Sequence record: NC_003298.1
Reading direction: 5' to 3' (one strand)
DNA: 38,208 nucleotides
Source of the DNA: Enterobacteria phage T3
Shown: in pieces, positions 1 to 38,208 of the stretch
Layout of the letters: each line of letters opens with the position of its first letter
Position numbering within the stretch: position 1 is the first letter of the stretch
Program-made: the position numbers and the translations under genes
Notes under the pieces: model-generated
Told to the model about the DNA's origin: nothing
The model's input: the letters and a program-made list of their open reading frames with translations, nothing else
Database searches by the model: none

Positions 1-231
1 TCTCATAGTTCAAGAACCCAAAGTACCCCCCCCATAGCCCCTCTTAAAGCCACCCAAAGCTGGCCCTACCCCTAGGGTTTAACCTTCGGTTAACCTTGGG
101 TCTTTCCTCAAGTGGCCTATAGGATAGCCTAAAGTGATGCCTAAAGTCAATACCTAAAGTGATGGCTGCCTATTGGAGACTTAAAGAGTGTCCTAGTGTA
201 CCAGTATGATAGTACATCTCTATGTGTCCCT
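1..231. repeat. Left direct terminal repeat (231 bp), identical to 37978-38208
   Basis: Bases 1-231 are repeated exactly at the right end; contains a C8 run (24-31) and tandem CCTAAAGT-type short repeats (130-165). Confidence 0.95.
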
Positions 232-365
232 ATCTGTTAGCCCCTTAAAGTAAACCCTAAAGCCACCACCTAAAGAGCGACGCTATCTTAAAGACAACCA
301 GACCGATAGACCCACTGTTAACCTGTAGTGCTGCCCTGTAGTTGTCTATAATATCCAACGTTGTC

Positions 366-388
366 TATTTACCCTCACTAAAGGGAAT
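366..388 (+). promoter_or_regulatory. T3-type phage RNAP promoter, left-end (phiOL-like)
   Basis: TATTTACCCTCACTAAAGGGAAT matches the T3 consensus core CCCTCACTAAAGGGA; predicted +1 at 383. Confidence 0.75.
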
Positions 389-442
389 AAGGTGGATACT
401 TAAAGAGGGAATAAAGATTTAATAAAAGATTAGAATTAAGTG

Positions 443-472
443 TTGACTTTAAGTTACCTTTAAGGCTATTAT
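443..472 (+). promoter_or_regulatory. Host sigma70 early promoter (A1-like)
   Basis: TTGACT at 443-448, 18-nt spacer, TATTAT at 467-472. Confidence 0.55.
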
Positions 473-571
473 TCATCTCGTCAACGGGACAACGGCCTTA
501 AAGCCACTCCCTGAGATACCGGAGTCAACCGGATAAGTAGACAGCCTGATAAGTCATACGAAAAACAGGCA

Positions 572-601
572 TTGACAACGCAAGGTAACAAGTAGTAAGA
601 T
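572..601 (+). promoter_or_regulatory. Host sigma70 early promoter (A2-like)
   Basis: TTGACA at 572-577, 18-nt spacer, TAAGAT at 596-601. Confidence 0.6.
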
Positions 602-682
602 GTACCACATAACGTTAACCACCGCTTCGGTGTCTTCTAGGTGACTTAAGCGCACCACGGCACATAAAGTTAAACAAAGTGG

Positions 683-711
683 TTGACAACATGAAGTAAG
701 CACGGTACGAT
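683..711 (+). promoter_or_regulatory. Host sigma70 early promoter (A3-like)
   Basis: TTGACA at 683-688, 17-nt spacer, TACGAT at 706-711; from memory closely resembles the T7 A3 promoter. Confidence 0.7.
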
Positions 712-830
712 GTACCATATGAAACGACAGTGAGGCGGGACACTGAAAGCCGCTAGGGTCTAACGAAACCAGACCGACACGCTCTTTAACAATCTGGATA
801 ATAGCTCTTGAGTGTACCATATAAGCGAAT

Positions 831-868
831 AACTCAAGGTCGCACTGAAAGCGTGGCCTTTATGATAT
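831..868 (+). promoter_or_regulatory. RNase III-type processing hairpin (R0.3-like)
   Basis: AACTCAAGGTC ... TGGCCTTTATGAT, a member of a motif family repeated 7 times in the window. Confidence 0.7.
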
Positions 869-900
869 TCACTTAACGAACTAACATGAGGTAACACCAA

Positions 901-1359
901 ATGATTTTCACTAAAGAGCCTGCGAACGTCTTCTATGTACTGGTTTCCGCTTTCCGTTCTAACCTCTGCGATGAGGTGAATATGAGCAGACACCGCCACA
1001 TGGTAAGCACTTTACGTGCCGCACCGGGTCTTTATGGCTCCGTTGAGTCAACCGATTTGACCGGGTGCTATCGTGAGGCAATCTCAAGCGCACCAACTGA
1101 GGAAAAAACTGTTCGTGTACGCTGCAAGGACAAAGCGCAGGCACTCAATGTTGCACGCCTAGCTTGTAATGAGTGGGAGCAAGATTGCGTACTGGTATAC
1201 AAATCACAGACTCACACGGCTGGTCTGGTGTACGCTAAAGGTATCGACGGGTATAAGGCTGAACGTCTGCCGGGTAGTTTCCAAGAGGTTCCTAAAGGCG
1301 CACCGCTGCAAGGCTGCTTCACTATTGATGAGTTCGGTCGCCGCTGGCAAGTACAATAA
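901..1359 (+). CDS. 0.3: S-adenosylmethionine-degrading enzyme (SAMase / SAM lyase), anti-restriction
   Basis: 152-aa ORF, first gene after the early promoters, GAGGT SD 10 nt upstream; sequence recognised from memory as T3 gp0.3. Confidence 0.9.
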   Translation: MIFTKEPANVFYVLVSAFRSNLCDEVNMSRHRHMVSTLRAAPGLYGSVESTDLTGCYREAISSAPTEEKTVRVRCKDKAQALNVARLACNEWEQDCVLVYKSQTHTAGLVYAKGIDGYKAERLPGSFQEVPKGAPLQGCFTIDEFGRRWQVQ

Positions 1360-1363
1360 GTGT

Positions 1364-1405
1364 TAAACTCAAGGTCATGCACGATGCGTGGCCTTTATGA
1401 TTAAC
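1364..1405 (+). promoter_or_regulatory. RNase III-type processing hairpin (R0.5-like)
   Basis: AAACTCAAGGTC ... GTGGCCTTTATGATTAAC. Confidence 0.7.
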
Positions 1406-1429
1406 ATTCTCTCCATATGAGGTATTGAA

Positions 1430-1627
1430 ATGCTCACAGCACTAATTGCACTGGTCTATCTGTGCATCGCTATGTACTTTATGCGAGACTTCAAGCGCGG
1501 TCTGGTAGTCCATAAGGCAACACTGAGTTACTTTAAGTGGGGATTCATCCCACGGTTTACGGTTCGTGAACGCAATGGACGCTTTAAGGCCAATAAGGTA
1601 GGAGTATTCTACATTGCTACGCACTAA
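1430..1627 (+). CDS. Small early protein, function unknown (0.6-like position)
   Basis: 65-aa ORF with GAGGT SD; hydrophobic N-terminus. Confidence 0.5.
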   Translation: MLTALIALVYLCIAMYFMRDFKRGLVVHKATLSYFKWGFIPRFTVRERNGRFKANKVGVFYIATH

Positions 1628-1795
1628 CTCAAAGCACGTAAAGACCGCACTGTATGCGATGGCGTATGGTGCATCGAAACGCAAGGTCAAACGCATCTTA
1701 ACGAGACACCGCAAGATGACCGCACGACAGGCTGCAAGCGCTGTCAAATGGGCTGAATTTACTCTTTACTCTTACAGATAACAGGACACTGAACG

Positions 1796-2905
1796 ATGAC
1801 TTTCACCGAAGCACAAGCCGCACTCGAAGCTATCCGCAACCTACCGATTGAGCGCCTGAACGAACGCCAGACTATGCTGGTGGCTCTTGCGGCTGCCATC
1901 GTGAACGCTGAGACCCAAGATGGGCAATTGACGCAGGCAGCAGGAAACACGGCGCTAGAACGCATGGACTACTGGCAGACCCTAGCGGCGCGCATGAGGG
2001 ATGTTGGTTTCATCAAGCTAGGTAATGGTCACTTTAGCGCAGCGTATCAGCACGAGATGTTGCCGGGTAAGGTCATCAAGGTAGGCTTTAAGAAAGAGGA
2101 TTCAGGCGCAGCCTATGCAGCATTCTGCCGTATGAATCAAGGGCGCGAAGGTATCCCTACGGTGTACGACATTCAGCGTCATGCAGGCTGTTACACGGTG
2201 GTTCTTGACTATCTGAACCCGCTTAACGATTGGTGCTATGGTGAGAGTGACAAGGTGCGTCACCACTTCAAAGCCGCACGGGAAATCATTGAGGAGGATT
2301 GCTTTGATGCTGCCGAAGAGTACCCAATAAGTGACGGGTTCATTGAGACCTGCAAGGATATCCGTAAGTTCTTCTTAGGGATCGCATCGTTCGATTGTCA
2401 CAGCGGTAACATGATGAAAGACCAAATGGGCCGCTTGATTATCACAGACCCGGTATCGTTCAGCGCAGACGACAAGTTAAAGCCGGGTGAGTTTCACTGT
2501 GACCCGGATGAACTAATAGCCGAGATTGAGGCGCTAAGGGCACAGGAAGCCATTGAGCGCTGTGTCAATCGTAAGGCACGCCGTGACCCTAAAGGAGCCT
2601 TTCAGGTAGCGCGTAAAGCACGCGTCAAGTGGCGCAGAAAGGCCGCTAAGCGTGAGAAGTGCAACGCTAAGGTACTCGCTAGGATGCGCATGGACGCCAA
2701 TCAGAATCGCAGGGATGAGCCTAGGGCGCGTATGGTGTGGGGCGATAAGCACTGGCGCAACGCTTGGATGCACCACAACAACCTAAACTTTGCAGAACTG
2801 GAGCGCCGCGCTGCTGCGGTAATGATGCTGCATGATGAGGTGCGCATTCAGTGGGGCAAACCGTTACACATAGACGCATACCTTGACAAGCGTCTACAAG
2901 GCTGA
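1796..2905 (+). CDS. 0.7: Serine/threonine protein kinase, host transcription shutoff
   Basis: 369-aa ORF at the gene 0.7 position and size of T7-group phages. Confidence 0.85.
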   Translation: MTFTEAQAALEAIRNLPIERLNERQTMLVALAAAIVNAETQDGQLTQAAGNTALERMDYWQTLAARMRDVGFIKLGNGHFSAAYQHEMLPGKVIKVGFKKEDSGAAYAAFCRMNQGREGIPTVYDIQRHAGCYTVVLDYLNPLNDWCYGESDKVRHHFKAAREIIEEDCFDAAEEYPISDGFIETCKDIRKFFLGIASFDCHSGNMMKDQMGRLIITDPVSFSADDKLKPGEFHCDPDELIAEIEALRAQEAIERCVNRKARRDPKGAFQVARKARVKWRRKAAKREKCNAKVLARMRMDANQNRRDEPRARMVWGDKHWRNAWMHHNNLNFAELERRAAAVMMLHDEVRIQWGKPLHIDAYLDKRLQG

Positions 2906-2916
2906 TAGAGTCTTTT

Positions 2917-2950
2917 CTTACAGGTCATCATGAGGTGGCCTGAATAGGAA
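2917..2950 (+). promoter_or_regulatory. Degenerate RNase III-type hairpin upstream of gene 1 (R1-like)
   Basis: ACAGGTCATCATGAGGTGGCCTGAATAGG resembles the AAGGTC ... TGGCCTTTATGA family. Confidence 0.35.
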
Positions 2951-2975
2951 CGATTTATTCACAATGAGGTAAGCA

Positions 2976-5630
2976 ATGAACATCATCGAAAACATCGAAA
3001 AGAATGACTTCTCAGAAATCGAACTGGCTGCTATCCCGTTCAACACACTGGCTGACCACTACGGAAGCGCCTTGGCTAAAGAGCAGTTGGCTTTAGAACA
3101 TGAGTCTTATGAGCTAGGCGAGCGCCGCTTCCTCAAGATGCTTGAGCGTCAAGCGAAAGCTGGTGAGATTGCAGACAACGCAGCCGCTAAGCCGTTACTC
3201 GCTACGCTTCTCCCTAAGTTAACCACACGTATCGTCGAGTGGCTCGAAGAGTACGCATCGAAGAAAGGCCGCAAGCCTAGCGCATACGCACCGCTCCAGT
3301 TACTCAAGCCGGAGGCCTCCGCGTTTATCACCCTGAAAGTTATCCTTGCGTCACTAACCAGTACGAACATGACAACCATTCAGGCCGCTGCTGGTATGCT
3401 GGGGAAAGCCATTGAGGACGAGGCACGATTTGGGCGCATCCGTGACCTAGAAGCGAAGCACTTCAAGAAGCACGTTGAGGAACAGCTTAACAAGCGCCAC
3501 GGGCAAGTCTACAAGAAAGCATTTATGCAGGTGGTCGAGGCCGATATGATTGGTCGAGGTCTGCTTGGTGGCGAGGCGTGGTCTAGCTGGGATAAAGAAA
3601 CCACGATGCACGTAGGGATTCGCCTGATTGAAATGCTGATTGAATCCACGGGTCTGGTGGAATTACAGCGCCACAACGCAGGTAACGCAGGCTCTGACCA
3701 TGAGGCACTGCAACTGGCCCAAGAGTACGTGGACGTATTAGCGAAGCGTGCAGGCGCTCTGGCGGGTATCTCTCCGATGTTCCAGCCGTGTGTCGTACCG
3801 CCGAAACCTTGGGTAGCAATCACAGGGGGCGGCTATTGGGCTAACGGTCGCAGACCTTTGGCACTCGTTCGCACTCACTCTAAGAAGGGCTTGATGCGCT
3901 ACGAAGACGTTTACATGCCAGAAGTCTACAAGGCTGTGAACCTCGCGCAAAACACCGCATGGAAAATCAACAAGAAAGTTCTTGCTGTTGTCAATGAGAT
4001 TGTTAACTGGAAGAATTGCCCGGTAGCAGACATTCCATCGCTGGAGCGCCAAGAGTTACCGCCTAAGCCTGACGACATTGACACCAACGAGGCAGCGCTC
4101 AAGGAGTGGAAGAAAGCCGCTGCTGGTATCTATCGCTTGGACAAGGCACGAGTGTCTCGCCGTATCAGCTTAGAGTTCATGCTGGAGCAGGCCAACAAGT
4201 TCGCAAGTAAGAAAGCAATCTGGTTCCCTTACAACATGGACTGGCGCGGTCGTGTGTACGCTGTGCCGATGTTCAACCCGCAAGGCAACGACATGACGAA
4301 AGGTCTGCTGACCCTTGCTAAAGGCAAGCCAATCGGTGAGGAAGGTTTCTACTGGCTGAAAATCCACGGTGCGAACTGTGCGGGTGTTGATAAGGTTCCA
4401 TTCCCGGAGCGCATCGCGTTCATTGAGAAGCACGTAGACGACATTCTGGCTTGCGCTAAAGACCCAATCAATAACACTTGGTGGGCTGAGCAGGATTCAC
4501 CGTTCTGTTTCCTCGCGTTTTGCTTCGAGTATGCAGGCGTTACGCACCACGGTCTGAGCTACAATTGCTCTCTGCCGCTGGCGTTCGACGGGTCTTGCTC
4601 TGGTATCCAGCACTTCTCCGCGATGCTCCGCGATGAGGTAGGCGGTCGTGCGGTTAACCTGCTGCCAAGCGAAACCGTGCAGGACATTTACGGCATCGTT
4701 GCACAGAAAGTAAACGAGATTCTCAAACAGGATGCAATCAACGGCACGCCTAACGAGATGATTACCGTGACCGACAAGGACACCGGGGAAATCTCAGAGA
4801 AGCTCAAACTTGGAACCTCAACGCTGGCGCAACAGTGGCTGGCATATGGTGTAACCCGTAGCGTAACTAAACGTTCGGTCATGACGCTGGCTTACGGTTC
4901 CAAGGAGTTCGGCTTTCGTCAACAGGTATTGGATGACACCATTCAGCCTGCAATTGACAGCGGTAAGGGCTTGATGTTCACCCAACCGAACCAAGCGGCT
5001 GGCTATATGGCTAAGCTGATTTGGGATGCGGTAAGCGTGACCGTAGTTGCAGCGGTTGAGGCGATGAACTGGCTCAAATCTGCCGCTAAGCTGCTGGCTG
5101 CTGAGGTCAAGGACAAGAAGACCAAGGAGATTCTGCGCCACCGTTGCGCGGTTCACTGGACTACGCCGGACGGCTTCCCGGTCTGGCAGGAATACCGCAA
5201 GCCACTCCAGAAGCGTCTCGATATGATTTTCTTAGGGCAATTCCGTCTGCAACCGACGATTAATACCCTCAAGGATTCAGGCATTGACGCACACAAGCAG
5301 GAGTCTGGCATCGCTCCTAACTTTGTTCACTCACAGGACGGTAGCCACCTCCGCATGACAGTCGTTTATGCTCACGAGAAGTATGGCATTGAGTCCTTTG
5401 CGCTCATCCATGACAGCTTTGGGACTATCCCGGCAGACGCTGGTAAGCTCTTTAAGGCTGTGCGTGAAACGATGGTTATCACCTATGAGAACAACGATGT
5501 GCTGGCAGACTTCTACTCTCAGTTTGCCGACCAGCTACACGAGACCCAACTGGACAAGATGCCTCCGCTTCCGAAGAAAGGAAACCTGAACCTGCAAGAC
5601 ATTCTCAAGTCTGACTTTGCCTTTGCATAA
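2976..5630 (+). CDS. 1: Single-subunit DNA-dependent RNA polymerase, T3 specificity
   Basis: 884-aa ORF; specificity-loop segment KRLDMIFLGQFRLQ has Asp (codon 5220-5222) where T7 RNAP has Asn748; T7 numbering anchored by counting R746/R756/Q758 in the remembered T7 sequence. Confidence 0.97.
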   Translation: MNIIENIEKNDFSEIELAAIPFNTLADHYGSALAKEQLALEHESYELGERRFLKMLERQAKAGEIADNAAAKPLLATLLPKLTTRIVEWLEEYASKKGRKPSAYAPLQLLKPEASAFITLKVILASLTSTNMTTIQAAAGMLGKAIEDEARFGRIRDLEAKHFKKHVEEQLNKRHGQVYKKAFMQVVEADMIGRGLLGGEAWSSWDKETTMHVGIRLIEMLIESTGLVELQRHNAGNAGSDHEALQLAQEYVDVLAKRAGALAGISPMFQPCVVPPKPWVAITGGGYWANGRRPLALVRTHSKKGLMRYEDVYMPEVYKAVNLAQNTAWKINKKVLAVVNEIVNWKNCPVADIPSLERQELPPKPDDIDTNEAALKEWKKAAAGIYRLDKARVSRRISLEFMLEQANKFASKKAIWFPYNMDWRGRVYAVPMFNPQGNDMTKGLLTLAKGKPIGEEGFYWLKIHGANCAGVDKVPFPERIAFIEKHVDDILACAKDPINNTWWAEQDSPFCFLAFCFEYAGVTHHGLSYNCSLPLAFDGSCSGIQHFSAMLRDEVGGRAVNLLPSETVQDIYGIVAQKVNEILKQDAINGTPNEMITVTDKDTGEISEKLKLGTSTLAQQWLAYGVTRSVTKRSVMTLAYGSKEFGFRQQVLDDTIQPAIDSGKGLMFTQPNQAAGYMAKLIWDAVSVTVVAAVEAMNWLKSAAKLLAAEVKDKKTKEILRHRCAVHWTTPDGFPVWQEYRKPLQKRLDMIFLGQFRLQPTINTLKDSGIDAHKQESGIAPNFVHSQDGSHLRMTVVYAHEKYGIESFALIHDSFGTIPADAGKLFKAVRETMVITYENNDVLADFYSQFADQLHETQLDKMPPLPKKGNLNLQDILKSDFAFA

Positions 5631-5641
5631 CAAGCACTTAG

Positions 5642-5664
5642 CATTAACCCTCACTAACGGGAGA
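5642..5664 (+). promoter_or_regulatory. T3-type promoter, class II (phi1.05)
   Basis: CATTAACCCTCACTAACGGGAGA; C at -1. Confidence 0.85.
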
Positions 5665-5716
5665 CTACTTAAGGTCTCCCACTTTAAGACACTTTAGGTA
5701 CTAAGAGATTAAATTT

Positions 5717-5989
5717 ATGATTAACATTAAGACTTTCTTTAAGAACATCTTTAAGTTAAACCGTTTGACTTCCATTAAGTTCTACGCTTGGATGCCCGGT
5801 AGTGATGACCTCCGCAAGACTGAATTTAAGTTAGGCTTAGGGCCGTGCGGTAAGGTGGTCACGAAGTTGGAATGTTACTCAACGTCCTCCGGGATGGTCA
5901 TCTTCCAGACCACTGAGGACAACGAAATGAAATCCTTCTACTACCCGAAAGGTTCAACGTGTGGTCGTATCGAACGGACATACAGTTAA
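5717..5989 (+). CDS. Hypothetical protein (1.05-like) lying in an AT-rich region
   Basis: 90-aa ORF between two T3 promoters; weak SD; AT-rich DNA. Confidence 0.4.
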   Translation: MINIKTFFKNIFKLNRLTSIKFYAWMPGSDDLRKTEFKLGLGPCGKVVTKLECYSTSSGMVIFQTTEDNEMKSFYYPKGSTCGRIERTYS

Positions 5990-6006
5990 CCCTCACTAAC
6001 GGGAGA
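5984..6006 (+). promoter_or_regulatory. T3-type promoter, class II (phi1.1)
   Basis: AGTTAACCCTCACTAACGGGAGA. Confidence 0.85.
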
Positions 6007-6008
6007 GT

Positions 6009-6048
6009 TAAACTTAAGGTCATCACCAACGGTGGCCTTTGTGATTAA
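6009..6048 (+). promoter_or_regulatory. RNase III-type processing hairpin (R1.1-like)
   Basis: AAACTTAAGGTC ... GTGGCCTTTGTGATTAAC. Confidence 0.7.
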
Positions 6049-6081
6049 CTTTCAATACACATCAACATGAGGTAAGATACT

Positions 6082-6222
6082 ATGCGTACCAACTTTGAGA
6101 AATTTACCAAGCGCGATTCAGTGGTCAACGAGCAGGGCGAACAGTGGCAAGAGCGCCGTGACCGCATGAAGAAACGCCACAAGCAACAGCGCGGTAACTC
6201 ACAGAAACGGGAGTGGAACTGA
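6082..6222 (+). CDS. 1.1: Small basic protein gp1.1
   Basis: 46-aa ORF MRTNFEKFTKRD..., below the 60-aa cutoff of the ORF track; resembles T7 gp1.1 from memory. Confidence 0.7.
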   Translation: MRTNFEKFTKRDSVVNEQGEQWQERRDRMKKRHKQQRGNSQKREWN

Positions 6223-6500
6223 TGATGATGGGACGTATTTATAGCGGCAACCTGAACGATTACAAAGATGCGGTAGCGCGTCTACAGGAAGACCATGATG
6301 TGACCGTGAAGATGGAGTCATTCAGCTACGAAAACCCAGCGAAGATGTGCAGGTCATGCGGTGAGGTTCTCAGTGTGTTCACACGCTCCGGGCATCTGGT
6401 GGCATCCAGAACCTTCGAGCATAGCGACAGCGATGTACAAATCAACGCGCAGACTGCATGGCTCCGTAAGGTTCACAGCGAATTGAAACACTGGAAGTAA
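6222..6500 (+). CDS. 1.2: Inhibitor of host dGTP triphosphohydrolase (gp1.2)
   Basis: Homologous to T7 gp1.2 (MGRxYSGNL ... WLxxxxxxLKxWK); start is ambiguous among ATGs at 6222, 6225 and 6228; the ORF track extends it to a GTG at 6213. Confidence 0.8.
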   Translation: MMMGRIYSGNLNDYKDAVARLQEDHDVTVKMESFSYENPAKMCRSCGEVLSVFTRSGHLVASRTFEHSDSDVQINAQTAWLRKVHSELKHWK

Positions 6501-6521
6501 TAACCCTCACTAACAGGAGAA
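6499..6521 (+). promoter_or_regulatory. T3-type promoter, class II (phi1.3)
   Basis: AATAACCCTCACTAACAGGAGAA. Confidence 0.8.
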
Positions 6522-6522
6522 T

Positions 6523-6558
6523 CCTTAAGGTCACTTTAACGAGTGGCCTTCGTGATTC
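6523..6558 (+). promoter_or_regulatory. RNase III-type processing hairpin (R1.3-like)
   Basis: CCTTAAGGTC ... GTGGCCTTCGTGATT. Confidence 0.65.
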
Positions 6559-6594
6559 GAACTGATTAACTTTCAAACAATGAGGAACAACCGT

Positions 6595-7635
6595 ATGAAC
6601 ATCTTCAATACCAACCCATTCAAAGCTGTGTCATTCGTAGAGTCTGCCGTTAAGAAAGCGCTGGAGACCTCCGGCTATCTTATAGCGGATTGTAAATATG
6701 ATGGCGTGCGCGGTAACATTGTGGTTGATAACGTGGCTGAGGCTGCGTGGCTGTCCCGTGTGTCCAAGTTTATCCCGGCGCTGGAACACCTGAACGGTTT
6801 CGATAAGCGCTGGCAACAACTGCTGAACGATGACCGATGCATCTTCCCGGATGGCTTCATGCTGGATGGCGAACTGATGGTCAAAGGTGTAGACTTCAAC
6901 ACCGGGTCTGGCCTGCTGCGTACCAAGTGGGTGAAGCGTGACAACATGGGGTTCCACCTTACGAACGTCCCAACTAAGCTGACCCCGAAAGGCCGCGAAG
7001 TTATCGACGGTAAGTTTGAGTTCCACCTTGACCCGAAGCGCCTGAGCGTGCGACTCTACGCTGTCATGCCGATTCACATTGCGGAGTCTGGCGAGGACTA
7101 CGATGTACAGAACCTGCTGATGCCGTATCATGTGGAAGCCATGCGCTCTCTTCTGGTTGAATACTTCCCGGAAATCGAGTGGCTTATCGCTGAGACCTAC
7201 GAGGTCTACGATATGGATTCGCTGACTGAACTGTACGAAGAGAAGCGTGCCGAAGGTCACGAGGGTCTCATTGTGAAAGACCCGCAAGGCATCTACAAGC
7301 GAGGCAAGAAGTCTGGCTGGTGGAAGCTCAAGCCTGAGTGTGAAGCTGACGGTATCATTCAGGGTGTCAATTGGGGAACCGAAGGGTTAGCCAACGAGGG
7401 TAAAGTGATAGGCTTTAGTGTGCTTCTTGAGACTGGTCGTTTAGTAGACGCCAACAACATCTCTCGCGCATTGATGGACGAGTTCACATCCAACGTTAAA
7501 GCCCACGGTGAAGACTTCTACAATGGTTGGGCCTGTCAGGTCAACTACATGGAAGCGACCCCGGACGGCTCCCTGCGACACCCTAGCTTCGAGAAGTTCC
7601 GAGGAACTGAGGACAACCCTCAAGAGAAAATGTAA
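6595..7635 (+). CDS. 1.3: ATP-dependent DNA ligase
   Basis: 346 aa from the ATG at 6595 (SD TGAGG at 6581-6585); adenylation motif KYDGVR. Confidence 0.93.
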   Translation: MNIFNTNPFKAVSFVESAVKKALETSGYLIADCKYDGVRGNIVVDNVAEAAWLSRVSKFIPALEHLNGFDKRWQQLLNDDRCIFPDGFMLDGELMVKGVDFNTGSGLLRTKWVKRDNMGFHLTNVPTKLTPKGREVIDGKFEFHLDPKRLSVRLYAVMPIHIAESGEDYDVQNLLMPYHVEAMRSLLVEYFPEIEWLIAETYEVYDMDSLTELYEEKRAEGHEGLIVKDPQGIYKRGKKSGWWKLKPECEADGIIQGVNWGTEGLANEGKVIGFSVLLETGRLVDANNISRALMDEFTSNVKAHGEDFYNGWACQVNYMEATPDGSLRHPSFEKFRGTEDNPQEKM

Positions 7636-7645
7636 CCAACTCACT

Positions 7646-7677
7646 GGCTCACCTTCACGGGTGGGCCTTTCTTCGTT
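7646..7677 (+). terminator. Early-region terminator for host RNAP (TE-like)
   Basis: Hairpin GGCTCACC-TTCACG-GGTGGGCC followed by T-rich tract TTTCTTCGTT, immediately after the ligase gene. Confidence 0.6.
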
Positions 7678-7682
7678 CCGGG

Positions 7683-7705
7683 CATTAACCCTCACTAACA
7701 GGAGA
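7683..7705 (+). promoter_or_regulatory. T3-type promoter, class II (phi1.5)
   Basis: CATTAACCCTCACTAACAGGAGA. Confidence 0.8.
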
Positions 7706-7713
7706 CACACACC

Positions 7714-7791
7714 ATGTGGCTTATCCTATTCGCTATCGTCGCAACGCTGGGATTAATGGTTGCCGACGACAACATTTGGCCTGATTGTTAA
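7714..7791 (+). CDS. Small hydrophobic peptide (1.5-like)
   Basis: 25-aa ORF MWLILFAIVATLGLMVADDNIWPDC directly downstream of a promoter; not in the ORF track. Confidence 0.35.
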   Translation: MWLILFAIVATLGLMVADDNIWPDC

Positions 7792-7803
7792 GGAGACAAC
7801 ATC

Positions 7804-8061
7804 ATGCGTTTACACTTCAACACATCAAATGGTATCTTTTCGGTTCGCCGTGAAGACCGCTCTACAGCAGTGGCCTCTGAGCGCAACGCCAAGCTGCCGC
7901 TGATTGGTTCGGTCGTCCCATTGTCACCACGTGTTCACCTACTGATCACTCGTGGAGAGTTCATTAAGGCGATGAACAAAGAGCGCCCACATCTGGAAGC
8001 CGTGGTCACTTACTGGCCTCGCATCCGTCTGTTCGTTAAGTTGATTAAGGAGGTGCTGTAA
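7804..8061 (+). CDS. 1.6: gp1.6, function unknown
   Basis: 85-aa ORF with AAGGAG SD. Confidence 0.7.
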   Translation: MRLHFNTSNGIFSVRREDRSTAVASERNAKLPLIGSVVPLSPRVHLLITRGEFIKAMNKERPHLEAVVTYWPRIRLFVKLIKEVL

Positions 8062-8552
8062 TGTTACAACATCATTGGAACAAACCAGACTTAGAGGCTC
8101 GCTTCCCGGTTAACTCTGTTGTGCGATACTCCGGCGGTGGCCTCAAGCGCATCTTAGGGATGAGCGGAGTGGTCACTGGTCACTCACACACGGGTCTAGT
8201 TAAGGTTCGCTTCGGTACTCAATACGCTGAGGTTCTTCCGAACAACCTGATTCCGCTGCCTAAAGCTGACGTTAAGACTCCGAACGTGGAAGCACCGAAG
8301 ACAGAAGTCAAGTCTGACGTAACCCACCCTAACCACTACATGCTGTTCGACAACGTGGAAGCCATTGAGGTTATCGCCCGGTCAATGACAGTCGAGGCGT
8401 TCCGTGGGTACTGCTTAGGGAACATCCTCAAGTATCGCCTGCGTGCTGGCAAGAAGTCCGAACTGGCAACGATGGATAAAGACCTCAAGAAAGCTGCATT
8501 CTATCAGGAACTCTTTGACAAACACCGGGGGCTGTGTTATGACGCTTCGTGA
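8061..8552 (+). CDS. 1.7: gp1.7-like protein (nucleotide kinase family in T7)
   Basis: 163-aa ORF, AAGGAGG SD, TAATG overlap with the upstream stop. Confidence 0.7.
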
Positions 8553-8670
8553 ATGCTGCGATTGGTGTGCCGCTAAGTGGAACCAAGCTATTGAGGATGG
8601 TGACAAGGCGGCTGCTGACGCTTACCAACAACTGTACGCGCTGTGGGAGCGGCGCTTTAAGGAGGCTTAA
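8539..8670 (+). CDS. 1.8: gp1.8, small protein
   Basis: 43-aa [17 protein letters not shown]... starting at the ATG at 8539. Confidence 0.5.
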
Positions 8671-8671
8671 C

Positions 8672-8836
8672 GTGGAGCAACGTGAAATTAAATACCTTCT
8701 GACGATGGAAGGTAACACCGAGTCCTTTGAGGTTCCGGTATTCGCCCGGTCTCTCGAAGAGGCAACTCTACAGGCTGAACAATATGAGGACGCTGGGTTC
8801 GTAGTGACTCGCATCCGTCCAGAAGTGAAAGCCTAA
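8672..8836 (+). CDS. 2: Inhibitor of host RNA polymerase (gp2)
   Basis: 54 aa from a GTG at 8672 preceded by AAGGAGG; C-terminal ...[33 protein letters not shown] matches T7 gp2 from memory. Confidence 0.8.
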
Positions 8837-8856
8837 TTACCCTCACTAAAGGGAAC
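8834..8856 (+). promoter_or_regulatory. T3-type promoter (phi2.5)
   Basis: TAATTACCCTCACTAAAGGGAAC. Confidence 0.85.
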
Positions 8857-8887
8857 AACCCAACCTATCAACCAAAGGAGAAACAAT

Positions 8888-9586
8888 ATGGCTGGTTTCA
8901 AGAAGAAAGTTTACACCTCCGGTCTCGGTACTGCTGAACCTTATGCTTACCTGAGCAAGCCGGACTATGGTAACGAAGAGCGTGGCTTCGGCAACCCTCG
9001 TGGTGTCTACAAGGTAGACCTGACTCTTTCCAACAAAGACCCGCGCTGTCAGGCAATGGTCGATGAAATCGTGAAGACTCACGAAGAGGCTTATGCTGCT
9101 GCCGTTGAAGAGTTCGAGGCTAATCCGCCACAGGTACAGCGCGGTAAGAAACCACTTACACCTTACGAGGGCGACATGCCGTTCTTCGATAATGGTGACG
9201 GTACGACTACCTTCAAGTTCAAATGCTATGCGTCTTTCCAAGACAAGAAGACCAAAGAGACCAAGCACATCAATCTGGTCGTGGTTGATAGCAAAGGTAA
9301 GAAGATTCAGGAAGTGCCGATTATCGGTGGCGGCTCCAAGCTGAAAGTGAAATACTCACTGGTGCCCTACAAGTGGAACACCGCTGTGGGAGCAAGCGTC
9401 AAGCTGCAACTGGAGTCCGTGATGCTGGTCGAACTGGCTACCTTCGGCGGTGGCGGTGAAGATGAGTGGGCCGATGAAGTCGAAGATGGTGGTTACACTG
9501 CGAGTGAATCCCGTCAGTCCCGCGATGAGCAGGAGTGGCAGGAAGACGAGCACGAAGAAACCCCGGATGATGACGAGGACTTCTAA
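8888..9586 (+). CDS. 2.5: Single-stranded DNA-binding protein
   Basis: 232 aa; acidic C-terminal tail ending DDDEDF as in T7 gp2.5. Confidence 0.93.
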   Translation: MAGFKKKVYTSGLGTAEPYAYLSKPDYGNEERGFGNPRGVYKVDLTLSNKDPRCQAMVDEIVKTHEEAYAAAVEEFEANPPQVQRGKKPLTPYEGDMPFFDNGDGTTTFKFKCYASFQDKKTKETKHINLVVVDSKGKKIQEVPIIGGGSKLKVKYSLVPYKWNTAVGASVKLQLESVMLVELATFGGGGEDEWADEVEDGGYTASESRQSRDEQEWQEDEHEETPDDDEDF

Positions 9587-10044
9587 TGGCTGGCGCATAC
9601 GCTGCGAGGTGTACGCAAGGTCGGGCTTTCCGCTCCGGCCTAGAAGATAAAGTCTCAAAGCAGCTTGAGAGTAAGGGCATTAAGTTCGACTATGAACTTT
9701 GGCGAATCCCTTACGTCATCCCTGAGAGTGACCACTTATACACTCCAGACTTCCTGCTACCTAACGGTATCTTCATTGAGACCAAAGGGCTGTGGGATTC
9801 CGATGACCGCAAGAAACACCTTTTGATTCGTGAGCAACACCCTGAACTGGACATTCGCTTGGTCTTCTCAAGCAGCCGCTCAAAGCTCTACAAGGGTAGC
9901 CCAACAAGCTACGGTGAGTGGTGCGAGAAGCATGGCATTCTGTTTGCTGACAAGCTGATACCAGTGGCTGGCGTCAAAGAACCCAAGAAGGAGGTTCCGT
10001 TCGATAAATTTAAGACTAAGAAAGGAGTAAAGAAAAATGGCTAA
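9586..10044 (+). CDS. 3: Endonuclease I (Holliday junction resolvase)
   Basis: 152-aa ORF at the gene 3 position; TAATG overlap with gene 2.5. Confidence 0.88.
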   Translation: MAGAYAARCTQGRAFRSGLEDKVSKQLESKGIKFDYELWRIPYVIPESDHLYTPDFLLPNGIFIETKGLWDSDDRKKHLLIREQHPELDIRLVFSSSRSKLYKGSPTSYGEWCEKHGILFADKLIPVAGVKEPKKEVPFDKFKTKKGVKKNG

Positions 10045-10492
10045 AGTTCAATTCAAACCACGAGCAACCACGGAGGCAATCTTTGTGCATTGCTCTGCAA
10101 CCAAACCGAGCCAGAACGTTGGTGTTCGTGAGATTCGTCAGTGGCATAAAGAGCAAGGCTGGCTGGACGTAGGGTATCACTTCATCATCAAGCGCGATGG
10201 TACTGTGGAAGCAGGCCGTGATGAACTGGCTGTAGGTTCCCACGCTAAGGGCTACAATCACAACTCTATTGGTGTCTGCCTTGTAGGTGGTATCGACGAT
10301 AAAGGTAAGTTTGACGCTAACTTTACGCCAGCCCAAATGCAATCTCTTCGCTCACTGCTGGTCACACTGCTGGCGAAGTACGAAGGGTCTGTTCTCCGTG
10401 CTCACCACGATGTTGCACCTAAAGCCTGCCCGTCCTTCGACTTGAAGCGCTGGTGGGAGAAGAACGAACTGGTTACATCTGACCGAGGGTAG
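10037..10492 (+). CDS. 3.5: Lysozyme (N-acetylmuramoyl-L-alanine amidase), RNAP-binding regulator
   Basis: 151 aa, same length as T7 lysozyme; amidase_2-like sequence. Confidence 0.92.
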   Translation: MAKVQFKPRATTEAIFVHCSATKPSQNVGVREIRQWHKEQGWLDVGYHFIIKRDGTVEAGRDELAVGSHAKGYNHNSIGVCLVGGIDDKGKFDANFTPAQMQSLRSLLVTLLAKYEGSVLRAHHDVAPKACPSFDLKRWWEKNELVTSDRG

Positions 10493-10496
10493 ACCT

Positions 10497-10604
10497 ATGA
10501 GGATGATTTGCATTCGTTGTGACAAGCCTTTGAAGAGTCGCGTACCATCACGTCAGTGTCAGTGCAAAGACCCGATCAAGGCTGAGGAACACACCGAGAA
10601 GTAA
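10497..10604 (+). CDS. Small Cys-rich protein (3.7-like)
   Basis: 35-aa ORF MRMICIRCDKPL...; its stop overlaps the phi4 promoter. Confidence 0.4.
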   Translation: MRMICIRCDKPLKSRVPSRQCQCKDPIKAEEHTEK

Positions 10605-10625
10605 TTAACACTCACTAAAGGGAGA
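10603..10625 (+). promoter_or_regulatory. T3-type promoter variant with A at -10 (phi4)
   Basis: AATTAACACTCACTAAAGGGAGA; differs from the consensus only by C to A at -10. Confidence 0.75.
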
Positions 10626-10630
10626 CTTAA

Positions 10631-12370
<1,740 letters not shown>

Positions 12371-12417
12371 AGGATGCCCGTGTGGGCATTCCGATTGCGA
12401 TGGAATCATGTACCACT

Positions 12418-12440
12418 AATTAACCCTCACTAACGGGAAC
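12418..12440 (+). promoter_or_regulatory. T3-type promoter, class II (phi4.3)
   Basis: AATTAACCCTCACTAACGGGAAC. Confidence 0.85.
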
Positions 12441-12465
12441 AACCTCAAACCATAGGAGACACATC

Positions 12466-12678
12466 ATGTTTAAATTCATTAACACTTTAGGTAAGCTGGT
12501 AGTCAAACTGTACTTCATCGAAGCCAAGAAGCTGGACAAGAAAGCCAAAGCTGATTCACAGCGTGCCATTGAGTTGGCGAAACAGTCCCGTGAGAAATCC
12601 GATGCGGCTGTTAGTGGCGTCCATAAGTCGGCAGCGATTGCAGCCAAAGCGCAGTCCATGAGCAAATTCTTTGAGTAA
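12466..12678 (+). CDS. 4.3: gp4.3, function unknown
   Basis: 70-aa ORF with SD. Confidence 0.7.
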   Translation: MFKFINTLGKLVVKLYFIEAKKLDKKAKADSQRAIELAKQSREKSDAAVSGVHKSAAIAAKAQSMSKFFE

Positions 12679-12690
12679 TAGGAGCACAAC

Positions 12691-12975
12691 ATGAGTAAAT
12701 CAATCAAGCACGCAAACACCATCCGTCTGCCGGACACTGCTGACCAGTTCGCTCGTCGGGTACACATTAATGTGCGTGGCGAGAAGGTCACAATGGTCTA
12801 CCGCTGGAAAGACCACAAGTCTCCGAAGGCACACACTCAGCGTATGACCTTGGACGACAAGCAGGTAGGCCGCCTGATGGGTGCCCTGACTATGGCTGCT
12901 GACAATGTGGTTGGGGATAACCGCGAGCGTCTGGTAGAGTTCGGCGCTGGTATGCAAGAGATTATCGAGAAGTGA
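12691..12975 (+). CDS. 4.5: gp4.5, function unknown
   Basis: 94-aa ORF with SD. Confidence 0.7.
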   Translation: MSKSIKHANTIRLPDTADQFARRVHINVRGEKVTMVYRWKDHKSPKAHTQRMTLDDKQVGRLMGALTMAADNVVGDNRERLVEFGAGMQEIIEK

Positions 12976-13012
12976 TAAACTCAAGGTCGCCCAAGGGTGG
13001 CCTTTATGATTA
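12976..13012 (+). promoter_or_regulatory. RNase III-type processing hairpin (R4.7-like)
   Basis: AAACTCAAGGTC ... GTGGCCTTTATGATTA. Confidence 0.7.
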
Positions 13013-13042
13013 TCATTTAGCACGAAACCAAAGGAGGGCATT

Positions 13043-15157
13043 ATGCTCGTAAGTGACATTGAGGCCAACAACCTCTTAGAGAAAGTCACCAAGTTTCACT
13101 GTGGCGTCATCTATGACTACCGTGATGGTGAGTATCATAGTTATCGTCCGGGCGACTTCGGGGCGTATCTGGATGCGCTGGAAGCCGAGGTGAAGCGAGG
13201 TGGGCTTATTGTTTTCCATAACGGTCACAAGTATGACGTTCCTGCATTGACCAAACTGGCAAAGCTGCAATTGAACCGAGAGTTCCACCTTCCTCGTGAG
13301 AACTGTATCGACACCCTTGTGCTGTCACGCTTGATTCACTCTAACCTAAAGGACACCGATATGGGTCTTCTGCGTTCCGGTAAACTTCCGGGGAAACGCT
13401 TTGGGTCTCACGCTCTGGAGGCGTGGGGTTATCGCTTAGGCGAGATGAAGGGTGAATACAAGGATGACTTTAAGCGTATGCTTGAAGAGCAAGGCGAAGA
13501 ATACGTTGACGGAATGGAGTGGTGGAACTTCAATGAAGAGATGATGGACTATAACGTTCAGGACGTTGTGGTCACTAAGGCTCTCCTTGAGAAGCTACTC
13601 TCTGACAAACATTACTTCCCTCCTGAGATTGACTTTACGGACGTAGGTTACACTACGTTCTGGTCAGAATCCCTTGAGGCCGTTGATGTTGAACATCGCG
13701 CTGCATGGCTACTCGCTAAGCAAGAGCGCAATGGATTCCCGTTTGACACGAAAGCAATCGAAGAGTTGTACGTAGAGTTAGCTGCTAGACGCTCTGAGTT
13801 GCTACGTAACTTGACCGAAACGTTTGGCTCGTGGTATCAACCTAAAGGTGGAACAGAAATGTTCTGCCATCCACGAACAGGTAAGCCACTACCTAAATAC
13901 CCTCGCATTAAGATACCTAAAGTTGGTGGTATCTTTAAGAAGCCTAAGAACAAGGCACAGCGAGAAGGCCGTGAGCCTTGCGAACTGGATACCCGCGAGT
14001 ACGTTGCTGGCGCTCCTTATACTCCAGTGGAGCACGTAGTGTTTAACCCTTCGTCTCGTGACCACATCCAGAAGAAACTCCAAGAGGCTGGGTGGGTCCC
14101 AACTAAGTTCACCGATAAGGGTGCTCCTGTGGTGGACGATGAGGTACTCGAAGGAGTACGCGTAGATGACCCTGAGAAGCAAGCGGCTATCGACCTCATT
14201 AAAGAGTACTTGATGATTCAGAAGCGAATCGGACAGTCTGCTGAGGGAGACAAGGCATGGCTTCGTTACGTTGCTGAGGACGGTAAGATTCATGGTTCTG
14301 TTAACCCTAATGGAGCAGTTACGGGTCGTGCGACCCATGCGTTCCCCAACCTTGCGCAAATTCCGGGTGTACGTTCTCCTTATGGAGAGCAGTGTCGCGC
14401 TGCTTTTGGCGCTGAGCACCATTTGGATGGGATAACTGGTAAGCCTTGGGTTCAGGCAGGTATCGACGCATCCGGCCTTGAGTTGCGCTGCTTGGCCCAC
14501 TTCATGGCTCGCTTTGATAACGGTGAGTATGCTCACGAGATTCTTAATGGTGACATCCACACTAAGAACCAGATGGCTGCTGAATTACCTACCCGTGATA
14601 ACGCTAAGACGTTCATCTATGGGTTCCTCTATGGTGCTGGTGATGAGAAGATTGGGCAGATTGTTGGTGCTGGTAAAGAGCGCGGTAAGGAACTCAAGAA
14701 GAAATTCCTTGAGAACACACCTGCGATTGCAGCACTACGTGAGTCTATACAACAGACGCTTGTCGAATCCTCTCAGTGGGTAGCTGGTGAGCAGCAAGTC
14801 AAGTGGAAACGCCGCTGGATTAAAGGTCTGGATGGTCGTAAGGTACACGTTCGTAGTCCTCACGCTGCCCTGAATACCCTACTGCAATCCGCTGGTGCTC
14901 TCATCTGCAAACTGTGGATTATCAAGACCGAAGAGATGCTCGTAGAGAAAGGCTTGAAGCACGGCTGGGATGGGGACTTTGCGTACATGGCATGGATACA
15001 CGACGAAATTCAGGTAGCTTGTCGTACCGAAGAAATCGCTAAGACTGTCATAGAGGTCGCACAAGAAGCGATGCGTTGGGTTGGAGAGCATTGGAACTTC
15101 CGTTGCTTACTCGACACCGAGGGTAAGATGGGAGCCAACTGGAAAGAATGTCACTAA
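13043..15157 (+). CDS. 5: DNA polymerase (family A)
   Basis: 704 aa, same length as T7 gp5; AAAGGAGG SD. Confidence 0.97.
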
Positions 15158-15167
15158 TGGAGGTATT

Positions 15168-15473
15168 ATGGGAGGCGTTGCAACATTGCGGTTTCACAAG
15201 ATGCCTACCGGATGTATCGTGTGCGTTTCCCATAAGAGAAACCAAGATGGATACTTCCGGTATAGCATAGGGTCTTCTCGTAAAGGTGAGAAGAAACACT
15301 TTATGTTTCATCGATGGGTGTGGGAACAACATAAAGGTCCGATACCAGATGGTTACGAGATAGACCACATATGTCTTAATAGAGGTTGTTGTAACGTAGA
15401 GCACCTACAGTGTATACCAAAGCGAGACCACATTATTAAGACAAACAAAGAGCGTAAACTTGTCAAGAAATAA
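15168..15473 (+). CDS. 5.3: HNH endonuclease (homing endonuclease-like)
   Basis: 101 aa from the ATG at 15168 (SD GGAGG); HNH motif ...EIDHICLNRGCCNVEHLQCIPKRDH... Confidence 0.8.
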   Translation: MGGVATLRFHKMPTGCIVCVSHKRNQDGYFRYSIGSSRKGEKKHFMFHRWVWEQHKGPIPDGYEIDHICLNRGCCNVEHLQCIPKRDHIIKTNKERKLVKK

Positions 15474-15486
15474 AGGAGAAATTATT

Positions 15487-15783
15487 ATGGCTATCACTAA
15501 GAAATTTAAAGTGTCCTTTGATGTTACCCTTAAGCTGGACAGCGAGACCGAAGAACTGATGCGAGAAAAGATTCTGGACTTAGCGCATCGTGCTGGTGCT
15601 GGTGAGGAGATTACTCCTATGGACCGAGAGTTGCTCGTTCAGGCCCTAACACGCGGTCCAGACGGTGCTGCTGCATTTGCTGTACGCCAAGGTATCCGTA
15701 ATGCTGTCAAGGAGATGTTCGAAGAGACTAGTGATAAATCACTGTTAAAACTCTCTCCTGCAACTGTACGGGAGGTGTTCTGA
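15487..15783 (+). CDS. 5.5: gp5.5 (H-NS-binding protein in T7)
   Basis: 98 aa from the ATG at 15487 preceded by AAGGAG. Confidence 0.7.
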   Translation: MAITKKFKVSFDVTLKLDSETEELMREKILDLAHRAGAGEEITPMDRELLVQALTRGPDGAAAFAVRQGIRNAVKEMFEETSDKSLLKLSPATVREVF

Positions 15784-15992
15784 TGTCTGACTACCTGAAA
15801 GTGCTACAAGCAATCAAAGGTTGCCCTAAGACTTTCCAGTCCAACTATGTACGGAACAATGCGAGCCTCGTAGCGGAGGCCGCTTCCCGTGGTCACATCT
15901 CGTGCCTGACCACAAGTGGACGTAACGGTGGCGCTTGGGAAATTACTGCTTCTGGTACTCGCTTTTTGAAACGAATGGGAGGTTGTGTCTAA
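15783..15992 (+). CDS. 5.7: gp5.7
   Basis: 69-aa ORF, same size as T7 gp5.7; TGATG overlap. Confidence 0.7.
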   Translation: MSDYLKVLQAIKGCPKTFQSNYVRNNASLVAEAASRGHISCLTTSGRNGGAWEITASGTRFLKRMGGCV

Positions 15993-16150
15993 TGTCTCGT
16001 GACCTTGTGACTATTCCGCGCGATGTGTGGAACGATATGCAAGGCTACATCGACTCTCTTGAACGTGAGAACGATAGCCTTAAGAATCAACTGATGGAAG
16101 CTGACGAATACGTGGCTGAGCTAGAGGAGAAACTTAATGGCACTTCTTGA
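15992..16150 (+). CDS. 5.9: RecBCD inhibitor gp5.9
   Basis: 52 aa [52 protein letters not shown], nearly identical to T7 gp5.9 from memory. Confidence 0.85.
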   Translation: MSRDLVTIPRDVWNDMQGYIDSLERENDSLKNQLMEADEYVAELEEKLNGTS

Positions 16151-17045
16151 CCTTAAACAATTCTACGAGTTACGTGAAGGCTGTGACGACAAAGGTATCC
16201 TTGTGATGGATGGAGACTGGCTGGTCTTCCAAGCGATGAGTGCTGCTGAGTTTGATGCCTCATGGGAGGAAGAGATTTGGCACCGCTGCTGCGACCACGC
16301 TAAGGCCCGTCAGATTCTTGAGGATTCCATTAAGTCCTACGAGACCCGCAAGAAGGCTTGGGTAGGTGCTCCGATTGTCCTTGCGTTCACCGATAGTGTT
16401 AACTGGCGTAAAGAACTGGTTGACCCGAACTACAAGGCTAACCGCAAGGCAACCAAGAAACCTGTAGGTTACTTTGAGTTCCTTGAGGCTCTCTTTGAGC
16501 GTGAAGAGTTCTATTGCATCCGTGAGCCTATGCTTGAAGGTGATGACGTTATGGGAGTTATCGCTTCCAACCCGTCTGCATTCGGTGCTCGTAAGGCTGT
16601 AATCATCTCGTGCGATAAGGACTTTAAGACCATCCCTAACTGTGACTTCCTGTGGTGTACCACTGGTAACATCCTGACTCAGACCAAAGAGACCGCTGAT
16701 TGGTGGCATCTCTTCCAGACCATCAAGGGTGATATGACCGATGGCTACTCCGGGATTCCCGGCTGGGGCGATACGGCAGAAGGTTTCCTGAATGACCCGT
16801 TCATTGTGGAGCCTGTAGAGTCCGTGTTGAAGTCTGGTAAGAACAAGGGGCAGACAGTAACCAAGTGGGTGAAGCGTGCTCCTGATGCGACTGAGACTCT
16901 GTGGGACTGCATTAAATCCATTGGTGCAAAGGCTGGGATGACCGAGCAGGAAATCATCAAGCAAGGCCAGATGGCTCGCATTCTTCGCTTCGAGGAATAC
17001 AATTACATTGACAAGGAGATCTACTTATGGACGCCGCGAAGCTGA
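16137..17045 (+). CDS. 6: 5'-3' exonuclease
   Basis: 302-aa ORF at the gene 6 position and size. Confidence 0.92.
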
Positions 17046-17140
17046 TTACCGTCGCTGTGCTGGTAGGTATGCTGGCGCGTGGTCTCTGGATGTTCGCTCT
17101 CATAGTCCGAGACGTGAAGCGAGACTCAGAGATTAAGTGA
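17027..17140 (+). CDS. 6.3: gp6.3 small protein
   Basis: 37-aa [40 protein letters not shown]; overlaps the end of gene 6. Confidence 0.6.
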
Positions 17141-17141
17141 T

Positions 17142-17199
17142 AAACTCAAGGCTCTCTACAATTAACCCTCACTAAAGGGAAGAGGGAGCCTTTATGATT
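17142..17199 (+). promoter_or_regulatory. RNase III-type hairpin (R6.5-like) with the phi6.5 promoter in its loop
   Basis: AAACTCAAGGCTCTC ... GAGGGAGCCTTTATGATTA encloses AATTAACCCTCACTAAAGGGAAG (17160-17182). Confidence 0.75.
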
Positions 17200-17233
17200 A
17201 TTACTTTAAGACTTAACCCTAAGAGGTGAAATT

Positions 17234-17479
17234 ATGTTACAACCAATTAATCATGTTTTAACTCATCCCGATGATATTCCTAGTATGCCTCGTGCAGCTA
17301 AAGAGTATCTACAGGTGCGCTTCAATCAGGCTTATGTGATGGAGTCCGGGGAGTACCGTGCGCTCCGCGCTGCTGGATACTCTGAGTCTTTCATTGCGGG
17401 TGTGATGCATGGTCTGTACCTTGCCTCTCGTACACTTGATGAGATTGAGGTGCGTAAAGAGCAACTGAGACAGGAGTAA
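17234..17479 (+). CDS. 6.5: gp6.5
   Basis: 81-aa ORF with SD. Confidence 0.7.
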   Translation: MLQPINHVLTHPDDIPSMPRAAKEYLQVRFNQAYVMESGEYRALRAAGYSESFIAGVMHGLYLASRTLDEIEVRKEQLRQE

Positions 17480-17483
17480 TTAT

Positions 17484-17735
17484 ATGTGCTGGAAACCGAA
17501 GGTGAAAGTCCCTAAGATGGACACTAACCAGATTCGCGCTGCCGAACCAGCACCTTTGACTGAACCACCGAAATCTGTGGTATGGGGAGGCGATGACGAT
17601 GAGGACACCAGCGTGTCTTCCTCTGAGGTGCCAACCACACCGAGCAGCGGTAAGAGCAGTCTAAAGGTAAAGCTGGACGACAGCGCAGCCAAGAACAAGA
17701 GTAAATCCTCCATTCGCTCCAAGGCGTTTGGGTAA
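17484..17735 (+). CDS. 6.7: gp6.7 (small virion protein in T7)
   Basis: 83-aa ORF with SD. Confidence 0.7.
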   Translation: MCWKPKVKVPKMDTNQIRAAEPAPLTEPPKSVVWGGDDDEDTSVSSSEVPTTPSSGKSSLKVKLDDSAAKNKSKSSIRSKAFG

Positions 17736-17761
17736 TTGTGACATAACATAGGGGACACATT

Positions 17762-18082
17762 ATGGGATTCTTCAAGAAAATCAAGAAAGCTGTTAAGAAA
17801 GTAGTTAAGGAAGTTGGTAAACCGATCGAGAAGGCTGGTAAGGAAGTCGGTAAAGCCGTTGGTGGGGCGCTGGGTGCTGGTAAGCAGGAGATTATCCAAC
17901 AAGAGGCTCCGGCACCAGTAGTAGCTGCACCACCACCAGCACAGGTTGTAGATGTACCTGAACAGGATAAGGCTGAGGGTGAGGATGAGGCGCAAACCGA
18001 GAGCGCACGTAAGAAGGCCCGCGCTGGTGGTAAGAAGGCACTTAGCGTAGCTCGCAGTTCCGGCGGTGGAATCAATATCTGA
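17762..18082 (+). CDS. 7.3: gp7.3 (lysine-rich tail/host-range protein)
   Basis: 106 aa; C-terminal ...EDEAQTESARKKARAGGKKALSVARSSGGGINI matches T7 gp7.3 from memory. Confidence 0.8.
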   Translation: MGFFKKIKKAVKKVVKEVGKPIEKAGKEVGKAVGGALGAGKQEIIQQEAPAPVVAAPPPAQVVDVPEQDKAEGEDEAQTESARKKARAGGKKALSVARSSGGGINI

Positions 18083-18092
18083 GGAGGACTGA

Positions 18093-19700
18093 ATGGCTGA
18101 TTCAAAACGTACAGGATTGGGCGAAGACGGTGCTAAAGCTACCTATGACCGCCTAACAAACGACCGTAGAGCCTATGAGACTCGTGCGGAGAACTGTGCG
18201 CAATACACCATTCCGTCCTTGTTCCCGAAGGAGTCCGATAACGAATCTACCGACTACACGACTCCGTGGCAGGCTGTAGGTGCGCGGGGTCTCAACAATC
18301 TAGCCTCTAAGTTAATGCTTGCGTTATTCCCGATGCAGTCGTGGATGAAGCTGACCATTAGCGAATATGAGGCGAAGCAGCTTGTTGGAGACCCTGATGG
18401 ACTCGCTAAGGTGGACGAAGGTCTGTCAATGGTTGAGCGCATAATCATGAACTATATCGAATCCAACAGTTACCGCGTAACACTCTTTGAGTGCCTCAAG
18501 CAGTTGATCGTGGCTGGTAACGCCCTGCTTTACTTACCGGAACCAGAAGGTAGCTACAATCCGATGAAGCTGTACCGATTGTCTTCTTATGTTGTCCAAA
18601 GAGACGCATACGGCAATGTGTTACAGATTGTCACTCGTGACCAGATAGCCTTTGGTGCTCTCCCGGAAGACGTTAGGTCTGCGGTAGAGAAATCTGGTGG
18701 TGAGAAGAAGATGGACGAAATGGTCGATGTGTACACCCATGTGTATCTCGATGAAGAGTCCGGCGATTACCTCAAGTACGAGGAAGTAGAGGACGTTGAG
18801 ATTGATGGTTCCGATGCCACCTATCCGACTGACGCGATGCCCTACATTCCGGTTCGCATGGTTCGCATTGATGGCGAGTCTTACGGTCGCTCCTACTGTG
18901 AAGAATACTTAGGTGACTTAAGGTCGCTTGAGAATCTCCAAGAGGCTATCGTTAAGATGAGTATGATTAGCGCGAAGGTCATTGGTCTGGTGAACCCGGC
19001 TGGCATTACGCAGCCCCGTAGATTAACCAAAGCTCAGACTGGTGACTTCGTTCCAGGCCGTCGAGAAGATATTGACTTCCTGCAACTGGAGAAGCAAGCT
19101 GACTTTACCGTAGCGAAAGCTGTGAGTGACCAGATAGAAGCACGCTTATCGTATGCCTTTATGTTGAACTCTGCGGTACAGCGCACAGGCGAACGTGTGA
19201 CCGCCGAAGAGATTCGATACGTTGCGTCAGAACTGGAAGATACGCTTGGTGGCGTCTACTCGATTCTGTCTCAAGAATTGCAATTGCCTCTGGTACGTGT
19301 GCTCTTGAAGCAACTCCAAGCAACCTCGCAGATTCCTGAGCTACCGAAAGAAGCCGTTGAGCCTACTATCAGTACAGGTCTGGAAGCAATTGGTCGTGGT
19401 CAAGACCTCGATAAGCTGGAGCGTTGCATCTCAGCGTGGGCGGCTCTTGCCCCTATGCAGGGAGACCCGGACATTAATCTTGCTGTCATTAAGCTACGCA
19501 TTGCTAACGCTATAGGTATTGATACTTCTGGTATCCTACTGACGGATGAACAGAAGCAAGCCCTTATGATGCAGGATGCGGCACAAACAGGCGTCGAGAA
19601 TGCTGCGGCTGCTGGTGGTGCTGGTGTTGGTGCTTTGGCTACCTCAAGTCCAGAAGCCATGCAAGGTGCTGCTGCCAAGGCTGGCCTCAACGCCACCTAA
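18093..19700 (+). CDS. 8: Portal (head-tail connector) protein
   Basis: 535 aa, GAGGAGG SD. Confidence 0.95.
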   Translation: MADSKRTGLGEDGAKATYDRLTNDRRAYETRAENCAQYTIPSLFPKESDNESTDYTTPWQAVGARGLNNLASKLMLALFPMQSWMKLTISEYEAKQLVGDPDGLAKVDEGLSMVERIIMNYIESNSYRVTLFECLKQLIVAGNALLYLPEPEGSYNPMKLYRLSSYVVQRDAYGNVLQIVTRDQIAFGALPEDVRSAVEKSGGEKKMDEMVDVYTHVYLDEESGDYLKYEEVEDVEIDGSDATYPTDAMPYIPVRMVRIDGESYGRSYCEEYLGDLRSLENLQEAIVKMSMISAKVIGLVNPAGITQPRRLTKAQTGDFVPGRREDIDFLQLEKQADFTVAKAVSDQIEARLSYAFMLNSAVQRTGERVTAEEIRYVASELEDTLGGVYSILSQELQLPLVRVLLKQLQATSQIPELPKEAVEPTISTGLEAIGRGQDLDKLERCISAWAALAPMQGDPDINLAVIKLRIANAIGIDTSGILLTDEQKQALMMQDAAQTGVENAAAAGGAGVGALATSSPEAMQGAAAKAGLNAT

Positions 19701-19720
19701 TTACCCTCACTAAAGGGAGA
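19698..19720 (+). promoter_or_regulatory. T3-type promoter, class III (phi9)
   Basis: TAATTACCCTCACTAAAGGGAGA. Confidence 0.9.
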
Positions 19721-19801
19721 CCTCATCTTTGAAATGAGCGATGACTAAAGGTTGGAGTCCTTTGGTTTCCCTTTATCTTTAATAACTTAGGAGATTTAAT
19801 A

Positions 19802-20734
19802 ATGGCTGAATCTAATGCAGACGTTTATGCGTCCTTCGGTGTGAACAACGCGGTAATGACCGGAAGCACACCTACTGAACACGAACAGAATATGCTGAGT
19901 CTCGACGTTGCTGCCCGTGATGGCGATGATGCAATCGTGCTTAGCGATGAACCGACTTCCCATAACGATGACCCCTATGCGGCAGGTGTAGACCCGTTCG
20001 CTGATGGTGAAGATGATGAGGGCCGCATTCAGGTTCGTATCAGTGAAGATGGCAATGAAGCCGGGTTCGACACTGATGGCGATAACTCTGAGGTGGAGAC
20101 CGAAGGTGAGGACGTTGAGTTTGAACCGCTGGGTGACACCCCAGAAGAACTAAGCCAAGTGACTGAGCAATTAGGTCAGCACGAAGAAGGCTTTCAGGCG
20201 ATGGTCGAGCAGGCAGTTGAGCGTGGACTGAGCGCAGACTCTGTGAGTCGAATCTACGAAGAGTATGAAGCCGATGGCATCTCCGAGAAATCCTATGCTG
20301 AACTAGAAGCTGCTGGCTATAGTCGTGCCTTTGTGGACTCATACATCTCAGGTCAGGAAGCTCTGGTAGACCAGTACGTCAATCAGGTAGTTGCCTTTGC
20401 TGGTGGTCAGGAGCGCTTTAGTGCAATCCATACTCACCTCGAAGCGACAAACCCTGCTGCTGCTGAGTCCCTTGAGTCTGCCATGATGAACCGAGACTTG
20501 GCGACCGTCAAAGCGATTATCAATCTGGCTGGTGAGAGCTACACGAAGAAATTCGGTAAGCCTGCCAACCGTAGTGTTACCAAGCGTGCTACTCCGGTTA
20601 AACCCGTAGCTCGTCAGAAAGAGGGCTTTACGAATCAGGCTGAGATGATTAAAGCTATGAGCGACCCGCGCTATCGTAGCGATTCTGCCTACCGCCAAAT
20701 GGTAGAACAGAAGGTTATCGACTCTAGTTTCTAA
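19802..20734 (+). CDS. 9: Capsid assembly (scaffolding) protein
   Basis: 310 aa, strongly acidic N-terminal half. Confidence 0.9.
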   Translation: MAESNADVYASFGVNNAVMTGSTPTEHEQNMLSLDVAARDGDDAIVLSDEPTSHNDDPYAAGVDPFADGEDDEGRIQVRISEDGNEAGFDTDGDNSEVETEGEDVEFEPLGDTPEELSQVTEQLGQHEEGFQAMVEQAVERGLSADSVSRIYEEYEADGISEKSYAELEAAGYSRAFVDSYISGQEALVDQYVNQVVAFAGGQERFSAIHTHLEATNPAAAESLESAMMNRDLATVKAIINLAGESYTKKFGKPANRSVTKRATPVKPVARQKEGFTNQAEMIKAMSDPRYRSDSAYRQMVEQKVIDSSF

Positions 20735-20755
20735 TTAACCCTCACTAAAGGGAGA
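20733..20755 (+). promoter_or_regulatory. T3-type promoter, class III (phi10), exact consensus
   Basis: AATTAACCCTCACTAAAGGGAGA 23/23. Confidence 0.95.
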
Positions 20756-20890
20756 GACCATAGATGCCTACAATGGTTGAATCACCTGAGCACAGAACTT
20801 TGTGGTCACTCCCATAGGTGAAACATTGAGAACCAACTCGATTCAAGTAGTAACCAAACTTTTCTTTAAATTAACATAAGGAGATTCAAC

Positions 20891-21934
20891 ATGGCTAACA
20901 TTCAAGGCGGACAGCAAATTGGTACTAATCAGGGTAAGGGTCAGTCCGCAGCGGACAAATTGGCGCTGTTCCTGAAAGTGTTCGGCGGTGAAGTCCTGAC
21001 GGCTTTCGCTCGCACCTCCGTGACCATGCCTCGTCACATGCTGCGCTCTATTGCTTCTGGTAAGTCCGCACAGTTCCCTGTGATTGGTCGCACCAAAGCT
21101 GCTTACCTGAAACCGGGTGAGAACCTCGATGACAAACGTAAAGATATCAAACACACCGAGAAGGTAATCCACATTGATGGCCTGCTGACTGCGGATGTGC
21201 TGATTTACGACATTGAGGACGCGATGAACCACTATGACGTTCGCGCTGAGTACACCGCCCAGTTGGGTGAATCTCTGGCGATGGCGGCTGACGGTGCTGT
21301 ACTGGCAGAACTGGCTGGTCTTGTTAATCTGCCGGACGGCTCTAACGAGAACATTGAGGGTCTCGGTAAGCCAACCGTACTGACTCTGGTTAAGCCTACC
21401 ACTGGCAGCCTGACTGACCCGGTTGAGTTGGGTAAAGCGATTATTGCTCAGTTGACTATCGCTCGTGCATCCCTGACCAAGAACTACGTTCCGGCTGCTG
21501 ATCGCACCTTCTACACCACTCCTGACAACTACTCTGCGATTCTGGCTGCTCTGATGCCGAACGCAGCAAACTATCAGGCACTGCTCGACCCTGAGCGCGG
21601 TACTATCCGTAACGTGATGGGCTTCGAGGTGGTTGAGGTTCCGCACCTGACCGCTGGTGGTGCAGGCGATACCCGTGAGGATGCCCCGGCTGACCAGAAG
21701 CACGCTTTCCCGGCTACTTCCAGCACTACCGTTAAGGTTGCTCTGGATAACGTTGTGGGCCTGTTCCAGCACCGCTCTGCGGTTGGTACGGTCAAACTGA
21801 AAGACTTGGCTCTGGAGCGTGCTCGTCGTGCGAACTATCAGGCTGACCAGATTATCGCTAAATATGCGATGGGTCACGGCGGTCTGCGTCCAGAAGCTGC
21901 TGGCGCTATCGTGCTCCCAAAGGTGTCGGAGTAA
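20891..21934 (+). CDS. 10A: Major capsid protein 10A
   Basis: 347 aa; TAAGGAG SD; follows the strongest promoter. Confidence 0.97.
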   Translation: MANIQGGQQIGTNQGKGQSAADKLALFLKVFGGEVLTAFARTSVTMPRHMLRSIASGKSAQFPVIGRTKAAYLKPGENLDDKRKDIKHTEKVIHIDGLLTADVLIYDIEDAMNHYDVRAEYTAQLGESLAMAADGAVLAELAGLVNLPDGSNENIEGLGKPTVLTLVKPTTGSLTDPVELGKAIIAQLTIARASLTKNYVPAADRTFYTTPDNYSAILAALMPNAANYQALLDPERGTIRNVMGFEVVEVPHLTAGGAGDTREDAPADQKHAFPATSSTTVKVALDNVVGLFQHRSAVGTVKLKDLALERARRANYQADQIIAKYAMGHGGLRPEAAGAIVLPKVSE

Positions 21935-22191
21935 TTCCCGACCCCACTGGAGTTACGTTAAGTCAAAAGACCATGACGCTTGTTGAGGGTGCATCCCGTG
22001 CCCTCACAGGAACAGTCCAGCCTTCCGATGCGAATCAGTCGTTAAGCTGGTCGTCTTCTGCGGAAGATGTGGCTGTATGGGAAGCTGGAAAGGTTGTAGC
22101 CAAAGGTGTGGGAACGGCGGACATTACAGCTACTACCTCCAATGGCCTGATCGCTTCCTGTAAAGTGATTGTTAACGCCGCAACGTCTTAA
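20891..22191 (+). CDS. 10B: Minor capsid protein 10B, made by -1 ribosomal frameshift near the end of 10A
   Basis: Slippery heptamer C_CCA_AAG at 21916-21922, four codons before the 10A stop; the -1 frame is open to 22191 and adds about 90 residues. Confidence 0.7.
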
Positions 22192-22351
22192 AACACGTAG
22201 TGCCCAATTAGGGCATCATGTGGCGTGAAGCACTCTCAAGCCGCGAAGTGGCACATACGTCTGACTATGGGGACTACCAAGAGCTACGACTATCATGTGG
22301 GCAACCACCCTGAAAGCTCGTTGTGATTGGGATAACAATCTACTAATATGC

Positions 22352-22394
22352 AAACCCCTTGGGTTCCCTCTTTGGGAGTCTGAGGGGTTTTTTG
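22352..22394 (+). terminator. Late terminator (Tphi-like)
   Basis: GC-rich hairpin AACCCCTTGGG ... GAGGGGTT followed by TTTTTTG; resembles T7 Tphi from memory. Confidence 0.85.
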
Positions 22395-22417
22395 CTTTAA
22401 CCCTCACTAACAGGAGG
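22395..22417 (+). promoter_or_regulatory. T3-type promoter, class II (phi11)
   Basis: CTTTAACCCTCACTAACAGGAGG, directly abutting the terminator. Confidence 0.8.
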
Positions 22418-22424
22418 TAACATC

Positions 22425-23015
22425 ATGCGCTCTTATGAGATGAACATTGAGACCGCAGAAGAGCTATCAGCCGTCAACGACATTCTGGCTTCCATCGGTG
22501 AGCCACCAGTATCGACCCTTGAGGGTGATGCAAACGCTGATGTTGCAAATGCTCGACGTGTACTCAACAAGATTAACCGACAGATTCAGTCACGAGGATG
22601 GACATTCAACATCGAAGAGGGCGTGACTCTTCTACCAGATGCATTCTCTGGCATGATACCGTTTAGCTCTGACTATCTGTCAGTAATGGCTACAAGCGGT
22701 CAGACCCAATATGTCAACCGTGGTGGCTATCTCTATGACCGCTCTGCGAAGACTGACCGATTTCCTTCTGGTGTTCAGGTCAACCTGATTCGTCTGAGAG
22801 AGTTCGATGAGATGCCTGAGTGCTTCCGAAACTATATCGTTACCAAGGCTTCCCGCCAGTTTAACAACCGCTTCTTTGGTGCGCCGGAGGTAGACGGAGT
22901 GTTGCAGGAAGAGGAACAGGAAGCATGGAGTGCGTGCTTCGAGTACGAGCTAGACTACGGCAACTATAACATGCTGGATGGTGACGCATTCACCTCTGGT
23001 CTACTTAACCGCTAA
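22425..23015 (+). CDS. 11: Tail tubular protein A
   Basis: 196 aa, same length as T7 gp11. Confidence 0.93.
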
Positions 23016-23030
23016 TCATAAGGAGGCTCT

Positions 23031-25436
23031 ATGGCTCTCATTAGTCAATCAATCAAGAACCTCAAGGGTGGTATCAGTCAACAACCAGATATTCTCAGGT
23101 TCACTGAACAGGGTAGCGTACAGATTAATGGCTGGTCTTCTGAGTCAGAGGGTATCCAGAAGCGCCCACCGATGATTCACCTTAAGACCCTTGGCACTGC
23201 TGGGTATGTGGGTGCGCAACCTTACGTTCACCTCATCAACCGGGATGAGTTCGAGCAGTATTTCGTTGTGTTCACTGGTGAAGATATTAAGGTATTCGAC
23301 CTCGATGGTAAGGAGTACCAAGTCCGTGGAGACCGCTCATATGTTCGTACAGCAAACCCACGGGAAGACCTTCGGATGGTAACGGTGGCTGATTATACCT
23401 TTGTGACTAACCGCAAGGTGGTTGTGCAGAGTAACGACCAATCTGTCAACCTTCCGGGATTTAAAGACCAAGGCGATGCGCTAATTAACGTTCGAGGTGG
23501 ACAATATGGGCGTAGACTCTCAATCGAGTTCAACGGGGCTGAGCGTGCTGCTGTGCAACTACCAGACGGTTCACAACCAGCACACGTCAATGAGGTTGAC
23601 GGTCAGGCCATCGCTGAGAAGCTGGCGGCTCAGTTGCGGAATAACCTAGGGAACCCCAACAATGACCAAGACCCAAATAAGTGGCGGTTCAATGTTGGCC
23701 CCGGATTCATCCATATCCTTGCGCCAAATAACGATAACGTTTGGGGACTACAGACTAAGGATGGTTACGCAGACCAGCTAATCAACCCTGTAACCCATTA
23801 CACTCAGTCGTTCCAGAAGCTGCCTATTAACGCGCCAGATGGGTACATTGTGAAGATTGTAGGTGACACCTCCAAGACTGCCGACCAGTATTACGTTAGG
23901 TTCGACCTCAACCGTAAGGTGTGGGTAGAAACAATCGGCTGGAACACAAGGACTCACCTGCACTACCACACGATGCCTTGGGCGCTGGTACGCGCTTCTG
24001 ACGGGAACTTTGACTTCAAGTACCTTGAGTGGGGTGCTCGTACTGTTGGCGATGATACAACTAACCCATACCCTTCCTTTACCGGACAGACAATCAACGA
24101 TATTTTCTTCTTTCGTAACCGTTTAGGATTCCTTAGCGGGGAGAACATCATCTTGTCTCGCACCTCGAAATACTTCAACTTCTTCCCGGCCTCCGTGTCA
24201 AACTACTCCGACGATGACCCAATCGACGTTGCGGTTAGCCATGACCGGGTGTCAACCTTGAAGTATGCCGTTCCGTTCTCCGAAGAGTTGCTCCTGTGGT
24301 CTGACCAAGCGCAGTTCGTTCTGACAGCCTCTGATATCCTTTCGAGTCGCTCCGTAGGGTTGAACCTTACGACTCAGTTCGACGTGCAGGACAGGGCACG
24401 CCCACATGGTGTAGGGCGGAATGTATACTTTTCGTCACCTCGCGCTTCCTTCACATCCATTAACCGATACTATGCGGTACAGGATGTAAGCTCTGTGAAG
24501 AACGCAGAGGACATGACGGCTCACGTTCCGAACTACATACCGAATGGGGTATTTAGTATCTCAGGAACAACTGCTGAGAACTTCGTGGCTATCCTTACGA
24601 GCGGTGCGCCGAACCGAGTGTATATCTACAAGTTCCTCTACATTGACGAGGAAATCAGGCAGCAGTCGTGGTCTCATTGGGACTTTGGGGACAACGTTAC
24701 GGTGTTCGCAGCACAGGTCATAAACTCAACAATGACAGTATTGATGAGCAATGAACATGCTGTGTGGATGGGGCGCTTACACTTCACGAAGGACTCCATA
24801 GACCTTCCGGGAGAACCTTATAGGTTGTATATCGACGCTAAGAGAAAGTACACCATCCCTGCTGGGACGTACAACGATGATACCTACCAGACGTCAATAA
24901 GCCTCTCAACGATTTACGGGATGAACTTCACGAAGGGTAGGGTTTCGGTGGTCTTTCCTGATGGGAAGATTGTAGAGATAGACCAGCCAATCAACGGGTG
25001 GAGTAGCGACCCAATGCTGAGACTTGATGGGAACCAAGAGGGACAAGTAGTCTACATTGGGTTCAACATCCCATTCACGTATACGTTCTCGAAGTTCCTC
25101 ATCAAGAAGACCGCTGAGGACGGCTCGACGGCTACTGAGGATATCGGTCGCTTACAGCTTCGGCGTGCATGGGTAAACTATGAGGACTCTGGAGCGTTCA
25201 TCATCCGTGTGAACAACCTGTCCCGTGAGTTCATCTACACAATGGCGGGTGCACGATTGGGGTCTGACAACCTCCGTGTTGGAGGCTCAAACATTGGTAC
25301 AGGGCAGTACCGCTTCCCGGTGGTAGGCAATGCTCAGACTAACACAGTAACCATCGAGTCAGATGCGTCAACCCCATTGAACATCATTGGGTGCGGATGG
25401 GAGGGTAACTACCTGAGACGTTCTTCTGGTATTTAA
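23031..25436 (+). CDS. 12: Tail tubular protein B
   Basis: 801-aa ORF with TAAGGAGG SD. Confidence 0.93.
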   Translation: MALISQSIKNLKGGISQQPDILRFTEQGSVQINGWSSESEGIQKRPPMIHLKTLGTAGYVGAQPYVHLINRDEFEQYFVVFTGEDIKVFDLDGKEYQVRGDRSYVRTANPREDLRMVTVADYTFVTNRKVVVQSNDQSVNLPGFKDQGDALINVRGGQYGRRLSIEFNGAERAAVQLPDGSQPAHVNEVDGQAIAEKLAAQLRNNLGNPNNDQDPNKWRFNVGPGFIHILAPNNDNVWGLQTKDGYADQLINPVTHYTQSFQKLPINAPDGYIVKIVGDTSKTADQYYVRFDLNRKVWVETIGWNTRTHLHYHTMPWALVRASDGNFDFKYLEWGARTVGDDTTNPYPSFTGQTINDIFFFRNRLGFLSGENIILSRTSKYFNFFPASVSNYSDDDPIDVAVSHDRVSTLKYAVPFSEELLLWSDQAQFVLTASDILSSRSVGLNLTTQFDVQDRARPHGVGRNVYFSSPRASFTSINRYYAVQDVSSVKNAEDMTAHVPNYIPNGVFSISGTTAENFVAILTSGAPNRVYIYKFLYIDEEIRQQSWSHWDFGDNVTVFAAQVINSTMTVLMSNEHAVWMGRLHFTKDSIDLPGEPYRLYIDAKRKYTIPAGTYNDDTYQTSISLSTIYGMNFTKGRVSVVFPDGKIVEIDQPINGWSSDPMLRLDGNQEGQVVYIGFNIPFTYTFSKFLIKKTAEDGSTATEDIGRLQLRRAWVNYEDSGAFIIRVNNLSREFIYTMAGARLGSDNLRVGGSNIGTGQYRFPVVGNAQTNTVTIESDASTPLNIIGCGWEGNYLRRSSGI

Positions 25437-25456
25437 CTCAAAGTCTCCCTGCGGTG

Positions 25457-25479
25457 AATTAACCCTCACTAAAGGGAGA
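25457..25479 (+). promoter_or_regulatory. T3-type promoter, class III (phi13), exact consensus
   Basis: AATTAACCCTCACTAAAGGGAGA 23/23. Confidence 0.95.
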
Positions 25480-25495
25480 CACTAATAGATACGAA

Positions 25496-25510
25496 GGGGG
25501 GGGGGGGGGG
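25496..25510 (+). repeat. G15 homopolymer tract in the gene 13 leader
   Basis: 15 consecutive G at 25496-25510, 22 nt downstream of the phi13 +1 and 10 nt upstream of the gene 13 ATG. Confidence 0.9.
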
Positions 25511-25520
25511 TTAAAGCATT

Positions 25521-25931
25521 ATGTATATTACAAAGTGTTTACAAAGCCACGCTGACAGCTTTAAGCCGTCCATAGAGGACATTCTGGAAGCTGAGGCATT
25601 GGGTGTCGAACCTAAAGTAATTCCTGATGAGAACACTGTGGCGATGCTAAGCGATAGCGCTGTGCTGTCCATTGGTGGAAATCAGGGAGACCGAGTATGG
25701 TTCCTTACCTCTAAGTACGTCCCGCTGTTTACCTTGAAGGAGCGCTTAGAGTTTCGTAGACTTATCATTGAATATCGTGATATGATGCTGAGCCAGTACG
25801 AGTCCATTTGGAATTTCGTTTGGGTAGGCAATAAGTCACACATTCGTTTCCTAAAGACCATAGGTGCGGTATTCCATAATGAGTTTACCGCTGATGGTCA
25901 ATTTCAATTATTTACTATCAGTAGGAGGTAA
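25521..25931 (+). CDS. 13: Internal virion protein gp13
   Basis: 136-aa ORF at the gene 13 position. Confidence 0.85.
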   Translation: MYITKCLQSHADSFKPSIEDILEAEALGVEPKVIPDENTVAMLSDSAVLSIGGNQGDRVWFLTSKYVPLFTLKERLEFRRLIIEYRDMMLSQYESIWNFVWVGNKSHIRFLKTIGAVFHNEFTADGQFQLFTISRR

Positions 25932-25933
25932 CT

Positions 25934-26527
25934 ATGTGCTGGATGGCAGCGATTCCTATTGCTATGGCGGGTGCCCAAGCTCTAAGTAGCCAGAACAGTG
26001 CTGACAAGGCGCGCGTGGCACAGACAGAAGCTGGACGCCGACAGGCAATTGAGATGGTAAAAGAGATGAATATCCAAAATGCCAACGCCTCATTGGAACA
26101 ACGGGACGCCCTTGAAGCTGCATCCTCTGAGTTGACTTCACGTAACATGCAGAAGGTACAGGCTATGGGAACCATCCGTGCAGCGATTGGTGAGGGTATG
26201 CTCGAAGGTGAATCCATGAAGCGCATCAAGCGTATCGAAGAAGGCAACTACATTCGGGAGGCAAATAGTGTCACCGAGAATTACCGCCGAGACTACGCGA
26301 GTATCTTTGCGCAACAGTTGGGACGCACTCAGTCCACAGCAAGTCAAGTCGATGCAATGTACAAGAGCGAGGCCAAAGGTAAGTCTGGTCTGATGCGTGT
26401 ACTAGACCCTCTGTCCATTATGGGTCAGGAAGCTGCAAGTCAATATGCGGCTGGTGGATTTGACAAGAAAGGTGGCAACCAAGCAGCACCTATCAGTGCC
26501 GCCAAAGGAACTAAGACCGGGAGGTAA
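25934..26527 (+). CDS. 14: Internal core protein gp14
   Basis: 197 aa with AGGAGG SD. Confidence 0.88.
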   Translation: MCWMAAIPIAMAGAQALSSQNSADKARVAQTEAGRRQAIEMVKEMNIQNANASLEQRDALEAASSELTSRNMQKVQAMGTIRAAIGEGMLEGESMKRIKRIEEGNYIREANSVTENYRRDYASIFAQQLGRTQSTASQVDAMYKSEAKGKSGLMRVLDPLSIMGQEAASQYAAGGFDKKGGNQAAPISAAKGTKTGR

Positions 26528-26529
26528 TA

Positions 26530-28776
26530 ATGGCTAGTAAACTAAATAGTGTTTTAGGCAACATGGCGACTCCCGGTATGGAACGACTCAGGGGAGTCCG
26601 GGGGATGGACTACAGGGCAGCAACCATTCAGGCAGAGCAACCTAGAGCGAGTCTTCTGGACTCCATTGGTCGATTCGCTAAGGCTGGTGCCGATATGTAT
26701 ATCGCTAAGGAACAACGAGCACGCGACCTAGCTGACGAACGCTCTAACGAGATTATCCGTAAGCTGACACCTGAGCAACGTCGAGAGGCTCTCAACAATG
26801 GGACCCTTCTGTATCAGGATGACCCATACGCTATGGAAGCACTGCGAGTCAAGACTGGTCGTAACGCTGCGTACCTTGTGGACGACGACGTTATGCAGAA
26901 GGTCAAAGAAGGTGTCTTCCGTACTCGTGAGGAGATGGAACAGTATCGCCATAGTCGTCTTCAAGAGGGCGCTAAGGCATACGCTGAGCAGTTCGGTATT
27001 GACCCTGAGGACGTTGATTATCAGCGTGGTTTCAATGGGGACATTACCGAGCGTAACATCTCACTGTATGGCGCACACGATAACTTCTTGAGCCAGCAAG
27101 CTCAGAAGGGTGCCATCATGAACAGCCGAGTGGAACTCAACGGTGTCCTTCAAGACCCTGATATGCTTCGTCGCCCAGACTCTGCGGACTTCTTTGAGAA
27201 GTACATCGACAACGGTCTGGTTACCGGAGCAATCCCGTCTGACGCTCAGGCTACACAGCTTATAAGCCAAGCGCTCAGTGACGCTTCTAGCCGTGCTGGT
27301 GGTGCTGACTTCCTGATGCGAGTCGGTGACAAGAAGGTAACACTTAATGGAGCCACTACGACTTACCGAGAGTTGATGGGTGAAGAACAGTGGAATGCTC
27401 TCATGGTCACAGCACAACGTTCTCAGTTTGAGAATGACGCTAAGCTGAACGAGCAGTACCGCTTGAAGATTAACTCTGCGCTGAACCAAGAGGACCCTCG
27501 TACTGCGTGGGAGATGCTTCAAGGTATCAAGGCTGAACTCGATAAGGTTCAACCTGATGAGCAGATGACACCGCAACGTGAGTGGCTAATCTCGGCACAG
27601 GAACAAGTTCAGAATCAGATGAACGCATGGACGAAGGCTCAAGCCAAAGCTCTGGATGACTCAATGAAGTCTATGAACAAACTTGACGTAATCGACAAGC
27701 AGTTCCAGAAGCGAATCAACGGTGAGTGGGTCTCAACGGACTTCAAGGATATGCCAACAAACGAGAACACTGGTGAGTTCAAACATAGTGATATGGTTAA
27801 CTACGCCAATAAGAAGCTCGCGGAGATTGACCGCATGGACATCCCAGATAGCGCCAAGGACATGATGAAGTTGAAGTACCTTCAAGCGGACTCTAAGGAC
27901 GGGGCATTCCGTACAGCAATCGGAACTATGGTGACTGACGCTGGTCAAGAGTGGTCTGCCGCTGTGATTAACGGTAAGTTGCCAGAACGAACCCCAGCTC
28001 TGGATGCTCTACGTAGAATCCGTAATGCCGACCCCCAGTTGATTGCTGCGCTATACCCAGACCAAGCTGAGCTATTCCTGACGATGGACATGATGGACAA
28101 GCAGGGTATTGACCCTCAGGTTATTCTTGACGCTGACCGACTGACTGCCAAGCGTTCCAAAGAGCAACGATTCGAGGACGATAAAGCATTCGAGTCTGCA
28201 TTGAATAGCTCTACGGCCCCTGAGATTGCCCGTATGCCAGCGTCACTTCGTGAATCTGCACGTAAGATTTATGACTCAGTTAAGTACCGCTCTGGGAACG
28301 AAAGCATGGCTATGGAGCAGATGACCAAGTTCCTTAAGGAATCTACCTACACGTTCACTGGTGACGATGTTGACGGTGATACCATCGGTGTGATTCCTAA
28401 GAACATGATGCAAGTCAACTCTGACCCGAAATCATGGGAGCAAGGTCGCGATATTCTGGAGGAAGCACGTAAGGGAATCATTGCGAGCAACCAGTGGATA
28501 ACCAACAAGCAACTGACCATGTATTCTCAAGGTGACTCCATTTACCTCATGGACACCACTGGTCAAGTCCGCGTCCGTTATGATAAAGAGTTACTCTCGA
28601 AGGTCTGGAGTGAGAACCAGAAGAAACTCGAAGAGAAGGCTCGTGAGAAGGCTCTGGCTGATGTGAACAAGCGGGCACCTATCGTTGCCGCAACGAAGGC
28701 CCGTGAATCTGCTGCTAAACGAGTCCGAGAGAAACGTAAACAGACTCCGAAGTTCATCTATGGACGCAAGGAGTAA
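26530..28776 (+). CDS. 15: Internal core protein gp15
   Basis: 748 aa. Confidence 0.92.
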   Translation: MASKLNSVLGNMATPGMERLRGVRGMDYRAATIQAEQPRASLLDSIGRFAKAGADMYIAKEQRARDLADERSNEIIRKLTPEQRREALNNGTLLYQDDPYAMEALRVKTGRNAAYLVDDDVMQKVKEGVFRTREEMEQYRHSRLQEGAKAYAEQFGIDPEDVDYQRGFNGDITERNISLYGAHDNFLSQQAQKGAIMNSRVELNGVLQDPDMLRRPDSADFFEKYIDNGLVTGAIPSDAQATQLISQALSDASSRAGGADFLMRVGDKKVTLNGATTTYRELMGEEQWNALMVTAQRSQFENDAKLNEQYRLKINSALNQEDPRTAWEMLQGIKAELDKVQPDEQMTPQREWLISAQEQVQNQMNAWTKAQAKALDDSMKSMNKLDVIDKQFQKRINGEWVSTDFKDMPTNENTGEFKHSDMVNYANKKLAEIDRMDIPDSAKDMMKLKYLQADSKDGAFRTAIGTMVTDAGQEWSAAVINGKLPERTPALDALRRIRNADPQLIAALYPDQAELFLTMDMMDKQGIDPQVILDADRLTAKRSKEQRFEDDKAFESALNSSTAPEIARMPASLRESARKIYDSVKYRSGNESMAMEQMTKFLKESTYTFTGDDVDGDTIGVIPKNMMQVNSDPKSWEQGRDILEEARKGIIASNQWITNKQLTMYSQGDSIYLMDTTGQVRVRYDKELLSKVWSENQKKLEEKAREKALADVNKRAPIVAATKARESAAKRVREKRKQTPKFIYGRKE

Positions 28777-28802
28777 CTAAAGGCTACATAAGGAGGCCCT
28801 AA

Positions 28803-31800
28803 ATGGATAAGTACGATAAGAACGTACCAAGTGATTATGATGGTCTGTTCCAAAAGGAGGCTGATGCCAACGGGGTCTCTTATGACCTTTTACGTAAAGT
28901 CGCTTGGACAGAGTCACGATTTGTACCCACAGCTAAATCTAAGACTGGACCATTAGGCATAATGCAATTCACCAAGGCAACCGCTAATGCCCTTGGTCTG
29001 CGAGTTACAGATGGTCCAGACGACGACCGACTTAACCCTGAGTTAGCTATCAACGCTGCCGCTAAGCACCTTGCAGGTCTGGTAGGTAAATTCGACGGTG
29101 ATGAACTTAAAGCTGCCCTTGCATACAACCAAGGCGAGGGACGCTTGGGTAATCCACAACTTGAGGCATACTCTAAGGGAGACTTCGCGTCCATCTCTGA
29201 GGAAGGACGTAACTATCTGCGTAACCTTCTGGATGTCGCTAAGTCACCGATGGCTGGACAGTTGGAAACTTTTGGAGGTATCACCCCAAAGGGTAAAGGC
29301 ATTCCGGCTGACGTTGGACTAGCTGGAATCGACCACAGTCAGAAAGTAACACAGGAACTTCCTGAGTCCACAAGTTTTGACGTTAAAGGTATCGAACAGG
29401 AGGCTCCGGCGAAACCATTCGCCAAGGACTTTTGGGAGACCCACGGAGAAACACTTGATGAGTACAACAGTCGTTCAACCTTCTTCGGATTCAAAAATGC
29501 TACCGAAGCTGAACTCTCCAACTCAGTCGCTGGGATGGCTTTCCGTGCTGGTCGCCTCGATAATGGTTTTGATGTGTTTAAAGACACCATTACGCCGACT
29601 CGCTGGAACTCTCACATCTGGACTCCAGAAGAGTTAGAGAAGATTCGAACTGAGGTTAAGAACCCTGCGTATATCAACGTGGTAACTGGTGGTTCTCCTG
29701 AGAATCTTGACGACCTCATTAAGTTGGCTAACGAGAACTTTGAGAATGACTCACGCTCTGCCGAAGCTGGACTGGGTGCCAAACTGAGTGCTGGTATTAT
29801 CGGTGCTGGTGTGGACCCACTCAGCTATGTTCCTATGGTCGGTGTGACTGGTAAGAGCTTTAAGTTAATCAATAAGGCTCTTGTAGTTGGTGCCGAAAGT
29901 GCTGCGCTGAACGTTGCATCCGAAGGTCTACGTACCTCCGTAGCTGGTGGTGACGCTGACTACTCAGGGGCTGCTTTAGGTGGCTTTGTGTTTGGTGCTG
30001 GTATGTCCGCAATCAGTGACGCTATCGCTGCTGGACTGAAACGTAGTAAACCCGAAACTGAGTTCGACAATGAGTTCATCGGACCTATGATGCGAATGGA
30101 AGCCCGTGAGACCGCACGCAACGCAAACTCTACGGACCTCTCTCGTATGAACACTGATAACATGAAGTTTGAAGGTGAGCATAACGGAGTACCTTATGAG
30201 GACCTTCCTACTGAGAAGGGCGCTGTGGTACTGCACGATGGCTCCGTTATAAGTGCAAACAACCCAATCAACCCTAAGACCCTCAAAGAGTTCTCTGAGG
30301 TTGACCCTGAGAAGGCTGCGCGAGGAATCAAACTTGCTGGGTTCACCGAGATAGGCTTGAAGACCTTGGGGTCTGACGATGCTGACATCCGCAGAGTGGC
30401 TATCGACCTCGTTCGCTCTCCTACTGGTATGCAGTCTGGTGCCTCAGGGAAGTTCGGTGCAACAGCTTCTGACATCCATGAGAGACTTCACGGTACCGAC
30501 CAGCGTACTTATAATGACTTGTACAAAGCAATGTCTGACGCTATGAAAGACCCTGAGTTCTCTACTGGCGGAGCTAAGATGTCCCGTGAAGAAACTCGCT
30601 ACACTATCTACCGTAGAGCGGCACTGGCTATTGAGCGTCCAGAGTTACAGAAGGCACTCACTCCGTCTGAGAGAATAGTTATGGACACTATTAAGCGTCA
30701 CTTTGACACCAAGCGTGAACTTATGGAGAACCCAGCAATCTTCGGTAATACGAAGTCTGTTAGTATTTTCCCTGAGAGTCGCCACAAAGGGACTTACGTT
30801 CCTCACGTTTACGACCGTCATGCAAAAGCACTGATGATTCAACGCTACGGTGCCGAAGGTTTACAGGAAGGTATTGCTCGTTCGTGGATGAACAGCTACG
30901 TCTCCAGACCTGGGGTCAAGGTCAGAGTCGATGAGATGCTTAAGGAATTACACGGGGTGAAGGAAGTAACACCAGAGATGGTAGAGAAGTACGCTATGGA
31001 TAAGGCTTACGGTATCTCCCACTCAGACCAGTTCACCAACAGTTCCATAATCGAAGAGAACATTGAGGGCTTAGTAGGTATAGAGAACAACTCATTCCTT
31101 GAGGCACGTAACTTGTTTGATTCGGACCTATCCATCACTATGCCAGACGGACAGCAATTCTCAGTGAACGACCTAAGGGACTTCGATATGTTCCGCATCA
31201 TGCCAGCGTATGACCGCCGTATCAATGGTGACATCGCTATCATGGGGTCTACAGGGAAAACCACTAAGGAACTTAAGGATGAGATTTTGGCTCTCAAAGC
31301 GAAAGCTGAGGGAGACGGTAAGAAGACTGGCGAGGTTCATGCTCTAATGGATACCGTTAAGATTCTTACTGGTCGTGCTCGACGTAATCAGGACACTGTG
31401 TGGGAAACCACATTACGTTCCATCAATGACCTAGGGTTCTTCGCTAAGAACGCCTACATGGGTGCTCAGAACATTACGGAGATTGCTGGGATGATTGTCA
31501 CTGGTAACGTGCGTGCTCTCGGTCACGGTATCCCAATTCTGCGTGACACCCTCTACAAGTCTAAACCAGTTTCCGCTAAGGAACTCAAGGAACTCCATGC
31601 GTCTCTGTTCGGAAAGGAGGTGGACCAGTTGATTAGACCTCAACGTGCTGATATAGTGCAGCGTCTAAGGGAAGCAACTGATACAGGGCCTGTTGTGGCG
31701 AACATCGTAGGTACCTTGAAGTATTCCACACAGGAACTGGCTGCTCGCTCTCCGTGGACTAAGCTGCTGAACGGAACCACTAACTACCTTCTGGATGCTG

Positions 31801-32759
31801 CGCGTCAAGGTATGCTTGGGGACGTTATTAGTGCCACCCTAACAGGCAAGACTACCCGCTGGGAGAAAGAAGGCTTCCTTCGTGGTGCCTCCGTAACTCC
31901 TGAGCAGATGGCTGGCATCAAGTCTCTCATCAAGGAACATATGGTACGTGGTGAGGACGGGAAGTTTACAGTTAAGGACAAGCAAGCGTTCTCTATGGAC
32001 CCACGGGCTATGGACTTATGGCGACTGGCTGACAAGGTAGCTGATGAGGCAATGCTGCGTCCGCATAAGGTGTCCTTACAGGATTCCCATGCGTTCGGAG
32101 CATTAGGTAAGATGGTTATGCAGTTTAAGTCTTTCACTATCAAGTCCCTTAACTCTAAGTTCCTGCGAACCTTCTATGATGGATACAAGAACAACCGAGC
32201 GATTGACGCTGCGCTGAGCATTATCACCTCTATGGGTCTCGCTGGTGGTTTCTATGCTATGGCTGCACACGTCAAAGCATACGCTCTGCCTAAGGAGAAA
32301 CGTAAGGAGTACTTGGAGCGTGCACTGGACCCAACCATGATTGCCCACGCTGCGTTATCTCGTAGTTCTCAATTGGGCGCTCCTTTGGCTATGGCTGACC
32401 TAGTTGGCGGTGTCTTAGGGTTCGAATCTTCCAAGATGGCTCGCTCAACGATTCTGCCTAAGGACACCATGAAGGAACGTGACCCAAACAAACCGTACAC
32501 CTCTAGAGAGGTAATGGGAGCTATGGGTTCGAACCTTCTGGAGCAGATGCCTTCCGCTGGCTTTGTGGCTAACGTAGGGGCTACCTTAATGAATGCTGCT
32601 GGTGTGGTTAACTCACCTAACAAAGCAACCGAGCAGGACTTCATGACTGGATTGATGAACTCTACCAAAGAGTTAGTGCCTAACGACCCTCTTACTCAAC
32701 AGCTTGTGGTTAAGATTTATGAGGCGAACGGTGTTAACCTGAGGGAGCGTAAGAAATAA
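28803..32759 (+). CDS. 16: Internal core protein gp16 with N-terminal lytic transglycosylase domain
   Basis: 1318 aa; N-terminal SLT-like motif ...VAWTESRFVPTAKSKTGPLGIMQF... Confidence 0.95.
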   Translation: MDKYDKNVPSDYDGLFQKEADANGVSYDLLRKVAWTESRFVPTAKSKTGPLGIMQFTKATANALGLRVTDGPDDDRLNPELAINAAAKHLAGLVGKFDGDELKAALAYNQGEGRLGNPQLEAYSKGDFASISEEGRNYLRNLLDVAKSPMAGQLETFGGITPKGKGIPADVGLAGIDHSQKVTQELPESTSFDVKGIEQEAPAKPFAKDFWETHGETLDEYNSRSTFFGFKNATEAELSNSVAGMAFRAGRLDNGFDVFKDTITPTRWNSHIWTPEELEKIRTEVKNPAYINVVTGGSPENLDDLIKLANENFENDSRSAEAGLGAKLSAGIIGAGVDPLSYVPMVGVTGKSFKLINKALVVGAESAALNVASEGLRTSVAGGDADYSGAALGGFVFGAGMSAISDAIAAGLKRSKPETEFDNEFIGPMMRMEARETARNANSTDLSRMNTDNMKFEGEHNGVPYEDLPTEKGAVVLHDGSVISANNPINPKTLKEFSEVDPEKAARGIKLAGFTEIGLKTLGSDDADIRRVAIDLVRSPTGMQSGASGKFGATASDIHERLHGTDQRTYNDLYKAMSDAMKDPEFSTGGAKMSREETRYTIYRRAALAIERPELQKALTPSERIVMDTIKRHFDTKRELMENPAIFGNTKSVSIFPESRHKGTYVPHVYDRHAKALMIQRYGAEGLQEGIARSWMNSYVSRPGVKVRVDEMLKELHGVKEVTPEMVEKYAMDKAYGISHSDQFTNSSIIEENIEGLVGIENNSFLEARNLFDSDLSITMPDGQQFSVNDLRDFDMFRIMPAYDRRINGDIAIMGSTGKTTKELKDEILALKAKAEGDGKKTGEVHALMDTVKILTGRARRNQDTVWETTLRSINDLGFFAKNAYMGAQNITEIAGMIVTGNVRALGHGIPILRDTLYKSKPVSAKELKELHASLFGKEVDQLIRPQRADIVQRLREATDTGPVVANIVGTLKYSTQELAARSPWTKLLNGTTNYLLDAARQGMLGDVISATLTGKTTRWEKEGFLRGASVTPEQMAGIKSLIKEHMVRGEDGKFTVKDKQAFSMDPRAMDLWRLADKVADEAMLRPHKVSLQDSHAFGALGKMVMQFKSFTIKSLNSKFLRTFYDGYKNNRAIDAALSIITSMGLAGGFYAMAAHVKAYALPKEKRKEYLERALDPTMIAHAALSRSSQLGAPLAMADLVGGVLGFESSKMARSTILPKDTMKERDPNKPYTSREVMGAMGSNLLEQMPSAGFVANVGATLMNAAGVVNSPNKATEQDFMTGLMNSTKELVPNDPLTQQLVVKIYEANGVNLRERKK

Positions 32760-32779
32760 TACGACTCACTATAGGGAGA
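32757..32779 (+). promoter_or_regulatory. T7-specificity promoter (phi17), exact T7 consensus
   Basis: TAATACGACTCACTATAGGGAGA 23/23; its TAA is the gene 16 stop codon; the only T7-type promoter in the window. Confidence 0.9.
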
Positions 32780-32831
32780 GGCGAAATAATCTTCTCCCTG
32801 TAGTCTCTTAGATTTACTTTAAGGAGGTCAA

Positions 32832-34508
32832 ATGGCTAACGTAATTAAAACCGTTTTGACTTACCAGTTAGATGGCTCCAATCGTGATTTTAATATCCCG
32901 TTTGAGTATCTAGCCCGTAAGTTCGTAGTAGTAACCCTTATTGGCGTAGACCGCAAGGTCCTTACGATTAATGCAGACTACCGTTTTGCTACGCGTACTA
33001 CCATCTCACTTACCAAGGCTTGGGGTCCAGCGGATGGATACACTACCATCGAGTTACGCCGAGTAACCTCCACAACCGACCGATTGGTTGACTTTACGGA
33101 TGGTTCAATCCTCCGTGCGTATGACCTTAACGTCGCTCAGATTCAAACGATGCACGTAGCGGAAGAGGCCCGTGACCTCACTGCTGATACCATAGGTGTC
33201 AATAATGATGGTCATTTGGATGCTCGTGGTCGTCGAATTGTTAACCTAGCGAACGCTGTGGATGACCGCGACGCTGTTCCGTTTGGTCAACTTAAGACCA
33301 TGAACCAGAACTCGTGGCAGGCGCGTAATGAGGCACTACAGTTCCGTAATGAGGCTGAGACTTTCAGAAATCAAACGGAGGTTTTTAAGAATGAGTCCGG
33401 TACTAACGCTACGAACACAAAGCAGTGGCGAGATGAGGCTAATGGGTCCCGAGATGAAGCCGAGCAGTTCAAGAATACGGCTGGTCAATACGCTACATCT
33501 GCTGGGAACTCTGCTACTGCTGCGCATCAATCTGAGGTAAACGCTGAGAACTCCGCTACAGCAGCAGCGAACTCTGCGAATTTGGCAGAACAACACGCAG
33601 ACCGTGCGGAACGTGAAGCAGACAAGCTGGGGAATTTTAATGGACTGGCTGGTGCAATTGACAGGGTGGATGGAACCAATGTGTACTGGAAAGGAGGTAT
33701 CCATGCGAACGGACGCCTTTACCTTACCTCAGATGGTTTCGACTGTGGTCAGTATCAACAGTTCTTTGGTGGTTCTGCTGGTCGTTACTCTGTCATGGAG
33801 TGGGGTGATGAGAACGGATGGCTGATGCATGTTCAACGTAGAGAGTGGACAACAGCGATAGGTGATAACATCCAGCTAGTAGTAAACGGACATATCATCG
33901 CCCAAGGTGGAGACATGACTGGTCCGCTGAAATTGCAGAATGGACATGCCCTTTACTTAGAGTCCGCATCCGACAAGGCGCAATATATTCTATCTAAAGA
34001 TGGTAACAGAAACAACTGGTACATTGGTAGAGGATCAGATAACAACAATGACTGTACCTTCCACTCCTATGTGTATGGTACGAACTTAACACTCAAGCCG
34101 GACTATGCAGTAGTTAACAAACGCTTCCACGTAGGTCAGGCAGTTGTAGCCACTGATGGTAATATTCAAGGTACTAAGTGGGGAGGTAAGTGGCTTGATG
34201 CTTACCTAAACGATACTTACGTTAAGAAGACAATGGCCTGGACTCAAGTATGGGCTGCTGCTAGTGGTAGTTACATGGGAGGAGGTTCTCAGACTGATAC
34301 TCTCCCACAGGACTTGCGATTCCGCAACATATGGATTAAGACCAGAAACAACTATTGGAACTTCTTCCGAACTGGTCCTGACGGTATCTACTTCCTTTCA
34401 GCCGAGGGCGGTTGGCTAAAATTCCAGATACACTCTAATGGCAGGGTATTTAAGAACATAGCGGATAGAGATGCGCCTCCAACAGCAATAGCCGTAGAGG
34501 ACGTGTAA
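32832..34508 (+). CDS. 17: Tail fibre protein
   Basis: 558 aa; TAAGGAGG SD; N-terminal MANVIKTVLTYQLDGSNRDFNIPFEYLARKF... recognised as the T7/T3 gp17 type. Confidence 0.95.
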   Translation: MANVIKTVLTYQLDGSNRDFNIPFEYLARKFVVVTLIGVDRKVLTINADYRFATRTTISLTKAWGPADGYTTIELRRVTSTTDRLVDFTDGSILRAYDLNVAQIQTMHVAEEARDLTADTIGVNNDGHLDARGRRIVNLANAVDDRDAVPFGQLKTMNQNSWQARNEALQFRNEAETFRNQTEVFKNESGTNATNTKQWRDEANGSRDEAEQFKNTAGQYATSAGNSATAAHQSEVNAENSATAAANSANLAEQHADRAEREADKLGNFNGLAGAIDRVDGTNVYWKGGIHANGRLYLTSDGFDCGQYQQFFGGSAGRYSVMEWGDENGWLMHVQRREWTTAIGDNIQLVVNGHIIAQGGDMTGPLKLQNGHALYLESASDKAQYILSKDGNRNNWYIGRGSDNNNDCTFHSYVYGTNLTLKPDYAVVNKRFHVGQAVVATDGNIQGTKWGGKWLDAYLNDTYVKKTMAWTQVWAAASGSYMGGGSQTDTLPQDLRFRNIWIKTRNNYWNFFRTGPDGIYFLSAEGGWLKFQIHSNGRVFKNIADRDAPPTAIAVEDV

Positions 34509-34566
34509 TAAGCATCAAAGGAACTACTTTAAGTCCACGGATGGACTATCACACTAAGGAGGACAC

Positions 34567-34770
34567 ATGTTGTCATTGGATTTTAACAACGAACTAATTA
34601 AAGCGGCACCGATTGTAGGTACAGGTGTTGCAGATGTTAGTGCAAGACTGTTCTTCGGGCTAAGCCTGAATGAATGGTTCTATGTGGCTGCTATCGCCTA
34701 CACAGTGGTTCAGATTGGTGCCAAGGTAGTCGATAAGATTATTGATTGGAAGAAAGCAACTAAGGAGTAA
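34567..34770 (+). CDS. 17.5: Holin (class II)
   Basis: 67-aa ORF, hydrophobic, basic C-terminus; same size as T7 gp17.5. Confidence 0.85.
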   Translation: MLSLDFNNELIKAAPIVGTGVADVSARLFFGLSLNEWFYVAAIAYTVVQIGAKVVDKIIDWKKATKE

Positions 34771-34774
34771 CTCT

Positions 34775-35044
34775 ATGGAAGTCGATAAGAGCCTGATAGC
34801 TTTCTTAGAGATGTTGGATACAGCGATGGCTCAACGTATGCTGGCAGACCTAGCTAACGACGAGAAGCGCACCCCACAACTCTATAACGCTATCAACAAA
34901 CTGTTAGACCGTCACAAGTTCCAAATCGGTAAGTTGCAGCCGGATGTTCACATCTTGGGTGGCCTTGCTGGTGCTCTTGAGGAGTACAAAGAGAAAGTCG
35001 GTGACAACGGTCTTACGGATGACGATATTTATACATTACAGTGA
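34775..35044 (+). CDS. 18: Terminase small subunit
   Basis: 89 aa from the ATG at 34775 preceded by TAAGGAG. Confidence 0.85.
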   Translation: MEVDKSLIAFLEMLDTAMAQRMLADLANDEKRTPQLYNAINKLLDRHKFQIGKLQPDVHILGGLAGALEEYKEKVGDNGLTDDDIYTLQ

Positions 35045-35045
35045 T

Positions 35046-35080
35046 ATGCTCAAGGTCTCCTACGGGTGGCCTTTATGGAT
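35046..35080 (+). promoter_or_regulatory. RNase III-type processing hairpin (R18.5-like)
   Basis: TGCTCAAGGTC ... GTGGCCTTTATGGAT. Confidence 0.7.
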
Positions 35081-35137
35081 GTCATTGTCTACACGAGATG
35101 CTCCTACCGTGAAATCTGAAAGTTAACGGGAGGCATT

Positions 35138-35581
35138 ATGCTAGAATTTTTACGTAAGCTAATCCCTTGGGTTCTCGCTGGGATGCTATTCGGATTGGGA
35201 TGGCATCTAGGGTCAGACTCAATGGACGCTAAATGGAAACAGGAGGTACACAATGAGTACGTTAAGAGAGTTGAGGCTACGGCGAGCACTCAAAGAGCAA
35301 TCAATGAAATATCGGCTAAGTATCAAGAAGACCTTGCCGCGCTGGAAGGGAGCACTGATAGGATTATTTCTGATTTGCGTAGCGACAATAAGCGGCTGCG
35401 CGTCAGAGTCAAACCTACCGGAACCTCCGAAGGTCAGTGTGGATTCGAGCCTGATGATCGAGCCGAACTTGACGACCGAGATGCTAAACGTATTCTCTCA
35501 GTGACCCAGAAGGGTGACGCATGGATTCGTGCGTTACAGGATACTATTCGTGAACTGCAACGTAAGCAGGAAATCAAGTAA
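35138..35581 (+). CDS. 18.5: Inner-membrane spanin (Rz-like)
   Basis: 147 aa, N-terminal transmembrane segment, coiled-coil body. Confidence 0.85.
   Translation: MLEFLRKLIPWVLAGMLFGLGWHLGSDSMDAKWKQEVHNEYVKRVEATASTQRAINEISAKYQEDLAALEGSTDRIISDLRSDNKRLRVRVKPTGTSEGQCGFEPDDRAELDDRDAKRILSVTQKGDAWIRALQDTIRELQRKQEIK
35253..35504 (+). CDS. 18.7: Outer-membrane lipoprotein spanin (Rz1-like), nested in gene 18.5 in another frame
   Basis: 83-aa ORF with its own AGGAGG SD (35241-35246); lipobox ...ATISGC... Confidence 0.8.
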   Translation: MSTLRELRLRRALKEQSMKYRLSIKKTLPRWKGALIGLFLICVATISGCASESNLPEPPKVSVDSSLMIEPNLTTEMLNVFSQ

Positions 35582-35590
35582 GGAGGCAAC

Positions 35591-37351
35591 GTGTCTACTC
35601 AATCCAATCGTAATGCGCTCGTAGTGGCGCAACTGAAAGGAGACTTCGTGGCGTTCCTGTTCGTCTTATGGAAGGCGTTAAATCTTCCGGTGCCAACTAA
35701 GTGCCAAATAGATATGGCTAAGGTGCTGGCGAATGGAGACAACAAGAAGTTCATCCTACAGGCTTTCCGTGGTATCGGTAAGTCGTTCATCACATGTGCG
35801 TTCGTTGTGTGGACGTTATGGCGTGACCCTCAGTTGAAGATACTGATTGTCTCTGCATCCAAAGAACGTGCGGACGCTAACTCCATCTTCATCAAGAACA
35901 TCATTGACCTGCTGCCCTTCTTGGCTGAGCTAAAGCCACGCCCCGGTCAGCGTGACTCTGTGATTAGTTTCGATGTTGGCCCTGCCAAGCCTGACCACTC
36001 TCCGTCTGTGAAGTCGGTGGGTATCACTGGTCAGTTGACTGGTAGCCGTGCTGATATCATCATAGCGGATGACGTTGAGATTCCGTCTAACTCCGCAACT
36101 CAAGGTGCCCGTGAGAAGCTGTGGACTCTGGTGCAGGAATTTGCTGCGCTTCTGAAACCGCTGCCGACCTCTCGCGTTATCTACCTTGGTACGCCTCAAA
36201 CCGAAATGACCTTGTACAAGGAACTCGAAGATAACCGTGGGTACACCACAATCATCTGGCCTGCGCTCTATCCGCGTAGCCGTGAGGAAGACTTGTACTA
36301 TGGTGAACGTCTGGCCCCTATGCTCCGTGAGGAGTTCAACGATGGGTTCGAGATGCTCCAAGGCCAACCAACTGACCCCGTGCGATTCGACATGGAAGAC
36401 CTACGGGAACGTGAGTTGGAATACGGTAAGGCTGGCTTCACTTTACAGTTCATGCTTAACCCGAACCTTAGTGATGCCGAGAAGTACCCCTTACGCCTCC
36501 GTGACGCTATCGTGTGCGGTCTTGACTTCGAGAAAGCCCCAATGCACTACCAGTGGCTTCCGAACCGTCAGAATCGCAATGAGGAGCTGCCTAACGTGGG
36601 CCTTAAGGGTGATGACATTCATAGCTATCATTCGTGCAGCCAGAACACTGGACAGTACCAGCAACGCATCCTCGTGATTGACCCTAGTGGTCGAGGTAAG
36701 GATGAGACAGGTTACGCAGTGTTGTTCACCCTGAATGGCTACATCTATCTGATGGAAGCTGGCGGGTTCCGCGATGGTTATTCCGATAAGACCCTTGAGT
36801 CCCTCGCTAAGAAAGCGAAGCAGTGGAAGGTTCAGACAGTGGTCTTCGAGAGTAACTTCGGGGATGGTATGTTTGGTAAGGTATTCAGCCCTGTGCTCCT
36901 TAAACACCATGCAGCAGCTCTGGAAGAGATTCGTGCTCGTGGTATGAAGGAACTACGCATTTGTGATACGCTGGAGCCTGTACTCTCTACGCACCGCCTT
37001 GTGATTCGTGATGAGGTGATTCGTGAGGACTACCAGACTGCCCGTGACGCTGATGGCAAGCATGACGTTCGCTATTCGCTGTTCTACCAGTTGACCCGTA
37101 TGGCTCGTGAGAAGGGCGCTGTGGCCCATGATGACCGACTTGATGCGTTAGCGTTAGGTGTGGAGTTCTTGCGCTCTACGATGGAACTGGACGCCGTGAA
37201 GGTGGAAGCCGAGGTGCTTGAGGCATTCTTAGAGGAACACATGGAGCACCCAATACATTCGGCTGGTCACGTAGTTACCGCTATGGTTGACGGGATGGAA
37301 CTCTATTGGGAGGATGACGATGTGAATGGCGATAGGTTCATTAACTGGTAG
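35591..37351 (+). CDS. 19: Terminase large subunit
   Basis: 586 aa, GTG start preceded by AGGAGG; same length as T7 gp19. Confidence 0.95.
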
Positions 37352-37431
37352 TTATGCATAATGAGTGCATAAGGAATCATTGAGACCACGGATGGTCACT
37401 TTAAGAAACTCCTTAAGAATCAATGAGTTTG

Positions 37432-37454
37432 CATTAACCCTCACTAAAGGGAGA
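37432..37454 (+). promoter_or_regulatory. T3-type promoter, right end (phiOR)
   Basis: CATTAACCCTCACTAAAGGGAGA. Confidence 0.88.
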
Positions 37455-37594
37455 GAGGGGACTTAAAGCTACTATATAGGTTAGTCATTCAGGTTATGCA
37501 ATGACCCTTTATGCACTTTAAGTCTACCTCTGTGATTGGTGATATTATCATTGTATAATCACCCTACCTTAGAGCAACTGAAAGGAGGTGGCTC

Positions 37595-37744
37595 ATGTTA
37601 CGCTTGCTGATTGCCCTGCTGCGTCATAGAGTCACTTGGCGATTTCTTCTGGTACTTACTGCTACCCTTGGGTACGCAGGTCTTAATGACCACCTCGGTC
37701 AACTGGAAGTGGCCTTTTGCTCTATACTCTCTTGTGGGGATTAA
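37595..37744 (+). CDS. 19.5: gp19.5, small hydrophobic protein
   Basis: 49-aa ORF MLRLLIALLRHRVTWRFLLVLTATLGYAGLNDHLGQLEVAFCSILSCGD with AAAGGAGG SD; below the ORF-track cutoff. Confidence 0.7.
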   Translation: MLRLLIALLRHRVTWRFLLVLTATLGYAGLNDHLGQLEVAFCSILSCGD

Positions 37745-37977
37745 ATTATTGTTGATGACCGACAAGCGGCTCTAGGGATTCGTAGGTATAGTTTCACTAC
37801 ACCAACTCATCCCTGTAGAGTCAACCCTAAAGGTTATACCTAAAGATGCCCTGTAGTTCTTAATGGCCTTACAGGGTCTTTAAGTGTCTCCTGTGGTCTC
37901 ACATATGGTGTGGCCTTACCTAAAGTGGTTGCCTAAAGAGACCCTTTAAGAATTTACCACAAAAATCTGAATGGGTA

Positions 37978-38208
37978 TCTCATAGTTCAAGAACCCAAAG
38001 TACCCCCCCCATAGCCCCTCTTAAAGCCACCCAAAGCTGGCCCTACCCCTAGGGTTTAACCTTCGGTTAACCTTGGGTCTTTCCTCAAGTGGCCTATAGG
38101 ATAGCCTAAAGTGATGCCTAAAGTCAATACCTAAAGTGATGGCTGCCTATTGGAGACTTAAAGAGTGTCCTAGTGTACCAGTATGATAGTACATCTCTAT
38201 GTGTCCCT
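37978..38208. repeat. Right direct terminal repeat (231 bp), identical to 1-231
   Basis: Exact copy of 1-231. Confidence 0.95.

Follow-up and report, generated by a model that had tools for sequence, protein, structure and literature searches.

The sequences flagged at the two ends of the Enterobacteria phage T3 genome very probably represent the standard concatemer-junction architecture of the T7 group. Positions 1-440 and 37740-38208 of the window (the whole 38,208-nucleotide stretch that was analysed, record NC_003298.1) are the T3 concatemer-junction region, which follows the same order as its counterpart in T7, namely phiOR, gene 19.5, hairpin, array, repeat, pause site, array and phiOL (Table 1). 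In the literature, the T3/T7 junction region has been treated as carrying cis-acting maturation and packaging signals (pacB/pacC), and the T7 packaging signal has been described as PacB, which is recognised by gp18, together with PacC, which is cut by gp19. The initial annotation had proposed a set of short repeats, a C8 run and a duplicated 11-mer at these ends as candidate signals for concatemer processing or the initiation of packaging. This proposal is sound for the region, whose cis role is known, but the particular motifs that were chosen are at most candidates, as both the C-run and the left copy of the 11-mer vary among relatives and the motif near 32798 is unrelated.

Table 1. Features of the T3 concatemer-junction region, in window coordinates.
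Feature	Position	Strand	Basis or remark
Direct terminal repeat (TR), left copy	1-231	+	Identical to 37978-38208
C8 homopolymer in TR	26-33; second copy 38003-38010	+	
TTAACCTTCGG tandem duplication, x2.1	79-101	+	Tandem Repeats Finder; best-conserved TR core
12-nt-period array in TR, 4.1 copies, consensus GCCTAAAGTGAT	115-164	+	Tandem Repeats Finder
Leftward host-type promoter A0 (-35 TTGACT 150-145, -10 TATCCT 126-121)	121-150	-	Consensus scan
TATCTGTT, class II phage RNA-polymerase pause/termination core (CJ site)	231-238	+	Abuts right boundary of TR
Left-flank array: CTTAAAG 244, CCTAAAG 256 and 269, CTTAAAG 287	244-293	+	Equivalent to T7 array right of T7 repeat
CCTGTAG variant units at 322 and 335 (13 nt apart)	322-343	+	Include left GCCCTGTAGTT
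T3 promoter phiOL, core CCCTCACTAAAGGGA at 372-386	366-388	+	T7M annotation 365-387
T3 promoter phiOR, core CCCTCACTAAAGGGA at 37438-37452	37432-37454	+	T7M annotation; rightward across junction
Stem-loop, 51 nt, 26 nt after gene 19.5 stop	37770-37820	+	DNA fold
Right-flank array: CCTGTAG 37812, CCTAAAG 37826 and 37839, CCTGTAG 37850	37812-37858	+	
Inverted repeat CCCTGTA (37849-37855) / TACAGGG (37869-37875), 13-nt spacer	37849-37875	+	
Two further right-flank CCTAAAG units, 37919 and 37932	37919-37938	+	
Conserved block CTTTAAGAATTTACCACAAAAATCTGAATGGGTA, directly left of TR start	37944-37977	+	Context of left-end cut
TR, right copy	37978-38208	+	100% match with 1-231

The 231-bp TR claimed in the initial annotation is exact, and its length is within the approximately 150-250 bp expected of the genome ends of the T7 group (Studiervirinae). 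Read mapping of T3 virion DNA has revealed unique termini and a 230-bp repeat, and a "redundant terminal repeat" is annotated in the records of T7M, phiYeO3-12 and phiSG-JL2. The first 1000 bases of the window match the T7M and T3 records from end to end (99.8-99.9%), and over its first 470 and last 469 bases the sole difference from T7M is the length of the C-run, which is C7 in T7M and C8 here, thereby accounting for the two repeat lengths, 230 bp and 231 bp, reported for T3. The run does exist as claimed, although two positions to the right of 24-31, where it had been placed. Its length ranges from 5 to 8 among close relatives and is 5 in T7, and it is a length-polymorphic homopolymer for which there is no evidence of a length-dependent function.

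Within the TR, tandem units had been described at about 130-165; the array is present, with the span given in Table 1 and with CCTAAAG cores at positions 128, 140 and 153. Three CCTAAAGT units in the TR are overlapped by the sigma-70-type promoter A0; the T7M record lists it as "E. coli promoter A0 (leftward)", and those of phiYeO3-12 and phiSG-JL2 list a putative A0. In T7, by comparison, the repeat is 160 bp long, and the internal 12-nt array and A0 are features of the T3 repeat. The TTAACCTTCGG duplication is kept in T3-like, T7 and K11-like contigs. Rfam scans of both genome ends at E<=1 gave no match, and a coding role for positions 1-460 was rejected, as the only ORFs in this stretch are two of 32-33 codons on the minus strand.

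The junctions of 14 T3-like phages (Teetrevirus), taken from GenBank records and IMG/VR contigs, were aligned with those of T3 and T7. Strong conservation was found for CTTTAAGAATTTACCACAAAAATCTGAATGGGTA followed across the left TR boundary by TCTCAYAGT, for TTAACCTTCGGTTAACCTTGGG within the TR, and for TGTGTCCCT followed by ATCTGTTAG at the TR end. The T3 repeat starts with TCTCAYAG and ends with TGTGTCCCT, both of which match the pattern of the T7 group, and the T7 junction has the same terminal sequences, TCTCAYAGT at the start of its repeat and TGTGTCCCT followed by ATCTGTT at the end. The CTTTAAGAATTTACCACAAAAATCTGAATGGGTA block is kept more widely, in T3-like, T7, K11-like, Pektosvirus, Ningirsuvirus and Helsettvirus junctions.

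The best-defined signal of the region is TATCTGTT, which was overlooked in the initial annotation. Class II pause/termination signals of T7 RNA polymerase, which are hairpin-independent, have been described as having the heptamer ATCTGTT as their core, and the T7 concatemer junction is a natural example; this core requires A, C or T before it, and a downstream U-run is needed for termination. In T3, ATCTGTT occurs once in the genome, at 232-238, immediately after the TR, just as the one + strand copy of T7 is located at 161, directly after the T7 repeat, and in the T3-like phage phiSG-JL2 the same heptamer is annotated as "CJ terminator". A search with the GTGTCCCTATCTGTT pattern gave 101 viral contig stretches, and in many of these it lies approximately 120-250 nt from the contig start. 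The T3 site resembles the class II signals PTH, VSV and CJ in its 7-nt core, in its location on the non-template strand and in the T that precedes it, but differs from class II terminators in that the downstream T-run is absent, AGCCCCTT / AGCCCCTTAAAG following the core instead. Because there is no U-run, pausing rather than efficient termination is predicted, as at the T7 CJ site. The heptamer is only weakly depleted across the genome (P ~0.03 when both strands are counted, without significance for the + strand by itself), and its significance therefore derives from its position and conservation and not from depletion. As is characteristic of the T7 group, the junction is preceded by phiOR and followed by phiOL, both directed rightward, and the one-position offset of phiOL from its T7M annotation is due to the extra C in the window.

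The repeat motifs at the ends are enriched beyond chance. CCTAAAG occurs 24 times in the genome against 4.2 expected; 21 of these copies are on the + strand, and the two end regions hold 12. The loose unit YYTNNAG reaches 35 per kb in the 708-bp junction versus 5.3 per kb genome-wide (~7x). On both sides of the TR, all of the flank CCTAAAG units are on the + strand. Successive units of the right-flank array (37812, 37826, 37839 and 37850) are spaced by 14, 13 and 11 nt, and across 16 junctions the histogram of unit spacing peaks at 13 nt, with CCTGTAG units located 11-14 nt from their neighbours. As judged from these sequences, the flank arrays can be described as degenerate 12-13-bp units on the same strand, with the core CCTAAAG, which bracket the TR and correspond to the arrays of T7. 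The T7 junction shares the heptamer core, the strand and the ~13-nt spacing, but differs in copy number, as the left flank holds two CCTAAAG units in T3 versus eight in T7, where the right flank has two. The homologous T7 arrays are those that Dunn and Studier reportedly named SRL and SRR in 1983.

Across relatives, the core heptamers are kept, while spacers and copy number vary. The right-flank array at 37812-37858 is invariant in the 14 aligned T3-like junctions, save for one substitution in its first unit in ESh10. Unit copy number differs among close relatives in steps of ~13 nt, in both flanks and inside the TR, with T3 having the fewest and phiYeO3-12 carrying two extra units at the position of window 37919-37938. 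K11-like genomes, in which most of the GTGTCCCTATCTGTT matches were found, have no TAAAG units; CCTGAG takes their place there, in 3-5 copies, and in another lineage CCTAATG/CCTAACG units are located at the array position. An array of short CCT-type units is thus a conserved architectural feature with lineage-specific cores, which argues for a function of some kind. Copy number itself is free among relatives, so that any function of the array has to tolerate large variation.

A further copy of the octamer CCCTGTAG had been reported after a T7-type promoter near 32798, and it is indeed present at 32796-32803, downstream of the perfect T7-consensus promoter TAATACGACTCACTATAGGGAGA at 32757-32779. 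Its grouping with the terminal signals was rejected, however, as T7 34549-34648, with the phi17 promoter and the gene 17 leader, is matched without a difference by the 100 nt that start at 32757, and the T7 genome ends have no CCTGTAG; this copy came along with a T7-type segment. Consistent with such a mosaic, in which T3 carries a T7-type gene 17 leader, the gp18 encoded in the window is 92% identical to that of T7, 73% to that of other T3-like contigs sharing the junction motifs, and 76% to that of K11-like genomes. Covariation of gp18 with the type of repeat unit was also considered and rejected, since identity does not track the unit. The missing covariation agrees with reports that T3 and T7 gp18 are functionally interchangeable and that packaging specificity resides in gp19 and in DNA lying within 5% of the genome ends.

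These observations bear on the alternative that survives best, although we consider it rather unlikely, in which the CCTAAAG/CCTGTAG units form an array of gp18 binding sites, a pacB element that would nucleate the packaging complex beside the cuts and be comparable to the small-terminase sites that are repeated in lambda cosB or SPP1 pac. Such an array would fit with the recognition of PacB in the concatemer that has been ascribed to gp18, with one-strand direct repeats that flank both cut sites, with heptamer cores far better conserved than the spacers between them, and with a CCTAAAG core common to two phages whose gp18 proteins can replace one another. The lack of covariation weakens the idea that gp18 reads the heptamers, as gp18 of the window is only 73% identical to that of the T3-like contigs with the same junction motifs and 76% identical to that of K11-like genomes, with their CCTGAG units; in addition, unit number varies widely, and three of the units are located under the annotated host promoter A0.

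The 11-mer GCCCTGTAGTT is duplicated, as had been claimed, with exactly two copies in the window, but these are located at 333-343 and 37848-37858 and not at 327-337 and 37849-37859, the earlier positions being off by 6 and 1. The duplication was evaluated by the longest word shared between the two unique flanks, which is 12 nt (TGCCCTGTAGTT), a length that was reached in 9 of 2000 dinucleotide shuffles. Away from the ends, CCTGTAG has 9 copies against ~4.9 expected for the whole genome, and its enrichment there is not notable. Because CCTGTAG follows the spacing of the CCTAAAG arrays, in register with them at 11-14 nt, the duplicated 11-mer is best read as a CCTGTAG variant unit of the flanking arrays and not as a separate class of signal.

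Of the two copies, only the right one is under visible constraint. The left copy, at the edge of the left array that faces phiOL and with its end 23 nt short of this promoter, is replaced by GCCYTGTAGTT in relatives, by GCCCTGTGGTT in one of them, and by GCCTTGTTGTT at the same position in T7 and T7-like phages, and fold prediction gave no structure for it (0 kcal/mol). The right copy is unchanged in the 14 T3-like phages despite many nearby differences among these genomes, and provides the 5' arm of the 7-bp inverted repeat CCCTGTA/TACAGGG. Both arms of this element are invariant in T3-like phages while two loop positions vary, and the conserved right-flank pattern TACCTAAAGATGCCCTGTAGTTC..TAA.GG.CTTACAGGGTCT spans the 11-mer together with TACAGGG. 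When folded as DNA, the 40-nt segment 37843-37882 gave a z of -2.2, with 4 of 200 shuffles as stable. T7, in contrast to T3, has neither the CCTGTAG variant units nor the inverted repeat; the two genomes align to ~37845 and again from ~37950 and diverge between these points, in the part that holds the right 11-mer and the inverted repeat.

A more stable structure is located further to the left, where the segment 37770-37820 folds as DNA with -8.4 kcal/mol and a z of -3.7, equalled by none of 200 shuffles. Its 3' arm ends in CATCCCT, after which GTAGAG follows, and the element contains, at its end, CCCTGTAG at 37811-37818, a copy absent from the initial annotation. This stem-loop is found in T3-like, T7, PGX1, cp32 and K11-like genomes. 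The lower stem, AGGGAT/ATCCCT, never varies, whereas among the upper and middle pairs seven of nine stay canonical through two-sided changes and one is invariant, with two non-canonical cells; T3 TAGT/ACTA, for example, corresponds to TGAT/ATCA in T7 and to ATGC/GCAT in K11-like genomes. These pair counts come from a hand-segmented alignment that was fitted to the structure and represent four or five independent lineages, hand segmentation having been used because MAFFT placed the K11-like rows one base off. The dinucleotide that completes CCCTGTAG in the T3 stem-loop is AT in T7 and CTA(Y) in K11-like genomes, so that the conserved parts are the CCCT stem arm and the AG(AG)TCAA that follows, and not the CCCTGTAG octamer. 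The loop, at ~37793, is ~184 bp from the start of the T3 repeat and ~189 bp from the start of the T7 repeat in the respective genomes. In T7, a hairpin-ended intermediate reportedly forms roughly 190 bp to the left of the repeat, and the stem-loop at 37770-37820 would fit this position better than the inverted repeat at 37849-37875, which we offer as a lead only.

It has to be considered whether the right GCCCTGTAGTT and its inverted partner could instead be a determinant of T3 specificity that is read by gp19, or the site of the hairpin intermediate in TR duplication, with the left copy decaying or accessory. We regard this as improbable, even though the 11-mer and the inverted repeat fall exactly in the stretch of T3-T7 divergence from 37845 to ~37950, the arms are invariant where the loop varies, the fold modestly beats shuffled sequence, and the mapping of T3/T7 packaging specificity to gp19 and end DNA, mentioned above, points to elements of this kind. 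The arms, however, show no covariation because they never vary, the stem is just 7 bp long with a loop of 13-14 nt, roughly half of the relatives have lost its outer extension, and the position reported for the T7 hairpin suits 37770-37820 better. A more elaborate version, to which we give similarly little credence, would make the 37848-37875 module (perhaps with the weaker left copy at 333-343) a T3-lineage determinant by which gp19 tells T3 from T7 concatemers, with the CCTAAAG units serving gp18 and, separately, 37770-37820 acting as the hairpin start of TR duplication across Studiervirinae.

A further explanation is that the short repeats are neutral by-products of replication slippage or recombination at the ends, and that the duplicated 11-mer merely reflects common descent of the units. 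The ~13-nt steps in copy number between close relatives, in the flanks as well as in the TR, would be expected from such processes, and so would the polymorphic C-run and the drifting left 11-mer. This account is improbable, however, since T3 and T7 have kept a common heptamer core despite divergence of the spacers and of the neighbouring unique sequence, the units are strictly one-stranded, all lineages examined keep an array in this place, each with its own core, and the right 11-mer is invariant in 14 genomes with many differences around it. Finally, it is very improbable that the motifs act in replication (as pause sites, primase sites or origin elements tied to phiOL/phiOR) and not in packaging: although T7 phiOL and phiOR can act as secondary replication origins and the left 11-mer lies close upstream of phiOL, this motif is poorly conserved, and the replication pausing suggested in the initial annotation finds no specific support in the sequence, where the sole recognisable pause signal is transcriptional.

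The standard concatemer-junction reading, by comparison, allows the conserved features to be placed in a single pathway, most steps of which would be carried over from T7. In T7, a paused polymerase-lysozyme complex has been reported to engage the gp18/gp19 terminase and the prohead, which starts maturation and packaging. In replicating T3 DNA, genomes would be joined head to tail via a single copy of the 231-bp TR, and transcription from phiOR would proceed rightward through the right flank and the TR, as in T7. Given its identity with the T7 CJ core and its position just past the TR, TATCTGTT is where T3 RNA polymerase would be expected to pause, and the prohead-terminase complex may then engage at the paused polymerase, as the T7 literature describes. 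Terminal cuts would be made at the TR boundaries, beside the two most widely conserved blocks, that is, between AATCTGAATGGGTA and TCTCATAG on one side and between TGTGTCCCT and ATCTGTT on the other, and the TR would be duplicated so that both daughter ends carry the repeat. In this pathway, the arrays and the inverted repeat probably have an accessory role in cis, in the assembly of the terminase or processing complex or in TR duplication, and we infer that the stem-loop after gene 19.5 is likewise an accessory cis element of maturation and packaging.

Comparison with known systems places T3 within this scheme. Other Teetrevirus ends (T7M, phiYeO3-12, phiSG-JL2 and others) have a near-identical junction, in which the right 11-mer and its partner, the pause site, A0, phiOL and phiOR are shared, and differences are limited to the length of the C-run, the number of CCTAAAG units, a 24-nt insertion at 37893 in many relatives, and single-base variants of the left 11-mer. 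In lambda cos (cosQ-cosN-cosB), the cut site is flanked by repeated accessory elements that organise terminase, and this is related to T3 by analogy only. The ends of T3 and T7, as opposed to those of lambda, are blunt direct repeats that are duplicated at each junction, packaging is coupled to transcription, and there is no sequence relationship between the two systems.

Sequencing and dissection of the T3 and T7 genome ends go back to the 1980s, and the primary mapping of T3/T7 pac is reportedly that of Hashimoto and Fujisawa in 1992, Chung and Hinkle in 1990 and Tsuchida et al. in 1996. The flagged motifs belong to this already known end architecture and hold little new biology. The value of the analysis is instead in the corrected motif coordinates and in the separation of a conserved set, comprising the TR boundaries, TATCTGTT, the right 11-mer with its inverted repeat and the gene 19.5 stem-loop, from a drifting set made up of C-run length, unit copy number and the left 11-mer. 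Together, these provide a short, testable list for the engineering of T3-based transducing particles and packaging signals.

The junction positions that carry CCTAAAG-core short repeats in T3 also hold arrays in other lineages, where the cores are different (loci L005-L105 from IMG/VR, and L123-L127). K11-like contigs use the core CCTGAG, another group uses CCTAATG/CCTAACG, K1F and SH4 have CCTACAG/CCTACGG, and the junction array of fPS-59 is a 20-nt CCTAATGGTACTTGAAGATA tandem. In the automatic annotation of some relatives, small 'hypothetical protein' coding sequences, several of them on the minus strand, are laid over the non-coding junction and its repeat arrays, as seen in ESh10 (L112) and Bumbleweed (L114); these junction-spanning calls are probably spurious.

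Within the terminal repeat (TR), the best-conserved portion among T3-like, T7 and K11-like contigs is the TTAACCTTCGG duplication. At the left boundary of the TR, the block CTTTAAGAATTTACCACAAAAATCTGAATGGGTA is common to several genera of the Studiervirinae, having been found in T7 and in K11-like, Pektosvirus, Ningirsuvirus and Helsettvirus phages. This range of conservation is far wider than that of the short repeats, and on that ground the block is a good candidate for the sequence context in which the left-end cut is recognised.

Conserved features at the T3 genome ends
Feature	Coordinates	Position
Stem-loop, 51 nt	37770-37820	begins 26 nt past the gene 19.5 stop
Block CTTTAAGAATTTACCACAAAAATCTGAATGGGTA	37944-37977	adjoins the TR start on its left
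Tandem duplication TTAACCTTCGG x2.1	79-101 and 38056-38078	within the TR

Further to the left, the stem-loop downstream of gene 19.5 is kept in T3-, T7-, PGX1-, cp32- and K11-like phages and is followed by a conserved AG(AG)TCAA. In a hand-segmented alignment fitted to the structure, compensatory changes were found at 7 of the 9 upper and middle pairs, and scans of both genome ends against Rfam (E<=1) returned zero family matches for this element. The stem-loop could act either as RNA or as DNA, and the hairpin intermediate in repeat duplication may form there.

Elsewhere in the genome, a G15 homopolymer (25496-25510) follows promoter phi13 (core 25463-25477) and precedes the start codon of gene 13, where it occupies the ribosome-binding-site position. 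In the near-identical genome of T7M the run is G9, so its length is polymorphic.

A perfect T7-consensus promoter and the gene 17 leader (32757-32856) match T7 34549-34648 over 100 nt without a difference, and gp18 (gene 18, 34775-35044) is 92% identical to that of T7 and only 73% identical to gp18 of other T3-like contigs. Together, these identities indicate a T7-derived mosaic segment around genes 17-18. This corresponds to the recombinant origin that Pajunen et al. (2002) reportedly proposed for T3.

Follow-up and report, generated by a model that had tools for sequence, protein, structure and literature searches.

The first gene behind the early promoters of a phage genome meets the host's defences before almost any other gene can, and the question raised by the locus studied here is what its product does to them, and by what means. 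The stretch of DNA analysed, called the window below, is 38,208 nucleotides long. An initial annotation, made from the letters alone, had read the gene as encoding a T3-type S-adenosylmethionine (SAM)-cleaving enzyme, a lyase rather than a hydrolase, which protects incoming DNA from restriction and is no DNA mimic. The GenBank records of T3 and T7M are 99.9-100% identical to the entire 38,208-bp window, and an exact direct repeat of 231 bp is found at both ends (positions 1-231 repeated at 37978-38208). The repeat identifies the window as a complete, unpermuted genome, that of bacteriophage T3. The first 25 kb of the window are slightly nearer to T7M and the last 13 kb slightly nearer to the T3 record KC960671.

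The interval 901-1359 is gene 0.3 of T3 (Table 1); both these coordinates and the length of 152 residues assigned at the outset appear exactly in the list of open reading frames. All 152 of 152 residues of the product are identical to those of the protein chain in PDB entries 7OCK (7OCK_L) and 8BB1 (E = 5.7e-103), which was deposited as both "SAM hydrolase" and "S-Adenosylmethionine lyase". The description as a T3-type SAM-cleaving enzyme therefore holds in the strictest sense, this being the sequence of the T3 protein that has been crystallised and characterised biochemically. A search of Pfam returned PF23780 (S-AdoMet_lyase) with a score of 143.2 bits (E = 5.7e-42), the cut-off being 28; residues 13-151 align with profile positions 1-132 of 133. 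A match to phrog_2226 was obtained with E = 6.4e-54. NCBIfam, searched with the full-length product and with the product starting at M28, yielded no family. Wherever a defining trait of the T3-like SAM lyases could be examined, gp0.3 had it. Identity, position, residues and signals of the gene are matters of observation, and set beside the known T3 SAMase (7OCK, 8BB1, PF23780) it shows zero differences: genome, sequence, position, promoters and processing sites are the same. The T3-like family has gene 0.3 as its type member, and the gene is already known. As the founding member of the phage SAMases, described in the 1960s, it has little discovery value; two structures have been solved, the reaction mechanism was revised in 2021 and the dual action of the protein was documented between 2021 and 2023. 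The structure prediction proposed in the initial annotation was carried out as a single-sequence AlphaFold2 model, which had a mean pLDDT of 46.5 and no residue at or above 70; such a prediction is redundant, since experimental structures already exist for the identical sequence. No evidence contradicting the identity of gene 0.3 was found.

Table 1. Coordinates of gene 0.3, its functional codons and the surrounding signals in the T3 window
Feature	Position	Strand	Basis
Host sigma-70 early promoter A1, TTGACT/18-nt spacer/TATTAT	443..472	+	Consensus scan 10/12; T7M annotation
Host early promoter A2, TTGACA/18-nt spacer/TAAGAT	572..601	+	Consensus scan 10/12; T7M annotation
Host early promoter A3, TTGACA/17-nt spacer/TACGAT	683..711	+	Consensus scan 10/12; T7M annotation
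RNase III stem-loop R0.3, 5' end of mature 0.3 mRNA	822..875	+	T7M annotation; fold
Shine-Dalgarno GAGGT, full-length product	888..892	+	8 nt upstream of ATG, read from sequence
Gene 0.3, SAM lyase (SAMase), 152 aa, 17.0 kDa, pI 8.2	901..1359	+	ATG-initiated ORF
Codons M1-N9, N-terminal tail touching host MetK in 8BB1	901..927	+	Published contact residues
Internal in-frame start M28, putative gp0.3B, 125 aa, 13.9 kDa (M28-Q152)	982..1359	+	T7M annotation, ATG read
Codon E68, catalytic glutamate, equivalent to Svi3-3 E69	1102..1104	+	Present, invariant; E68Q data
Codons Q94-D95, active site	1180..1185	+	Present, invariant; E68Q/Q94A dead
Codons Q103-T104-H105, beta4-beta5 loop, hydrogen bonds to MetK	1207..1215	+	Structure description; invariant
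RNase III stem-loop R0.5, 3' boundary of 0.3 mRNA	1359..1408	+	T7M annotation; fold

The signals around the gene place it at the head of the early transcript. The coordinates of A1, A2 and A3 agree with those annotated in the T7M record, which is 100% identical, and no credible gene lies between these promoters, which occupy 443-711, and position 901. Gene 0.3 is thus the first gene after the three host promoters, just as had been proposed. The stem-loop R0.3 folds with -17.3 kcal/mol (z = -3.63) and R0.5 with -20.2 kcal/mol (z = -5.17); for each, 0 of 200 shuffled sequences were equally stable. Rfam, applied to the whole window at gathering thresholds, returned no match, which puts these RNase III sites outside any curated family. 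Downstream of gene 0.3 lie genes 0.6 and 0.65, the 0.7 kinase and then the T7-type RNA polymerase at 2976. In T7M the plus-strand interval 1328-1357, inside the 3' end of gene 0.3, also bears the label of a minor "E. coli B promoter". The consensus scan showed no plus-strand site in this interval, the only match (9/12) being on the minus strand at 1350..1321.

The reaction carried out by phage SAMases, which yields 5'-methylthioadenosine (MTA) together with L-homoserine lactone, was established by DFT, TLC and NMR (eLife 2021, PMC7877911). The DFT and NMR work was done on Svi3-3; T3 SAMase gave the same product on TLC (PMC7877911), so that the term lyase rather than hydrolase has been published for this exact protein. 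Formation of MTA by T3 SAMase has also been assayed by HPLC (10.1101/2023.02.27.530186). The E68Q change lowers the activity of the T3 enzyme (PMC7877911), the E68Q/Q94A double mutant is catalytically dead and E67Q behaves as wild type (10.1101/2023.02.27.530186). Residues E67, E68, Q94 and D95, along with all of those that contact MetK, are present in the gp0.3 encoded in the window. When T3 gp0.3 was aligned with five homologues at 37-89% identity, from phages of Escherichia, Yersinia, Klebsiella and Erwinia, E68, Q94 and D95 were invariant and the non-essential E67 varied.

A second activity is directed at the host enzyme that makes SAM. The SAM synthase MetK (MAT) is the host factor that accompanies SAMase through purification (PMC8406200). 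It is inhibited in vitro by SAMase, which itself stays active, and the filamentous complex of the two proteins is that of 7OCK (PMC8406200). Entry 8BB1 is a 4:4 complex at 2.8 A, with contacts from M1-N9 and from Q103, T104 and T106 (10.1101/2023.02.27.530186); those in the N-terminal tail are made by M1, I2, F3, T4, K5, A8 and N9 (10.1101/2023.02.27.530186). The two entries disagree in stoichiometry, with filaments bridged by SAMase dimers in 7OCK and a discrete 4:4 complex in 8BB1, and the filaments have been called a possible refolding artefact (10.1101/2023.02.27.530186). SAMase binds 25 A away from the MetK active site. In the six-sequence alignment, M1, I2, T4, E6, A8, N9, Q103, T104 and H105 are invariant down to 37% identity, and the MetK-binding residues that define the T3-like subgroup (T4, N9, Q103, T104 and H105) are all present in gp0.3. 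Published variants shortened by 5 or 10 residues at the N-terminus lose MetK binding and accumulate poorly. The T4A mutant has full enzyme activity with compromised MetK binding and anti-BREX function; where MetK binding was weakened, by T4A or by use of a MetK chimera, counter-defence suffered and SAMase became less stable (10.1101/2023.02.27.530186). According to the model put forward in the preprint, SAM is cleaved, its synthesis is inhibited and SAMase is in turn stabilised by MetK, the three effects acting in combination (10.1101/2023.02.27.530186).

We conclude, with a probability of about 0.95, that gene 0.3 encodes a SAM lyase which both cleaves SAM and blocks MetK and in this way disarms SAM-dependent defences early in infection. 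That the enzyme is a lyase, that it binds and inhibits MetK and that gene 0.3 is needed against type I restriction-modification and BREX are published findings made with this very protein. Anti-restriction by SAM cleavage, the role first assigned to it, is correct but incomplete, for MetK is also bound and inhibited and BREX is also defeated. In the course of events that we propose, the left genome end would enter first and host RNA polymerase would start at A1, A2 and A3. RNase III would trim the transcript at R0.3 and R0.5, and gp0.3 would be the first phage protein made. As a lyase it splits SAM unimolecularly, giving 5'-methylthioadenosine plus L-homoserine lactone, the latter later hydrolysing spontaneously to homoserine; its N-terminal tail and beta4-beta5 loop bind MetK, whereby SAM synthesis is inhibited and SAMase stabilised. 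The type I enzymes (EcoKI and EcoBI) and BREX, which need SAM on unmodified DNA, would be disarmed before their target sites are exposed.

Published work agrees with the early expression initially claimed, gene 0.3 being the first gene transcribed and its product the first phage protein (PMC8406200, 10.1101/2023.02.27.530186). Entry of T7 DNA is clamped at about 850 bp, and the remainder normally depends on transcription (PMC8954989). In the T3 window EcoBI sites begin at 4555 and those of EcoKI at 5490, over 3 kb past gene 0.3. An entry stall at about 850 bp, combined with type I sites more than 3 kb downstream, suggests that gene 0.3 would be transcribed before any of these sites enters the cell; that entry is coupled to transcription has been documented in T7 and is assumed here for T3.

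How much of the protection stems from SAM cleavage has been disputed. Phages lacking SAMase activity still overcome restriction, and on these grounds the anti-restriction premise was called "refuted" (PMC8406200). The behaviour of such phages was later explained by MetK inhibition, although the original mutant 3356 has been lost (10.1101/2023.02.27.530186). One might then suppose that counter-defence works mainly through MetK, by a block of SAM synthesis, and that SAM cleavage is dispensable. The historical mutant 3356, devoid of SAMase activity yet still anti-restricting, speaks for this, as does the catalytically dead E68Q/Q94A protein, which keeps MetK binding and partial anti-BREX activity (10.1101/2023.02.27.530186); furthermore, the MetK-contact residues are as strictly conserved as the catalytic ones. 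However, the dead mutant falls short of full activity, the catalytic residues are invariant, and the authors of the mutant study concluded that both activities are jointly required (10.1101/2023.02.27.530186). Dispensability of the cleavage reaction seems unlikely to us on this evidence. Because E68Q/Q94A retains partial counter-defence, an absence of SAM cleavage would not in itself refute a counter-defence role.

The same authors who questioned the anti-restriction premise stated that the enzyme serves to produce unmethylated progeny DNA, which would govern whether starved cells enter transient (pseudo)lysogeny, and this rather than escape from restriction could be the role for which gene 0.3 is mainly selected (PMC8406200); the idea is taken up in the preprint as well (10.1101/2023.02.27.530186). 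The site content of the genome is relevant here. In the whole window, the Dam site GATC occurs 10 times against an expectation of 140.6 +/- 11 and the Dcm site CCWGG 3 times against 74.2 +/- 8.1, an extreme depletion that points to selection against methylation. The T7 genome has 6 GATC and 2 CCWGG sites. Against such a main role, T3 deprived of gene 0.3 forms zero plaques on BREX+ lawns (10.1101/2023.02.27.530186), a direct and strong fitness effect, and the genomic slot is shared with Ocr, the dedicated anti-restriction protein of T7. We hold it to be quite unlikely as the principal function, the two roles not being mutually exclusive.

The sites recognised by the defence systems themselves were counted as well. 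Avoidance of type I sites was considered and rejected, with 4 EcoKI sites observed and 5.7 expected. The E. coli BREX site GGTAAG is present 52 times against 16.4 +/- 3.7 expected, an approximately 3-fold excess, with a strand bias of 41:11 (plus:minus); the first copy, at 1002, lies inside gene 0.3. In-frame GGT-AAG (Gly-Lys) codon pairs make up 37 of the 41 plus-strand sites. When the genome was shuffled so as to keep the proteins and the codon usage of each gene, 33.8 +/- 4.4 sites were expected against the 52 observed, and 0 of 300 shuffles reached as high a number. The corresponding figures for T7 are 44 observed and 31.9 +/- 4.6 expected. As T7 shares the GGTAAG excess, this is a codon-pair preference of the whole group, and an enrichment specific to T3 was rejected. 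Neither T3 nor T7 avoids BREX sites, which is compatible with reliance on gp0.3 as an active countermeasure.

An older hypothesis cited in the literature, based on inhibition of EcoKI in vitro, would have gp0.3 block the restriction complex by direct protein contact, in the manner of Ocr and without DNA mimicry. No direct interaction between SAMase and EcoKI has been demonstrated (10.1101/2023.02.27.530186), and pull-downs gave MetK, MetE and Rho with no BREX components. Any resemblance to Ocr was sought in the window by tblastn of the Ocr sequence against all six frames, the query having been checked by its full-length match to PDB 1S7Z (E = 4.6e-73). The best hit had E = 0.62, which is chance level, and lay elsewhere in the genome; there were zero matches in 901-1359. 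The two proteins also differ in charge: gp0.3 has a pI of 8.22 with 17 acidic (D+E) and 19 basic (K+R) residues, Ocr a pI of 4.05 with 34 and 6. On both counts, the lack of Ocr-like sequence and a basic rather than acidic composition, gp0.3 was rejected as an Ocr-type DNA mimic, in agreement with the initial annotation, and a direct block of the restriction complex is highly improbable.

The T7M annotation also provides for a shorter product, gp0.3B, initiated in frame at M28 (Table 1). The sequence GAGGTG at 973-978 precedes the ATG at 982, and the putative protein has none of the MetK-binding N-terminal tail. Products of 17 and 14 kDa were reportedly described in a sequencing paper of 1987; among the papers available for this work, a search on in-frame initiation brought up no relevant report. 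Among the five other aligned homologues the M28 ATG is kept only in BA14, Leu or Glu being found in the more distant ones. Conceivably gp0.3B is made during infection and has a role of its own, either as a MetK-independent SAM lyase or as a modulator (heterodimer partner) of the full-length protein, although we would give this idea very little credence. If it were true, the choice of start codon would let T3 tune SAM cleavage against MetK sequestration. The phenotypes of the tail deletions, together with the poor conservation of M28, make a distinct function for gp0.3B unlikely.

A last reading, that gp0.3 is a SAM-dependent methyltransferase, as it is labelled in PHROGs (phrog_2226) and in many RefSeq and Pharokka-style annotations, has next to no chance of being right: experiments on the identical protein have shown it to be a SAM-cleaving lyase, its nine-stranded beta-barrel is not the Rossmann-type fold of methyltransferases, and Pfam searched up to E = 1 gave S-AdoMet_lyase and a chance-level match to EloA-BP1 (E = 0.18) with no methyltransferase family. 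The label is an annotation error, refuted by published biochemistry. Besides phrog_2226 it is attached to RefSeq NC_047864, NC_047867, NC_001271 and many other records. For the mining of counter-defence genes such names are misleading, as they state the opposite of what SAMase does, and the error has spread.

The SAM lyase family to which gene 0.3 belongs is already large and well populated. A homologue of gp0.3 was detected by tblastn in 511 of 50,697 phage records (about 1%), and in 449 of the 511 the match covers at least 80% of the protein. Most are podoviruses of Klebsiella, Escherichia, Salmonella, Vibrio, Erwinia and Pectobacterium, with Klebsiella the most frequent host. In records that apparently start at the left genome end, the homologues are found at about 750-1500 bp. 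Some relatives have only part of the gene: the T3/T7 hybrid 3/7 (JF906060.1, locus L007 876-983) has residues 1-36 and Klebsiella phage 515 (OR645408.1) residues 1-59. Among the related records JF906060.1, OR645408.1 and OL744217.1 (Pantoea phage F5M1C), in one the match falls on two "SAM hydrolase" features. Such copies may represent gene 0.3 in truncated, recombinant or split form. For mining the family, two separable signatures are at hand, one consisting of E68, Q94 and D95 and the other of the MetK contacts; in this small sample they are equally conserved.

Two known systems can be compared with T3 SAMase. The SAM lyases of environmental phages, Svi3-3 and Orf1 (PDB 6ZM9, 6ZMG and 6ZNB), carry out the same reaction, from SAM to MTA and homoserine lactone, and E69 of Svi3-3 is the equivalent of T3 E68 as the catalytic glutamate (PMC7877911). 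Enzymes of the Svi3-3 type are trimers with active sites at the subunit interfaces; in the published structures T3 SAMase is a nine-stranded beta-barrel, monomeric when bound to MetK and dimeric when free. Svi3-3 and Orf1 do not have the MetK-binding residues (10.1101/2023.02.27.530186). The sequence similarity between the T3 and Svi3-3 enzymes has been called "barely detectable" in the literature. In our PDB searches for 6ZM9 and 6ZMG, phmmer run at E <= 1 recovered only 7OCK and 8BB1, as did a profile of six sequences run at E <= 10; the sole other PDB match, a plant mitoribosomal protein with E = 0.64, was set aside as noise. The relation of T3 SAMase to the Svi3-3-type lyases is a functional one, sequence similarity being undetectable here. 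The other system is Ocr, the gp0.3 of T7 (PDB 1S7Z), whose gene (925-1278 in T7) occupies the same slot as T3 gene 0.3, first behind A1, A2 and A3. The two proteins have the same targets, type I restriction-modification and BREX, and unrelated sequences: Ocr binds the defence enzymes through DNA mimicry, whereas T3 gp0.3 removes their cofactor.

Follow-up and report, generated by a model that had tools for sequence, protein, structure and literature searches.

The small basic frame between genes 0.6 and 0.7 of phage T3 is the 3' part of gene 0.65, with a probable start at an upstream TTG codon

The window analysed here is the whole stretch of 38,208 nucleotides from Enterobacteria phage T3 (NC_003298.1), and the locus of interest lies in its early region, between gene 0.6 and the protein kinase gene 0.7 (Table 1). 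By megablast, region 1380-1850 matches Enterobacteria phage T3 (KC960671 and NC_047864) and phage T7M at 100%, the coordinates in the T3 and T7M records being shifted by one base with respect to those of the window. Gene 0.65 is placed right after gene 0.6 and right before the gene 0.7 kinase. The stop codon of gene 0.6 is found at 1625-1627, and the final 14 nt of this gene overlap gene 0.65, which is read in the +1 frame. We take gene 0.65 to be a class I (pre-early) gene, carried on the host-RNA-polymerase transcript together with genes 0.3, 0.6, 0.7 and 1, and its neighbours, the SAM lyase, gp0.6 and the gp0.7 kinase, are host-takeover or anti-defence factors. The gp0.65 sequence is very basic, with 14 Lys or Arg residues against a single Asp or Glu.

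Table 1. Genes and sequence features at the gene 0.65 locus, in window coordinates
Feature	Position	Strand	Basis or remark
Gene 0.3, SAM hydrolase	901-1359		
Gene 0.6, 65 aa	1430..1627	+	ORF list; gp0.6 in T7M/T3; phrog_2385, E=9e-30
SD-like AAGGTAGGAG, core AGGAG at 1600-1604	1595..1604	+	Inside the gene 0.6 CDS, 9 nt before TTG 1614
ACA codon where relatives outside the T3 clade have the ATG of the gene	1611..1613	+	14 nt before the gene 0.6 stop
Gene 0.65 CDS, opened by TTG, 55 aa and a stop codon, pI 11.4	1614..1781	+	T3/T7M annotation, PHROG, dN/dS, AlphaFold2
40-codon ORF of the sequence-only reading	1659..1781	+	Opens at Met16 of gp0.65, inside the conserved AMAYGAS
C-terminal tttactctttactcttacaga stretch of gene 0.65	1758..1778	+	T3-clade comparison
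Gene 0.7, Ser/Thr protein kinase	1796..2905	+	Begins 14 nt past the gene 0.65 stop
Gene 1, RNA polymerase	2976-5630		

The sequence-only reading of this region had described an unlisted, basic frame of 40 codons, opening at 1659 in an otherwise unassigned gap of 170 bp. Its ATG at 1659-1661, its TAA at 1779-1781 and its translation, MAYGASKRKVKRILTRHRKMTARQAASAVKWAEFTLYSYR, are all exact, and a frame for a small basic protein is indeed present. The size of the gap was also right, with 168 nt from the gene 0.6 stop to the kinase ATG at 1796, but the gap is not unassigned and the frame is not unlisted, as 1614-1781 is publicly annotated as T3 gene 0.65, a gene already known and present in GenBank/RefSeq since the T3 genome record. 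What had been found is gene 0.65 minus its 5' third, and we consider it nearly certain that the 40 codons are the last 40 of a real coding gene. An exact look-up of the 55-aa T3 protein returns CAC86262.1, NP_523299.1 and AGM10705.1, together with AFQ97033.1 from T7M, whose record names the CDS gp0.65, and even the 40-aa version is deposited, letter for letter, in Escherichia phage Sekstaphage-1 (WNV46626.1). Nor does the frame open at 1659: a TAG in the same frame occupies 1599-1601, and from 1602 onward the frame is already open, overlapping the last part of gene 0.6.

Public records hold at least four incompatible versions of this locus, i.e. a 55-56-aa gene with a TTG or ATG start, a 40-42-aa gene with an ATG start, a 0.6B fusion, and nothing at all. 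In NC_047864 the SAM hydrolase is labelled 'SAM-dependent methyltransferase', and genes 0.6 and 0.65 are both noted as '0.6B protein'. Among these versions, the comparative data described below favour the independent gene of 55-56 aa.

The length of the frame proves nothing by itself: when 1599-1795 was shuffled 5000 times by mononucleotides, 292 of the shuffles contained an ATG ORF of 40 codons or more, which is hence not beyond chance; the reality of the gene rests on comparative evidence. With tblastn the peptide was found in 173 phage records, at ~100% identity in T3-like phages and at 70-75% in Klebsiella KP32-like phages (Przondovirus), and a profile search of 5.8 billion proteins yielded 67 clusters (90% identity) with a modal length of 56 aa, all but a few of them on ~40-kb T7-like contigs. 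Residues 1-55 of gp0.65 match positions 1-55 of the 55 in profile phrog_10380 (E=2.4e-34; PHROG label: unknown function), and the residues that form the family core in the alignments, A17, Y18, G19, L29, A37, R38 and L51, are all present in the T3 protein.

Selection was analysed on 25 distinct nucleotide versions, from which Erwinia phage L1 and K74PH129C2 (L007) were excluded for their disrupted 3' parts, the set used comprising 10 T3-clade versions and 13 ATG-start relatives, mostly Przondovirus-like. None of the 10 distinct T3-clade sequences (13 loci) interrupts the frame, and the 13 relatives all keep it open over 56-58 codons, so the check that had been proposed for the 40-codon ORF, conservation in relatives, turns out in its favour. 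Pooled Nei-Gojobori dN/dS values, computed only on the portion outside the gene 0.6 overlap, are 0.14 for the T3 clade versus the 13 relatives and 0.19 among the relatives, against 0.88-1.48 for the other two frames of the same nucleotides. Between T3 and its nearest ATG-bearing relative (L091), 6, 5 and 20 sites differ at the first, second and third codon positions, respectively. A further comparison is offered by a divergent metagenomic lineage (L098) that, like T3, does not have the ATG: here 13 synonymous and 13 non-synonymous differences were counted (dN/dS 0.30), a synonymous excess with a binomial p=0.003. Indels within the T3 clade come only in multiples of 3, and the C-termini vary by whole codons at the TCT/TAC repeat of 1758-1778, reading LYSYR, LYSSYR or LYSSSYR. 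Conservation, purifying selection and in-frame indels taken together lead to the conclusion that, on the evidence of these alignments, the frame is a real protein-coding gene, conserved across the T7-like genera Teetrevirus, Przondovirus and Elunavirus.

Two records depart from this pattern. In Erwinia phage vB_EamP-L1 (L003) an 11-nt tandem duplication at 1517-1538 (gcaagatgacc twice) truncates gp0.65 to 39 aa, and K74PH129C2 diverges after about residue 48; relatives of the Pantoea phage SK1 type (P0046 and P0040) carry an intact gp0.65 of 60 aa.

Within the T3 clade, about 8 non-synonymous and 4-5 synonymous events were counted in the ORF, giving a dN/dS of ~0.4-0.6 that is indistinguishable from neutrality; the gene is nearly invariant there, and selection is therefore not measurable at this scale, the comparison being underpowered. 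It should be noted that the 10 distinct T3-clade genomes share a valley of low diversity at ~1535-1830, with 0-0.05 differences per site against 0.1-0.5 in the flanks, which runs from the 3' half of gene 0.6 through the complete gene 0.65 to ~35 nt into gene 0.7. For gene 0.65 the synonymous divergence in the clade amounts to 0.05, compared with 0.29 for genes 0.6 and 0.7. The valley could reflect a recent recombinational sweep or a constraint at the nucleotide level.

Concerning the structure of gp0.65, an AlphaFold2 model built with 51 homologues has a mean pLDDT of 85.4 and a pTM of 0.68, with a pLDDT of 91 for residues 11-20. It predicts helices at residues 6-17, 22-31 and 37-54, arranged as a basic, helix-turn-helix-like three-helix bundle. 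The most conserved residues are the near-invariant turn Y18-G19-A20 and the pair A37-R38 at the start of predicted helix 3. The nearest counterparts of the model are small three-helix or HTH domains, such as the RecX repeat, the Ltp HTH-like repeat, the small-terminase N-terminal HTH, ArdK and eL36; its structural matches include HTH proteins as well as many unrelated three-helix bundles, none of them significant in Foldseek. No Pfam family was found for T3 gp0.65 at E<=1, a 77-aa relative giving a match to HTH_Tnp_IS1 below threshold (E=0.11), and a profile search of the PDB sequences returned no solved homologue (best E 0.009, to a de novo helical barrel). The PADLOC catalogue of defence and anti-defence systems gave no match for gp0.65 either.

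A role of gp0.65 as a dispensable early accessory factor in host takeover, binding nucleic acid or an acidic host protein by way of its predicted basic, HTH-like three-helix domain, is our best but speculative guess, less likely than not, made because of the predicted shape, the charge and the neighbourhood only. Dispensability is indicated by the absence of the gene in a Przondovirus-like contig described below (L086) and by its truncation in the Erwinia phage L1 record. No functional or expression report on this gene was found in the literature covered, to which the phiYeO3-12 and T3 genome papers do not belong; T7 papers list 0.6A/B only as dispensable or deleted. The protein is among the few pre-early products of T3-like and KP32-like phages without an assigned function, and given its host-takeover and anti-defence neighbours it is a reasonable, though not urgent, candidate for functional screening.

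The start of the gene deserves closer inspection. In an alignment of the start region from ~35 distinct sequences, an ATG is found in every sampled ORF-bearing relative outside the T3 clade, always at a distance of 14 nt from the stop of gene 0.6 that follows it. T3 does not share this family trait, as it has ACA at this place, followed by TTG 1614. The T3 clade and L098 read TCT ACA TTG CTA where the relatives read TCT ATG TCG/TTG CAA; the relatives L090, L091, L099 and L100 add to the comparison at 1611-1613, and among them L099, with ATG TTG CTA, is likely an intermediate toward the T3 junction. From the junction comparison including this sequence, the T3 clade would have lost an ancestral ATG by two substitutions, which appear in the gene 0.6 frame as TAT GTx to TAC ATT. 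The ancestral start would then be an ATG one codon upstream of TTG 1614, replaced by ACA in this clade. The missing junction ATG is a clade-specific change of start, and the membership of T3 in the family, which is based on homology, stands.

Several features point to initiation upstream of 1659. Among six starts, TTG 1614 has the strongest anti-SD duplex (-8.4 kcal/mol), the others being those of genes 0.3, 0.6 and 1 (-6.9 each), of gene 0.7 (-4.0) and ATG 1659 (-0.9). The SD core varies by lineage: the T3 clade reads GGAG, L098 reads GGGG, and the ATG-start relatives read GGGGA or GGGAA. Residues 3-15 (RTNSKHVKTALYA) align with RTDLKHIRAALHV in Przondovirus and with RTEWKHVKQALYM in Erwinia phage L1, and are still recognisable in more distant groups. 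In one of these groups Met16 is a Leu (TLAYGAT), so that Met16 is to be considered an internal residue of the family. Conservation, predicted helix 1, the SD and the start used by the relatives all lie upstream of 1659, and the boundaries of the 40-aa version are most likely too short. The sequence-only reading was right that ATG 1659 has no Shine-Dalgarno sequence; its suggestion that the frame may for this reason not be expressed was directed at the wrong start codon, because an internal Met had been taken as the start.

We give a probability of roughly 0.6 to the combined reading that gene 0.65 is real and independently started at TTG 1614. T3 ribosomes would start at TTG 1614 by means of the AGGAG at 1600-1604, probably coupled to the translation of gene 0.6, the stop codon of which lies 11 nt downstream, and the product would be a very basic protein of 55 aa. 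TTG 1614 by itself is a probable start codon, the remaining probability being divided between initiation at ATG 1659, a fusion by frameshift and a frame that is not expressed; judged on the comparative evidence, a 55-aa independently started protein is the most likely product, ahead of a 40-aa peptide or a +1 fusion. TTG is a weak initiator, and ATG a far better one. Furthermore, in a Przondovirus-like sequence (L086, on the same contig as L104) gene 0.6 also ends with ACA TTG, and that TTG is followed by a junk frame of just 16 codons, so the T3 TTG could be incidental. Pattern scans of viral and metagenome contigs, aimed at more divergent ACA-TTG sequences for a selection analysis of codons 7-16, gave nothing beyond copies that were nearly identical, a single phage without the cassette and matches by chance.

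The best surviving alternative, which we nevertheless consider unlikely, is that the T3 product is a 40-aa peptide from ATG 1659, made either independently of an SD or by re-initiation 32 nt past the gene 0.6 stop. Besides the superiority of ATG as an initiator in a clade from which the ancestral junction ATG is gone, an argument for it comes from the comparison of the ATG-less lineages T3 and L098, where clear purifying selection is seen only from 1659 on: codons 17-56 carry the signal, with 13 synonymous and 8 non-synonymous differences (dN/dS 0.19), whereas the 10 codons from the gene 0.6 stop to ATG 1659 (codons 7-16) show 0 synonymous and 5 non-synonymous ones. Selection therefore does not prove translation of these 10 codons where the ATG is missing. 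Gene callers have also picked ATG 1659, giving products of 40-42 aa, in Sekstaphage-1, F5M1C, Bumbleweed and MegaDucksbill. However, the five upstream replacements are without exception conservative ones (V>I, K>R, Y>H, A>M); neither a stop nor an indel has accumulated there. ATG 1659, lacking an SD, is in addition the start region with the lowest predicted accessibility of the six (0.26), it lies much farther from the gene 0.6 stop than TTG 1614 does, and Met16 is not kept as Met across the family. Moreover, the residues ahead of Met16 (1-15, LRTNSKHVKTALYA) hold most of helix 1 of the confidently predicted three-helix fold, and a protein begun at Met16 would miss this helix.

A silent relic is a more doubtful alternative, according to which the T3-clade frame has been untranslated since the loss of the ATG, and only looks conserved due to the low diversity of 1535-1830. 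The loss itself, the within-clade dN/dS not separable from neutrality and the low synonymous divergence in the valley would all fit this explanation, as would the dispensability of the gene elsewhere (absent in L086, truncated by the duplication in Erwinia phage L1). It is opposed by the synonymous excess between T3 and L098, which arose after the ATG was lost, by the concentration of T3-L091 differences at third codon positions, by a frame that is intact in 10 of 10 distinct T3-clade sequences with in-frame indels only, and by an SD that is stronger in T3 than in the ATG-start relatives. An RNA element, as ALTERNATIVES to a protein gene, was rejected, with no Rfam match at E<=1 over 1300-2000; the RNA fold of 1590-1800 is not unusual (z=-1.44), no terminator-like sites were found, and the sole promoter-like site, at 1321-1350, is a minus-strand one that lies outside the ORF.

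The least probable of the alternatives, to which we assign only a small chance, makes the frame the second part of a gp0.6B fusion, produced by programmed +1 ribosomal frameshifting near the end of gene 0.6. In its favour, the phiYeO3-12 record describes exactly the same frame, whose peptide is 96% the same as that of T3 gene 0.65, as a 'putative 0.6B protein' with a 'putative +1 frameshift', phiSG-JL2 does likewise, and the T3 RefSeq note reads '0.6B protein'. The 'possible gene 0.6B' of T7 shows the +1 geometry of T3, with an ORF opening 17 nt ahead of the 0.6A end, and a T3 clade without an ATG at the junction would also suit a fusion. Such a shift would be confined to 1601-1627 (GGA GUA UUC UAC AUU GCU ACG CAC UAA), between two stops, and inspection of this sequence reveals no codon that permits +1 re-pairing of the P-site tRNA. 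Between the SD-like element and the stop lie 20 nt, compared with 3 nt in prfB. Signals for independent initiation do exist, as AGGAG with TTG in T3 and as ATG with a purine-rich GGGGA or GGGAA stretch in the relatives. Upstream of the junction the +1 frame is not conserved as protein and is closed in T3 by the TAG at 1599-1601, and the phage that carries no gene after 0.6 has lost the junction ATG. The same ATG also opens genes that are unlikely to be gp0.6 fusions, as described in the following paragraphs.

Concerning T7 itself, a homology between T3 gp0.65 and the T7 0.6B tail was considered and rejected, as hhalign gave a probability of 1.3% and aligned only six overlap-encoded residues. 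The second part of the T7 'possible gene 0.6B' (NC_001604, L005, 882-1099) comprises 63 aa. In the close T7 relatives L020, L021, L063 and L067 the ORF encodes 72 aa, and its C-terminus, ERAAWHRRKEKVKAKKLAALEQALANTLNAIS, sits in another frame of T7 (ORF 965-1099); by this comparison, a frame-shifting indel seems to set the 0.6B-tail ORF of the T7 reference apart from that of its relatives.

Returning to gene 0.65, its junction with gene 0.6 appears to be of wider use. The embedded ATG is conserved across T7-like phages, and in ~80 kinase-anchored loci (L013-L089, around 930-1190) it opens unrelated ORFs, which include the 0.65 family, 77-aa variants, the T7-type tail (63-72 aa) and a 59-aa family. 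In L026 (742-1188) it opens a 148-aa protein of the endonuclease VII family (PF02945, E=1.6e-25) and in L035 (301-1164) a 287-aa Bro-N protein (PF02498, E=3.3e-10), proteins for which expression as gp0.6 fusions is implausible. L086, by contrast with these loci, has no gene between 0.6 and 0.7 (~1144-1200), just 37 nt including a (CA)n run, and its gene 0.6 ends in FYIATH* with ACA TTG, the same junction as in T3.

It is conceivable, at somewhat less than even odds, that gene 0.6 and the start codon inside its 3' end (M-[S/L/T]-x-[R/H]-[T/I]) provide a conserved module junction of T7-like phages, behind which unrelated early genes are swapped in and translated by coupling to gene 0.6. If this is true, the '0.6B frameshift protein' annotations in T7, phiYeO3-12 and phiSG-JL2 would be mis-assigned independent genes, and the T3 clade would be a natural example of a junction whose ATG disappeared and whose role passed to a TTG with a strengthened SD. 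The discovery value of the 40-codon frame is little, and its practical use is one of annotation; by-products of its analysis are the arguments against the '0.6B frameshift' annotations and the cassette-like junction where gene 0.6 ends.

A final observation is related to the small early gene 0.4. Three proteins (P0028, P0064 and P0067) combine a gp0.4-like N-terminus (MIKYGLTQE..., Pfam Phage_T7_GP04) with a gp0.65-like C-terminus, the joins being located at or near a common AMAYGA motif, an arrangement suggestive of a recombination or deletion event involving two small early genes with this motif in common.

Follow-up and report, generated by a model that had tools for sequence, protein, structure and literature searches.

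The region immediately to the right of the RNA polymerase gene of Enterobacteria phage T3 raises the question of whether two phage promoters and the AT-rich DNA between them make up a primary replication origin of the T7 type and, if so, which parts of the region do the work. This assignment had been proposed from the letters of record NC_003298.1, without database searches, in what we call the sequence-only reading. The window refers to the whole stretch of 38,208 nucleotides that was analysed, and coordinates are window positions unless otherwise stated. The 1-kb stretch 5400-6400 is 100% identical to X17255, KC960671, NC_047864 and the T7M record, and shares 96-98% identity with ~90 other Teetrevirus genomes. 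This perfect match to the T3 records identifies the window as the whole genome of a long-studied model phage.

The X05031 record, entitled 'Bacteriophage T3 gene region 1-2.5 with primary origin of replication', annotates the promoter of gene 1.05 (5642-5657), a transcription start (5659), the two arms of an inverted repeat A/A' (5659-5665 and 5674-5680), the primary origin of replication (5682-5758), a primase binding site (5688-5692), a ribosome-binding site (5702-5707), the coding sequence of gp1.05 (5717-5989), the promoter of gene 1.1 (5981-5999) and an RNase III stem-loop (6003-6053). The source of this annotation is Schmitt et al. 1987. The T7M record gives the same origin span (5682-5758), the X17255 and phiYeO3-12 records carry a rep_origin feature at 5658-5799 in window coordinates, and in the phiSG-JL2 record the homologous position is labelled 'putative replication origin'. 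A phrase search of the literature for the T3 origin returned no match. The call of a primary origin in T3 is correct and already known, from GenBank and the literature since 1987. The annotation in X05031, T7M, X17255 and phiYeO3-12, together with homology to the T7 promoter phi1.1B, bears out the proposal of a candidate primary origin of the T7 type. We consider it very probable, from the sequence features and the analogy with T7, that the region is the T3 primary origin, with a putative working unit that consists of phi1.05 and the AT-rich DNA at 5682-5758 and extends to ~5780.

Promoters, hairpin and AT-rich element

A motif search of the whole window revealed TTAACCCTCACTAACGGGAGA at 5644-5664 and 5986-6006 with 0 mismatches, and the window contains 13 matches to the promoter motif TTAACCCTCACTAAMGGGAGA, every one of them on the + strand, compared to 0 in 100 shuffles. 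The corresponding 23-bp spans, 5642-5664 and 5984-6006, run from -17 to +6 with +1 at 5659 and 6001, respectively, and both match features in four GenBank records (X05031, X17255, T7M and phiYeO3-12). The perfect motif matches and the annotated promoter features confirm the two phage promoters that had been read at these positions. The upstream promoter phi1.05 (5642-5664, + strand) starts transcription at G5659, as indicated by the motif and by the annotated promoter and start-site features, and is the sole promoter transcribing into the AT-rich element. The downstream promoter phi1.1 (5984-6006, + strand, +1 at 6001) extends over the end of gene 1.05 and lies 226 bp downstream of the AT-rich core. 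It is placed 342 bp further along than phi1.05, which it repeats exactly, in direct orientation, over 21 bp.

The two promoters are used by the product of gene 1, the T3 RNA polymerase of 884 aa, which is encoded at 2976..5630 on the + strand according to the ORF list and the T7M, phiYeO3-12 and T3 records. The end of gene 1 at 5630 agrees with the earlier placement of the promoters and the AT-rich segment just downstream of the polymerase gene. The downstream neighbor is gene 1.1 (46 aa, 6082..6222, + strand), found in the ORF list and in the T7M, X17255 and phiYeO3-12 records. At the start of the phi1.1 transcript sits the annotated R1.1 stem-loop (6003..6053, + strand), an RNase III processing site with a predicted RNA fold of -20.7 kcal/mol (z = -3.9). 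Among the 15 relatives, 6007-6053 in R1.1 is the most variable part of the region, with 11 variable sites out of 47. These changes affect two parts of the predicted fold, namely the apical loop at 6025-6030 and the region of the internal loop at 6011-6015, the paired stems being constant; no compensatory pair changes were seen in R1.1 among the 15 relatives, and a compensatory interpretation of the variation was dropped. A scan of 5400-6300 for sigma-70 promoters and terminators gave nothing relevant above the shuffled expectation, and an Rfam search of 5000-7000 gave no match at E <= 1.

The AT-rich segment is the most extreme of the genome. Its stretch 5699-5758 has a GC fraction of 0.20 (z = -4.9), compared to 0.26 for 5681-5780, and the lowest-GC windows of 60, 80 and 100 bp in the 38,208-bp genome all lie within 5681-5780. 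The same windows form the least stable duplex of the genome, as calculated by nearest-neighbor duplex energy. The AT-rich segment of the sequence-only reading is therefore real, but its bounds are ~5681-5780, starting ~20 bp before the 'about 5700-5800' originally given. Its core (5682..5758, unstranded, GC 0.23), defined by the rep_origin features, the genome-lowest GC and stability and the homology to T7, starts 23 nt after the phi1.05 transcription start. Much of the DNA at 5681-5760 is built of CTTTAAG/ACTTTAAG-like repeats (5681, 5691 and 5729-5755), words similar to the 'epsilon' translational enhancer motif found in T7 leaders.

Two smaller elements accompany the core. The inverted repeat A/A' (GGGAGAC...GTCTCCC, 5659..5680, + strand) is predicted to form a hairpin where the phi1.05 transcript begins, with an RNA fold centroid of -14.6 kcal/mol. 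A predicted primase recognition pentamer, 5'-GTGTC-3', is located at 5688..5692 on the - strand (top strand GACAC); it is the only (G/T)(G/T)GTC site inside the AT-rich core and is identical in all 15 relatives. In T7, the 61-bp A/T-rich cluster carries a GGGTC site, which is reported to be unused for priming (PMC12839067); for this reason the T3 pentamer may be irrelevant to function.

Alignment of 15 Teetrevirus sequences over 5211-6501 showed how strongly this DNA is conserved. Only two of the 86 sites in the non-coding stretch 5631-5716 are variable, compared to 42 of the 139 third positions of gene 1 codons (Fisher p = 2.6e-8), and this scarcity of variable sites argues that the non-coding DNA is under strong constraint. 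The promoter and hairpin (5631-5681) have no base substitution at all, phi1.05 included, and two records differ by a 1-bp indel in phi1.05; the hairpin is identical in 14 of the 15 relatives, the remaining one, Klebsiella phage 6998 (Kp6998), being without its first G. The two indel variants are Kp6998 and phiKp_31 (loci L015 and L013). The former is missing the +1 G of phi1.05 (5659) and the latter has a 1-bp insertion in the promoter after 5647, either of which might be a sequencing error or a real variant. Origin activity, promoter function and translation signals would each add to the constraint on the non-coding DNA, and the fact that the AT-rich DNA doubles as the 5' leader and translation start of gene 1.05 could explain part of the conservation.

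Gene 1.05 and its overlap with the origin

The open reading frame at 5717-5989 had been described as possibly fortuitous or of dual use. It corresponds to gene 1.05 (90 aa, 5717..5989, + strand), which is preceded by a putative ribosome-binding site, TAAGAG (5702..5707, + strand), supported by X05031 and the sequence, and has its codons 1-14 (5717-5758) inside the annotated origin. The encoded gp1.05 is the named founder of the Pfam family PF25755 (Phage_T3_1_05) and scores 94.8 bits with its profile, well above the curated gathering threshold of 27 (E = 3e-27), with residues 16-89 aligned to profile positions 1-73 of 73; it also matches PHROG 6379. A word-indexed protein search with gp1.05 returned one cluster and an IMG/VR scan a single locus, and the family became visible by a full HMMER scan of 1.84 billion representatives, with 131 distant cluster representatives; relatives were also collected one by one from a phage collection. 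The members fall into two types: in those of ~76-100 aa the domain stands alone, and in those of ~160-200 aa it is C-terminal. In the family alignment the domain begins at about T3 residue 17, and G40, C44, G45, Q64 and F74 are invariant. The gp1.05 of Yersinia phage AP5 (L016) has tryptophan at two glycines (G42W and G59W), of which G42 is nearly invariant across the family; these changes may be sequencing errors or real variants.

The 90-codon frame is intact in 15 of the 15 relatives, with a dN/dS of 0.34 overall and 0.31 for codons 15-90, compared to 0.04 for gene 1, 0.14 for gene 1.1 and 0.21 for gene 1.2. The AlphaFold2 model of gp1.05 has a mean pLDDT of 88.6, the first 10 residues being poorly predicted (58), and presents a six-stranded small β-barrel at residues 17-89. 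Fold search with this model gave small-barrel matches, all of them weak, and we therefore assign no function to gp1.05. Judged from its sequence record, gene 1.05 is a genuine small protein-coding gene. Its family membership in PF25755, the dN/dS ratio and the intact frame rule out a fortuitous frame.

The dual use, by contrast, holds for codons 1-14 only. For these codons dN/dS is ~1 and none of the 14 third positions varies, a pattern that, small as the numbers are, fits constraint at the DNA level rather than the protein level. The comparison of conservation in the frame and in the DNA, proposed earlier as a check, thus separates a gene conserved as protein from about residue 17 and a 14-codon start conserved in a DNA-like manner. 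As the domain starts at about residue 17, the dual use is real but limited to a short, non-conserved N-terminal leader. The notion that a conserved reading frame refutes the origin was rejected, since the conserved domain begins past the end of the annotated origin; because only the 14 non-conserved codons overlap the origin, conservation at the protein level is no argument against it.

Homology with T7 and other promoter sites in T3

In T7, phi1.1A and phi1.1B are the primary origins, a phage promoter is essential in every origin, and phiOR, phi6.5 and others serve as secondary origins that are used once the primary origins are deleted (PMC8373140). A transcription-primed origin of the T7 type has a promoter directed into AT-rich DNA, an easily melted AT-rich segment of ~60-80 bp on its 3' side, a location right of gene 1 at ~15% of the genome, a primase pentamer in the AT-rich cluster, sequence homology to the T7 origin, and two tandem promoters that both lie upstream of the AT-rich region. 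T3 has phi1.05 on the + strand directed into the AT-rich element and the melting-prone segment at 5682-5758. Like the T7 primary origin, this element immediately follows the gene for RNA polymerase, 14.9% of the way along the genome (5682/38208), its promoter is followed within ~20 nt by the most AT-rich DNA, and this DNA is also the leader of the next gene, which in T7 is gene 1.1. The pentamer is likewise in place, the T3 top strand GACAC being aligned with GACCC in T7, the complement of GGGTC.

Comparison by blastn revealed a crossed homology between the two phages. T7 5914-5993, with phi1.1B and the AT-rich region, matches T3 5650-5732, with phi1.05 and the AT-rich element (E = 8e-8; 73% identity over 86 columns), whereas T7 5839-5898, with phi1.1A and R1.1, matches T3 5992-6053, with phi1.1 and R1.1 (E = 1e-8). 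The order in T7 is phi1.1A (5848), R1.1, phi1.1B (5923), the AT-rich region and gene 1.1 at 6007 (T7 coordinates), compared to phi1.05, the hairpin, the AT-rich element, gene 1.05, phi1.1, R1.1 and gene 1.1 in T3. The origin module of T3 is therefore homologous to that of T7, with the promoter modules swapped and gene 1.05 placed between them.

Three differences follow the comparison through. Both promoters are upstream of the AT-rich region in T7, whereas only phi1.05 is in T3, so that the tandem upstream pair is absent from T3; gene 1.05 sits between the modules in T3, whereas T7 has no such gene; and the T3 origin overlaps 14 codons of a gene. The claim that two promoters bracketing an AT-rich stretch reproduce the T7 architecture does not hold, as phi1.1 is downstream of the element and is the homologue of T7 phi1.1A with R1.1. 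The layout with a single upstream promoter departs from that of T7 but need not break the mechanism.

Among the annotated relatives, phiYeO3-12 (98.7% identity) and T7M (100%) have the same element with a rep_origin feature. The phiSG-JL2 locus keeps the promoter, the hairpin and the AT-rich leader, but it is without the primase-pentamer segment, its origin is labelled 'putative', and its gene 1.05 encodes 169 aa with an added N-terminus of a membrane helix and a coiled-coil. In this protein (L006 399-908) the hydrophobic N-terminal helix and the coiled-coil precede the C-terminal domain, and the long form has a weak match to an Rz-like spanin family (phrog_89, E = 5e-4).

AT-rich DNA is found after most promoters of T3. 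Of the 13 matches to the promoter motif, 11 have within 120 nt downstream a 60-mer whose GC content is below the 3rd percentile for the genome; that of phi1.05 is the most extreme (percentile 0.01), followed by those of phiOL (0.06) and phi6.5 (0.18), which come near it with GC fractions of 0.22 and 0.25, respectively. Of the 100-bp windows, the eight richest in AT include six that directly follow a phage promoter. The pairing of a promoter with AT-rich DNA is thus widespread in T3; the sequence alone ranks the phi1.05 site first and cannot prove its primary status. The next most AT-rich 100-bp windows include 377-476, 17187-17286 and 37463-37562, after the phiOL, phi6.5 and phiOR matches at 368, 17162 and 37434. 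The third most AT-rich window, 15434-15533 (GC 0.29), has no T3 promoter match nearby and resembles an intergenic leader with a strong ribosome-binding site (AAGGAGAAATTATTATG).

The secondary origins of T7, phiOR and phi6.5, share with the T3 sites the combination of a phage promoter and AT-rich DNA. Their T3 counterparts, the AT-rich stretches after phiOL (~396), phi6.5 (17187) and phiOR (37463), lie at other genome positions, are a little less AT-rich than the element at phi1.05, and carry no origin annotation in the T3 records examined. Because phi6.5 and phiOR are named secondary origins in T7, the T3 sites after phiOL, phi6.5 and phiOR are likely secondary origins as well.

Such sites give rise to the first alternative, that the AT-rich stretch is nothing but the untranslated leader and translation start of gene 1.05, one more of the AT-rich leaders found after most T3 promoters and of no particular importance for replication, which would start mainly elsewhere, from phiOL, phi6.5 or phiOR, for instance. 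The unusually AT-rich 60-mers after most promoter matches would accommodate it, as would the ribosome-binding site and the start codon of a real gene within the element and the existence of related phages that live without it. However, the element contains the most extreme AT-rich window of the genome, both its sequence and its position make it a homologue of the AT-rich region that follows phi1.1B in T7, and T3 specialists annotated a primary origin here. In T7, where phi1.1A and phi1.1B bear that name, in vitro initiation at the plasmid-borne primary origin with purified T7 enzymes has been reported (PMC8373140). The two roles are, in addition, compatible, the AT-rich region of the T7 origin being a gene leader too. 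We regard a leader without a primary origin as very improbable.

Natural variants of the locus and a model for initiation

At least eight Teetrevirus records, one of which is a RefSeq duplicate, have a deletion form of the locus. It occurs in Leclercia phages 10164-302 and 10164RH, Erwinia phage ZCEA1 and Klebsiella phages mtp14, mtp1, KLB7 and KLB12, and the more divergent Sekstaphage-1 has the same form. Genes 1 and 1.1 are separated by 109 bp in these phages, compared to 451 bp in T3, and both the AT-rich origin and gene 1.05 are absent. What remains is one hybrid promoter, which joins the upstream flank of phi1.05 to the downstream flank of phi1.1 and R1.1, as seen at loci L007 371-520 and L008 370-518. 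The missing 342 bp equal the spacing of the 21-bp exact promoter repeats, as if the deletion form had arisen by recombination between them. As at least eight related records are without the AT-rich element and gene 1.05, the element is dispensable in nature. Like T7 deletion mutants (PMC8373140), phages without it presumably start replication at other places where a promoter is followed by AT-rich DNA.

The locus varies in other ways as well. In phiSG-JL2, SH1, SH2 and SM9-3Y the slot is occupied by a long form of gene 1.05, whose product (164-169 aa where stated) has a C-terminal domain homologous to that of T3, and Serratia phage SALSA (L021 259-705) carries an inserted HNH endonuclease gene that separates gene 1 from phi1.05. 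The locus seems to be an insertion hotspot. Taken together, the deletion, long and insertion forms indicate that the origin and gene 1.05 behave as an optional cassette in a variable locus.

It could be argued from these forms that the AT-rich element, gene 1.05 and phi1.1 are merely such a cassette, gained and lost by recombination, and that any origin activity is a by-product which was not selected. The exact 21-bp repeats 342 bp apart, the records that lack exactly one repeat unit, the different and longer gene 1.05 in the same slot of other relatives, the endonuclease gene inserted alongside in one relative and the module order that differs between T3 and T7 are all in keeping with mobility of this kind. 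A mobile cassette is nevertheless compatible with an origin and does not replace it, and the non-coding part shows much stronger conservation than neutral sites do. Moreover, T7 retains a homologue even though the modules are rearranged, and this points to a selected function. An unselected by-product is very improbable.

For the preferred reading, a primary origin formed by phi1.05 and the AT-rich element, we propose a mechanism modelled on T7. T3 RNA polymerase would start at G5659 and make an RNA whose first 22 nt could fold into a stable hairpin, and transcription would continue rightward into the AT-rich DNA. The short transcript would stay paired, or pair again, with its template in the AT-rich DNA, and the phage DNA polymerase would extend it to give the first rightward leading strand. 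On the displaced strand, the gene 4 helicase-primase would then load and establish the leftward fork. The same DNA also serves as the 5' leader, the likely ribosome-binding site and the first 14 codons of gene 1.05. The main role of the promoter phi1.1 is to drive genes 1.1 and 1.2, by way of the RNase III site R1.1; given this role and its position downstream of the AT-rich element, it is probably outside the initiation unit.

As a discovery, the T3 primary origin is of small value, its T7 counterpart being a textbook system, and what the case illustrates is that a real replication origin was recognized by the sequence-only reading from raw sequence. The present analysis adds three minor refinements, namely the swapped module order relative to T7, the small overlap between gene and origin, and the natural loss of the cassette; some of these may already be in print. 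The natural deletion isolates provide ready material for studying how phages of the T7 group replicate without the primary origin.

Follow-up and report, generated by a model that had tools for sequence, protein, structure and literature searches.

A T7-type base at position -10 of the phi3.8 promoter of bacteriophage T3 is shared by its orthologues in T3-type and T7-type phages

The genome of Enterobacteria phage T3 (NC_003298.1, 38,208 nucleotides, analysed here as one window) carries a 23-base promoter for the T3 RNA polymerase between gene 3.7 and the primase-helicase gene 4A (Table 1). It reads AATTAACACTCACTAAAGGGAGA and matches the T3 consensus AATTAACCCTCACTAAAGGGAGA at 22 of 23 positions, the single mismatch being an A for the consensus C, which falls at -10 when the first G of GGGAGA is taken as +1. 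Reading of positions 10603-10625 on the plus strand confirmed what the first-pass annotation had noticed, a T3 consensus altered only from C to A at -10, and the promoter does lie directly upstream of gene 4A, before the primase-helicase gene as that annotation had placed it. The name 'phi4' used there is non-standard, the accepted name in GenBank records being phi3.8. In the T3 record X17255.1 the 23-mer is labelled 'promoter for gene 3.8' and is followed by a stem_loop; in T7M (NC_047867) it is entered as 'promoter phi3.8' together with 'RNase III recognition site R3.8', and phiYeO3-12 (AJ251805) and phiSG-JL2 (NC_010807) carry the identical 23-mer annotated as in T7M. These are the same object as the T3 site, with the same 23-mer, an identical place between genes 3.7 and 4A and the same R3.8 stem-loop, and they differ only in that the records pass over the -10 base without comment. 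In the AP5 genome paper the orthologue, ATTAACACTCACTAAAGGGATG, is entered upstream of gene 4 as the 'Gene 4' promoter (PMC4283147). The promoter is already known and long annotated, its sequence having been public since 1989, and finding it is of low novelty; what is new here is the uniqueness of the core change within the genome, the presence of the A throughout the genus and the pattern of orthology with the phi3.8 of T7-type phages.

A 1.2-kb stretch spanning phi3.8 is 100% identical to the T3 records X17255.1, KC960671.1 and NC_047864.1 and to T7M, and 89-97% identical in many Teetrevirus phages, the hosts of which are Klebsiella, Enterobacter, Yersinia, Salmonella, Citrobacter, Serratia and Pantoea. 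A sequencing error or a strain polymorphism as the source of the -10 A was rejected, since independent T3 and T7M records agree completely over the 1.2 kb, and an error is countered as well by the A in every relative examined.

Table 1. Features at and around the phi3.8 promoter in the T3 genome
Feature	Position	Strand	Basis or remark
Gene 1, T3 RNA polymerase	2976..5630	+	ORF
Gene 3.7, 35 aa (MRMICIRCDK...)	10497..10604	+	Annotation and translation
T3 RNA polymerase promoter phi3.8 (-17 to +6)	10603..10625	+	Class II region; consensus match and GenBank annotation
-10 base of phi3.8, A for consensus C	10610..10610	+	
Predicted transcription start, +1 G of GGGAGA	10620..10620	+	Inferred from alignment to consensus promoter
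Hairpin of RNase III site R3.8, UAAAGGGAGAC-UUAAC-GUUUCCCUUUG	10616..10642	+	Predicted fold; annotated stem_loop/R3.8
Gene 4A primase-helicase, first gene downstream of phi3.8	10670..12370	+	ORF and annotation; 50-nt leader from +1

The promoter is tightly packed between its neighbours. The TAA stop codon of gene 3.7 (10602-10604) overlaps its positions -17 and -16, and the module of promoter and hairpin lies where it is expected, after the lysozyme gene 3.5 (plus gene 3.7 in T3-type phages) and before gene 4 (or 3.8). Gene 3.7 is absent from T7-type phages, in which gene 3.5 abuts phi3.8. Its product, a Cys-rich 35-aa peptide MRMICIRCDKPLKSRVPSRQCQCKDPIKAEEHTEK, was seen in T3-type phages only, and the gene serves as a marker of a mosaic boundary, as homology to T7-type phages starts right after its stop codon. 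The R3.8 hairpin was predicted with an 11-bp stem in both the minimum-free-energy and the centroid folds, and its 5' arm is formed by promoter positions -4 to +7, thus including -3 to +6; GenBank annotation likewise starts R3.8 at promoter -4/-3 and calls the RNase III site putative. Over 19 orthologues the upper stem is 90% paired, with two pairs altered on both sides. In several relatives (L004, L006, L090 and L091) the GGGAGA of the initially transcribed region is changed to GGGATG, and the 3' arm of R3.8 covaries with it, GTTTCCC becoming GTTGTCCC (window positions 10620-10641). These changes at +5 and +6 with their matching 3'-arm changes are compensatory, which supports the hairpin and indicates that promoter positions +5 and +6 are free to vary. 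Given this predicted fold, transcripts initiated at phi3.8 would contain only part of the hairpin and transcripts reading through from upstream would contain the whole of R3.8.

Next we compared phi3.8 with the other promoters of the genome. Ten sites lie within three mismatches of the T3 consensus, all on the plus strand, against none expected from 100 shuffles, and a looser scan of the genome gave 15 sites, which match one-to-one the annotated promoters of phiYeO3-12 (phiOL, 1.05, 1.1, 1.3, 1.5, 2.5, 3.8, 4.3, 6.5, 9, 10, 11, 13, 17 and OR). The triplet from -12 to -10 is ACC in 13 of the 15 T3 sites, ACA in phi3.8 and CGA in one. The 14 T3-type promoters do not vary at -14 or from -12 to -2 save for the A at -10 in phi3.8, and phiYeO3-12, with 15 annotated promoters, follows this pattern, phi3.8 again being the sole core departure. 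The closest comparison is with phi10 (20733-20755) and phi13 (25457-25479), T3 consensus promoters of the class III type, which share 22 of 23 bases with phi3.8, including all the flanking positions that vary in other class II promoters, but carry C at -10 where phi3.8 carries A. It is therefore a T3-type promoter in its overall match to the consensus and in its A at -12 (10608) and C at -11 (10609), but not in its -10 base, for which the other 13 T3 promoters invariably have C. C at -10 is thus a consensus feature and a secondary discriminator, not an absolute requirement. Measured against the T7 consensus TAATACGACTCACTATAGGGAGA, phi3.8 has the A at -10 but lacks the G at -11 and the C at -12. 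The contrast drawn in the first-pass annotation, G at -11 and A at -10 for T7 against C at both for T3, was borne out by the promoters of T7 (L016) and T3.

A perfect T7 consensus promoter, TAATACGACTCACTATAGGGAGA, was itself found in T3 at 32757-32779 on the plus strand, between genes 16 and 17; the promoter of phiYeO3-12 at this place is a phi17 of T3 type (AATAAACCCTCACTAAAGGGAGA). The 400 bp around it are 100% identical to the Yersinia pestis T7-group phages YpP-Y, YpP-R and YpsP-G and 99.8% to phiA1122, and the counterpart in T7M is annotated as 'similar to T7 promoter phi17'. With a T7-type phi17, gene 17 of T3 seems to be without a promoter that its own polymerase should recognise.

The -10 A is not a peculiarity of T3. 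The GenBank phage collection was searched with a 45-mer such that every 28-base megablast seed covers -10. With A at -10 the 45-mer matched 92 phage records, once each, which are all the Teetrevirus records testable by the seed search, and with C at -10 it matched none in the same collection with the same 28-base seeds. The context of gene 3.7 end and promoter was found in 100 records. ESh9 and Patroon, which have flank and +5/+6 variants able to break the 28-base seeds, were read directly and both have A at -10. Four T3-type relatives from IMG/VR, examined as 20-kb stretches, each carry 5-11 ACC promoters and exactly one ACA promoter, which stands about 70 nt upstream of gene 4; a scan of IMG/VR for exact matches to the -10 A variant gave six contigs, too few for statistics. 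As far as sampled, the A at -10 is fixed in the genus Teetrevirus. Divergence among the records amounts to only some 10% in this region, and phi3.8 is invariant all the way from -17 to +4; this invariance is weak evidence for selection because at such low divergence an unchanged base is fairly often expected even if neutral. A perfect match to the T3-type 45-mer was also noticed in Escherichia phage ST2 (OM982647.1, 171,086 bp) at 170305-170349; lying near the record end, it is out of place in a genome of T4 size and may reflect contamination or a chimeric assembly.

We then turned to the phi3.8 of T7-type phages, in which the promoter-plus-hairpin module is kept also. In T7 (L016) phi3.8 and R3.8 resemble those of T3, with an orthologous place after the lysozyme gene and the same kind of hairpin, and differ in that gene 3.8 lies between phi3.8 and gene 4, whereas in T3 gene 3.7 lies upstream of phi3.8. 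The T7 promoter, TAATTGAACTCACTAAAGGGAGA, is identical to T3 phi3.8 (ACTCACTAAAGGGAGA) from -10 to +6, and, like the T3 promoter, it departs from the consensus of its own genome within the triplet from -12 to -10. The two depart at different positions, T7 phi3.8 having G at -12 and A at -11 for the consensus C and G, and T3 phi3.8 having the consensus A and C there and departing at -10. Most T7-type phi3.8 promoters have GAA in the triplet and one has CAA, against the consensus CGA, which is present in the L017 lineage. In an alignment of 19 distinct orthologues of both types the A at -10 and the CTCACTA following it are invariant.

Since the A at -10 is common to the orthologues of both lineages, it is to be seen as a shared state of the locus and not as an innovation of T3 or a step towards T7. 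The first-pass annotation had called the promoter a half-step toward T7 specificity, and this description is not supported, as only one of the three discriminating positions is T7-like, and not -11, the one reported as primary, and as every orthologous phi3.8 in both lineages has the A. We consider that the -10 A is probably an old, retained state of the phi3.8 locus. Two candidate outgroups were tried and rejected: L051 has a consensus ACC promoter before gene 4 with a different downstream hairpin and is not orthologous at the sequence level, and L028 is without a promoter between genes 3.5 and 4. As neither is orthologous at the sequence level, neither polarises the change at -10.

The alignment also has a sharp edge. 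Upstream of about -10, where T3-type phages have gene 3.7 and T7-type phages the end of gene 3.5, the sequences bear no relation to each other; downstream of it the two types closely resemble each other, the hairpin and the gene 4 leader included, so that phi3.8 sits at a mosaic boundary. A group of phages with T7-type (CGA) promoters (L007-L014, L031 and L067) shares the T3-like layout, with phi3.8 about 70 nt before gene 4, and the N-terminal region of their gene 4 is 88-89% identical to that of T3, above the 83% of T7's own gene 4. This suggests that in these phages the gene 4 module was exchanged across polymerase-specificity classes.

The mapping of the determinants of T3/T7 discrimination goes back to the early 1990s. 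Klement in 1990 (J Mol Biol 215:21) reportedly measured the activities of synthetic hybrids of T3 and T7 promoters in which -10, -11 and -12 were swapped, with -11 said to dominate discrimination and -10 to have a lesser effect; Raskin in 1992 is likewise said to have tested T3/T7 hybrid promoters, and Patwardhan in 2009 to have carried out saturation mutagenesis of the T3 promoter. T3 phi3.8 is a natural equivalent of such a hybrid, a T3 promoter with the T7 base at -10 only, whereas the Klement constructs were engineered. Within the literature searched, only general statements were found on the effect of a C to A change at -10 on T3 polymerase, and no T3 transcription start-site or RNA-seq data. 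In the T3 polymerase, which this genome itself encodes, the residue that aligns with Asn748 of the T7 enzyme is Asp749 (codon 5220-5222, motif KRLDMIFLGQFRLQ). One report states that N748 contacts -10 and -11 (PMC5937735, citing Raskin 1992). A review that cites Klement 1990 gives -11, -10 and -12 as the T3/T7 specificity determinants and names -11 first (PMC11617373). In PMC11880802, an analysis of coupling over many T7-like polymerases ties residue 748 to -11/-10, and at -11 D goes with C and N goes with G. These sources agree with the first-pass annotation that -10 and -11 are base pairs read by the specificity loop.

All the other T3 promoters carry C at -10, and the simplest reading of the A is therefore a sub-optimal contact which lowers affinity. 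On balance we favour, with some reserve, the reading, also raised in the first-pass annotation, that the -10 A modestly attenuates phi3.8 for the T3 polymerase. It fits with a non-consensus A being kept across the genus and with the T7-type phi3.8 being off-consensus in the same triplet. We infer both the direction and the size of the effect on strength, as well as the part of selection rather than history in keeping the A. Indirect support, by analogy, may be drawn from two observations on T7: the wild-type T7 polymerase on a TAACT promoter (-11 A) is about one tenth as active as the wild-type pair (PMC11880802), and T7 RNA-seq coverage falls, not rises, after R3.8/phi3.8 (PMC6938266), as if an off-consensus triplet gives a weaker but working promoter. 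Against this, a hydrogen bond from the 6-amino group of adenine to the carboxylate of Asp would in principle still be feasible, so that the penalty may be small. In the mechanism we propose, phi3.8 is a class II promoter for T3's own single-subunit RNA polymerase, fused to the R3.8 hairpin and, outside -10, a perfect copy of the strong consensus of phi10 and phi13. The A lies in the triplet read by the specificity loop (Asp749 in T3) and most likely lowers polymerase affinity moderately, and the weaker internal promoter would then top up transcription of gene 4 and the downstream DNA-metabolism genes.

The alternative that deserves most weight is that the A has no effect of consequence: the T3 polymerase would tolerate it with little loss, an ancestral T7-like base would simply never have been converted, and phi3.8 would be of consensus grade. 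The A common to all T7-type orthologues speaks for this, -11 and not -10 comes first among the discriminators in the review cited above (PMC11617373), and the low divergence of Teetrevirus makes the invariance uninformative. Against it, all other T3-type promoters in T3 and phiYeO3-12 have C at -10, which indicates that the polymerase prefers C; a promoter of consensus strength would be unusual within the class II region; and the T7-type phi3.8 has also been kept off-consensus in the triplet, over much deeper divergence. We regard this neutral explanation as a real but distinctly lesser possibility.

It is improbable that phi3.8 is a recombination joint, in which a T3-type upstream half, brought in along with gene 3.7, was fused to a T7-type phi3.8 already in place, the latter supplying -10 onwards. 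Homology between the two types does begin at about -10, with unrelated sequence upstream and close similarity downstream, and the gene 4 N-terminus of one T7-type group matches that of T3 at 89% identity, against 83% for T7, but the crossover would have to fall exactly between -11 and -10 without flanking homology on the upstream side, and no intermediate forms were found. Such a joint would concern origin only and not function, and is compatible with attenuation.

Still less probable is a constraint at the RNA level, in which the -10 A of read-through transcripts pairs with the U of a conserved GUUC 3' of the hairpin and forms a lower stem of R3.8. The minimum-free-energy fold of T7 does pair -13 to -9 with GUUCG (UGAAC/GUUCG), and an A(-10):U pair is possible in 17 of the 19 orthologues. 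However, no covariation was seen in the lower helix among the 19 aligned orthologues, the T7-type L018 and L021 are without the 3' partner yet retain GAA, the T3-type sequences could form only two base pairs, -10 pairs with a predicted probability of 0.00-0.09 in each of the seven, and the annotated R3.8 starts at -4/-3. In T7 (L016, 9584-9646) and other T7-type phages the G and A at -12 and -11 are kept across deep divergence; as UGAAC and GUUCG are both invariant in T7-type phages, the pairing there is neither supported nor refuted. When -10 was changed in silico from A to C (10563-10685 and the T3-type loci), its pairing probability became about 0.98-1.00 in five of the seven T3-type sequences, with the fold energy lowered by about 2.5 kcal/mol in those five, and was lower in T3 (0.40) and Patroon (0.54). 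By eye, a candidate partner for a -10 C is GAGG at the end of gene 3.7, which could pair with the promoter CCUC; this is probably incidental.

The first-pass suggestion that phi3.8 is usable by both polymerases, the A letting T3-type and T7-type enzymes use it, for instance in mixed infection, is the most improbable of all. A is indeed the T7 base at -10, and T3 has exchanged DNA with T7-type phages (the perfect T7 phi17 described above, whose segment matches Y. pestis T7-group phages at 100% identity). However, phi3.8 is still of T3 type at -11 (C) and -12 (A) and departs from the T7 consensus at 5 of 23 positions, the review cited puts -11 first among the three discriminators (PMC11617373), the coupling analysis pairs N748 with a G at -11 (PMC11880802), and the A is also present in relatives on Klebsiella, Serratia and Pantoea hosts. 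With -11 and -12 of T3 type and five positions off its consensus, the T7 polymerase should not use phi3.8 efficiently, and such use is unlikely.

The comparative value of the finding is modest: the sole core deviation among the T3 promoters is fixed in about 100 related phages and mirrors the off-consensus triplet of T7-type phi3.8. If the A tunes promoter strength, as in the attenuation reading, phi3.8 would be a natural case of promoter output being set through a specificity-loop contact, and it could help in the design of graded or orthogonal T3/T7 expression parts. More tentatively, and with considerable doubt, it may be suggested that phi3.8 has been purposely detuned in both polymerase-specificity lineages through the specificity-loop contact and not through the initiation region, the T3-type phages keeping A at -10 and the T7-type phages G and A at -12 and -11, in a promoter placed between the lysozyme gene, whose product is a polymerase inhibitor, and the replication genes. 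If this were true, the -10 A would be a selected control of dosage or timing, and perhaps a molecular fossil as well, the T3-type specificity having arisen from a T7-like ancestor with A at -10.

Follow-up and report, generated by a model that had tools for sequence, protein, structure and literature searches.

Gene 5.3 of Enterobacteria phage T3 lies between gene 5, which encodes the DNA polymerase, and gene 5.5. For its analysis we used the sequence record NC_003298.1 as one window of 38,208 nucleotides. A sequence-only reading had described the open reading frame of 101 aa at 15168-15473, directly downstream of the polymerase gene, as an HNH endonuclease gene. This was confirmed by the Pfam family HNH_3 (E=4.6e-19) and by a predicted fold similar to that of I-HmuI; T3 gene 5.3 is already annotated and already known as a nuclease gene. 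The features of the region are as follows:

13043..15157, plus strand: gene 5, coding for the T7-type DNA polymerase (704 aa, uninterrupted; open reading frame and annotation); it holds the putative target of gp5.3
14990..15015, plus strand: putative gp5.3 target in its presumably resistant T3 form, codons W651-I652-H653 and D654-E655 of motif C on the two sides of the insertion point (intron mapping, TGGAT versus TGGGT)
14992..15157, plus strand: co-conversion tract, the 3' end of gene 5 which travels with 5.3 (mismatch break, controls, patch shared with vB_YpYeO9)
15159..15163, plus strand: Shine-Dalgarno sequence GGAGG of gene 5.3, 4 nt 5' of the ATG, read from the sequence
15168..15473, plus strand: coding sequence of gene 5.3 for a 101-aa HNH (beta-beta-alpha-metal) nuclease, very probably a homing endonuclease gene of the free-standing kind (open reading frame, annotation, Pfam, AF2 model, dN/dS)
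15474..15489, plus strand: right junction with the gene 5.5 ribosome-binding site and start codon ATG, AGGAGAAATTATTATG (junctions of T3, phiA1122 and T7)

Coordinates and protein of gene 5.3

The open reading frame of gene 5.3 extends from the ATG at 15168 to the TAA at 15471-15473 (306 nt, 101 aa plus stop) and starts 11 nt past the stop codon of gene 5 (TAA 15155-15157). The sequence-only reading had preferred this ATG behind GGAGG to the earlier start of the mechanical open reading frame inside gene 5. The latter was located at an in-frame TTG at 15081. The start at 15168 is supported by the position of the gene in GenBank, by the N-terminus MG(G/K)V of most full-length homologs, which is aligned to this start, and by the tblastn matches of gp5.3 in related genomes, which begin at query residue 1. 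In GenBank, T3 gene 5.3 is annotated at the matching position in X17255 (1989) and NC_047864 (offset +2), with the product names 'HNH endonuclease' and 'homing endonuclease'. A 1.3-kb stretch around 5.3 matches the coliphage T3 and T7M entries in GenBank at 100% identity.

The nearest T3 RNA polymerase promoters are located at 12419 and 17161. Gene 5.3 therefore lacks its own promoter and is transcribed along with the class II genes. A search for an RNA structure that masks the ribosome-binding site of 5.3 gave nothing significant (z=+0.8). The translation start of 5.3, GGAGGTATTATG (15159-15170), resembles that of gene 5.5, GGAGAAATTATTATG (15474-15489), and a short imperfect direct repeat thus brackets the 5.3 insert. 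This repeat could be a recombination joint or a mere likeness of two ribosome-binding sites.

The HNH motif EIDHICLNRGCCNVEHLQCIPKRDH comprises residues 64-88 of gp5.3. The flanking Cys and His residues pointed out in the sequence-only reading are present in the translation, with C16, C19 and H22 upstream of the motif and C69, C74, C75, C82, H79 and H88 in and around it. The HMM search proposed there gave a strong hit for HNH_3 (68.2 bits, cut-off 24.8) and a weaker one for the zinc-binding loop family of homing endonucleases. PHROG assigned gp5.3 to endonuclease and HNH families with E-values down to 1e-28. In an alignment of 18 homologs, H48, H79 and H88 are invariant, and at least 90% of the sequences share C16, H67, C69, N71, C74 and N76. 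By analogy, H67, N76, H79 and H88 would provide the catalytic His, the structural Asn and the metal-ligand His or Asn. In the AF2 model of gp5.3 (pLDDT 84), strands at residues 63-67 and 80-84 are followed by a helix at 85-90, the predicted beta-beta-alpha fold.

The best match of the model in the PDB is I-HmuI of Bacillus phage SPO1 (1u3e; probability 1.00, query-normalised TM-score 0.57, 87 aligned columns), followed by I-PpoI entries. A search of solved structures with the gp5.3 sequence gave chance-level matches only. Like gp5.3, I-HmuI is an HNH protein; it is a nicking homing endonuclease which targets a phage DNA polymerase gene. However, the two proteins share only 21% identity, and I-HmuI is longer (174 aa), with extra C-terminal DNA-binding helices. 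Unlike gp5.3 it is intron-encoded, and its intron is inserted at a different position of the polymerase (PMC3428280).

The homologs of gp5.3 fall into two groups, a short one of 98-111 aa and a long one of 131-143 aa with a C-terminal helix-turn-helix. All short homologs examined in their genomic context are located downstream of gene 5. T3 gp5.3 has no C-terminal helix-turn-helix and ends in the alignment where the long subfamily runs about 35 residues further. Between 5.3 carriers, dN/dS is 0.02-0.17 (pairs with unsaturated dS), which indicates that gp5.3 is being kept functional.

The junction between genes 5 and 5.5

By megablast, 677 phage records match the DNA flanking 5.3, and only 114 records encode a gp5.3 homolog of at least 60% identity. 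For a survey of the junction we used 80 IMG/VR relatives which were retrieved with the gp5 C-terminus:

Junction empty, gene 5 leading straight into gene 5.5: 55 of 80 loci
Junction with T3-type 5.3: 2 of 80
Junction with T7-type 5.3: 4 of 80
Junction with other small open reading frames: 6 of 80
Intron-encoded HNH form in gene 5: 1 of 80
Junction that could not be scored: 12 of 80

The synteny comparison suggested by the sequence-only reading thus showed that 5.3 is not conserved at this locus. The gene was found in T3, the phiYeO3-12 group, Teseptimavirus (vB_YpYeO9, PGX1), Kayfunavirus (ZG49, pO91) and Przondovirus (TUN1, KN1-1), always directly after gene 5. Citrobacter phage SH1 does not have the gene, whereas SH2 and phiYeO3-12 do (PMC4925675). 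A clean empty site is present in phiA1122, where the stop codon of gene 5 is followed by TTCTAT and the ribosome-binding site of gene 5.5. In place of these 6 nt, T3 carries 316 nt (15158-15473) including 5.3. The identity to 5.3-less relatives resumes at 15474..15489, with sliding identities of 91-100% from 15450-15480.

T7 also carries a gene named 5.3 at the gene 5/5.5 junction. However, its product is an unrelated nuclease of the PD-(D/E)XK type (118 aa; Pfam PDDEXK_5, E=1e-10), to which T3 gp5.3 shows no similarity. This T7-type gene was found at the same junction in L009 (2684-3040; T7 16483-16839), L013, L021, L058 and L075. Two different nuclease families hence occur at the gene 5/5.5 junction, and the shared name '5.3' is misleading. 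Other open reading frames are located there in L028 (3600-3869), L040 (3642-3905), L060 (3600-3812), L063 and L073 (3600-3778) and L094 (3561-3738). They represent at least three unrelated kinds of about 55-82 aa, with no nuclease motif recognisable by translation alone.

The junction is a general hotspot for gene insertion. Its alternative contents, of which there are at least five, and the sharp identity break flanking the gene (see below) bear out the earlier suggestion of a recombination hotspot. In Escherichia phage pO91 (L004), a second gene with an HNH motif was found at 3804-4187, just upstream of the exonuclease gene and in addition to the 5.3 homolog; its product is 40% identical to gp5.3 over residues 28-89. 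The records OR786095.1 ('Staphylococcus phage MBBL139') and MT350292.1 ('Enterococcus phage EFA-1'), both of about 40 kb, encode a gp5.3 of 84% identity in the usual place. Both resemble T7-like phages of enterobacteria, and their host labels are doubtful.

Intron site and identity break in gene 5

In 13a, Bas102 and the IMG/VR contig L099, gene 5 is split by an intervening sequence which carries an HNH open reading frame of 131 aa, and this protein is 48% identical to gp5.3 over residues 7-101. The bounds of the intron were set from the joined CDS annotation and blastn. By blastn against gene 5 of T7 and T3, the 601-nt insert of 13a falls between nt 1959 and 1960 of the gene. In T3 this corresponds to the position between 15001 and 15002, between His653 and Asp654 in polymerase motif C, 166 nt upstream of the ATG of 5.3. 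The introns of phiI and W31 are located in motif C, at Pol I position 881 (PMC3428280), and I-TslI, the enzyme of the phiI intron, nicks DNA at a site whose core comprises 9 bp (PMC8136825). The free-standing enzyme in these systems is directed at the position where the intron inserts (PMC3984707, PMC2988022). The likely target of gp5.3 is this position in gene 5, a point that goes beyond the sequence-only reading. The sequences flanking 5.3 were compared by eye with the putative target and showed no resemblance to it.

T3 5.3 itself is not embedded in an intron, as gene 5 forms one uninterrupted open reading frame of 704 aa. This is stronger evidence than the Rfam scan, which at the gathering threshold detected no group I intron in the T3 window and also missed the annotated intron of 13a, probably because an open reading frame sits inside that intron.

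Nearly all 5.3-less alleles and the exons of intron-bearing alleles have the sequence TGG GTN CAY GAY (Trp-Val-His and Asp, with the insertion point between His and Asp). All 5.3 carriers depart from TGGGT at positions -9 to -5. TGGAT, with Ile652, is found in T3, vB_YpYeO9, PGX1, TUN1, KN1-1, phiYeO3-12, L016, L017 and L018; of the other carriers, the ZG49 group has TTTGT, and L019 and L020 have TTCAG. The link between variant and carriage is a correlation only, and three 5.3-less relatives (L084, L087 and L100) also have Ile652. These relatives may have kept a resistant allele after losing the gene, or Ile could be ancestral in their lineages.

A second insertion site in gene 5 was observed in L086 (2372-3000) and L100 (2321-3000), between NAKTF and IYGFLYGAG. 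It corresponds approximately to the position between 14614 and 14615 in T3, gp5 residues 524 and 525 in motif B. One of the inserts (629 and 680 nt) carries an HNH-like and the other an Endo VII-like open reading frame (CxxC...HCH...CHNCN). Both are probably further group I introns, like that of Yersinia phage Berlin (PMC6083498).

The DNA around the intron site was analyzed by a sliding comparison of T3 with phiA1122, T7, 13a and 64795_ec1. The identity of T3 to these four phages is 92-100% along gene 5 to about 14990 and then 70-85% over the last ~160 nt. After the stop codon of 5.3 it is back to 91-100% against phiA1122 and 64795_ec1. Between T3 and phiA1122 there are 29 mismatches in 890 nt upstream (3.3%), compared to 38 in 166 nt (23%) from -10 to +155 of the intron site (Fisher p=1e-15). 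The same jump was found for vB_YpYeO9/L029, PGX1/L029, TUN1/L083, KN1-1/L045 and phiYeO3-12/L038. In these six pairs of phages with and without the gene, which belong to three clades, the mismatch rises from 2-5% to 20-30% and remains elevated as far as the gene 5 stop. The rise is 5- to 15-fold and starts 10-60 nt upstream of the intron site (p 1e-11 to 1e-30). As controls we used 276 pairs of comparable upstream divergence in which both phages are without the gene; here, the downstream mismatch has a median of 5.4% and a maximum of 12.7%.

Gene 5.3 and the gene 5 3' end behave as one cassette in their divergence. Between TUN1 and KN1-1, for example, the identity is 94% upstream and falls to 76% in the gene 5 3' end and 77% in 5.3. 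T3 and Yersinia phage vB_YpYeO9 share a 98% identical patch with different flanks; the proteins encoded by their 5.5 alleles have only 50% identity. The 5.3-linked gene 5 3' ends of different clades are 69-77% identical to each other, so that a recent transfer between clades was shown only for T3 and vB_YpYeO9. We also considered phiYeO3-12 as donor of the T3 patch and rejected it, since its gene 5 3' end is only 75% identical.

Two allele classes were observed for gene 5.5 (15487-15783). The T3 allele is 91-94% identical to those of phiA1122 and 64795_ec1 and only about 50% identical to those of T7, 13a, vB_YpYeO9 and PGX1. The DNA identity recovers near 15750, which indicates a second mosaic boundary just right of 5.3.

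Probable homing and alternative explanations

[quoted passage not shown] The gene would be expressed with the class II DNA-metabolism genes, without a promoter of its own. During co-infection with a related 5.3-less phage, gp5.3 would nick or cut gene 5 of that phage at the motif C codons (Trp-Val-His and Asp-Glu), where other T7-like phages carry a group I intron. During repair off the T3 copy, conversion would then start at the break, take in the last ~160 nt of gene 5, bring in 5.3 and end in the conserved start of gene 5.5. The variant site of T3, TGG ATA CAC GAC instead of TGG GTN CAY GAY, probably protects its own polymerase gene. The analysis shows the nuclease family and fold, the patchy presence, the empty site, the mapped intron position, the repeated identity break and the correlation of the variant site with carriage; the cleavage, its exact position, its type (nick or double-strand cut) and the self-immunity of T3 are inferred from these.

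Two marks of homing were observed. Among close relatives, the presence of the gene at its fixed locus is sporadic and a clean empty site exists, and a co-conversion tract lies between the target site and the endonuclease gene (six pairs versus 276 controls). The sequence-only reading had regarded the gene as a selfish homing element, which is supported by the patchy presence, the intron-encoded relative and the conversion footprint. Some points speak against homing: the 101-aa gp5.3 contains no C-terminal helix-turn-helix, which makes its reading of a long site hard to explain, the 5.3-linked gene 5 3' ends of different clades are dissimilar, three 5.3-less alleles carry Ile652, and the junction also takes up open reading frames in which no nuclease motif is recognisable.

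Bonocora & Shub (2004, 2009) studied T3 gene 5.3 alongside I-TslI, the intron endonuclease of phiI/W31; it is the same gene as the one described here, which is 100% identical to the T3 records. The enzymes of the I-TslI type (13a, Bas102 and L099) share the HNH_3 core with gp5.3, and their intron site is the putative gp5.3 target. Unlike gp5.3, they are encoded inside a 601-nt group I intron and consist of 131 aa with a C-terminal helix-turn-helix. Their host allele is protected by the intron, which splits the site, whereas T3 would need base changes. T3 gp5.3 has reportedly been shown to cut intronless gene 5 at the intron site, and citing papers report site-specific cleavage of the allele without the gene and its preferential inheritance in crosses. 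The name F-TslI for the T3 enzyme was found in none of the papers listed. The break in the six pairs at the intron site and the correlation of Ile652 and TGGGT with carriage are useful detail and may already be published. SegG and MobE of T4 and F-CphI of a cyanophage are likewise encoded by free-standing genes beside the target gene, cut at a distance, and lead to co-conversion of the DNA between cut site and endonuclease gene (PMC2790892, PMC6083498). However, their targets differ, and they are either members of other nuclease families (GIY-YIG, Endo VII) or HNH proteins of greater size.

The strong purifying selection on gp5.3 would also fit a domesticated enzyme, which serves the phage in host DNA breakdown, recombination or replication-linked processing and whose position reflects this function and not homing. 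The location among DNA-metabolism genes, with which 5.3 is co-transcribed (nearest promoters at 12419 and 17161), points in the same direction. However, most close relatives with the same replication module do not have the gene, including phiA1122, which is 97% identical in upstream gene 5, and elsewhere the site holds an unrelated nuclease or small open reading frames. A housekeeping role also leaves the identity break at the intron insertion site unexplained, and we consider domestication improbable. Homing endonuclease genes are expected to degenerate once they are fixed. Accordingly, gp5.3 might be a decaying or inactive remnant which does not cut specifically and persists by hitch-hiking after loss of its DNA-binding helix-turn-helix, as the free-standing subfamily of 98-111 aa does not contain the C-terminal ~35 aa with this element found in the intron-encoded subfamily. 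Against such decay stand the dN/dS of 0.02-0.17 and the catalytic and zinc-ligand positions, all of which are kept across genera. Four phage clades also maintain the short form, as would be expected of an architecture that works, and the 98% identical patch of T3 and vB_YpYeO9 in different backgrounds points to recent movement. An inactive remnant is thus quite improbable.

Small phage HNH proteins of about 100 aa can act as terminase cofactors in DNA packaging in other phage groups (PMC8845596), a role mentioned in passing in the sequence-only reading. For gp5.3, a function of this kind, as known from HK97-like phages (gp74 type), was rejected. The neighbours of the gene are the DNA polymerase gene and 5.5 and not the terminase genes, it is absent from most T7-like relatives, which nevertheless package normally, and the closest fold match of its product is a homing endonuclease. 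Position and distribution effectively refute this role.

The practical value of the preferred reading, homing by gene conversion, is small; it confirms a classic phage gene as a selfish nuclease. The exchanged patch at about 14992-15473 (the last ~170 nt of gene 5 plus 5.3) should be excluded from phylogenies and recombination analyses of T7-like phages. The footprint provides a testable target in polymerase motif C, with the TGGGT/TGGAT difference at codon 652. If the reading is true, an enzyme of 101 aa without a helix-turn-helix still achieves site specificity. [quoted passage not shown] It is possible, although doubtful, that 5.3 and the last ~160 nt of the polymerase gene form a co-evolving cassette which exists in several specificity types. 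Such types are suggested by the cassettes of TUN1 and KN1-1, which differ by about 24% in both parts. In this case, an enzyme of 101 aa without a helix-turn-helix would still achieve site specificity, and rival endonuclease variants, each tied to its own resistant polymerase allele, would compete in mixed infections, and this competition would drive the diversification of the polymerase C-terminus.

Follow-up and report, generated by a model that had tools for sequence, protein, structure and literature searches.

How can one segment of DNA serve as a promoter and also, once it has been copied into RNA, as part of a processing site? The region between genes 6.3 and 6.5 of Enterobacteria phage T3 raises this question. 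An earlier note, made from the sequence alone, had described positions 17142-17199 as the phage promoter phi6.5 nested inside an RNase III-type hairpin. The window analysed here is the whole 38,208-nucleotide stretch of sequence record NC_003298.1, given as one strand 5' to 3', and positions are those of the window unless another record is named. The local gene order runs from exonuclease gene 6 through gene 6.3, the intergenic region, gene 6.5, gene 6.7 and gene 7.3 to portal gene 8. The features that frame the intergenic region are:

17027..17140, + strand: gene 6.3, the last gene upstream of the R6.5 hairpin
17222-17230, + strand: Shine-Dalgarno sequence of gene 6.5, AAGAGGUGA
17234..17479, + strand: gene 6.5, the first gene 3' of both predicted alternative 5' ends

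Existing records go a long way towards identifying this locus. The 601 bases around R6.5/phi6.5 are 100% identical to T3 records X17255, KC960671 and NC_047864 and to the T7M record, and they are 97-98% identical to many T3-like phages. In X17255, a T3 record from 1989, a stem_loop called 'structure R6.5' (14300-14371) encloses a promoter (14325-14347). These correspond to positions 17135-17206 and 17160-17182 of the window. The T7M record has an 'RNase III recognition site R6.5' that encloses 'promoter phi6.5', and a matching nested annotation is found in the records of phiYeO3-12, phiSG-JL2 and Yersinia phage Y. The T7 records that we examined annotate the promoter and have no R6.5 feature. 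A literature search on R6.5/phi6.5 matched only Jack et al. 2017 and 2019. Since the sequence is identical to T3 records that carry this annotation, we are confident in reading the interval between genes 6.3 and 6.5 as a T3 intergenic control element, the RNase III signal R6.5 with its apical loop occupied by phi6.5. The nesting of a promoter in a hairpin is already known. It has been annotated for T3 since 1989, it is common to T7, and in that sense it is ordinary. The interpretation in the earlier note is thus supported, and it is correct but no discovery.

The promoter itself is easily recognized.

17160..17182, + strand: T3 RNA polymerase promoter phi6.5, -17 to +6, with +1 at G17177 (21/23 consensus match; annotated in X17255 and T7M)

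This 23-mer, AATTAACCCTCACTAAAGGGAAG, departs from the T3 consensus at +5 and +6 only, which bears out the claim that the loop holds a near-consensus T3 promoter. The start site had been put near 17177, and counting from -17 does give G17177. Initiation at this base is predicted from the consensus. The promoter has the same orientation as the genes. When the T3 consensus is searched for with up to 3 mismatches there are 10 matches on the + strand of the window, including phi6.5, and none in 100 shuffles. At +5 and +6 (17181-17182) the promoter has AG instead of GA, adjoining the first pair of the upper stem. The resulting GGGAAG at this site is common to phiYeO3-12, phiSG-JL2 and the K11-type phages.

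The hairpin around this promoter is longer than had been described. Its minimum free energy fold has these parts:

17135..17206, + strand: complete R6.5 hairpin, 72 nt (MFE fold; equal to the X17255 stem_loop and the T7M R6.5)
17135..17143, + strand: lower stem, 5' strand, AAGUGAUAA (fold; pairs almost invariant in 13 phages)
17144..17147, + strand: internal loop, 5' side, ACUC (fold; same asymmetric loop in R0.5, R4.7 and R18.5)
17148..17157, + strand: upper stem, 5' strand, AAGGCUCUCU (fold; covariation in relatives)
17158..17182, + strand: apical loop, 25 nt (fold; 3-6 nt at paralogous sites)
17183..17192, + strand: upper stem, 3' strand, AGGGAGCCUU (fold and covariation; begins at promoter position +7)
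17193..17197, + strand: internal loop, 3' side, UAUGA (fold)
17198..17206, + strand: lower stem, 3' strand, UUAUUACUU (fold and covariation)

The lower stem has 9 bp and the upper stem 10 bp, with an asymmetric 4/5-nt internal loop between them, and of the 25 nucleotides in the apical loop the promoter fills 23. The 5' arm singled out in the earlier note, AAACTCAAGGCTCTC, is located at 17142-17156 and flanks the loop as claimed. The 3' arm, GAGGGAGCCTTTATGATTA, is present too, although it lies at 17182-17200 and so runs one base beyond the end given for it. The nested hairpin is there, but 17142-17199 is too short to hold it, and the full structure is 17135-17206. Folding of 17130-17210 had been proposed as a check. 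The hairpin forms in that RNA at -24.5 kcal/mol (z = -4.29), and none of 200 shuffles reached a fold as stable. It persists when folded in a 191-nt read-through RNA. The minus strand has a weaker fold (-20.7 kcal/mol, z = -2.4). The more stable fold of the plus strand and an invariant G.U pair together indicate a sense-strand RNA structure rather than a DNA palindrome.

The structure has the features of a T7-group RNase III signal. It lies in an intergenic region, is formed by the transcribed strand, and consists of two coaxial helices, each about 9-10 bp long, with an asymmetric internal loop between them. The distal box requires a helix reaching about 11 bp from the cut, and the 10-bp upper stem together with the loop-closing position provides it. 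An Rfam scan of the whole window gave no family at or above the gathering threshold and no family matching T7-group RNase III sites. The stop codon of gene 6.3, TGA (17138-17140), is inside the 5' strand of the lower stem. The sequence of that strand, AAGUGAUAA, is also the lower stem 5' strand of another annotated hairpin, R4.7 (12970-12978, as against 17135-17143 in R6.5). At both sites it holds the upstream gene's TGA stop and then an in-frame TAA, which means translation of genes 6.3 and 4.5 ends within a processing hairpin.

It is worth comparing R6.5 with the other processing sites of the same genome. Ten hairpins are annotated as RNase III recognition sites in the near-identical T7M record, and we located them in the window. 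Four of them have the arms of R6.5 closed by a short loop:

822-875: R0.3, arms as R6.5, 3-6 nt loop
1359-1408: R0.5, arms as R6.5, 3-6 nt loop
12970-13018: R4.7, arms as R6.5, 3-6 nt loop
35038-35088: R18.5, arms as R6.5, 3-6 nt loop

These four share with R6.5 the nearly identical arms GUGAUAAACUCAAGG ... CCUUUAUGAUUA and the asymmetric internal loop. Like R6.5 they are intergenic, with the stop codon of the upstream gene in the lower stem. They differ in having a 9-bp upper stem and a loop of 3-6 nt without a promoter, whereas R6.5 has a 25-nt promoter loop. The arm motif CCTTTATGATT has 6 matches in the window with at most 1 mismatch, against 0.34 expected, and TAAACTCAAGG has 4 against 0.63 expected. 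Exact matches to the arms AAACUCAAGG / CCUUUAUGAUU recur at R0.5 and R4.7, and near matches are found at R0.3, R1.1 and R18.5. Since R0.3, R0.5, R4.7 and R18.5 have the same arms and close with 3-6 nt, R6.5 is a canonical site in which the short loop is replaced by a 23-nt promoter.

The interval has detectable homologues in 452 phage records. We aligned 13 distinct versions, which come from T3, phiYeO3-12, phiSG-JL2, T7, N30, Yersinia phage Y, ESh2, Ebrios, TVB03, Kp175002, K11, Kund-ULIP54 and vB_Yep_15. Pairs were counted against the T3 structure, and the controls were alignments with the 3' partners slid and 500 shuffles. Standard pairs make up 99.1% of the cells in the 13 phages and no more than 63% in the slid controls. 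The lower stem is nearly invariant and includes the invariant G.U pair. In the upper stem 6 of the 10 pairs have changed on both sides, and the covariation score was reached by 0 of the 500 shuffles. The extent of this turnover can be seen from the two strands of the upper stem in T3 (GGCUCUCU/AGAGGGAGCC), T7 (GGUCCCUA/UAGGGGCC) and K11 (AUGGGCAC/GUGCCCAU). In every long-loop phage the loop carries a promoter of the phage's own specificity, be it T3-, T7-, K11- or TVB03-type, and several of these are annotated as phi6.5. The CR8-type promoter is likewise at the same position. The RNase III-type identity claimed for the hairpin therefore holds up on the annotation of the identical sequence in X17255 and T7M, on the covariation, and on the arms shared with the paralogous sites.

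IMG/VR was scanned for the two arms at a distance of 25-55 nt. There were 21 matches. In 20 of them the loop contains a promoter of T7 or T3 type, and this search for arms with a long loop found no diversity beyond the T3/T7 types. The match L037 was rejected as a chance match. More distant phages were reached through the gene 6.5 protein, and the intergenic regions upstream of it were folded. The same geometry is found in K1F (Kayfunavirus), CR8 (Caroctavirus), Yep-phi and PP74 (Berlinvirus) and MP2 (Minipunavirus), and also in Erwinia phage pEp_SNUABM_10 and Klebsiella phage 140f (Kp140f). In each, an asymmetric internal loop separates the lower stem from an upper stem that is 10 bp or longer, and the apical part contains a promoter-like 23-mer. 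In CR8 an annotated promoter is located inside the hairpin. The z scores against shuffles are -3.2 to -5.4 for the five that were folded this way (K1F, CR8, Yep-phi, MP2 and pEp_SNUABM_10). The genera with nesting are Teetrevirus, Teseptimavirus, Przondovirus, Berlinvirus, Kayfunavirus, Caroctavirus and Minipunavirus, to which the Erwinia phage must be added, and all belong to the enterobacterial Studiervirinae. In the Pseudomonas phages FRS (Ghunavirus; L040 285-350) and Stalingrad (Troedvirus; L041 181-350) a promoter-like sequence precedes a stable hairpin and is not nested in it. This means the layout is not universal in the subfamily, and it seems to be confined to enterobacterial genera.

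It must be noted that three T7-like genomes have an identical 30-bp deletion (CTAAATTAATACGACTCACTATAGGGAGAT). They are Yersinia phage vB_Yep_15 (L015:181-222), vB_Yep_9 (L050) and AH67C600_Q5 (L049), and the deletion corresponds to 17153-17183 of the window. The deposited records are PV596791, PV596790 and MZ833439. It takes out phi6.5 and the top of the upper stem, and the arms are then closed by a 6-bp stem and a tetraloop. This shortened stem is below the roughly 11 bp that RNase III needs. The deletion could represent genuine natural variation that does away with the promoter, or an error of assembly at the hairpin.

How would the nested element work? On DNA the 23-bp promoter would direct T3 RNA polymerase to initiate at G17177. 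On RNA made from upstream promoters the arms would pair, giving two coaxial helices of 9 and 10 bp with the asymmetric internal loop between them. This fold would present host RNase III with a standard T7-group substrate. The enzyme would most likely cut once, at about U17195^G17196 in the 3' strand of the internal loop. We placed the predicted cut by alignment to T7 CCUUUAC^GAUU and by the T7 R6.5 coordinate 18563, which we take to be the one given by Dunn & Studier 1983. After cleavage the upstream gene 6/6.3 message would end in a protective 3' hairpin, and the downstream message would have a 5' monophosphate at its start, 38 nt ahead of the AUG of gene 6.5. RNA initiated at phi6.5 would start within the loop and retain a 5' triphosphate end 19 nt further upstream. 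That RNA should be unable to form the substrate, since it is without the whole 5' arm (17135-17157). It had been claimed that such RNA carries only the 3' arm, and with a start at 17177 the geometry agrees. The two predicted 5' ends are thus pppG17177 and pG17196. A distance of 19 nt separates them, and the gene 6.5 RBS at 17222-17230 is downstream of both. We infer RNase III cleavage in T3 by homology only, and with it the exact cut position and the stabilising role of the 3' hairpin.

Several published observations on T7 and on RNase III bear on this scheme. Internal loops restrict RNase III to one-strand cuts, and the resulting 3' hairpins stabilise the upstream RNA (PMC3867540). The same source places the distal box about 11 bp away from the site of cleavage (PMC3867540). 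The loop could hold a promoter if recognition by the enzyme extends no more than about 11 bp into the helix on each side of the cut and is indifferent to anything further away. Since the distal box is at that distance, a 10-bp upper stem should suffice and the content of the loop would be free to be a promoter. RNA-seq work on T7 puts the phi6.5 start just before the R6.5 cut and shows a steep increase in read coverage at this point (Jack et al. 2019, PMC6938266). The same study describes the promoter/RNase-site arrangement as common in T7. T7 can do without the processing, since hosts deficient in RNase III still support its growth (PMC6938266). The predicted unpaired probability of the gene 6.5 RBS is 0.24-0.38 across the three RNA species, which is little difference. 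With accessibility this similar we make no claim of differential gene 6.5 translation between them.

There are other ways to explain conserved arms around a promoter. One can imagine that the hairpin is an RNA element that RNase III does not cut in T3, such as a pause site, a terminator or an exonuclease barrier, and that its likeness to T7 is only ancestral. The records of T3 and its relatives do label R6.5 'structure' or 'putative', and an apical loop of 25 nt is out of the ordinary for a T3 site. However, other T3/T7 sites have exactly the same arms, internal loop and CCUUUAUGAUU motif. Although its sequence has turned over completely, the upper stem still measures about 10 bp, and that fits the length requirement of RNase III (PMC3867540). 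A terminator is also hard to maintain when 16900-17400 has no terminator-like site (a G+C-rich stem, a short loop and a U run) on the + strand. We consider an uncut element improbable. The intrinsic terminator and sigma-70 promoter readings were rejected because nothing was found for them on the + strand. A structure that acts in DNA is harder still to accept. It would be a cruciform, or a protein-binding palindrome that modulates phi6.5, and the arms are indeed symmetric around the promoter in DNA. Watson-Crick covariation alone would be compatible with DNA pairing, but on the opposite strand the invariant G.U and several U.G pairs would turn into C.A mismatches. The fold of the minus strand is the weaker of the two, and the same arms are found at R4.7, R0.5 and R18.5 where there is no promoter to modulate. 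We rejected a DNA cruciform on the G.U pairs and the weaker minus-strand fold, and see very little chance that the inverted repeat acts in DNA rather than in RNA.

The remaining alternative is that the 3' arm is conserved for a leader mini-ORF, through which translation would be coupled to gene 6.5 on promoter-initiated RNA alone. Such an ORF exists. It is MIITLRLNPKR*, 11 codons long, with GGAG at 17185-17188, 5 nt of spacing, AUG at 17194 and a stop at 17227-17229 within the Shine-Dalgarno sequence of gene 6.5. Since RNase III is predicted to cut inside the AUG, the start codon would be intact only on phi6.5-initiated RNA. The ORF is not a conserved one. T7 has ACG in place of the AUG, and in K11, Ebrios and TVB03 the frame stops after 4 codons. 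The same AUGAUU is found in RNase III sites located elsewhere, and the accessibility of the Shine-Dalgarno sequence differs little between RNA species (the 0.24-0.38 given above). Since it is not kept in T7 or the K11-type phages, we rejected the mini-ORF as the reason for the conservation, and the coupling scenario is hardly credible. The processing signal R6.5, with phi6.5 in its loop, is the reading we retain.

It could be argued that the nesting itself is under selection and is not mere genome compaction. Across these enterobacterial Studiervirinae the promoter stays exactly in the loop of the hairpin before gene 6.5, despite complete turnover of both promoter specificity and stem sequence. 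The layout could insulate the class II/class III boundary. We put this forward tentatively and consider it rather unlikely. If it were true, the insulator would cut off read-through RNA and exempt promoter-initiated late RNA from processing. The two RNAs would differ in 5' chemistry and stability. The three genomes with the identical 30-bp promoter deletion would then be natural tests of function. Even as a plain arrangement the locus shows compactly how a single stretch of DNA can be used at two levels, with the DNA read as a promoter and its RNA copy forming the loop of a processing hairpin. The locus would provide two defined 5' ends 19 nt apart before the late genes. It has little weight as a discovery, since the T3 annotation dates from 1989 and the same arrangement is in the standard T7 map. 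The added value is modest. It consists of the quantitative covariation and of the nesting across at least seven genera (plus the unclassified Erwinia phage) with differing promoter specificities.

Among the closest known systems is phi6.5/R6.5 of T7, where +1 is at 18545. It is like T3 in lying between genes 6.3 and 6.5, in having the same lower stem and internal loop, in its 10-bp upper stem with a 23-bp promoter filling the apical loop, and in marking the boundary before the late structural genes. It is unlike T3 in having a T7-type rather than a T3-type promoter. The upper-stem sequence is entirely different but compensated, and at the predicted cut the AUG of T3 corresponds to ACG in T7. 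Within T3 itself, 5 of the 10 annotated RNase III hairpins touch a phage promoter, and the geometries differ. Beside R6.5 they are:

6003-6053: R1.1/phi1.1, promoter abuts the hairpin, just upstream
6519-6558: R1.3/phi1.3, promoter abuts the hairpin, just upstream
10616-10642: R3.8/phi3.8, promoter -4 to +7 equals the 5' arm
25443-25480: R13/phi13, promoter spans the loop and 3' arm, and the 3' arm equals promoter +1 to +7

In phi13/R13, phi3.8/R3.8, phi1.1/R1.1 and phi1.3/R1.3, as in R6.5, a promoter and a processing hairpin share DNA. R3.8 and R13 are without the canonical two-helix arms. Among the T3 overlaps it is R6.5 alone that combines the canonical two helices with a promoter confined to the loop.

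Follow-up and report, generated by a model that had tools for sequence, protein, structure and literature searches.

The CCCAAAG heptamer of coliphage T3 gene 10 as a highly probable programmed -1 ribosomal frameshift site joining an Ig-like extension to the major capsid protein

Background

In gene 10 of phage T7, a -1 frameshift at G_GUU_UUC was reportedly described by Condron, Atkins and Gesteland in 1991. In T7 as in T3, a minor capsid protein, 10B, is obtained from the homologous capsid gene by shifting to the -1 frame only a few codons ahead of the 10A stop. The T7 extension is not Ig-like, and frameshifting in T7 depends on a remote 3' element, part of which is a CCCC in the terminator (PMC5009743), a T7 feature to which nothing comparable is known or demonstrated for T3.

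Ig-like domains are appended by frameshifting in other phages. Lactobacillus phage A2 and Listeria phages A118, A500 and PSA resemble T3 in carrying a C-terminal Ig-like (Big_2) domain on part of their capsid or tail subunits through this process, and T3 is explicitly listed among such phages (PMC5009743), although the direction and the site of the shift vary when this group is compared with T3. As an example, Lactococcus phage PLgY-30 has a homologous Big_2 domain (50% identity), reached through an apparent +1 shift at CCC_TAA. With regard to the slippery sequence itself, the X_XXA_AAG sites of E. coli dnaX and of IS3/IS911 belong to the same heptamer class and exploit the single tRNA-Lys (PMC4066793). 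Their stimulators are defined (an upstream SD-like element together with a strong stem-loop, or a pseudoknot), whereas T3 displays only a weak candidate hairpin and lacks an upstream SD-like sequence. Of the -1 heptamers measured in E. coli, C_CC.A_AA.G shifts most efficiently, reaching 54% with the IS3 pseudoknot, and the leading tetramer, A_AA.G, reaches 5.6% with the same pseudoknot; heptamers deprived of a stimulator reach 2- to 10-fold over a background of 0.055% in reporters (PMC4066793). Since the heptamer alone gives at most ~10-fold over background, a readily visible 10B implies a stimulator.

The 10A/10B frameshift of T3 is already known, as it has been in GenBank since 1989 and its Ig-like extension appears in reviews. 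Indeed, the T3 major coat protein was described as extended by -1 frameshifting, with an Ig-like extension (Atkins et al. 2016, PMC5009743), gp10B was given as 86 residues longer than gp10A (PMC3276506), and a third paper mentions 'T3 and phiYeO3-12 ... capsid frameshifting at lysyl residues' (PMC2579914). For T3 itself, the site reported here is therefore a rediscovery of existing annotation that adds nothing to the record.

Results

Genome identity and gene 10A

The window, i.e., the whole stretch of 38,208 bp that was analysed, comprises the entire genome of coliphage T3 and has a direct terminal repeat of 231 bp. Over 1801 nt around the site, it matches the T3 records X15840.1 and X17255.1 with 100% identity, and other T3 and T7M genomes display 99.8-99.9% identity to the 1.8-kb region around it. 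Coordinates agree with those published for T3 Luria, in which Ile421 of gp10B was placed at nt 22151 and T-phi at 22352-22390 (PMC3276506): in the window, codon 421 of the frameshift product is the ATC at 22150-22152.

20891..21934, + strand: gene 10A, major capsid protein, 347 aa, zero frame (open reading frame; PF21703; annotation of X17255.1)
22352..22390, + strand: T-phi terminator stem-loop at the 3' end of the gene 10 mRNA (stem_loop of X17255.1; T7M terminator)

The 10A product matches the Pfam family PF21703 (Gp10A-like, E=7.9e-110) and the T7 10A protein in the PDB (2xvr/3j7v, E=3.8e-170), and these matches place it among the Gp10A-like HK97-fold major capsid proteins. The stem of T-phi is 17 bp long.

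Shift site and reading frames

21916..21922, + strand: slippery heptamer C_CCA_AAG (from the sequence; the annotated shifts of X17255.1 and AJ251805.1 map here)
21862..21931, + strand: overlap of 23 codons in which the 0 and -1 frames are both open (-1 stop TAA at 21859-21861)
21922..22191, + strand: 10B-specific extension, -1 frame, 89 codons plus TAA (joined CDS in X17255.1, AJ251805.1 and JX421753.1)

The ATG of 10A lies at 20891 and (21917-20891) mod 3 = 0, which gives the register C_CCA_AAG; AAG is codon 344 of 10A and is followed by GTG TCG GAG and by TAA at 21932-21934. The -1 frame has no stop from 21862 to 22188 and no ATG, GTG or TTG between 21862 and 21972, and no slippery heptamer besides CCCAAAG was found in the 23-codon overlap at 21862-21931. 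Synthesis of 10B needs a shift inside this overlap. The full 10B, obtained by joining 20891-21922 to 21922-22191, is predicted to be 433 aa long, i.e., 86 residues longer than 10A, which equals the published length difference (PMC3276506). Its predicted junction reads ...AAGAIVLPK followed directly by GVGVIPDPTGVTLSQKTM..., with LPK-GVGVIPDPTGVTLSQK as the short form of the predicted junction peptide and ...AIVLPKGVGVIPDPTGVTLSQK as the long form.

These positions bear out the initial annotation, which had read CCCAAAG at 21916-21922 in X_XXY_YYZ register, four codons before the 10A stop (a count that is correct when AAG is included), followed by a -1 frame free of stops to 22191 adding about 90 residues (89 open codons, with TAA at 22189-22191) and including a 72-aa ATG ORF at 21973-22191, which is present in the ORF list. 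The junction that it predicted (...GAIVLPK-GVGVIPDPTGV...) is exactly what the frameshift translation gives, and its proposal of -1 frameshifting to a minor capsid protein 10B agrees with the joined GenBank CDSs and with the literature (PMC5009743, PMC3276506). Indeed, X17255.1 carries a two-piece 10B CDS with the remark 'frameshift at 19084', which corresponds to position 21919, within the heptamer; the phiYeO3-12 record (AJ251805.1) states 'ribosome slippage at 22682-22687; -1 frameshift', corresponding to positions 21916-21921; and T7M (JX421753.1) has a joined 10B CDS at the same site.

Chance does not account for the CCCAAAG site. The long + strand ORFs (~32.3 kb) contain just four X_XXY_YYZ heptamers in frame (Y = A or T), and behind the other three the -1 frame stays open for 0, 1 and 5 codons, versus 89 after CCCAAAG. 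Runs of at least 89 codons in the -1 frame are seen at 0.3% of codon positions in T3 genes. A chance ORF was also considered for the extension itself and was ruled out by the Big_2 match described below and by the conservation of the -1 ORF. Altogether, we consider it highly probable (roughly 0.93) that the site is the programmed -1 ribosomal frameshift site of T3 gene 10.

Linker and Ig-like domain of the extension

21922..21972, + strand: linker GVGVIPDPTGVTLSQKT, 17 codons, 5' of the first -1 start codon (comparison with phiIBB-PF7A)
21946..22155, + strand: Big_2 (bacterial Ig-like, group 2) domain, extension residues 9-78 (Pfam PF02368)

The initial annotation had the impression of an Ig-like domain in the extension, and a Pfam profile search substantiated it: Big_2 is matched with E=4.2e-10 and 39.9 bits (gathering cut-off, 22.8 bits) over profile positions 3-75 of 79. 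The single-sequence AlphaFold2 model of the 89-aa extension had a pLDDT of 42.5, with strands confined to the C-terminal half, and since this model is unusable, the Ig fold is assigned from the HMM match alone. The sole PDB sequence match of the extension, to a 'Surface protein' (7z47), is weak (E=1.4e-4).

Between T3 and Pseudomonas phage phiIBB-PF7A, whose capsid protein is 71.5% identical to that of T3 over the C-terminal 200 aa, the linker shows nine synonymous codon differences, one non-synonymous difference and one codon indel, a pattern indicating purifying selection at the protein level. This conservation, in a segment that has no -1 start codon, indicates that the linker can be translated only by ribosomes shifting from 10A within 21862-21931.

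Comparison with T7-type and T3-type phages

In T7-type relatives, G_GTT_TTC lies one codon upstream (..CTG GTT TTC AAA..) of the position of the T3 heptamer (..GTG CTC CCA AAG..), so that the two sites abut. T3 has GTG CTC where the T7-type has GTT TTC, the T7 heptamer is absent from T3, and the slipping tRNAs would be those for Val and Phe in T7 versus Pro and Lys in T3. A tblastn search with the T3 extension gave no match in 76 T7-type loci. T3 thus belongs to the gene 10A/10B system, but with its own site and its own extension module. Yersinia phage phiYeO3-12 and coliphage T7M have the T3 heptamer and junction, and their extensions, which are 95.5-97.8% identical to that of T3, differ from it by point substitutions only (e.g., Ile421Thr in T7M).

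Among wider relatives, A_AAG, i.e., a Lys codon preceded by A, was invariant in every one examined, including Teetrevirus, Pifdecavirus and the SG-JL2 type, and the junction K-GV..PDPTGVTLSQKT is common to Teetrevirus and Pifdecavirus. The complete C_CCA_AAG was found in T3, phiYeO3-12, T7M and GP-5/KNP3-type Teetrevirus, being kept in all T3-type and most GP-5-type Teetrevirus, while NL_ZS_3, phiSG-JL2 and phiCFP-1 have G_CCA_AAG, SM9-3Y has T_GCA_AAG, and the Pseudomonas Pifdecavirus have C_GAA_AAG, A_GAA_AAG or C_GCA_AAG. Since A_AAG is kept while the first three bases vary, the conserved core seems to be the slip of tRNA-Lys, with C_CC as an apparent enhancer in T3.

Candidate stimulatory RNA structures

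21931..21956, + strand: candidate stimulatory hairpin, 8 nt 3' of the heptamer (GUAAUUCC.G / C.GGAGUUAC, loop ACCCCA, -8.7 kcal/mol)
21979..22010, + strand: stable hairpin inside the Big_2 coding sequence, 56 nt 3' of the heptamer (core GAGGGUGC/GUGCCCUC at 21985-22005)

A search for a stimulatory hairpin or pseudoknot downstream of the heptamer had been proposed in the initial annotation. Hairpins were indeed found, a weak one at 21931-21956 and a stronger, distant one at 21979-22010, while a pseudoknot is a geometric possibility only. When the 5' flank was occluded in the folding, which imitates a ribosome sitting on the heptamer, the hairpin at 21931-21956 (nine pairs around one mismatch), which lies at a canonical distance from the heptamer, was the best local fold of T3, and it did not differ significantly from shuffled sequences (z=-1.7). 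In the GP-5/KNP3-type Teetrevirus, a homologous hairpin begins 5 nt after the heptamer and reaches -13.5 kcal/mol (z=-4.6), and Pifdecavirus have a two-part hairpin at the same place (-10 kcal/mol). Its outer helix (alignment columns 13-17/40-44) shows one compensatory third-position A-U <-> C-G change between Teetrevirus and Pifdecavirus, and carries an A.G mismatch in T3. In L007, a metagenomic T3-like contig, a 15-nt deletion removes the 5' arm of the hairpin and puts TGA directly after the heptamer. The SG-JL2-type module has a hairpin ~9 nt downstream of the site, and the authors of the phiIBB-PF7A genome predicted a pseudoknot just downstream, with no proteomic evidence for the product (PMC3080317).

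The hairpin at 21979-22010 lies in a 100-nt segment with z=-4.1, is kept in three sequence groups and shows covariation (both sides change in 5/11 pairs); its distance of 56 nt is non-canonical for a stimulator. Helices 1 and 2 together are paired in 93% of cells, versus 38-51% in slid controls, a figure for which the structure was derived from the same sequences, these representing ~4-5 independent lineages. Scans with the linker pattern added few sequences to the comparison, namely 8 from the viral and 2 from the metagenome collection.

An H-type pseudoknot between the loop ACCCCA (21941-21946) and the G-run at 21987-21990 is speculation: both partners are invariant, leaving no covariation to score, and the G-run doubles as the 5' arm of the hairpin at 21985-22005, which is much stronger. 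A T3-specific 5-bp hairpin, GUCGG/CCGAC (21925-21942), which is present in the MFE structure, was tried as stimulator and rejected, its spacer being only 2 nt and the structure not being conserved in the T3-like sequence L005, in Pifdecavirus or in L007. No Rfam family was found over 20500-22700 at E<=1, and no SD-like stimulator was visible upstream, in GAAGCTGCTGGCGCTATCGTGCT. Thus, no convincing stimulator of the T3 shift was found among the hairpins, Rfam and the upstream sequence; among the structures found, the hairpin at 21931-21956 is the best candidate.

C-terminal modules joined at the shift codon

In Teetrevirus, the Lys shift codon is the exact joint for three or more C-terminal modules that are unrelated or highly diverged, namely the T3-type Big_2, the GP-5-type Big_2 and the short non-Ig tail of SG-JL2. 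T3-type and GP-5-type phages are 97% identical over the last 200 aa of the capsid protein, versus only 66% in their Big_2 extensions, which are 61-66% identical to Pifdecavirus extensions and are thus no farther from these than from each other. The T3-type Big_2 allele was found in 14 phage records, as was the 160-nt untranslated spacer at 22192-22351; other Teetrevirus have only ~30 nt between the 10B stop and T-phi. In phiSG-JL2, AP5 and phiCFP-1, the T3 sequence is followed up to base 21922 and then gives way to a 49-aa non-Ig tail. At the same junction, Pseudomonas Pifdecavirus carry one Big_2, two Big_2, or Big_2 plus a GDSL/SGNH hydrolase. In each module, a hairpin begins 5-10 nt downstream of the shift site.

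Discussion

The anatomy of the site and the established rules of frameshifting suggest the following course of events. Most ribosomes would read C CCA AAG GTG TCG GAG TAA and release the 347-aa 10A, while a minority would slip one base back with tRNA-Pro on CCA in the P site and tRNA-Lys on AAG in the A site, re-pairing from CCA to CCC and from AAG to AAA, respectively. Tandem slippage of tRNA-Pro and tRNA-Lys is the most likely form of this event. The indispensable slip is probably made by the single tRNA-Lys of E. coli, on A_AAG, and the C_CC part probably strengthens re-pairing in the P site. The shifted ribosomes would then translate 89 codons in the -1 frame and yield a 433-aa minor capsid protein, 10B, in which residues 1-344 of 10A are followed by a short linker rich in Pro and by a single Big_2 Ig-like domain that is presumably exposed on the capsid surface. 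Note that synthesis of 10B and its incorporation into virions are taken from the literature, our own analysis being one of sequence and annotation.

The ORF that encodes the Big_2 domain could in principle be a separate small gene, translated from the ATG at 21973 into a 72-aa protein and leaving 10A unextended. An ATG ORF does exist at 21973-22191, relatives carry stand-alone CDSs labelled 'hypothetical protein', 'structural protein with Ig domain' or 'major tail protein', and UNO-SLW1 even has an annotated RBS for its stand-alone Big_2 ORF. However, the Big_2 profile match begins at extension residue 9, 27 nt before this ATG, the 17 codons that precede the ATG are conserved as protein with almost only synonymous change and hold no -1 start codon, and AAGTCAAAAGACC, immediately 5' of the ATG, has no Shine-Dalgarno-like motif. 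The curated T3, phiYeO3-12 and T7M records moreover join the CDS, and we regard a separate gene as very improbable. Two non-ribosomal sources of a shifted product would be slipping by T3 RNA polymerase during transcription of CCCAAAG and heterogeneity of the template at this motif. The homopolymer runs at the site are only 3 nt long (CCC and AAA), whereas a polymerase slips productively on runs of about 7 or more. In addition, the motif obeys the ribosomal X_XXY_YYZ rule in the correct register, and what is invariant in relatives is the tRNA-Lys A_AAG context and not run length. Although other frameshifted phage products are known to arise by transcriptional slippage (PMC5009743), its involvement here appears exceedingly improbable.

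A further alternative concerns the form of the ribosomal shift. In a single-tRNA event, only the A-site tRNA-Lys would slip on A_AAG, and C_CC would be incidental, simply encoding Leu-Pro. The P-site contexts of relatives (G_CCA, T_GCA, C_GAA, A_GAA and C_GCA), which allow no good re-pairing, are consistent with such an event, as are the fact that A_AAG never varies and the rank of A_AA.G as by far the best tetramer in E. coli (PMC4066793). Against it, the complete C_CCA_AAG is retained by T3, phiYeO3-12, T7M and most Teetrevirus with a Big_2 domain, also when the codon ahead of it differs (CTC; CGC in L005), and C_CC.A_AA.G is about ten times as efficient as the tetramer with the IS3 pseudoknot (54% vs 5.6%, PMC4066793). 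We therefore hold the single-tRNA shift to be rather unlikely in T3; it is a refinement of programmed -1 ribosomal frameshifting and gives the site no alternative identity.

The programmed shift at C_CCA_AAG may have a further role in the family. Since the modules diverge at the shift codon, this codon also appears to be a recombination joint at which display modules are exchanged. We tentatively describe it as a possible 'display-cassette docking codon', including a possible capsid display of the GDSL hydrolase, a suggestion for which we claim a limited probability. If it is true, the T3 stimulator would be the hairpin at 21931-21956, and in some relatives an enzyme would be displayed on the capsid through frameshifting. 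In the Pseudomonas putida phages Issaku, KoPa-1 and Keeri, such a capsid-Big_2-GDSL fusion would be roughly 87 kDa in size, versus 50 kDa for a stand-alone protein.

These comparisons also bear on the annotation of related phages. In dozens of GenBank genomes of T3-like phages and of T7-like Pseudomonas phages, the Big_2 ORF is annotated as stand-alone, from an internal ATG, and labelled a 'hypothetical', 'major tail' or 'structural' protein in place of a frameshift-fused minor capsid protein. Some Pseudomonas phages may display much larger cargo at the same junction, including an esterase-like domain, and such larger capsid cargo would be of interest to phage display and to work on phage-host adhesion.

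Shift site and 10B tails in the relatives

Among the relatives compared with T3, the context of the shift site differs in five Pifdecavirus (working handles L089, L090, L091, L095 and L102) and four Teetrevirus sequences (L107, L114, L115 and L116), where it reads C_GAA_AAG, A_GAA_AAG, C_GCA_AAG, G_CCA_AAG or T_GCA_AAG, with A_AAG and a K-G, K-D or K-V junction retained throughout. The tRNA-Lys part is thus the sole invariant part of the heptamer across genera. Note that C_CCA_AAG, the most shift-prone heptamer in E. coli (PMC4066793), occurs in frame a second time in the window, at 29285-29291 within the long ORF 28803-32759. A single -1 codon is open after this second copy, so that slippage would merely truncate the protein, and this occurrence is probably tolerated background.

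A third type of 10B tail, non-Ig and 37-49 aa long, was found in phiSG-JL2 (L114), phiCFP-1 (L115) and SM9-3Y (L116), with ..TPxQKAAITRARNKALK.. at its C-terminal end. Nucleotide homology to T3 (window 21890-21922) stops at the final base of the heptamer in phiSG-JL2 and phiCFP-1, and just 5' of the heptamer in SM9-3Y; since homology ends at the heptamer, the shift codon coincides with a mosaic boundary.

In addition, a T3-like metagenomic contig (L007/L085, IMGVR_UViG_3300038674_000011) lacks 15 nt just 3' of the heptamer and reads CTC CCA AAG TGA CCCCCACTGG. The 10A stop therefore directly adjoins CCCAAAG on its 3' side, the 5' arm of the candidate stimulatory hairpin is lost and the linker is cut to K-VTPTGVTLSQ; the deletion may represent a naturally occurring 'shifty stop' variant or else an artefact of assembly. 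In the siphophage PLgY-30 of Lactococcus (KY926699.2, ~1270-1555), the capsid gene terminates as ...GAVITLP* at CCC TAA A, and the +1 frame that follows (LP-KDPVNPTSITLNQKT...) encodes a Big_2 domain with 50% identity to that of T3, labelled in GenBank as a separate 'minor capsid protein'. This arrangement resembles a +1 shift at CCC_UAA by which ribosomes would enter a homologous module of linker and Ig domain.

RNA structures, spacer and genome ends

The elements considered in and 3' of the T3 extension are as follows.

21979-22010, stable hairpin within the stretch that encodes Big_2
22192-22351, untranslated spacer of 160 nt from the 10B stop to T-phi
~22194-22222, stable hairpin in the spacer, immediately 3' of the 10B stop

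T3-type, GP-5-type and Pifdecavirus alleles all keep the potential to form the 21979-22010 hairpin, with both sides of the stem changed; the T3 register is offset by 2 nt, and one covarying pair consists of two third-codon positions. The spacer occurs in only 14 phage records (T3, T7M, 3/7, phiYeO3-12, Sekstaphage-1, ChM-G5 and Emp27), a number equal to that of the records carrying the T3-type Big_2 allele, and an Rfam search covering the spacer gave no match.

The window is an entire linear phage genome, and each copy of its terminal repeat contains two CCCAAAG motifs (17 and 53; 37994 and 38030).

1-231 and 37978-38208, direct terminal repeat of 231 bp

Annotation of the extension and a long -1 ORF in Pseudomonas phages

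Mis-annotation of the Big_2 extension is widespread in GenBank records of the relatives (e.g., L093, L094, L105, L106, L107 and L117). It stands alone as 'hypothetical protein', 'major tail protein', 'structural protein with Ig domain' or 'cell adhesion domain-containing protein'. The NL_ZS_3 record has an ORF on the reverse strand in its place, and in ChM-G5 the capsid gene is annotated as three separate CDS.

In Pseudomonas phage vB_PpuP-Issaku (L113, PP496423.1, 1087-2511) and likewise in L109, L110 and L092, T7-like phages of Pseudomonas putida/fluorescens, 474 open -1 codons follow the C_GAA_AAG of the capsid gene; in Phi-S1 the -1 frame has closed after 31. The ORF of this group contains:

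Big_2 domain (E=4.9e-12)
GDSL/SGNH hydrolase domain PF13472 (E=1.8e-9)
C-terminal region of ~190 aa

GenBank gives this Big_2/GDSL ORF as a separate CDS starting from an internal ATG ('structural protein with Ig domain'). If it is fused to the capsid protein by frameshifting, these phages would display an esterase on their capsid.

What the first reader, a model, noticed from the sequence alone, without database searches (positions are those of the whole stretch)
25496..25510. Fifteen-G homopolymer between the phi13 promoter and the gene 13 start codon
A G15 run is far outside what the composition of this genome predicts and sits in a transcribed leader 10 nt upstream of the gene 13 ATG, where a Shine-Dalgarno would normally be. 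It could act as a purine-rich ribosome-binding surrogate, as a G-quadruplex-forming element in DNA or RNA, or as a slippage-prone tract giving length heterogeneity and variable gp13 expression. It could also be a sequencing or assembly artefact at a homopolymer.
Basis: seen in the sequence. Interest (0 to 1): 0.55.

Follow-up and report, generated by a model that had tools for sequence, protein, structure and literature searches.

The report
Expanded poly-G ribosome-binding site, T3 gene 13
The 15-G run is real: it is the ordinary GAGGGG ribosome-binding site of phage T3 gene 13 grown by replication slippage into an unstable tract whose length differs between near-identical T3 stocks, a polymorphism already in the literature and with no demonstrated function.

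Summary
Observation confirmed. G15 lies at 25496-25510, 10 nt upstream of the gene 13 ATG and at +23..+37 of the transcript from a perfect-consensus T3 promoter (phi13). About 2e-5 to 6e-5 such runs are expected by chance, and the next longest G run in the window is G5. The window is phage T3 (AJ318471). In 76 related Teetrevirus sequences the same position reads ACGA-G(n)-TTAAAGCATTATG: n=4 in 76%, with a tail of G3, G5-G10 and G16. The tract is therefore the G4 of the gene 13 Shine-Dalgarno (GAGGGG), expanded. Five T3-lineage sequences differing from the window by about 1 substitution or fewer per kb (10-25 per 38 kb for the three complete genomes) carry A+G15, G16, G10, G9 and G8. Apart from one 6-bp deletion, it is the only indel separating the complete T3-lineage genomes from one another. 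Expansions arose at least five times independently. No other homopolymer in these genomes behaves this way. A gross sequencing or cloning artefact is excluded; the exact count (15 or 16) and the A at 25495 remain uncertain. Lin (2016) already tabulated this indel as simple-sequence-repeat variation. A three-tetrad RNA G-quadruplex becomes possible at exactly n>=15 in ViennaRNA's model, but this is unconserved and untested. Any regulatory role is unproven. Low-to-moderate interest.

The parts
25443..25480 (+). R13 RNase III-type hairpin. It overlaps the phi13 promoter and is present only in read-through transcripts from upstream.
   Evidence: 8-bp GUCUCCCU/AGGGAGAC stem plus 5-bp upper stem, -21.4 kcal/mol, z=-6.2. 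Annotated as 'RNase III recognition site R13' in T7M and phiSG-JL2. Stem pair probabilities stay at about 1.0 for tract lengths 4, 9 and 16.
25457..25479 (+). T3 RNA polymerase promoter phi13 (class III type). The inferred +1 is G25474.
   Evidence: zero mismatches to AATTAACCCTCACTAAAGGGAGA; 10 promoter-like sites in the window against 0 in shuffles. Annotated as promoter phi13 in T7M and phiSG-JL2. The +1 position follows from the established T3/T7 promoter convention (-17..+6) and is an inference.
25493..25495 (+). 5' part of the gene 13 Shine-Dalgarno (GA in all relatives; GAA in the window). The A at 25495 is unique to this record.
   Evidence: all other sequences read ACGAG...; KC960671 has G at this position, giving G16.
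25496..25510 (+). G15 homopolymer: the expanded G-run of the gene 13 Shine-Dalgarno (ancestral GAGGGG). It is a hypervariable mononucleotide repeat at +23..+37 of the phi13 transcript.
   Evidence: presence, rarity. (G3-G16 at the same site in 76 sequences, 76% G4). (apart from one 6-bp deletion, the only indel separating the complete T3-lineage genomes from one another). (outlier among 143 homopolymer runs). (independent expansions). (anti-SD pairing retained; G4 thresholds).
25511..25520 (+). 10-nt spacer TTAAAGCATT between the 3' edge of the G run and the start codon. Its length is invariant in all relatives.
   Evidence: TTAAAGCA(T/G)T-ATG in every sequence read. All length change is confined to the G run; ESh7 additionally has TG after G5.
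25521..25931 (+). Gene 13 (136 aa; internal virion / probable scaffold protein gp13), the gene whose translation start the tract precedes.
   Evidence: ORF. (PF11090 Phage_T7_Gp13, 152.5 bits, E=4.1e-45). Annotated gp13 / internal virion protein A in relatives.
23031..25436 (+). Gene 12 (tail tubular protein B), the upstream neighbour. Its pyrimidine-rich 3' end (about 25419-25427, CGTTCTTCT) is predicted to pair with the SD/G run in read-through RNA.
   Evidence: ORF; annotation; predicted pairing that extends the R13 lower stem; prediction only.

Best explanation
The G15 run is the G-run of the gene 13 Shine-Dalgarno sequence (ancestral GAGGGG, 10 nt upstream of the ATG) lengthened by slipped-strand mispairing during phage DNA replication. 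Because the site is non-coding, and because growth adds G's while the 3' edge stays 10 nt from the ATG, an anti-SD-complementary GGGG(G) always remains at the original distance. The expansion is therefore tolerated. Once the run exceeds about 6-8 G it mutates much faster than the rest of the genome, so separately propagated T3 stocks have drifted to 8, 9, 10 and 15/16 G. The first steps (G4 to G5-G7) may even be mildly favoured, because they strengthen predicted SD:anti-SD pairing. Further growth is most likely near-neutral drift. Shown here: the run's identity with the SD, its length polymorphism, its recurrence, its uniqueness among homopolymers, and its independence from the window's own record. 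Inferred: slippage as the mechanism, tolerance or near-neutrality, and heterogeneity within a stock.
For: (1) The orthologous site reads ACGA-G(n)-TTAAAGCATTATG in all relatives. Of 76 sequences, n=4 in 58, with G3 x2, G5 x6, G6 x2, G7, G8 x2, G9, G10 x2, G15 and G16. (2) Whole-genome alignment: KC960671, T7M and T3_AGU differ from the window by 18, 10 and 25 substitutions. All three share the same corrections of window-specific indels, so they are independent of this record. Apart from a 6-bp deletion in T3_AGU (and its omitted right terminal repeat), the only indel that differs among them is this tract. A metagenome contig 99.85% identical over 10.8 kb has G10. (3) Control: of 143 homopolymer runs >=4 (20 non-coding) compared across 11 whole genomes and 7 partial loci, this one has 6 distinct lengths. 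The next most variable is the terminal-repeat C run. Four other non-coding G4 runs never expand. (4) Local NJ tree of +/-600-nt flanks with the tract removed: CT02 (G8), Keithsmous (G10), KLB4 (G7) and Keithstache (G6) each have a G4 phage among their closest neighbours, which with the T3 clade gives at least 5 independent expansions. (5) Predicted anti-SD duplex energy is -8.7 kcal/mol at n=4, -12.1 at n=5, and about -13.2 to -13.7 at n>=7. KLB4's depositors annotate GGGGGG within the run as the RBS. (6) Lin 2016 (PMC4956903) independently lists 'Insertion of AGGGGGG between phi13 and gene 13' (T7M to T3) and G9 versus G4 (T7M versus phiYeO3-12 / phiSG-JL2) as SSR indels.
Against: There are no read-level data, so heterogeneity within a stock is inferred from differences between stocks and was not observed. 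Homopolymer miscalls by some sequencing platforms could account for +/-1-2 in individual records. Four other non-coding G4 runs never expand. A purely mutational explanation therefore needs this site to be unusually permissive or unusually slippage-prone, and selection on gp13 expression is an alternative that I cannot exclude. The relatives in the control set were partly chosen because they carry expansions, which is an ascertainment bias. Forty-eight of the 76 lengths are inferred from BLAST match length rather than read directly. Spot checks confirmed three (mtp15 G5, K19PH14C4P1 G6, phage 6998 G3) and corrected one (ESh7 is G5+TG, not G7).
Confidence: 0.75

Rival explanations
1. Selected expression rheostat (contingency-like locus). 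The tract is kept hypermutable because length changes tune gp13 translation, through SD register and strength or through an RNA G-quadruplex that sequesters the SD at n>=11-15. This would give each phage population a spread of gp13 levels.
For: The site varies far more than any other homopolymer and more than four other non-coding G4 runs. Expansions recur in at least 5 lineages, including fresh sewage isolates. Predicted SD pairing changes with n, and ViennaRNA's G4 model gives sharp thresholds: none at n<=10, 2-tetrad at 11-14 (MFE -17.7 to about -32), 3-tetrad at n>=15 (about -50). 5'UTR RNA G4s do alter translation of T7-driven mRNAs in E. coli systems (PMC11087576).
Against: 76% of 76 relatives keep G4, and only about 13% have n>=6, so a long hypermutable tract is not a conserved feature of the genus. 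T7 has GGGAGGG and no homopolymer. No phenotype is linked to length. No ON/OFF logic is evident, because the 3' edge and spacer are invariant. In the published G4 enhancement the G4 lay 43 nt upstream of the RBS, not within it, so even the sign of the effect here is unknown.
Confidence: 0.15
2. Sequencing, assembly or cloning artefact: for example a homopolymer miscall, or a dG:dC tail from old cloning carried into the record.
For: The window record carries demonstrable errors elsewhere. Three later T3-lineage genomes agree against it at 26, 9603, 9622 and 38003 (also Lin 2016 Table 1). The window uniquely has A at 25495, and G15 where KC960671 has G16, so the exact count is unreliable by about 1.
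Against: KC960671 is an independent determination, since it shares non-window alleles with T7M and T3_AGU, and it has G16 at the same site. G6-G10 occur at exactly this position in T7M, T3_AGU, a metagenome contig and four unrelated sewage isolates sequenced by different groups. The tract is in register with a native G4. A cloning tail would not be flanked on both sides by the native sequence without any duplication or loss.
Confidence: 0.04
3. Transcription/R-loop element. A G-run in the non-template strand 23 nt downstream of a strong single-subunit-RNAP promoter forms a stable rG:dC hybrid (with or without G4). This would attenuate or boost phi13 transcription, or provide a replication primer, by analogy with mitochondrial CSB II.
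For: Geometry: perfect-consensus phi13, G run on the non-template strand at +23..+37, followed by an AT-rich stretch. G-rich non-template inserts near a T7 promoter cut T7 RNAP yield more than 10-fold via R-loops (PMC5499740), while G4 motifs in the non-template strand raised T7 transcription by about 30% (PMC7341879, PMC11087576). Every T7 origin contains a T7 RNAP promoter (PMC8373140).
Against: The feature is not conserved (G4 in 76% of relatives). The blocking inserts tested were 32 nt long and 9 bp from +1, not 15 nt at +23. The literature gives opposite signs of effect. PMC8373140 names phiOR and phi6.5, not phi13, as secondary origins. The CSB II analogy and any phi13-origin link rest on my recollection and were not tested here.
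Confidence: 0.04

Closest known systems
Simple-sequence-repeat indels in T7M/T3/phiYeO3-12/phiSG-JL2 (Lin 2016, Data Brief, PMC4956903; companion Mutat Res 2016, not held)
   Same: This is the same locus. Table 1 lists 'Insertion of AGGGGGG between phi13 and gene 13' for T7M to T3, and Table 4 lists T7M G9 versus G4 in phiYeO3-12 and phiSG-JL2 as SSR unit indels.
   Different: That work compared four genomes and classified the change. It did not identify the run as the gene 13 Shine-Dalgarno in the text held here, did not survey the genus, and assigned no function. The present survey extends it to 76 sequences (G3-G16), at least 5 independent expansions, and five T3-lineage states.
Canonical T7-group gene 13 ribosome-binding site (T7: GGGAGGG-7 nt-ATG; Teetrevirus consensus: GAGGGG-10 nt-ATG)
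   Same: Same gene, same position relative to phi13/R13 and the start codon, and purine-rich complementarity to the 16S 3' end.
   Different: The run in T3 is 15-16 G instead of 4. Many pairing registers become possible, most of them more than 10 nt from the AUG, and the run can in principle self-associate into a G4.
Bacterial contingency loci / phase-variable poly-G tracts (Neisseria, Haemophilus, Campylobacter), and poly-G tracts in Campylobacter phage genes (general knowledge; examples among the hits)
   Same: A hypermutable mononucleotide G tract whose length changes by slippage much faster than point mutation. It sits at an expression-control position.
   Different: Those tracts usually lie in coding sequence or in promoter spacers, where +/-1 nt gives ON/OFF switching, and they are maintained by selection. 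Here the tract lies in the SD, the 3' edge and spacer stay fixed so no obvious switch exists, most relatives lack a long tract, and no phenotype is known.
Engineered or natural RNA G-quadruplexes in bacterial 5'UTRs (Lee et al. 2024, PMC11087576; RBS-masking G4s in E. coli reporters, from my own knowledge)
   Same: G15 equals G3-N1-G3-N1-G3-N1-G3, the minimal three-tetrad motif, in the 5'UTR of a phage-RNAP transcript.
   Different: Formation is untested. The published enhancement had the G4 43 nt upstream of the RBS, whereas here the G4 would consume the RBS itself. The motif is not conserved.
G-rich non-template-strand transcription blockage / R-loop elements for T7 RNAP (Belotserkovskii 2017, PMC5499740) and mitochondrial CSB II (recollection)
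   Same: A G-run on the non-template strand shortly downstream of a single-subunit RNAP promoter.
   Different: The T3 run is shorter (15 versus 32 nt) and farther from +1 (+23 versus +10). No evidence of blockage, termination or priming in T3.

Membership tests
Shine-Dalgarno / ribosome-binding site of gene 13 | Purine-rich stretch complementary to the 3' end of 16S rRNA | tested here: met
   RNAduplex versus GAUCACCUCCUUA: -8.7 kcal/mol (n=4), -12.1 (n=5), about -13.2 to -13.7 (n>=7).
Shine-Dalgarno / ribosome-binding site of gene 13 | Located about 5-13 nt upstream of the start codon of a real gene | tested here: met
   The 3' edge of the run is 10 nt from ATG 25521. The ORF is PF11090 Gp13, E=4e-45. 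No other SD-like motif lies in the 10-nt spacer.
Shine-Dalgarno / ribosome-binding site of gene 13 | Conserved at the orthologous position in relatives | tested here: met
   GAGGGG in 58 of 76 sequences, GAG(3-16) in all. The RBS is annotated inside the run in KLB4.
Hypermutable mononucleotide repeat (slippage-prone SSR) | Uninterrupted homopolymer of about 8 or more units | tested here: met
   G15 in the window; G8-G16 in the T3 lineage.
Hypermutable mononucleotide repeat (slippage-prone SSR) | Length differs among otherwise near-identical genomes, in whole repeat units only | tested here: met
   Five T3-lineage sequences with 10-25 substitutions per 38 kb carry 15, 16, 10, 9 and 8 G. Their flanks show 0-1 differences per 1.2 kb.
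Hypermutable mononucleotide repeat (slippage-prone SSR) | Recurrent independent length changes on a phylogeny | tested here: met
   At least 5 independent expansions and 1 contraction (G3) on the local tree.
Hypermutable mononucleotide repeat (slippage-prone SSR) | Length heterogeneity within a clonal population | not testable with these tools
   No read data are available. This needs deep amplicon or long-read sequencing.
Contingency locus / phase-variable expression switch | Tract-length change toggles or grades expression of the adjacent gene | tested here: inconclusive
   Only predictions are available: SD pairing and G4 thresholds change with n, while the spacer is invariant. No expression data.
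Contingency locus / phase-variable expression switch | A long hypermutable tract is maintained across the lineage by selection | tested here: not met
   76% of relatives have G4 and only about 13% have n>=6. T7 has no homopolymer.
Contingency locus / phase-variable expression switch | Reversible phenotypic variants under selection | not testable with these tools
   Requires experiments.
G-quadruplex-forming sequence (RNA or non-template DNA) | Four G-tracts of 2-3 or more G separated by loops of at least 1 nt | tested here: met
   G15 is G3-G-G3-G-G3-G-G3. ViennaRNA gquad predicts a 3-tetrad G4 at n>=15, a 2-tetrad G4 at 11-14, and none at n<=10.
G-quadruplex-forming sequence (RNA or non-template DNA) | The structure actually forms and affects function | not testable with these tools
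   Needs CD, NMM or ThT assays, rG4-seq, and reporter assays.
G-quadruplex-forming sequence (RNA or non-template DNA) | Motif conserved among relatives | tested here: not met
   Only the window and KC960671 reach n>=11. All 74 others are at n<=10.
T3-type class III promoter (phi13) | Match to the 23-bp T3 RNAP promoter consensus, upstream of a late gene | tested here: met
   Zero mismatches at 25457-25479; 10 sites in the window versus 0 in shuffles. Annotated as phi13 in T7M and phiSG-JL2.
Sequencing/cloning artefact | Absent from independent determinations of the same or sister genomes | tested here: not met
   G16 in the independent T3 record KC960671; G8-G10 in T7M, T3_AGU and a metagenome contig. 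The exact count (+/-1) and A25495 remain doubtful.
Curated RNA family (Rfam) | Covariance-model match | tested here: not met
   No Rfam 15 match at E<=1 in 25300-25700.

The most novel reading that the evidence does not exclude
The gene 13 Shine-Dalgarno G-run is a genuine phage contingency locus. Slippage would continuously generate sub-populations with different gp13 output, graded by SD register below about G10 and switched down by an SD-sequestering RNA G-quadruplex or R-loop at G11-G15 and above. The T3 laboratory lineage would then have been selected into the long-tract regime. This would be a mutational expression rheostat located within a ribosome-binding site of a virulent phage.
Probability: 0.12. 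Interest if true: 0.6.

Novelty: already known. Interest (0 to 1): 0.27.

Why it matters
The practical points are modest. (1) T3 is a workhorse for synthetic-phage engineering, and a 15-16-G tract in front of an essential virion-assembly gene is a site where synthesis, PCR, assembly and sequencing will disagree. Users should expect stock-to-stock differences here and should not read them as meaningful mutations. (2) The tract is a ready-made, fast-evolving marker for telling T3-lineage stocks apart. (3) It is a clean natural example of a homopolymer ratchet: G4, then G5-7 (possibly favoured through better SD pairing), then runaway instability, all inside a ribosome-binding site. If tract length were shown to tune gp13, it would be a rare case of contingency-type regulation in a virulent phage. 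Nothing here shows that.

Tried and rejected
1. dG:dC-tail cloning artefact or homopolymer miscall as the origin of the whole tract: rejected by the independent KC960671 sequence and by intermediate lengths in many phages.
2. The tract disrupting the R13 RNase III hairpin by competing for the CUCCC strand: rejected, since stem pair probabilities stay at about 1.0 for n=4, 9 and 16.
3. A known structured RNA in the leader: no Rfam hit.
4. IMG/VR and metagenome scans with the upstream flank gave only 4 and 3 loci. They were useful, yielding one G10 T3-like contig, but too few for a population survey. The survey therefore relied on GenBank phage records.
5. Inferring tract length from BLAST match length alone proved imperfect: ESh7 was inferred as G7 but is actually G5+TG. 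I verified several further lengths directly and flag the rest as inferred.
6. Literature on function: Pajunen 2002 (JMB) and Lin 2016 (Mutat Res) are not held. Lin 2012 PLoS One does not mention gene 13. Two searches failed on a term-length rule.
7. phi13 as a documented secondary replication origin: the one paper checked names phiOR and phi6.5 only, so this lead stays unverified.
8. Predicting the direction of any transcriptional or translational effect from published T7 RNAP / G4 work: the papers disagree in sign and use different geometries, so no direction is claimed.

Full report
1. THE OBSERVATION

The window reads ...AATTAACCCTCACTAAAGGGAGACACTAATAGATACGAA-G15-TTAAAGCATT-ATG... The G run occupies exactly 25496-25510, and the ATG of a 136-aa ORF is at 25521. 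It is the longest homopolymer in the 38,208-bp window. The next longest G run is G5, and the only other runs above 6 are the C8 in each terminal repeat. With 26.5% G, the expected number of G>=15 runs is about 6e-5 (iid) or 2e-5 (first-order Markov).

2. CONTEXT

- The window is bacteriophage T3. Its closest database records are T3 and T7M at >=99% identity. Lin (2016) gives 38,208 bp for GenBank AJ318471 and describes exactly the differences I find.
- AATTAACCCTCACTAAAGGGAGA at 25457-25479 is a zero-mismatch T3 RNA polymerase promoter. It is one of only two perfect copies among 10 promoter-like sites, against 0 in shuffles.
- The T7M and phiSG-JL2 records annotate this promoter as phi13. They also annotate an overlapping RNase III site, R13.
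- By the standard -17..+6 convention, +1 is G25474. The tract is then +23..+37 and the AUG is +48 (inference).
- The ORF 25521-25931 is Pfam Phage_T7_Gp13 (E=4e-45). Gene 12 ends at 25436.

3. WHAT THE TRACT IS

I aligned the leader from related Teetrevirus genomes. Every one reads ACGA-G(n)-TTAAAGCA(T/G)T-ATG.

- phiSG-JL2, KPP-5, phiYe-F10, Sekstaphage-1, Citrobacter SH1, mtp1, mtp8, mtp14, 536_P3 and others have n=4, that is GAGGGG, a normal Shine-Dalgarno.
- The depositors of phage KLB4 (n=7) annotate GGGGGG inside the run as the gene 13 RBS.
- T7 has GGGAGGG 7 nt before its ATG and no homopolymer.

The G15 is therefore not a surrogate for a missing Shine-Dalgarno. It is the Shine-Dalgarno's own G-run, expanded. 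Length change is confined to the G run (ESh7 additionally has a TG after G5), and the 10-nt spacer to the ATG keeps its length.

4. LENGTH POLYMORPHISM

Combining sequences read directly (28) with lengths inferred from full-coverage BLAST match lengths (48) gives 76 sequences:

| Length | G3 | G4 | G5 | G6 | G7 | G8 | G9 | G10 | G15 | G16 |
|---|---|---|---|---|---|---|---|---|---|---|
| Sequences | 2 | 58 (76%) | 6 | 2 | 1 | 2 | 1 | 2 | 1 (window) | 1 |

One inferred value was wrong when checked: ESh7 is G5+TG, not G7. Three others were confirmed by direct reading. The inferred values should be taken as approximate.

5. THE T3 LINEAGE

- A whole-genome MAFFT alignment shows KC960671 (T3), JX421753 (T7M) and LC730324 (T3_AGU) differing from the window by only 18, 10 and 25 substitutions.
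- All three agree against the window at four indels: C8 to C7 at 26 and 38003, +GC at 9603, and +G at 9622. They are therefore independent of this record, and the window carries some old sequencing errors. The same differences appear in Lin's Table 1.
- Apart from a 6-bp deletion in T3_AGU (and its omitted right terminal repeat), the only indel that distinguishes these genomes from one another is the tract: G16, G9 and G8.
- A 37.7-kb metagenome contig (ERZ807347 NODE-49) is 99.85% identical to the window over the 10.8 kb held. Its single gap is the tract, at G10.
- That makes five near-identical genomes with five tract states. Their flanks differ by 0-1 bases per 1.2 kb.
- The locus has therefore changed at least three or four times while the per-site substitution count is about 1e-3.

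This rules out a gross artefact. The window's unique A at 25495 (GAA+G15 versus GA+G16 in KC960671) leaves the exact count uncertain by one.

6. IS THE SITE SPECIAL?

- For all 143 homopolymer runs >=4 in the window (20 non-coding), I measured the orthologous run in 11 whole genomes and 7 partial loci. The gene 13 run shows 6 distinct lengths (4-16).
- The next most variable is the terminal-repeat C run (5-8). Four other non-coding G4 runs (17751, 22269, 22384, 37457) never expand.
- Scanning the 11 whole genomes without reference to the window, the only homopolymers >=7 are the terminal-repeat C7, this G run, and one T7 at the T-phi terminator of ESh7.
- The control set was partly chosen for carrying expansions, so the comparison is qualitative.

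7. INDEPENDENCE OF EXPANSIONS

I built an NJ tree from +/-600 nt of flank with the tract removed. The T3 clade (8-16), CT02 (G8; nearest neighbour mtp14, G4), Keithsmous (G10; nearest mtp1, G4), KLB4 (G7) and Keithstache (G6; nearest 536_P3, G4) fall in different places. Several G5 and two G3 are scattered elsewhere. At least five independent expansions and one contraction are needed. Several of the expanded phages are fresh sewage isolates, so expansion is not only a laboratory phenomenon.

8. MECHANISM

The most economical reading is slipped-strand mispairing at a non-coding G run. The initial G4 sits where extra G's are harmless, because an anti-SD-complementary GGGG(G) always remains 10 nt from the AUG.

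- Predicted SD:anti-SD duplex energy improves from -8.7 kcal/mol (n=4) to -12.1 (n=5) and then plateaus at about -13.2 to -13.7 (n>=7). The first steps could be mildly favoured, and later ones neutral.
- Slippage rates rise steeply with run length (established knowledge). A run past about 6-8 G therefore becomes a ratchet that drifts quickly, which fits the T3 lineage.
- I rate this explanation at 0.75. Slippage, tolerance and within-stock heterogeneity are inferred, not shown.

9. POSSIBLE CONSEQUENCES (PREDICTED ONLY)

- ViennaRNA with G-quadruplex energies predicts no G4 at n<=10. It predicts a two-tetrad G4 at n=11-14 (leader MFE -17.7 to about -32 kcal/mol) and a three-tetrad G4 from n=15 (about -50).
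- The window's G15 is exactly the minimal G3-N-G3-N-G3-N-G3 motif. Such a G4 would consume the SD. All 74 sequences outside the window and KC960671 are at or below G10, the largest length with no G4 potential. That is suggestive but anecdotal.
- The R13 hairpin (25443-25480; -21.4 kcal/mol, z=-6.2) is unaffected by tract length.
- In read-through RNA the SD/G run is predicted to pair weakly with the pyrimidine-rich end of gene 12, extending R13's lower stem.
- The published experiments disagree on direction. G-rich non-template inserts close to a T7 promoter cut T7 RNAP yield more than 10-fold via R-loops (PMC5499740; 32-nt insert, 9 bp from +1).
- In contrast, G4 motifs in the non-template strand raised T7 transcription by about 30%. 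A 5'UTR RNA G4 placed 43 nt upstream of the RBS raised translation about 5-fold (PMC7341879, PMC11087576).
- The geometries differ from T3's, so I make no claim about the sign of any effect.

10. RIVALS

- Selected expression rheostat / contingency locus (0.15). It is consistent with the site's exceptional variability. Against it: 76% of relatives keep G4, T7 has no homopolymer, and no switch logic is evident.
- Whole-tract artefact (0.04). Refuted by independent sequences; only the +/-1 count is in doubt.
- R-loop, terminator or primer element analogous to mitochondrial CSB II (0.04). The geometry is suggestive, but the feature is unconserved. The one paper checked names phiOR and phi6.5, not phi13, as T7 secondary origins. 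The analogy rests on my recollection.

11. NOVELTY

The tract is part of the published T3 genome. Its polymorphism is explicitly tabulated by Lin (2016): 'Insertion of AGGGGGG between phi13 and gene 13' for T7M to T3, and G9 versus G4 for T7M versus phiYeO3-12 and phiSG-JL2. Added here:

- identification of the run as the expanded gene 13 Shine-Dalgarno;
- a 76-sequence survey (G3-G16);
- at least five independent expansions;
- five states within the T3 lineage;
- the homopolymer control;
- the G4 length thresholds.

No function is demonstrated. I classify it as already known, with low-to-moderate interest (0.27). The most novel reading not excluded is a true contingency-type rheostat in a phage RBS, with probability about 0.12.

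Noticed in passing
window 26-33 and 38003-38010: The C8 run in each terminal repeat is C7 in KC960671, T7M and T3_AGU, and C5-C6 in more distant relatives. It is the second most length-variable homopolymer in the genus. The window's extra C may be a sequencing error or a real slippage variant.
   Followed up: partly
window 9603-9622 (gene 3, endonuclease I): Three later T3-lineage genomes all have +GC at 9603 and +G at 9622 relative to the window. This is a compensating frameshift pair that changes a few residues (Lin 2016 Table 1: GVRKVG versus CTQGR). It is most likely an error in the AJ318471 record.
   Followed up: partly
window 25495: The window has A here (GAA+G15), where all 27 other directly read sequences have G (GA+Gn). 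It is either a miscall at the edge of the homopolymer or a private substitution interrupting a G16/G17 tract.
   Followed up: partly
window 17980-17985 (gene 7.3): T3_AGU (LC730324) has an in-frame 6-bp deletion (TGAGGA) relative to the window, KC960671 and T7M. That record also omits the right terminal repeat (231 bp).
   Followed up: no
L030 (ESh7, ON528720) 19921-20800: ESh7 has G5 followed by TG (GAGGGGGTGTTAAAG), possibly an interrupted G7 tract or an error in an 'UNVERIFIED' record. It also carries an extra endonuclease VII-like ORF inserted between genes 13 and 14.
   Followed up: no
window 25419-25427 with 25493-25510: In read-through transcripts the pyrimidine-rich 3' end of gene 12 (CGUUCUUCU) is predicted to pair, largely through G-U wobbles, with the SD/G run, extending the lower stem of the R13 RNase III site. 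Longer G runs lengthen this predicted duplex. This could couple RNase III processing to SD accessibility.
   Followed up: partly
L028 (Keithsmous, OR896854) 24153-25439: The region where the major capsid gene should lie on the + strand is annotated as three minus-strand 'hypothetical protein' CDSs. This looks like an annotation error in that record.
   Followed up: no
window 20733-20755 and 25457-25479: Only phi10 and phi13 match the 23-bp T3 promoter consensus perfectly. The other eight promoter-like sites have 1-3 mismatches, so the hypervariable tract follows one of the two best-matching (presumably strongest) late promoters.
   Followed up: no
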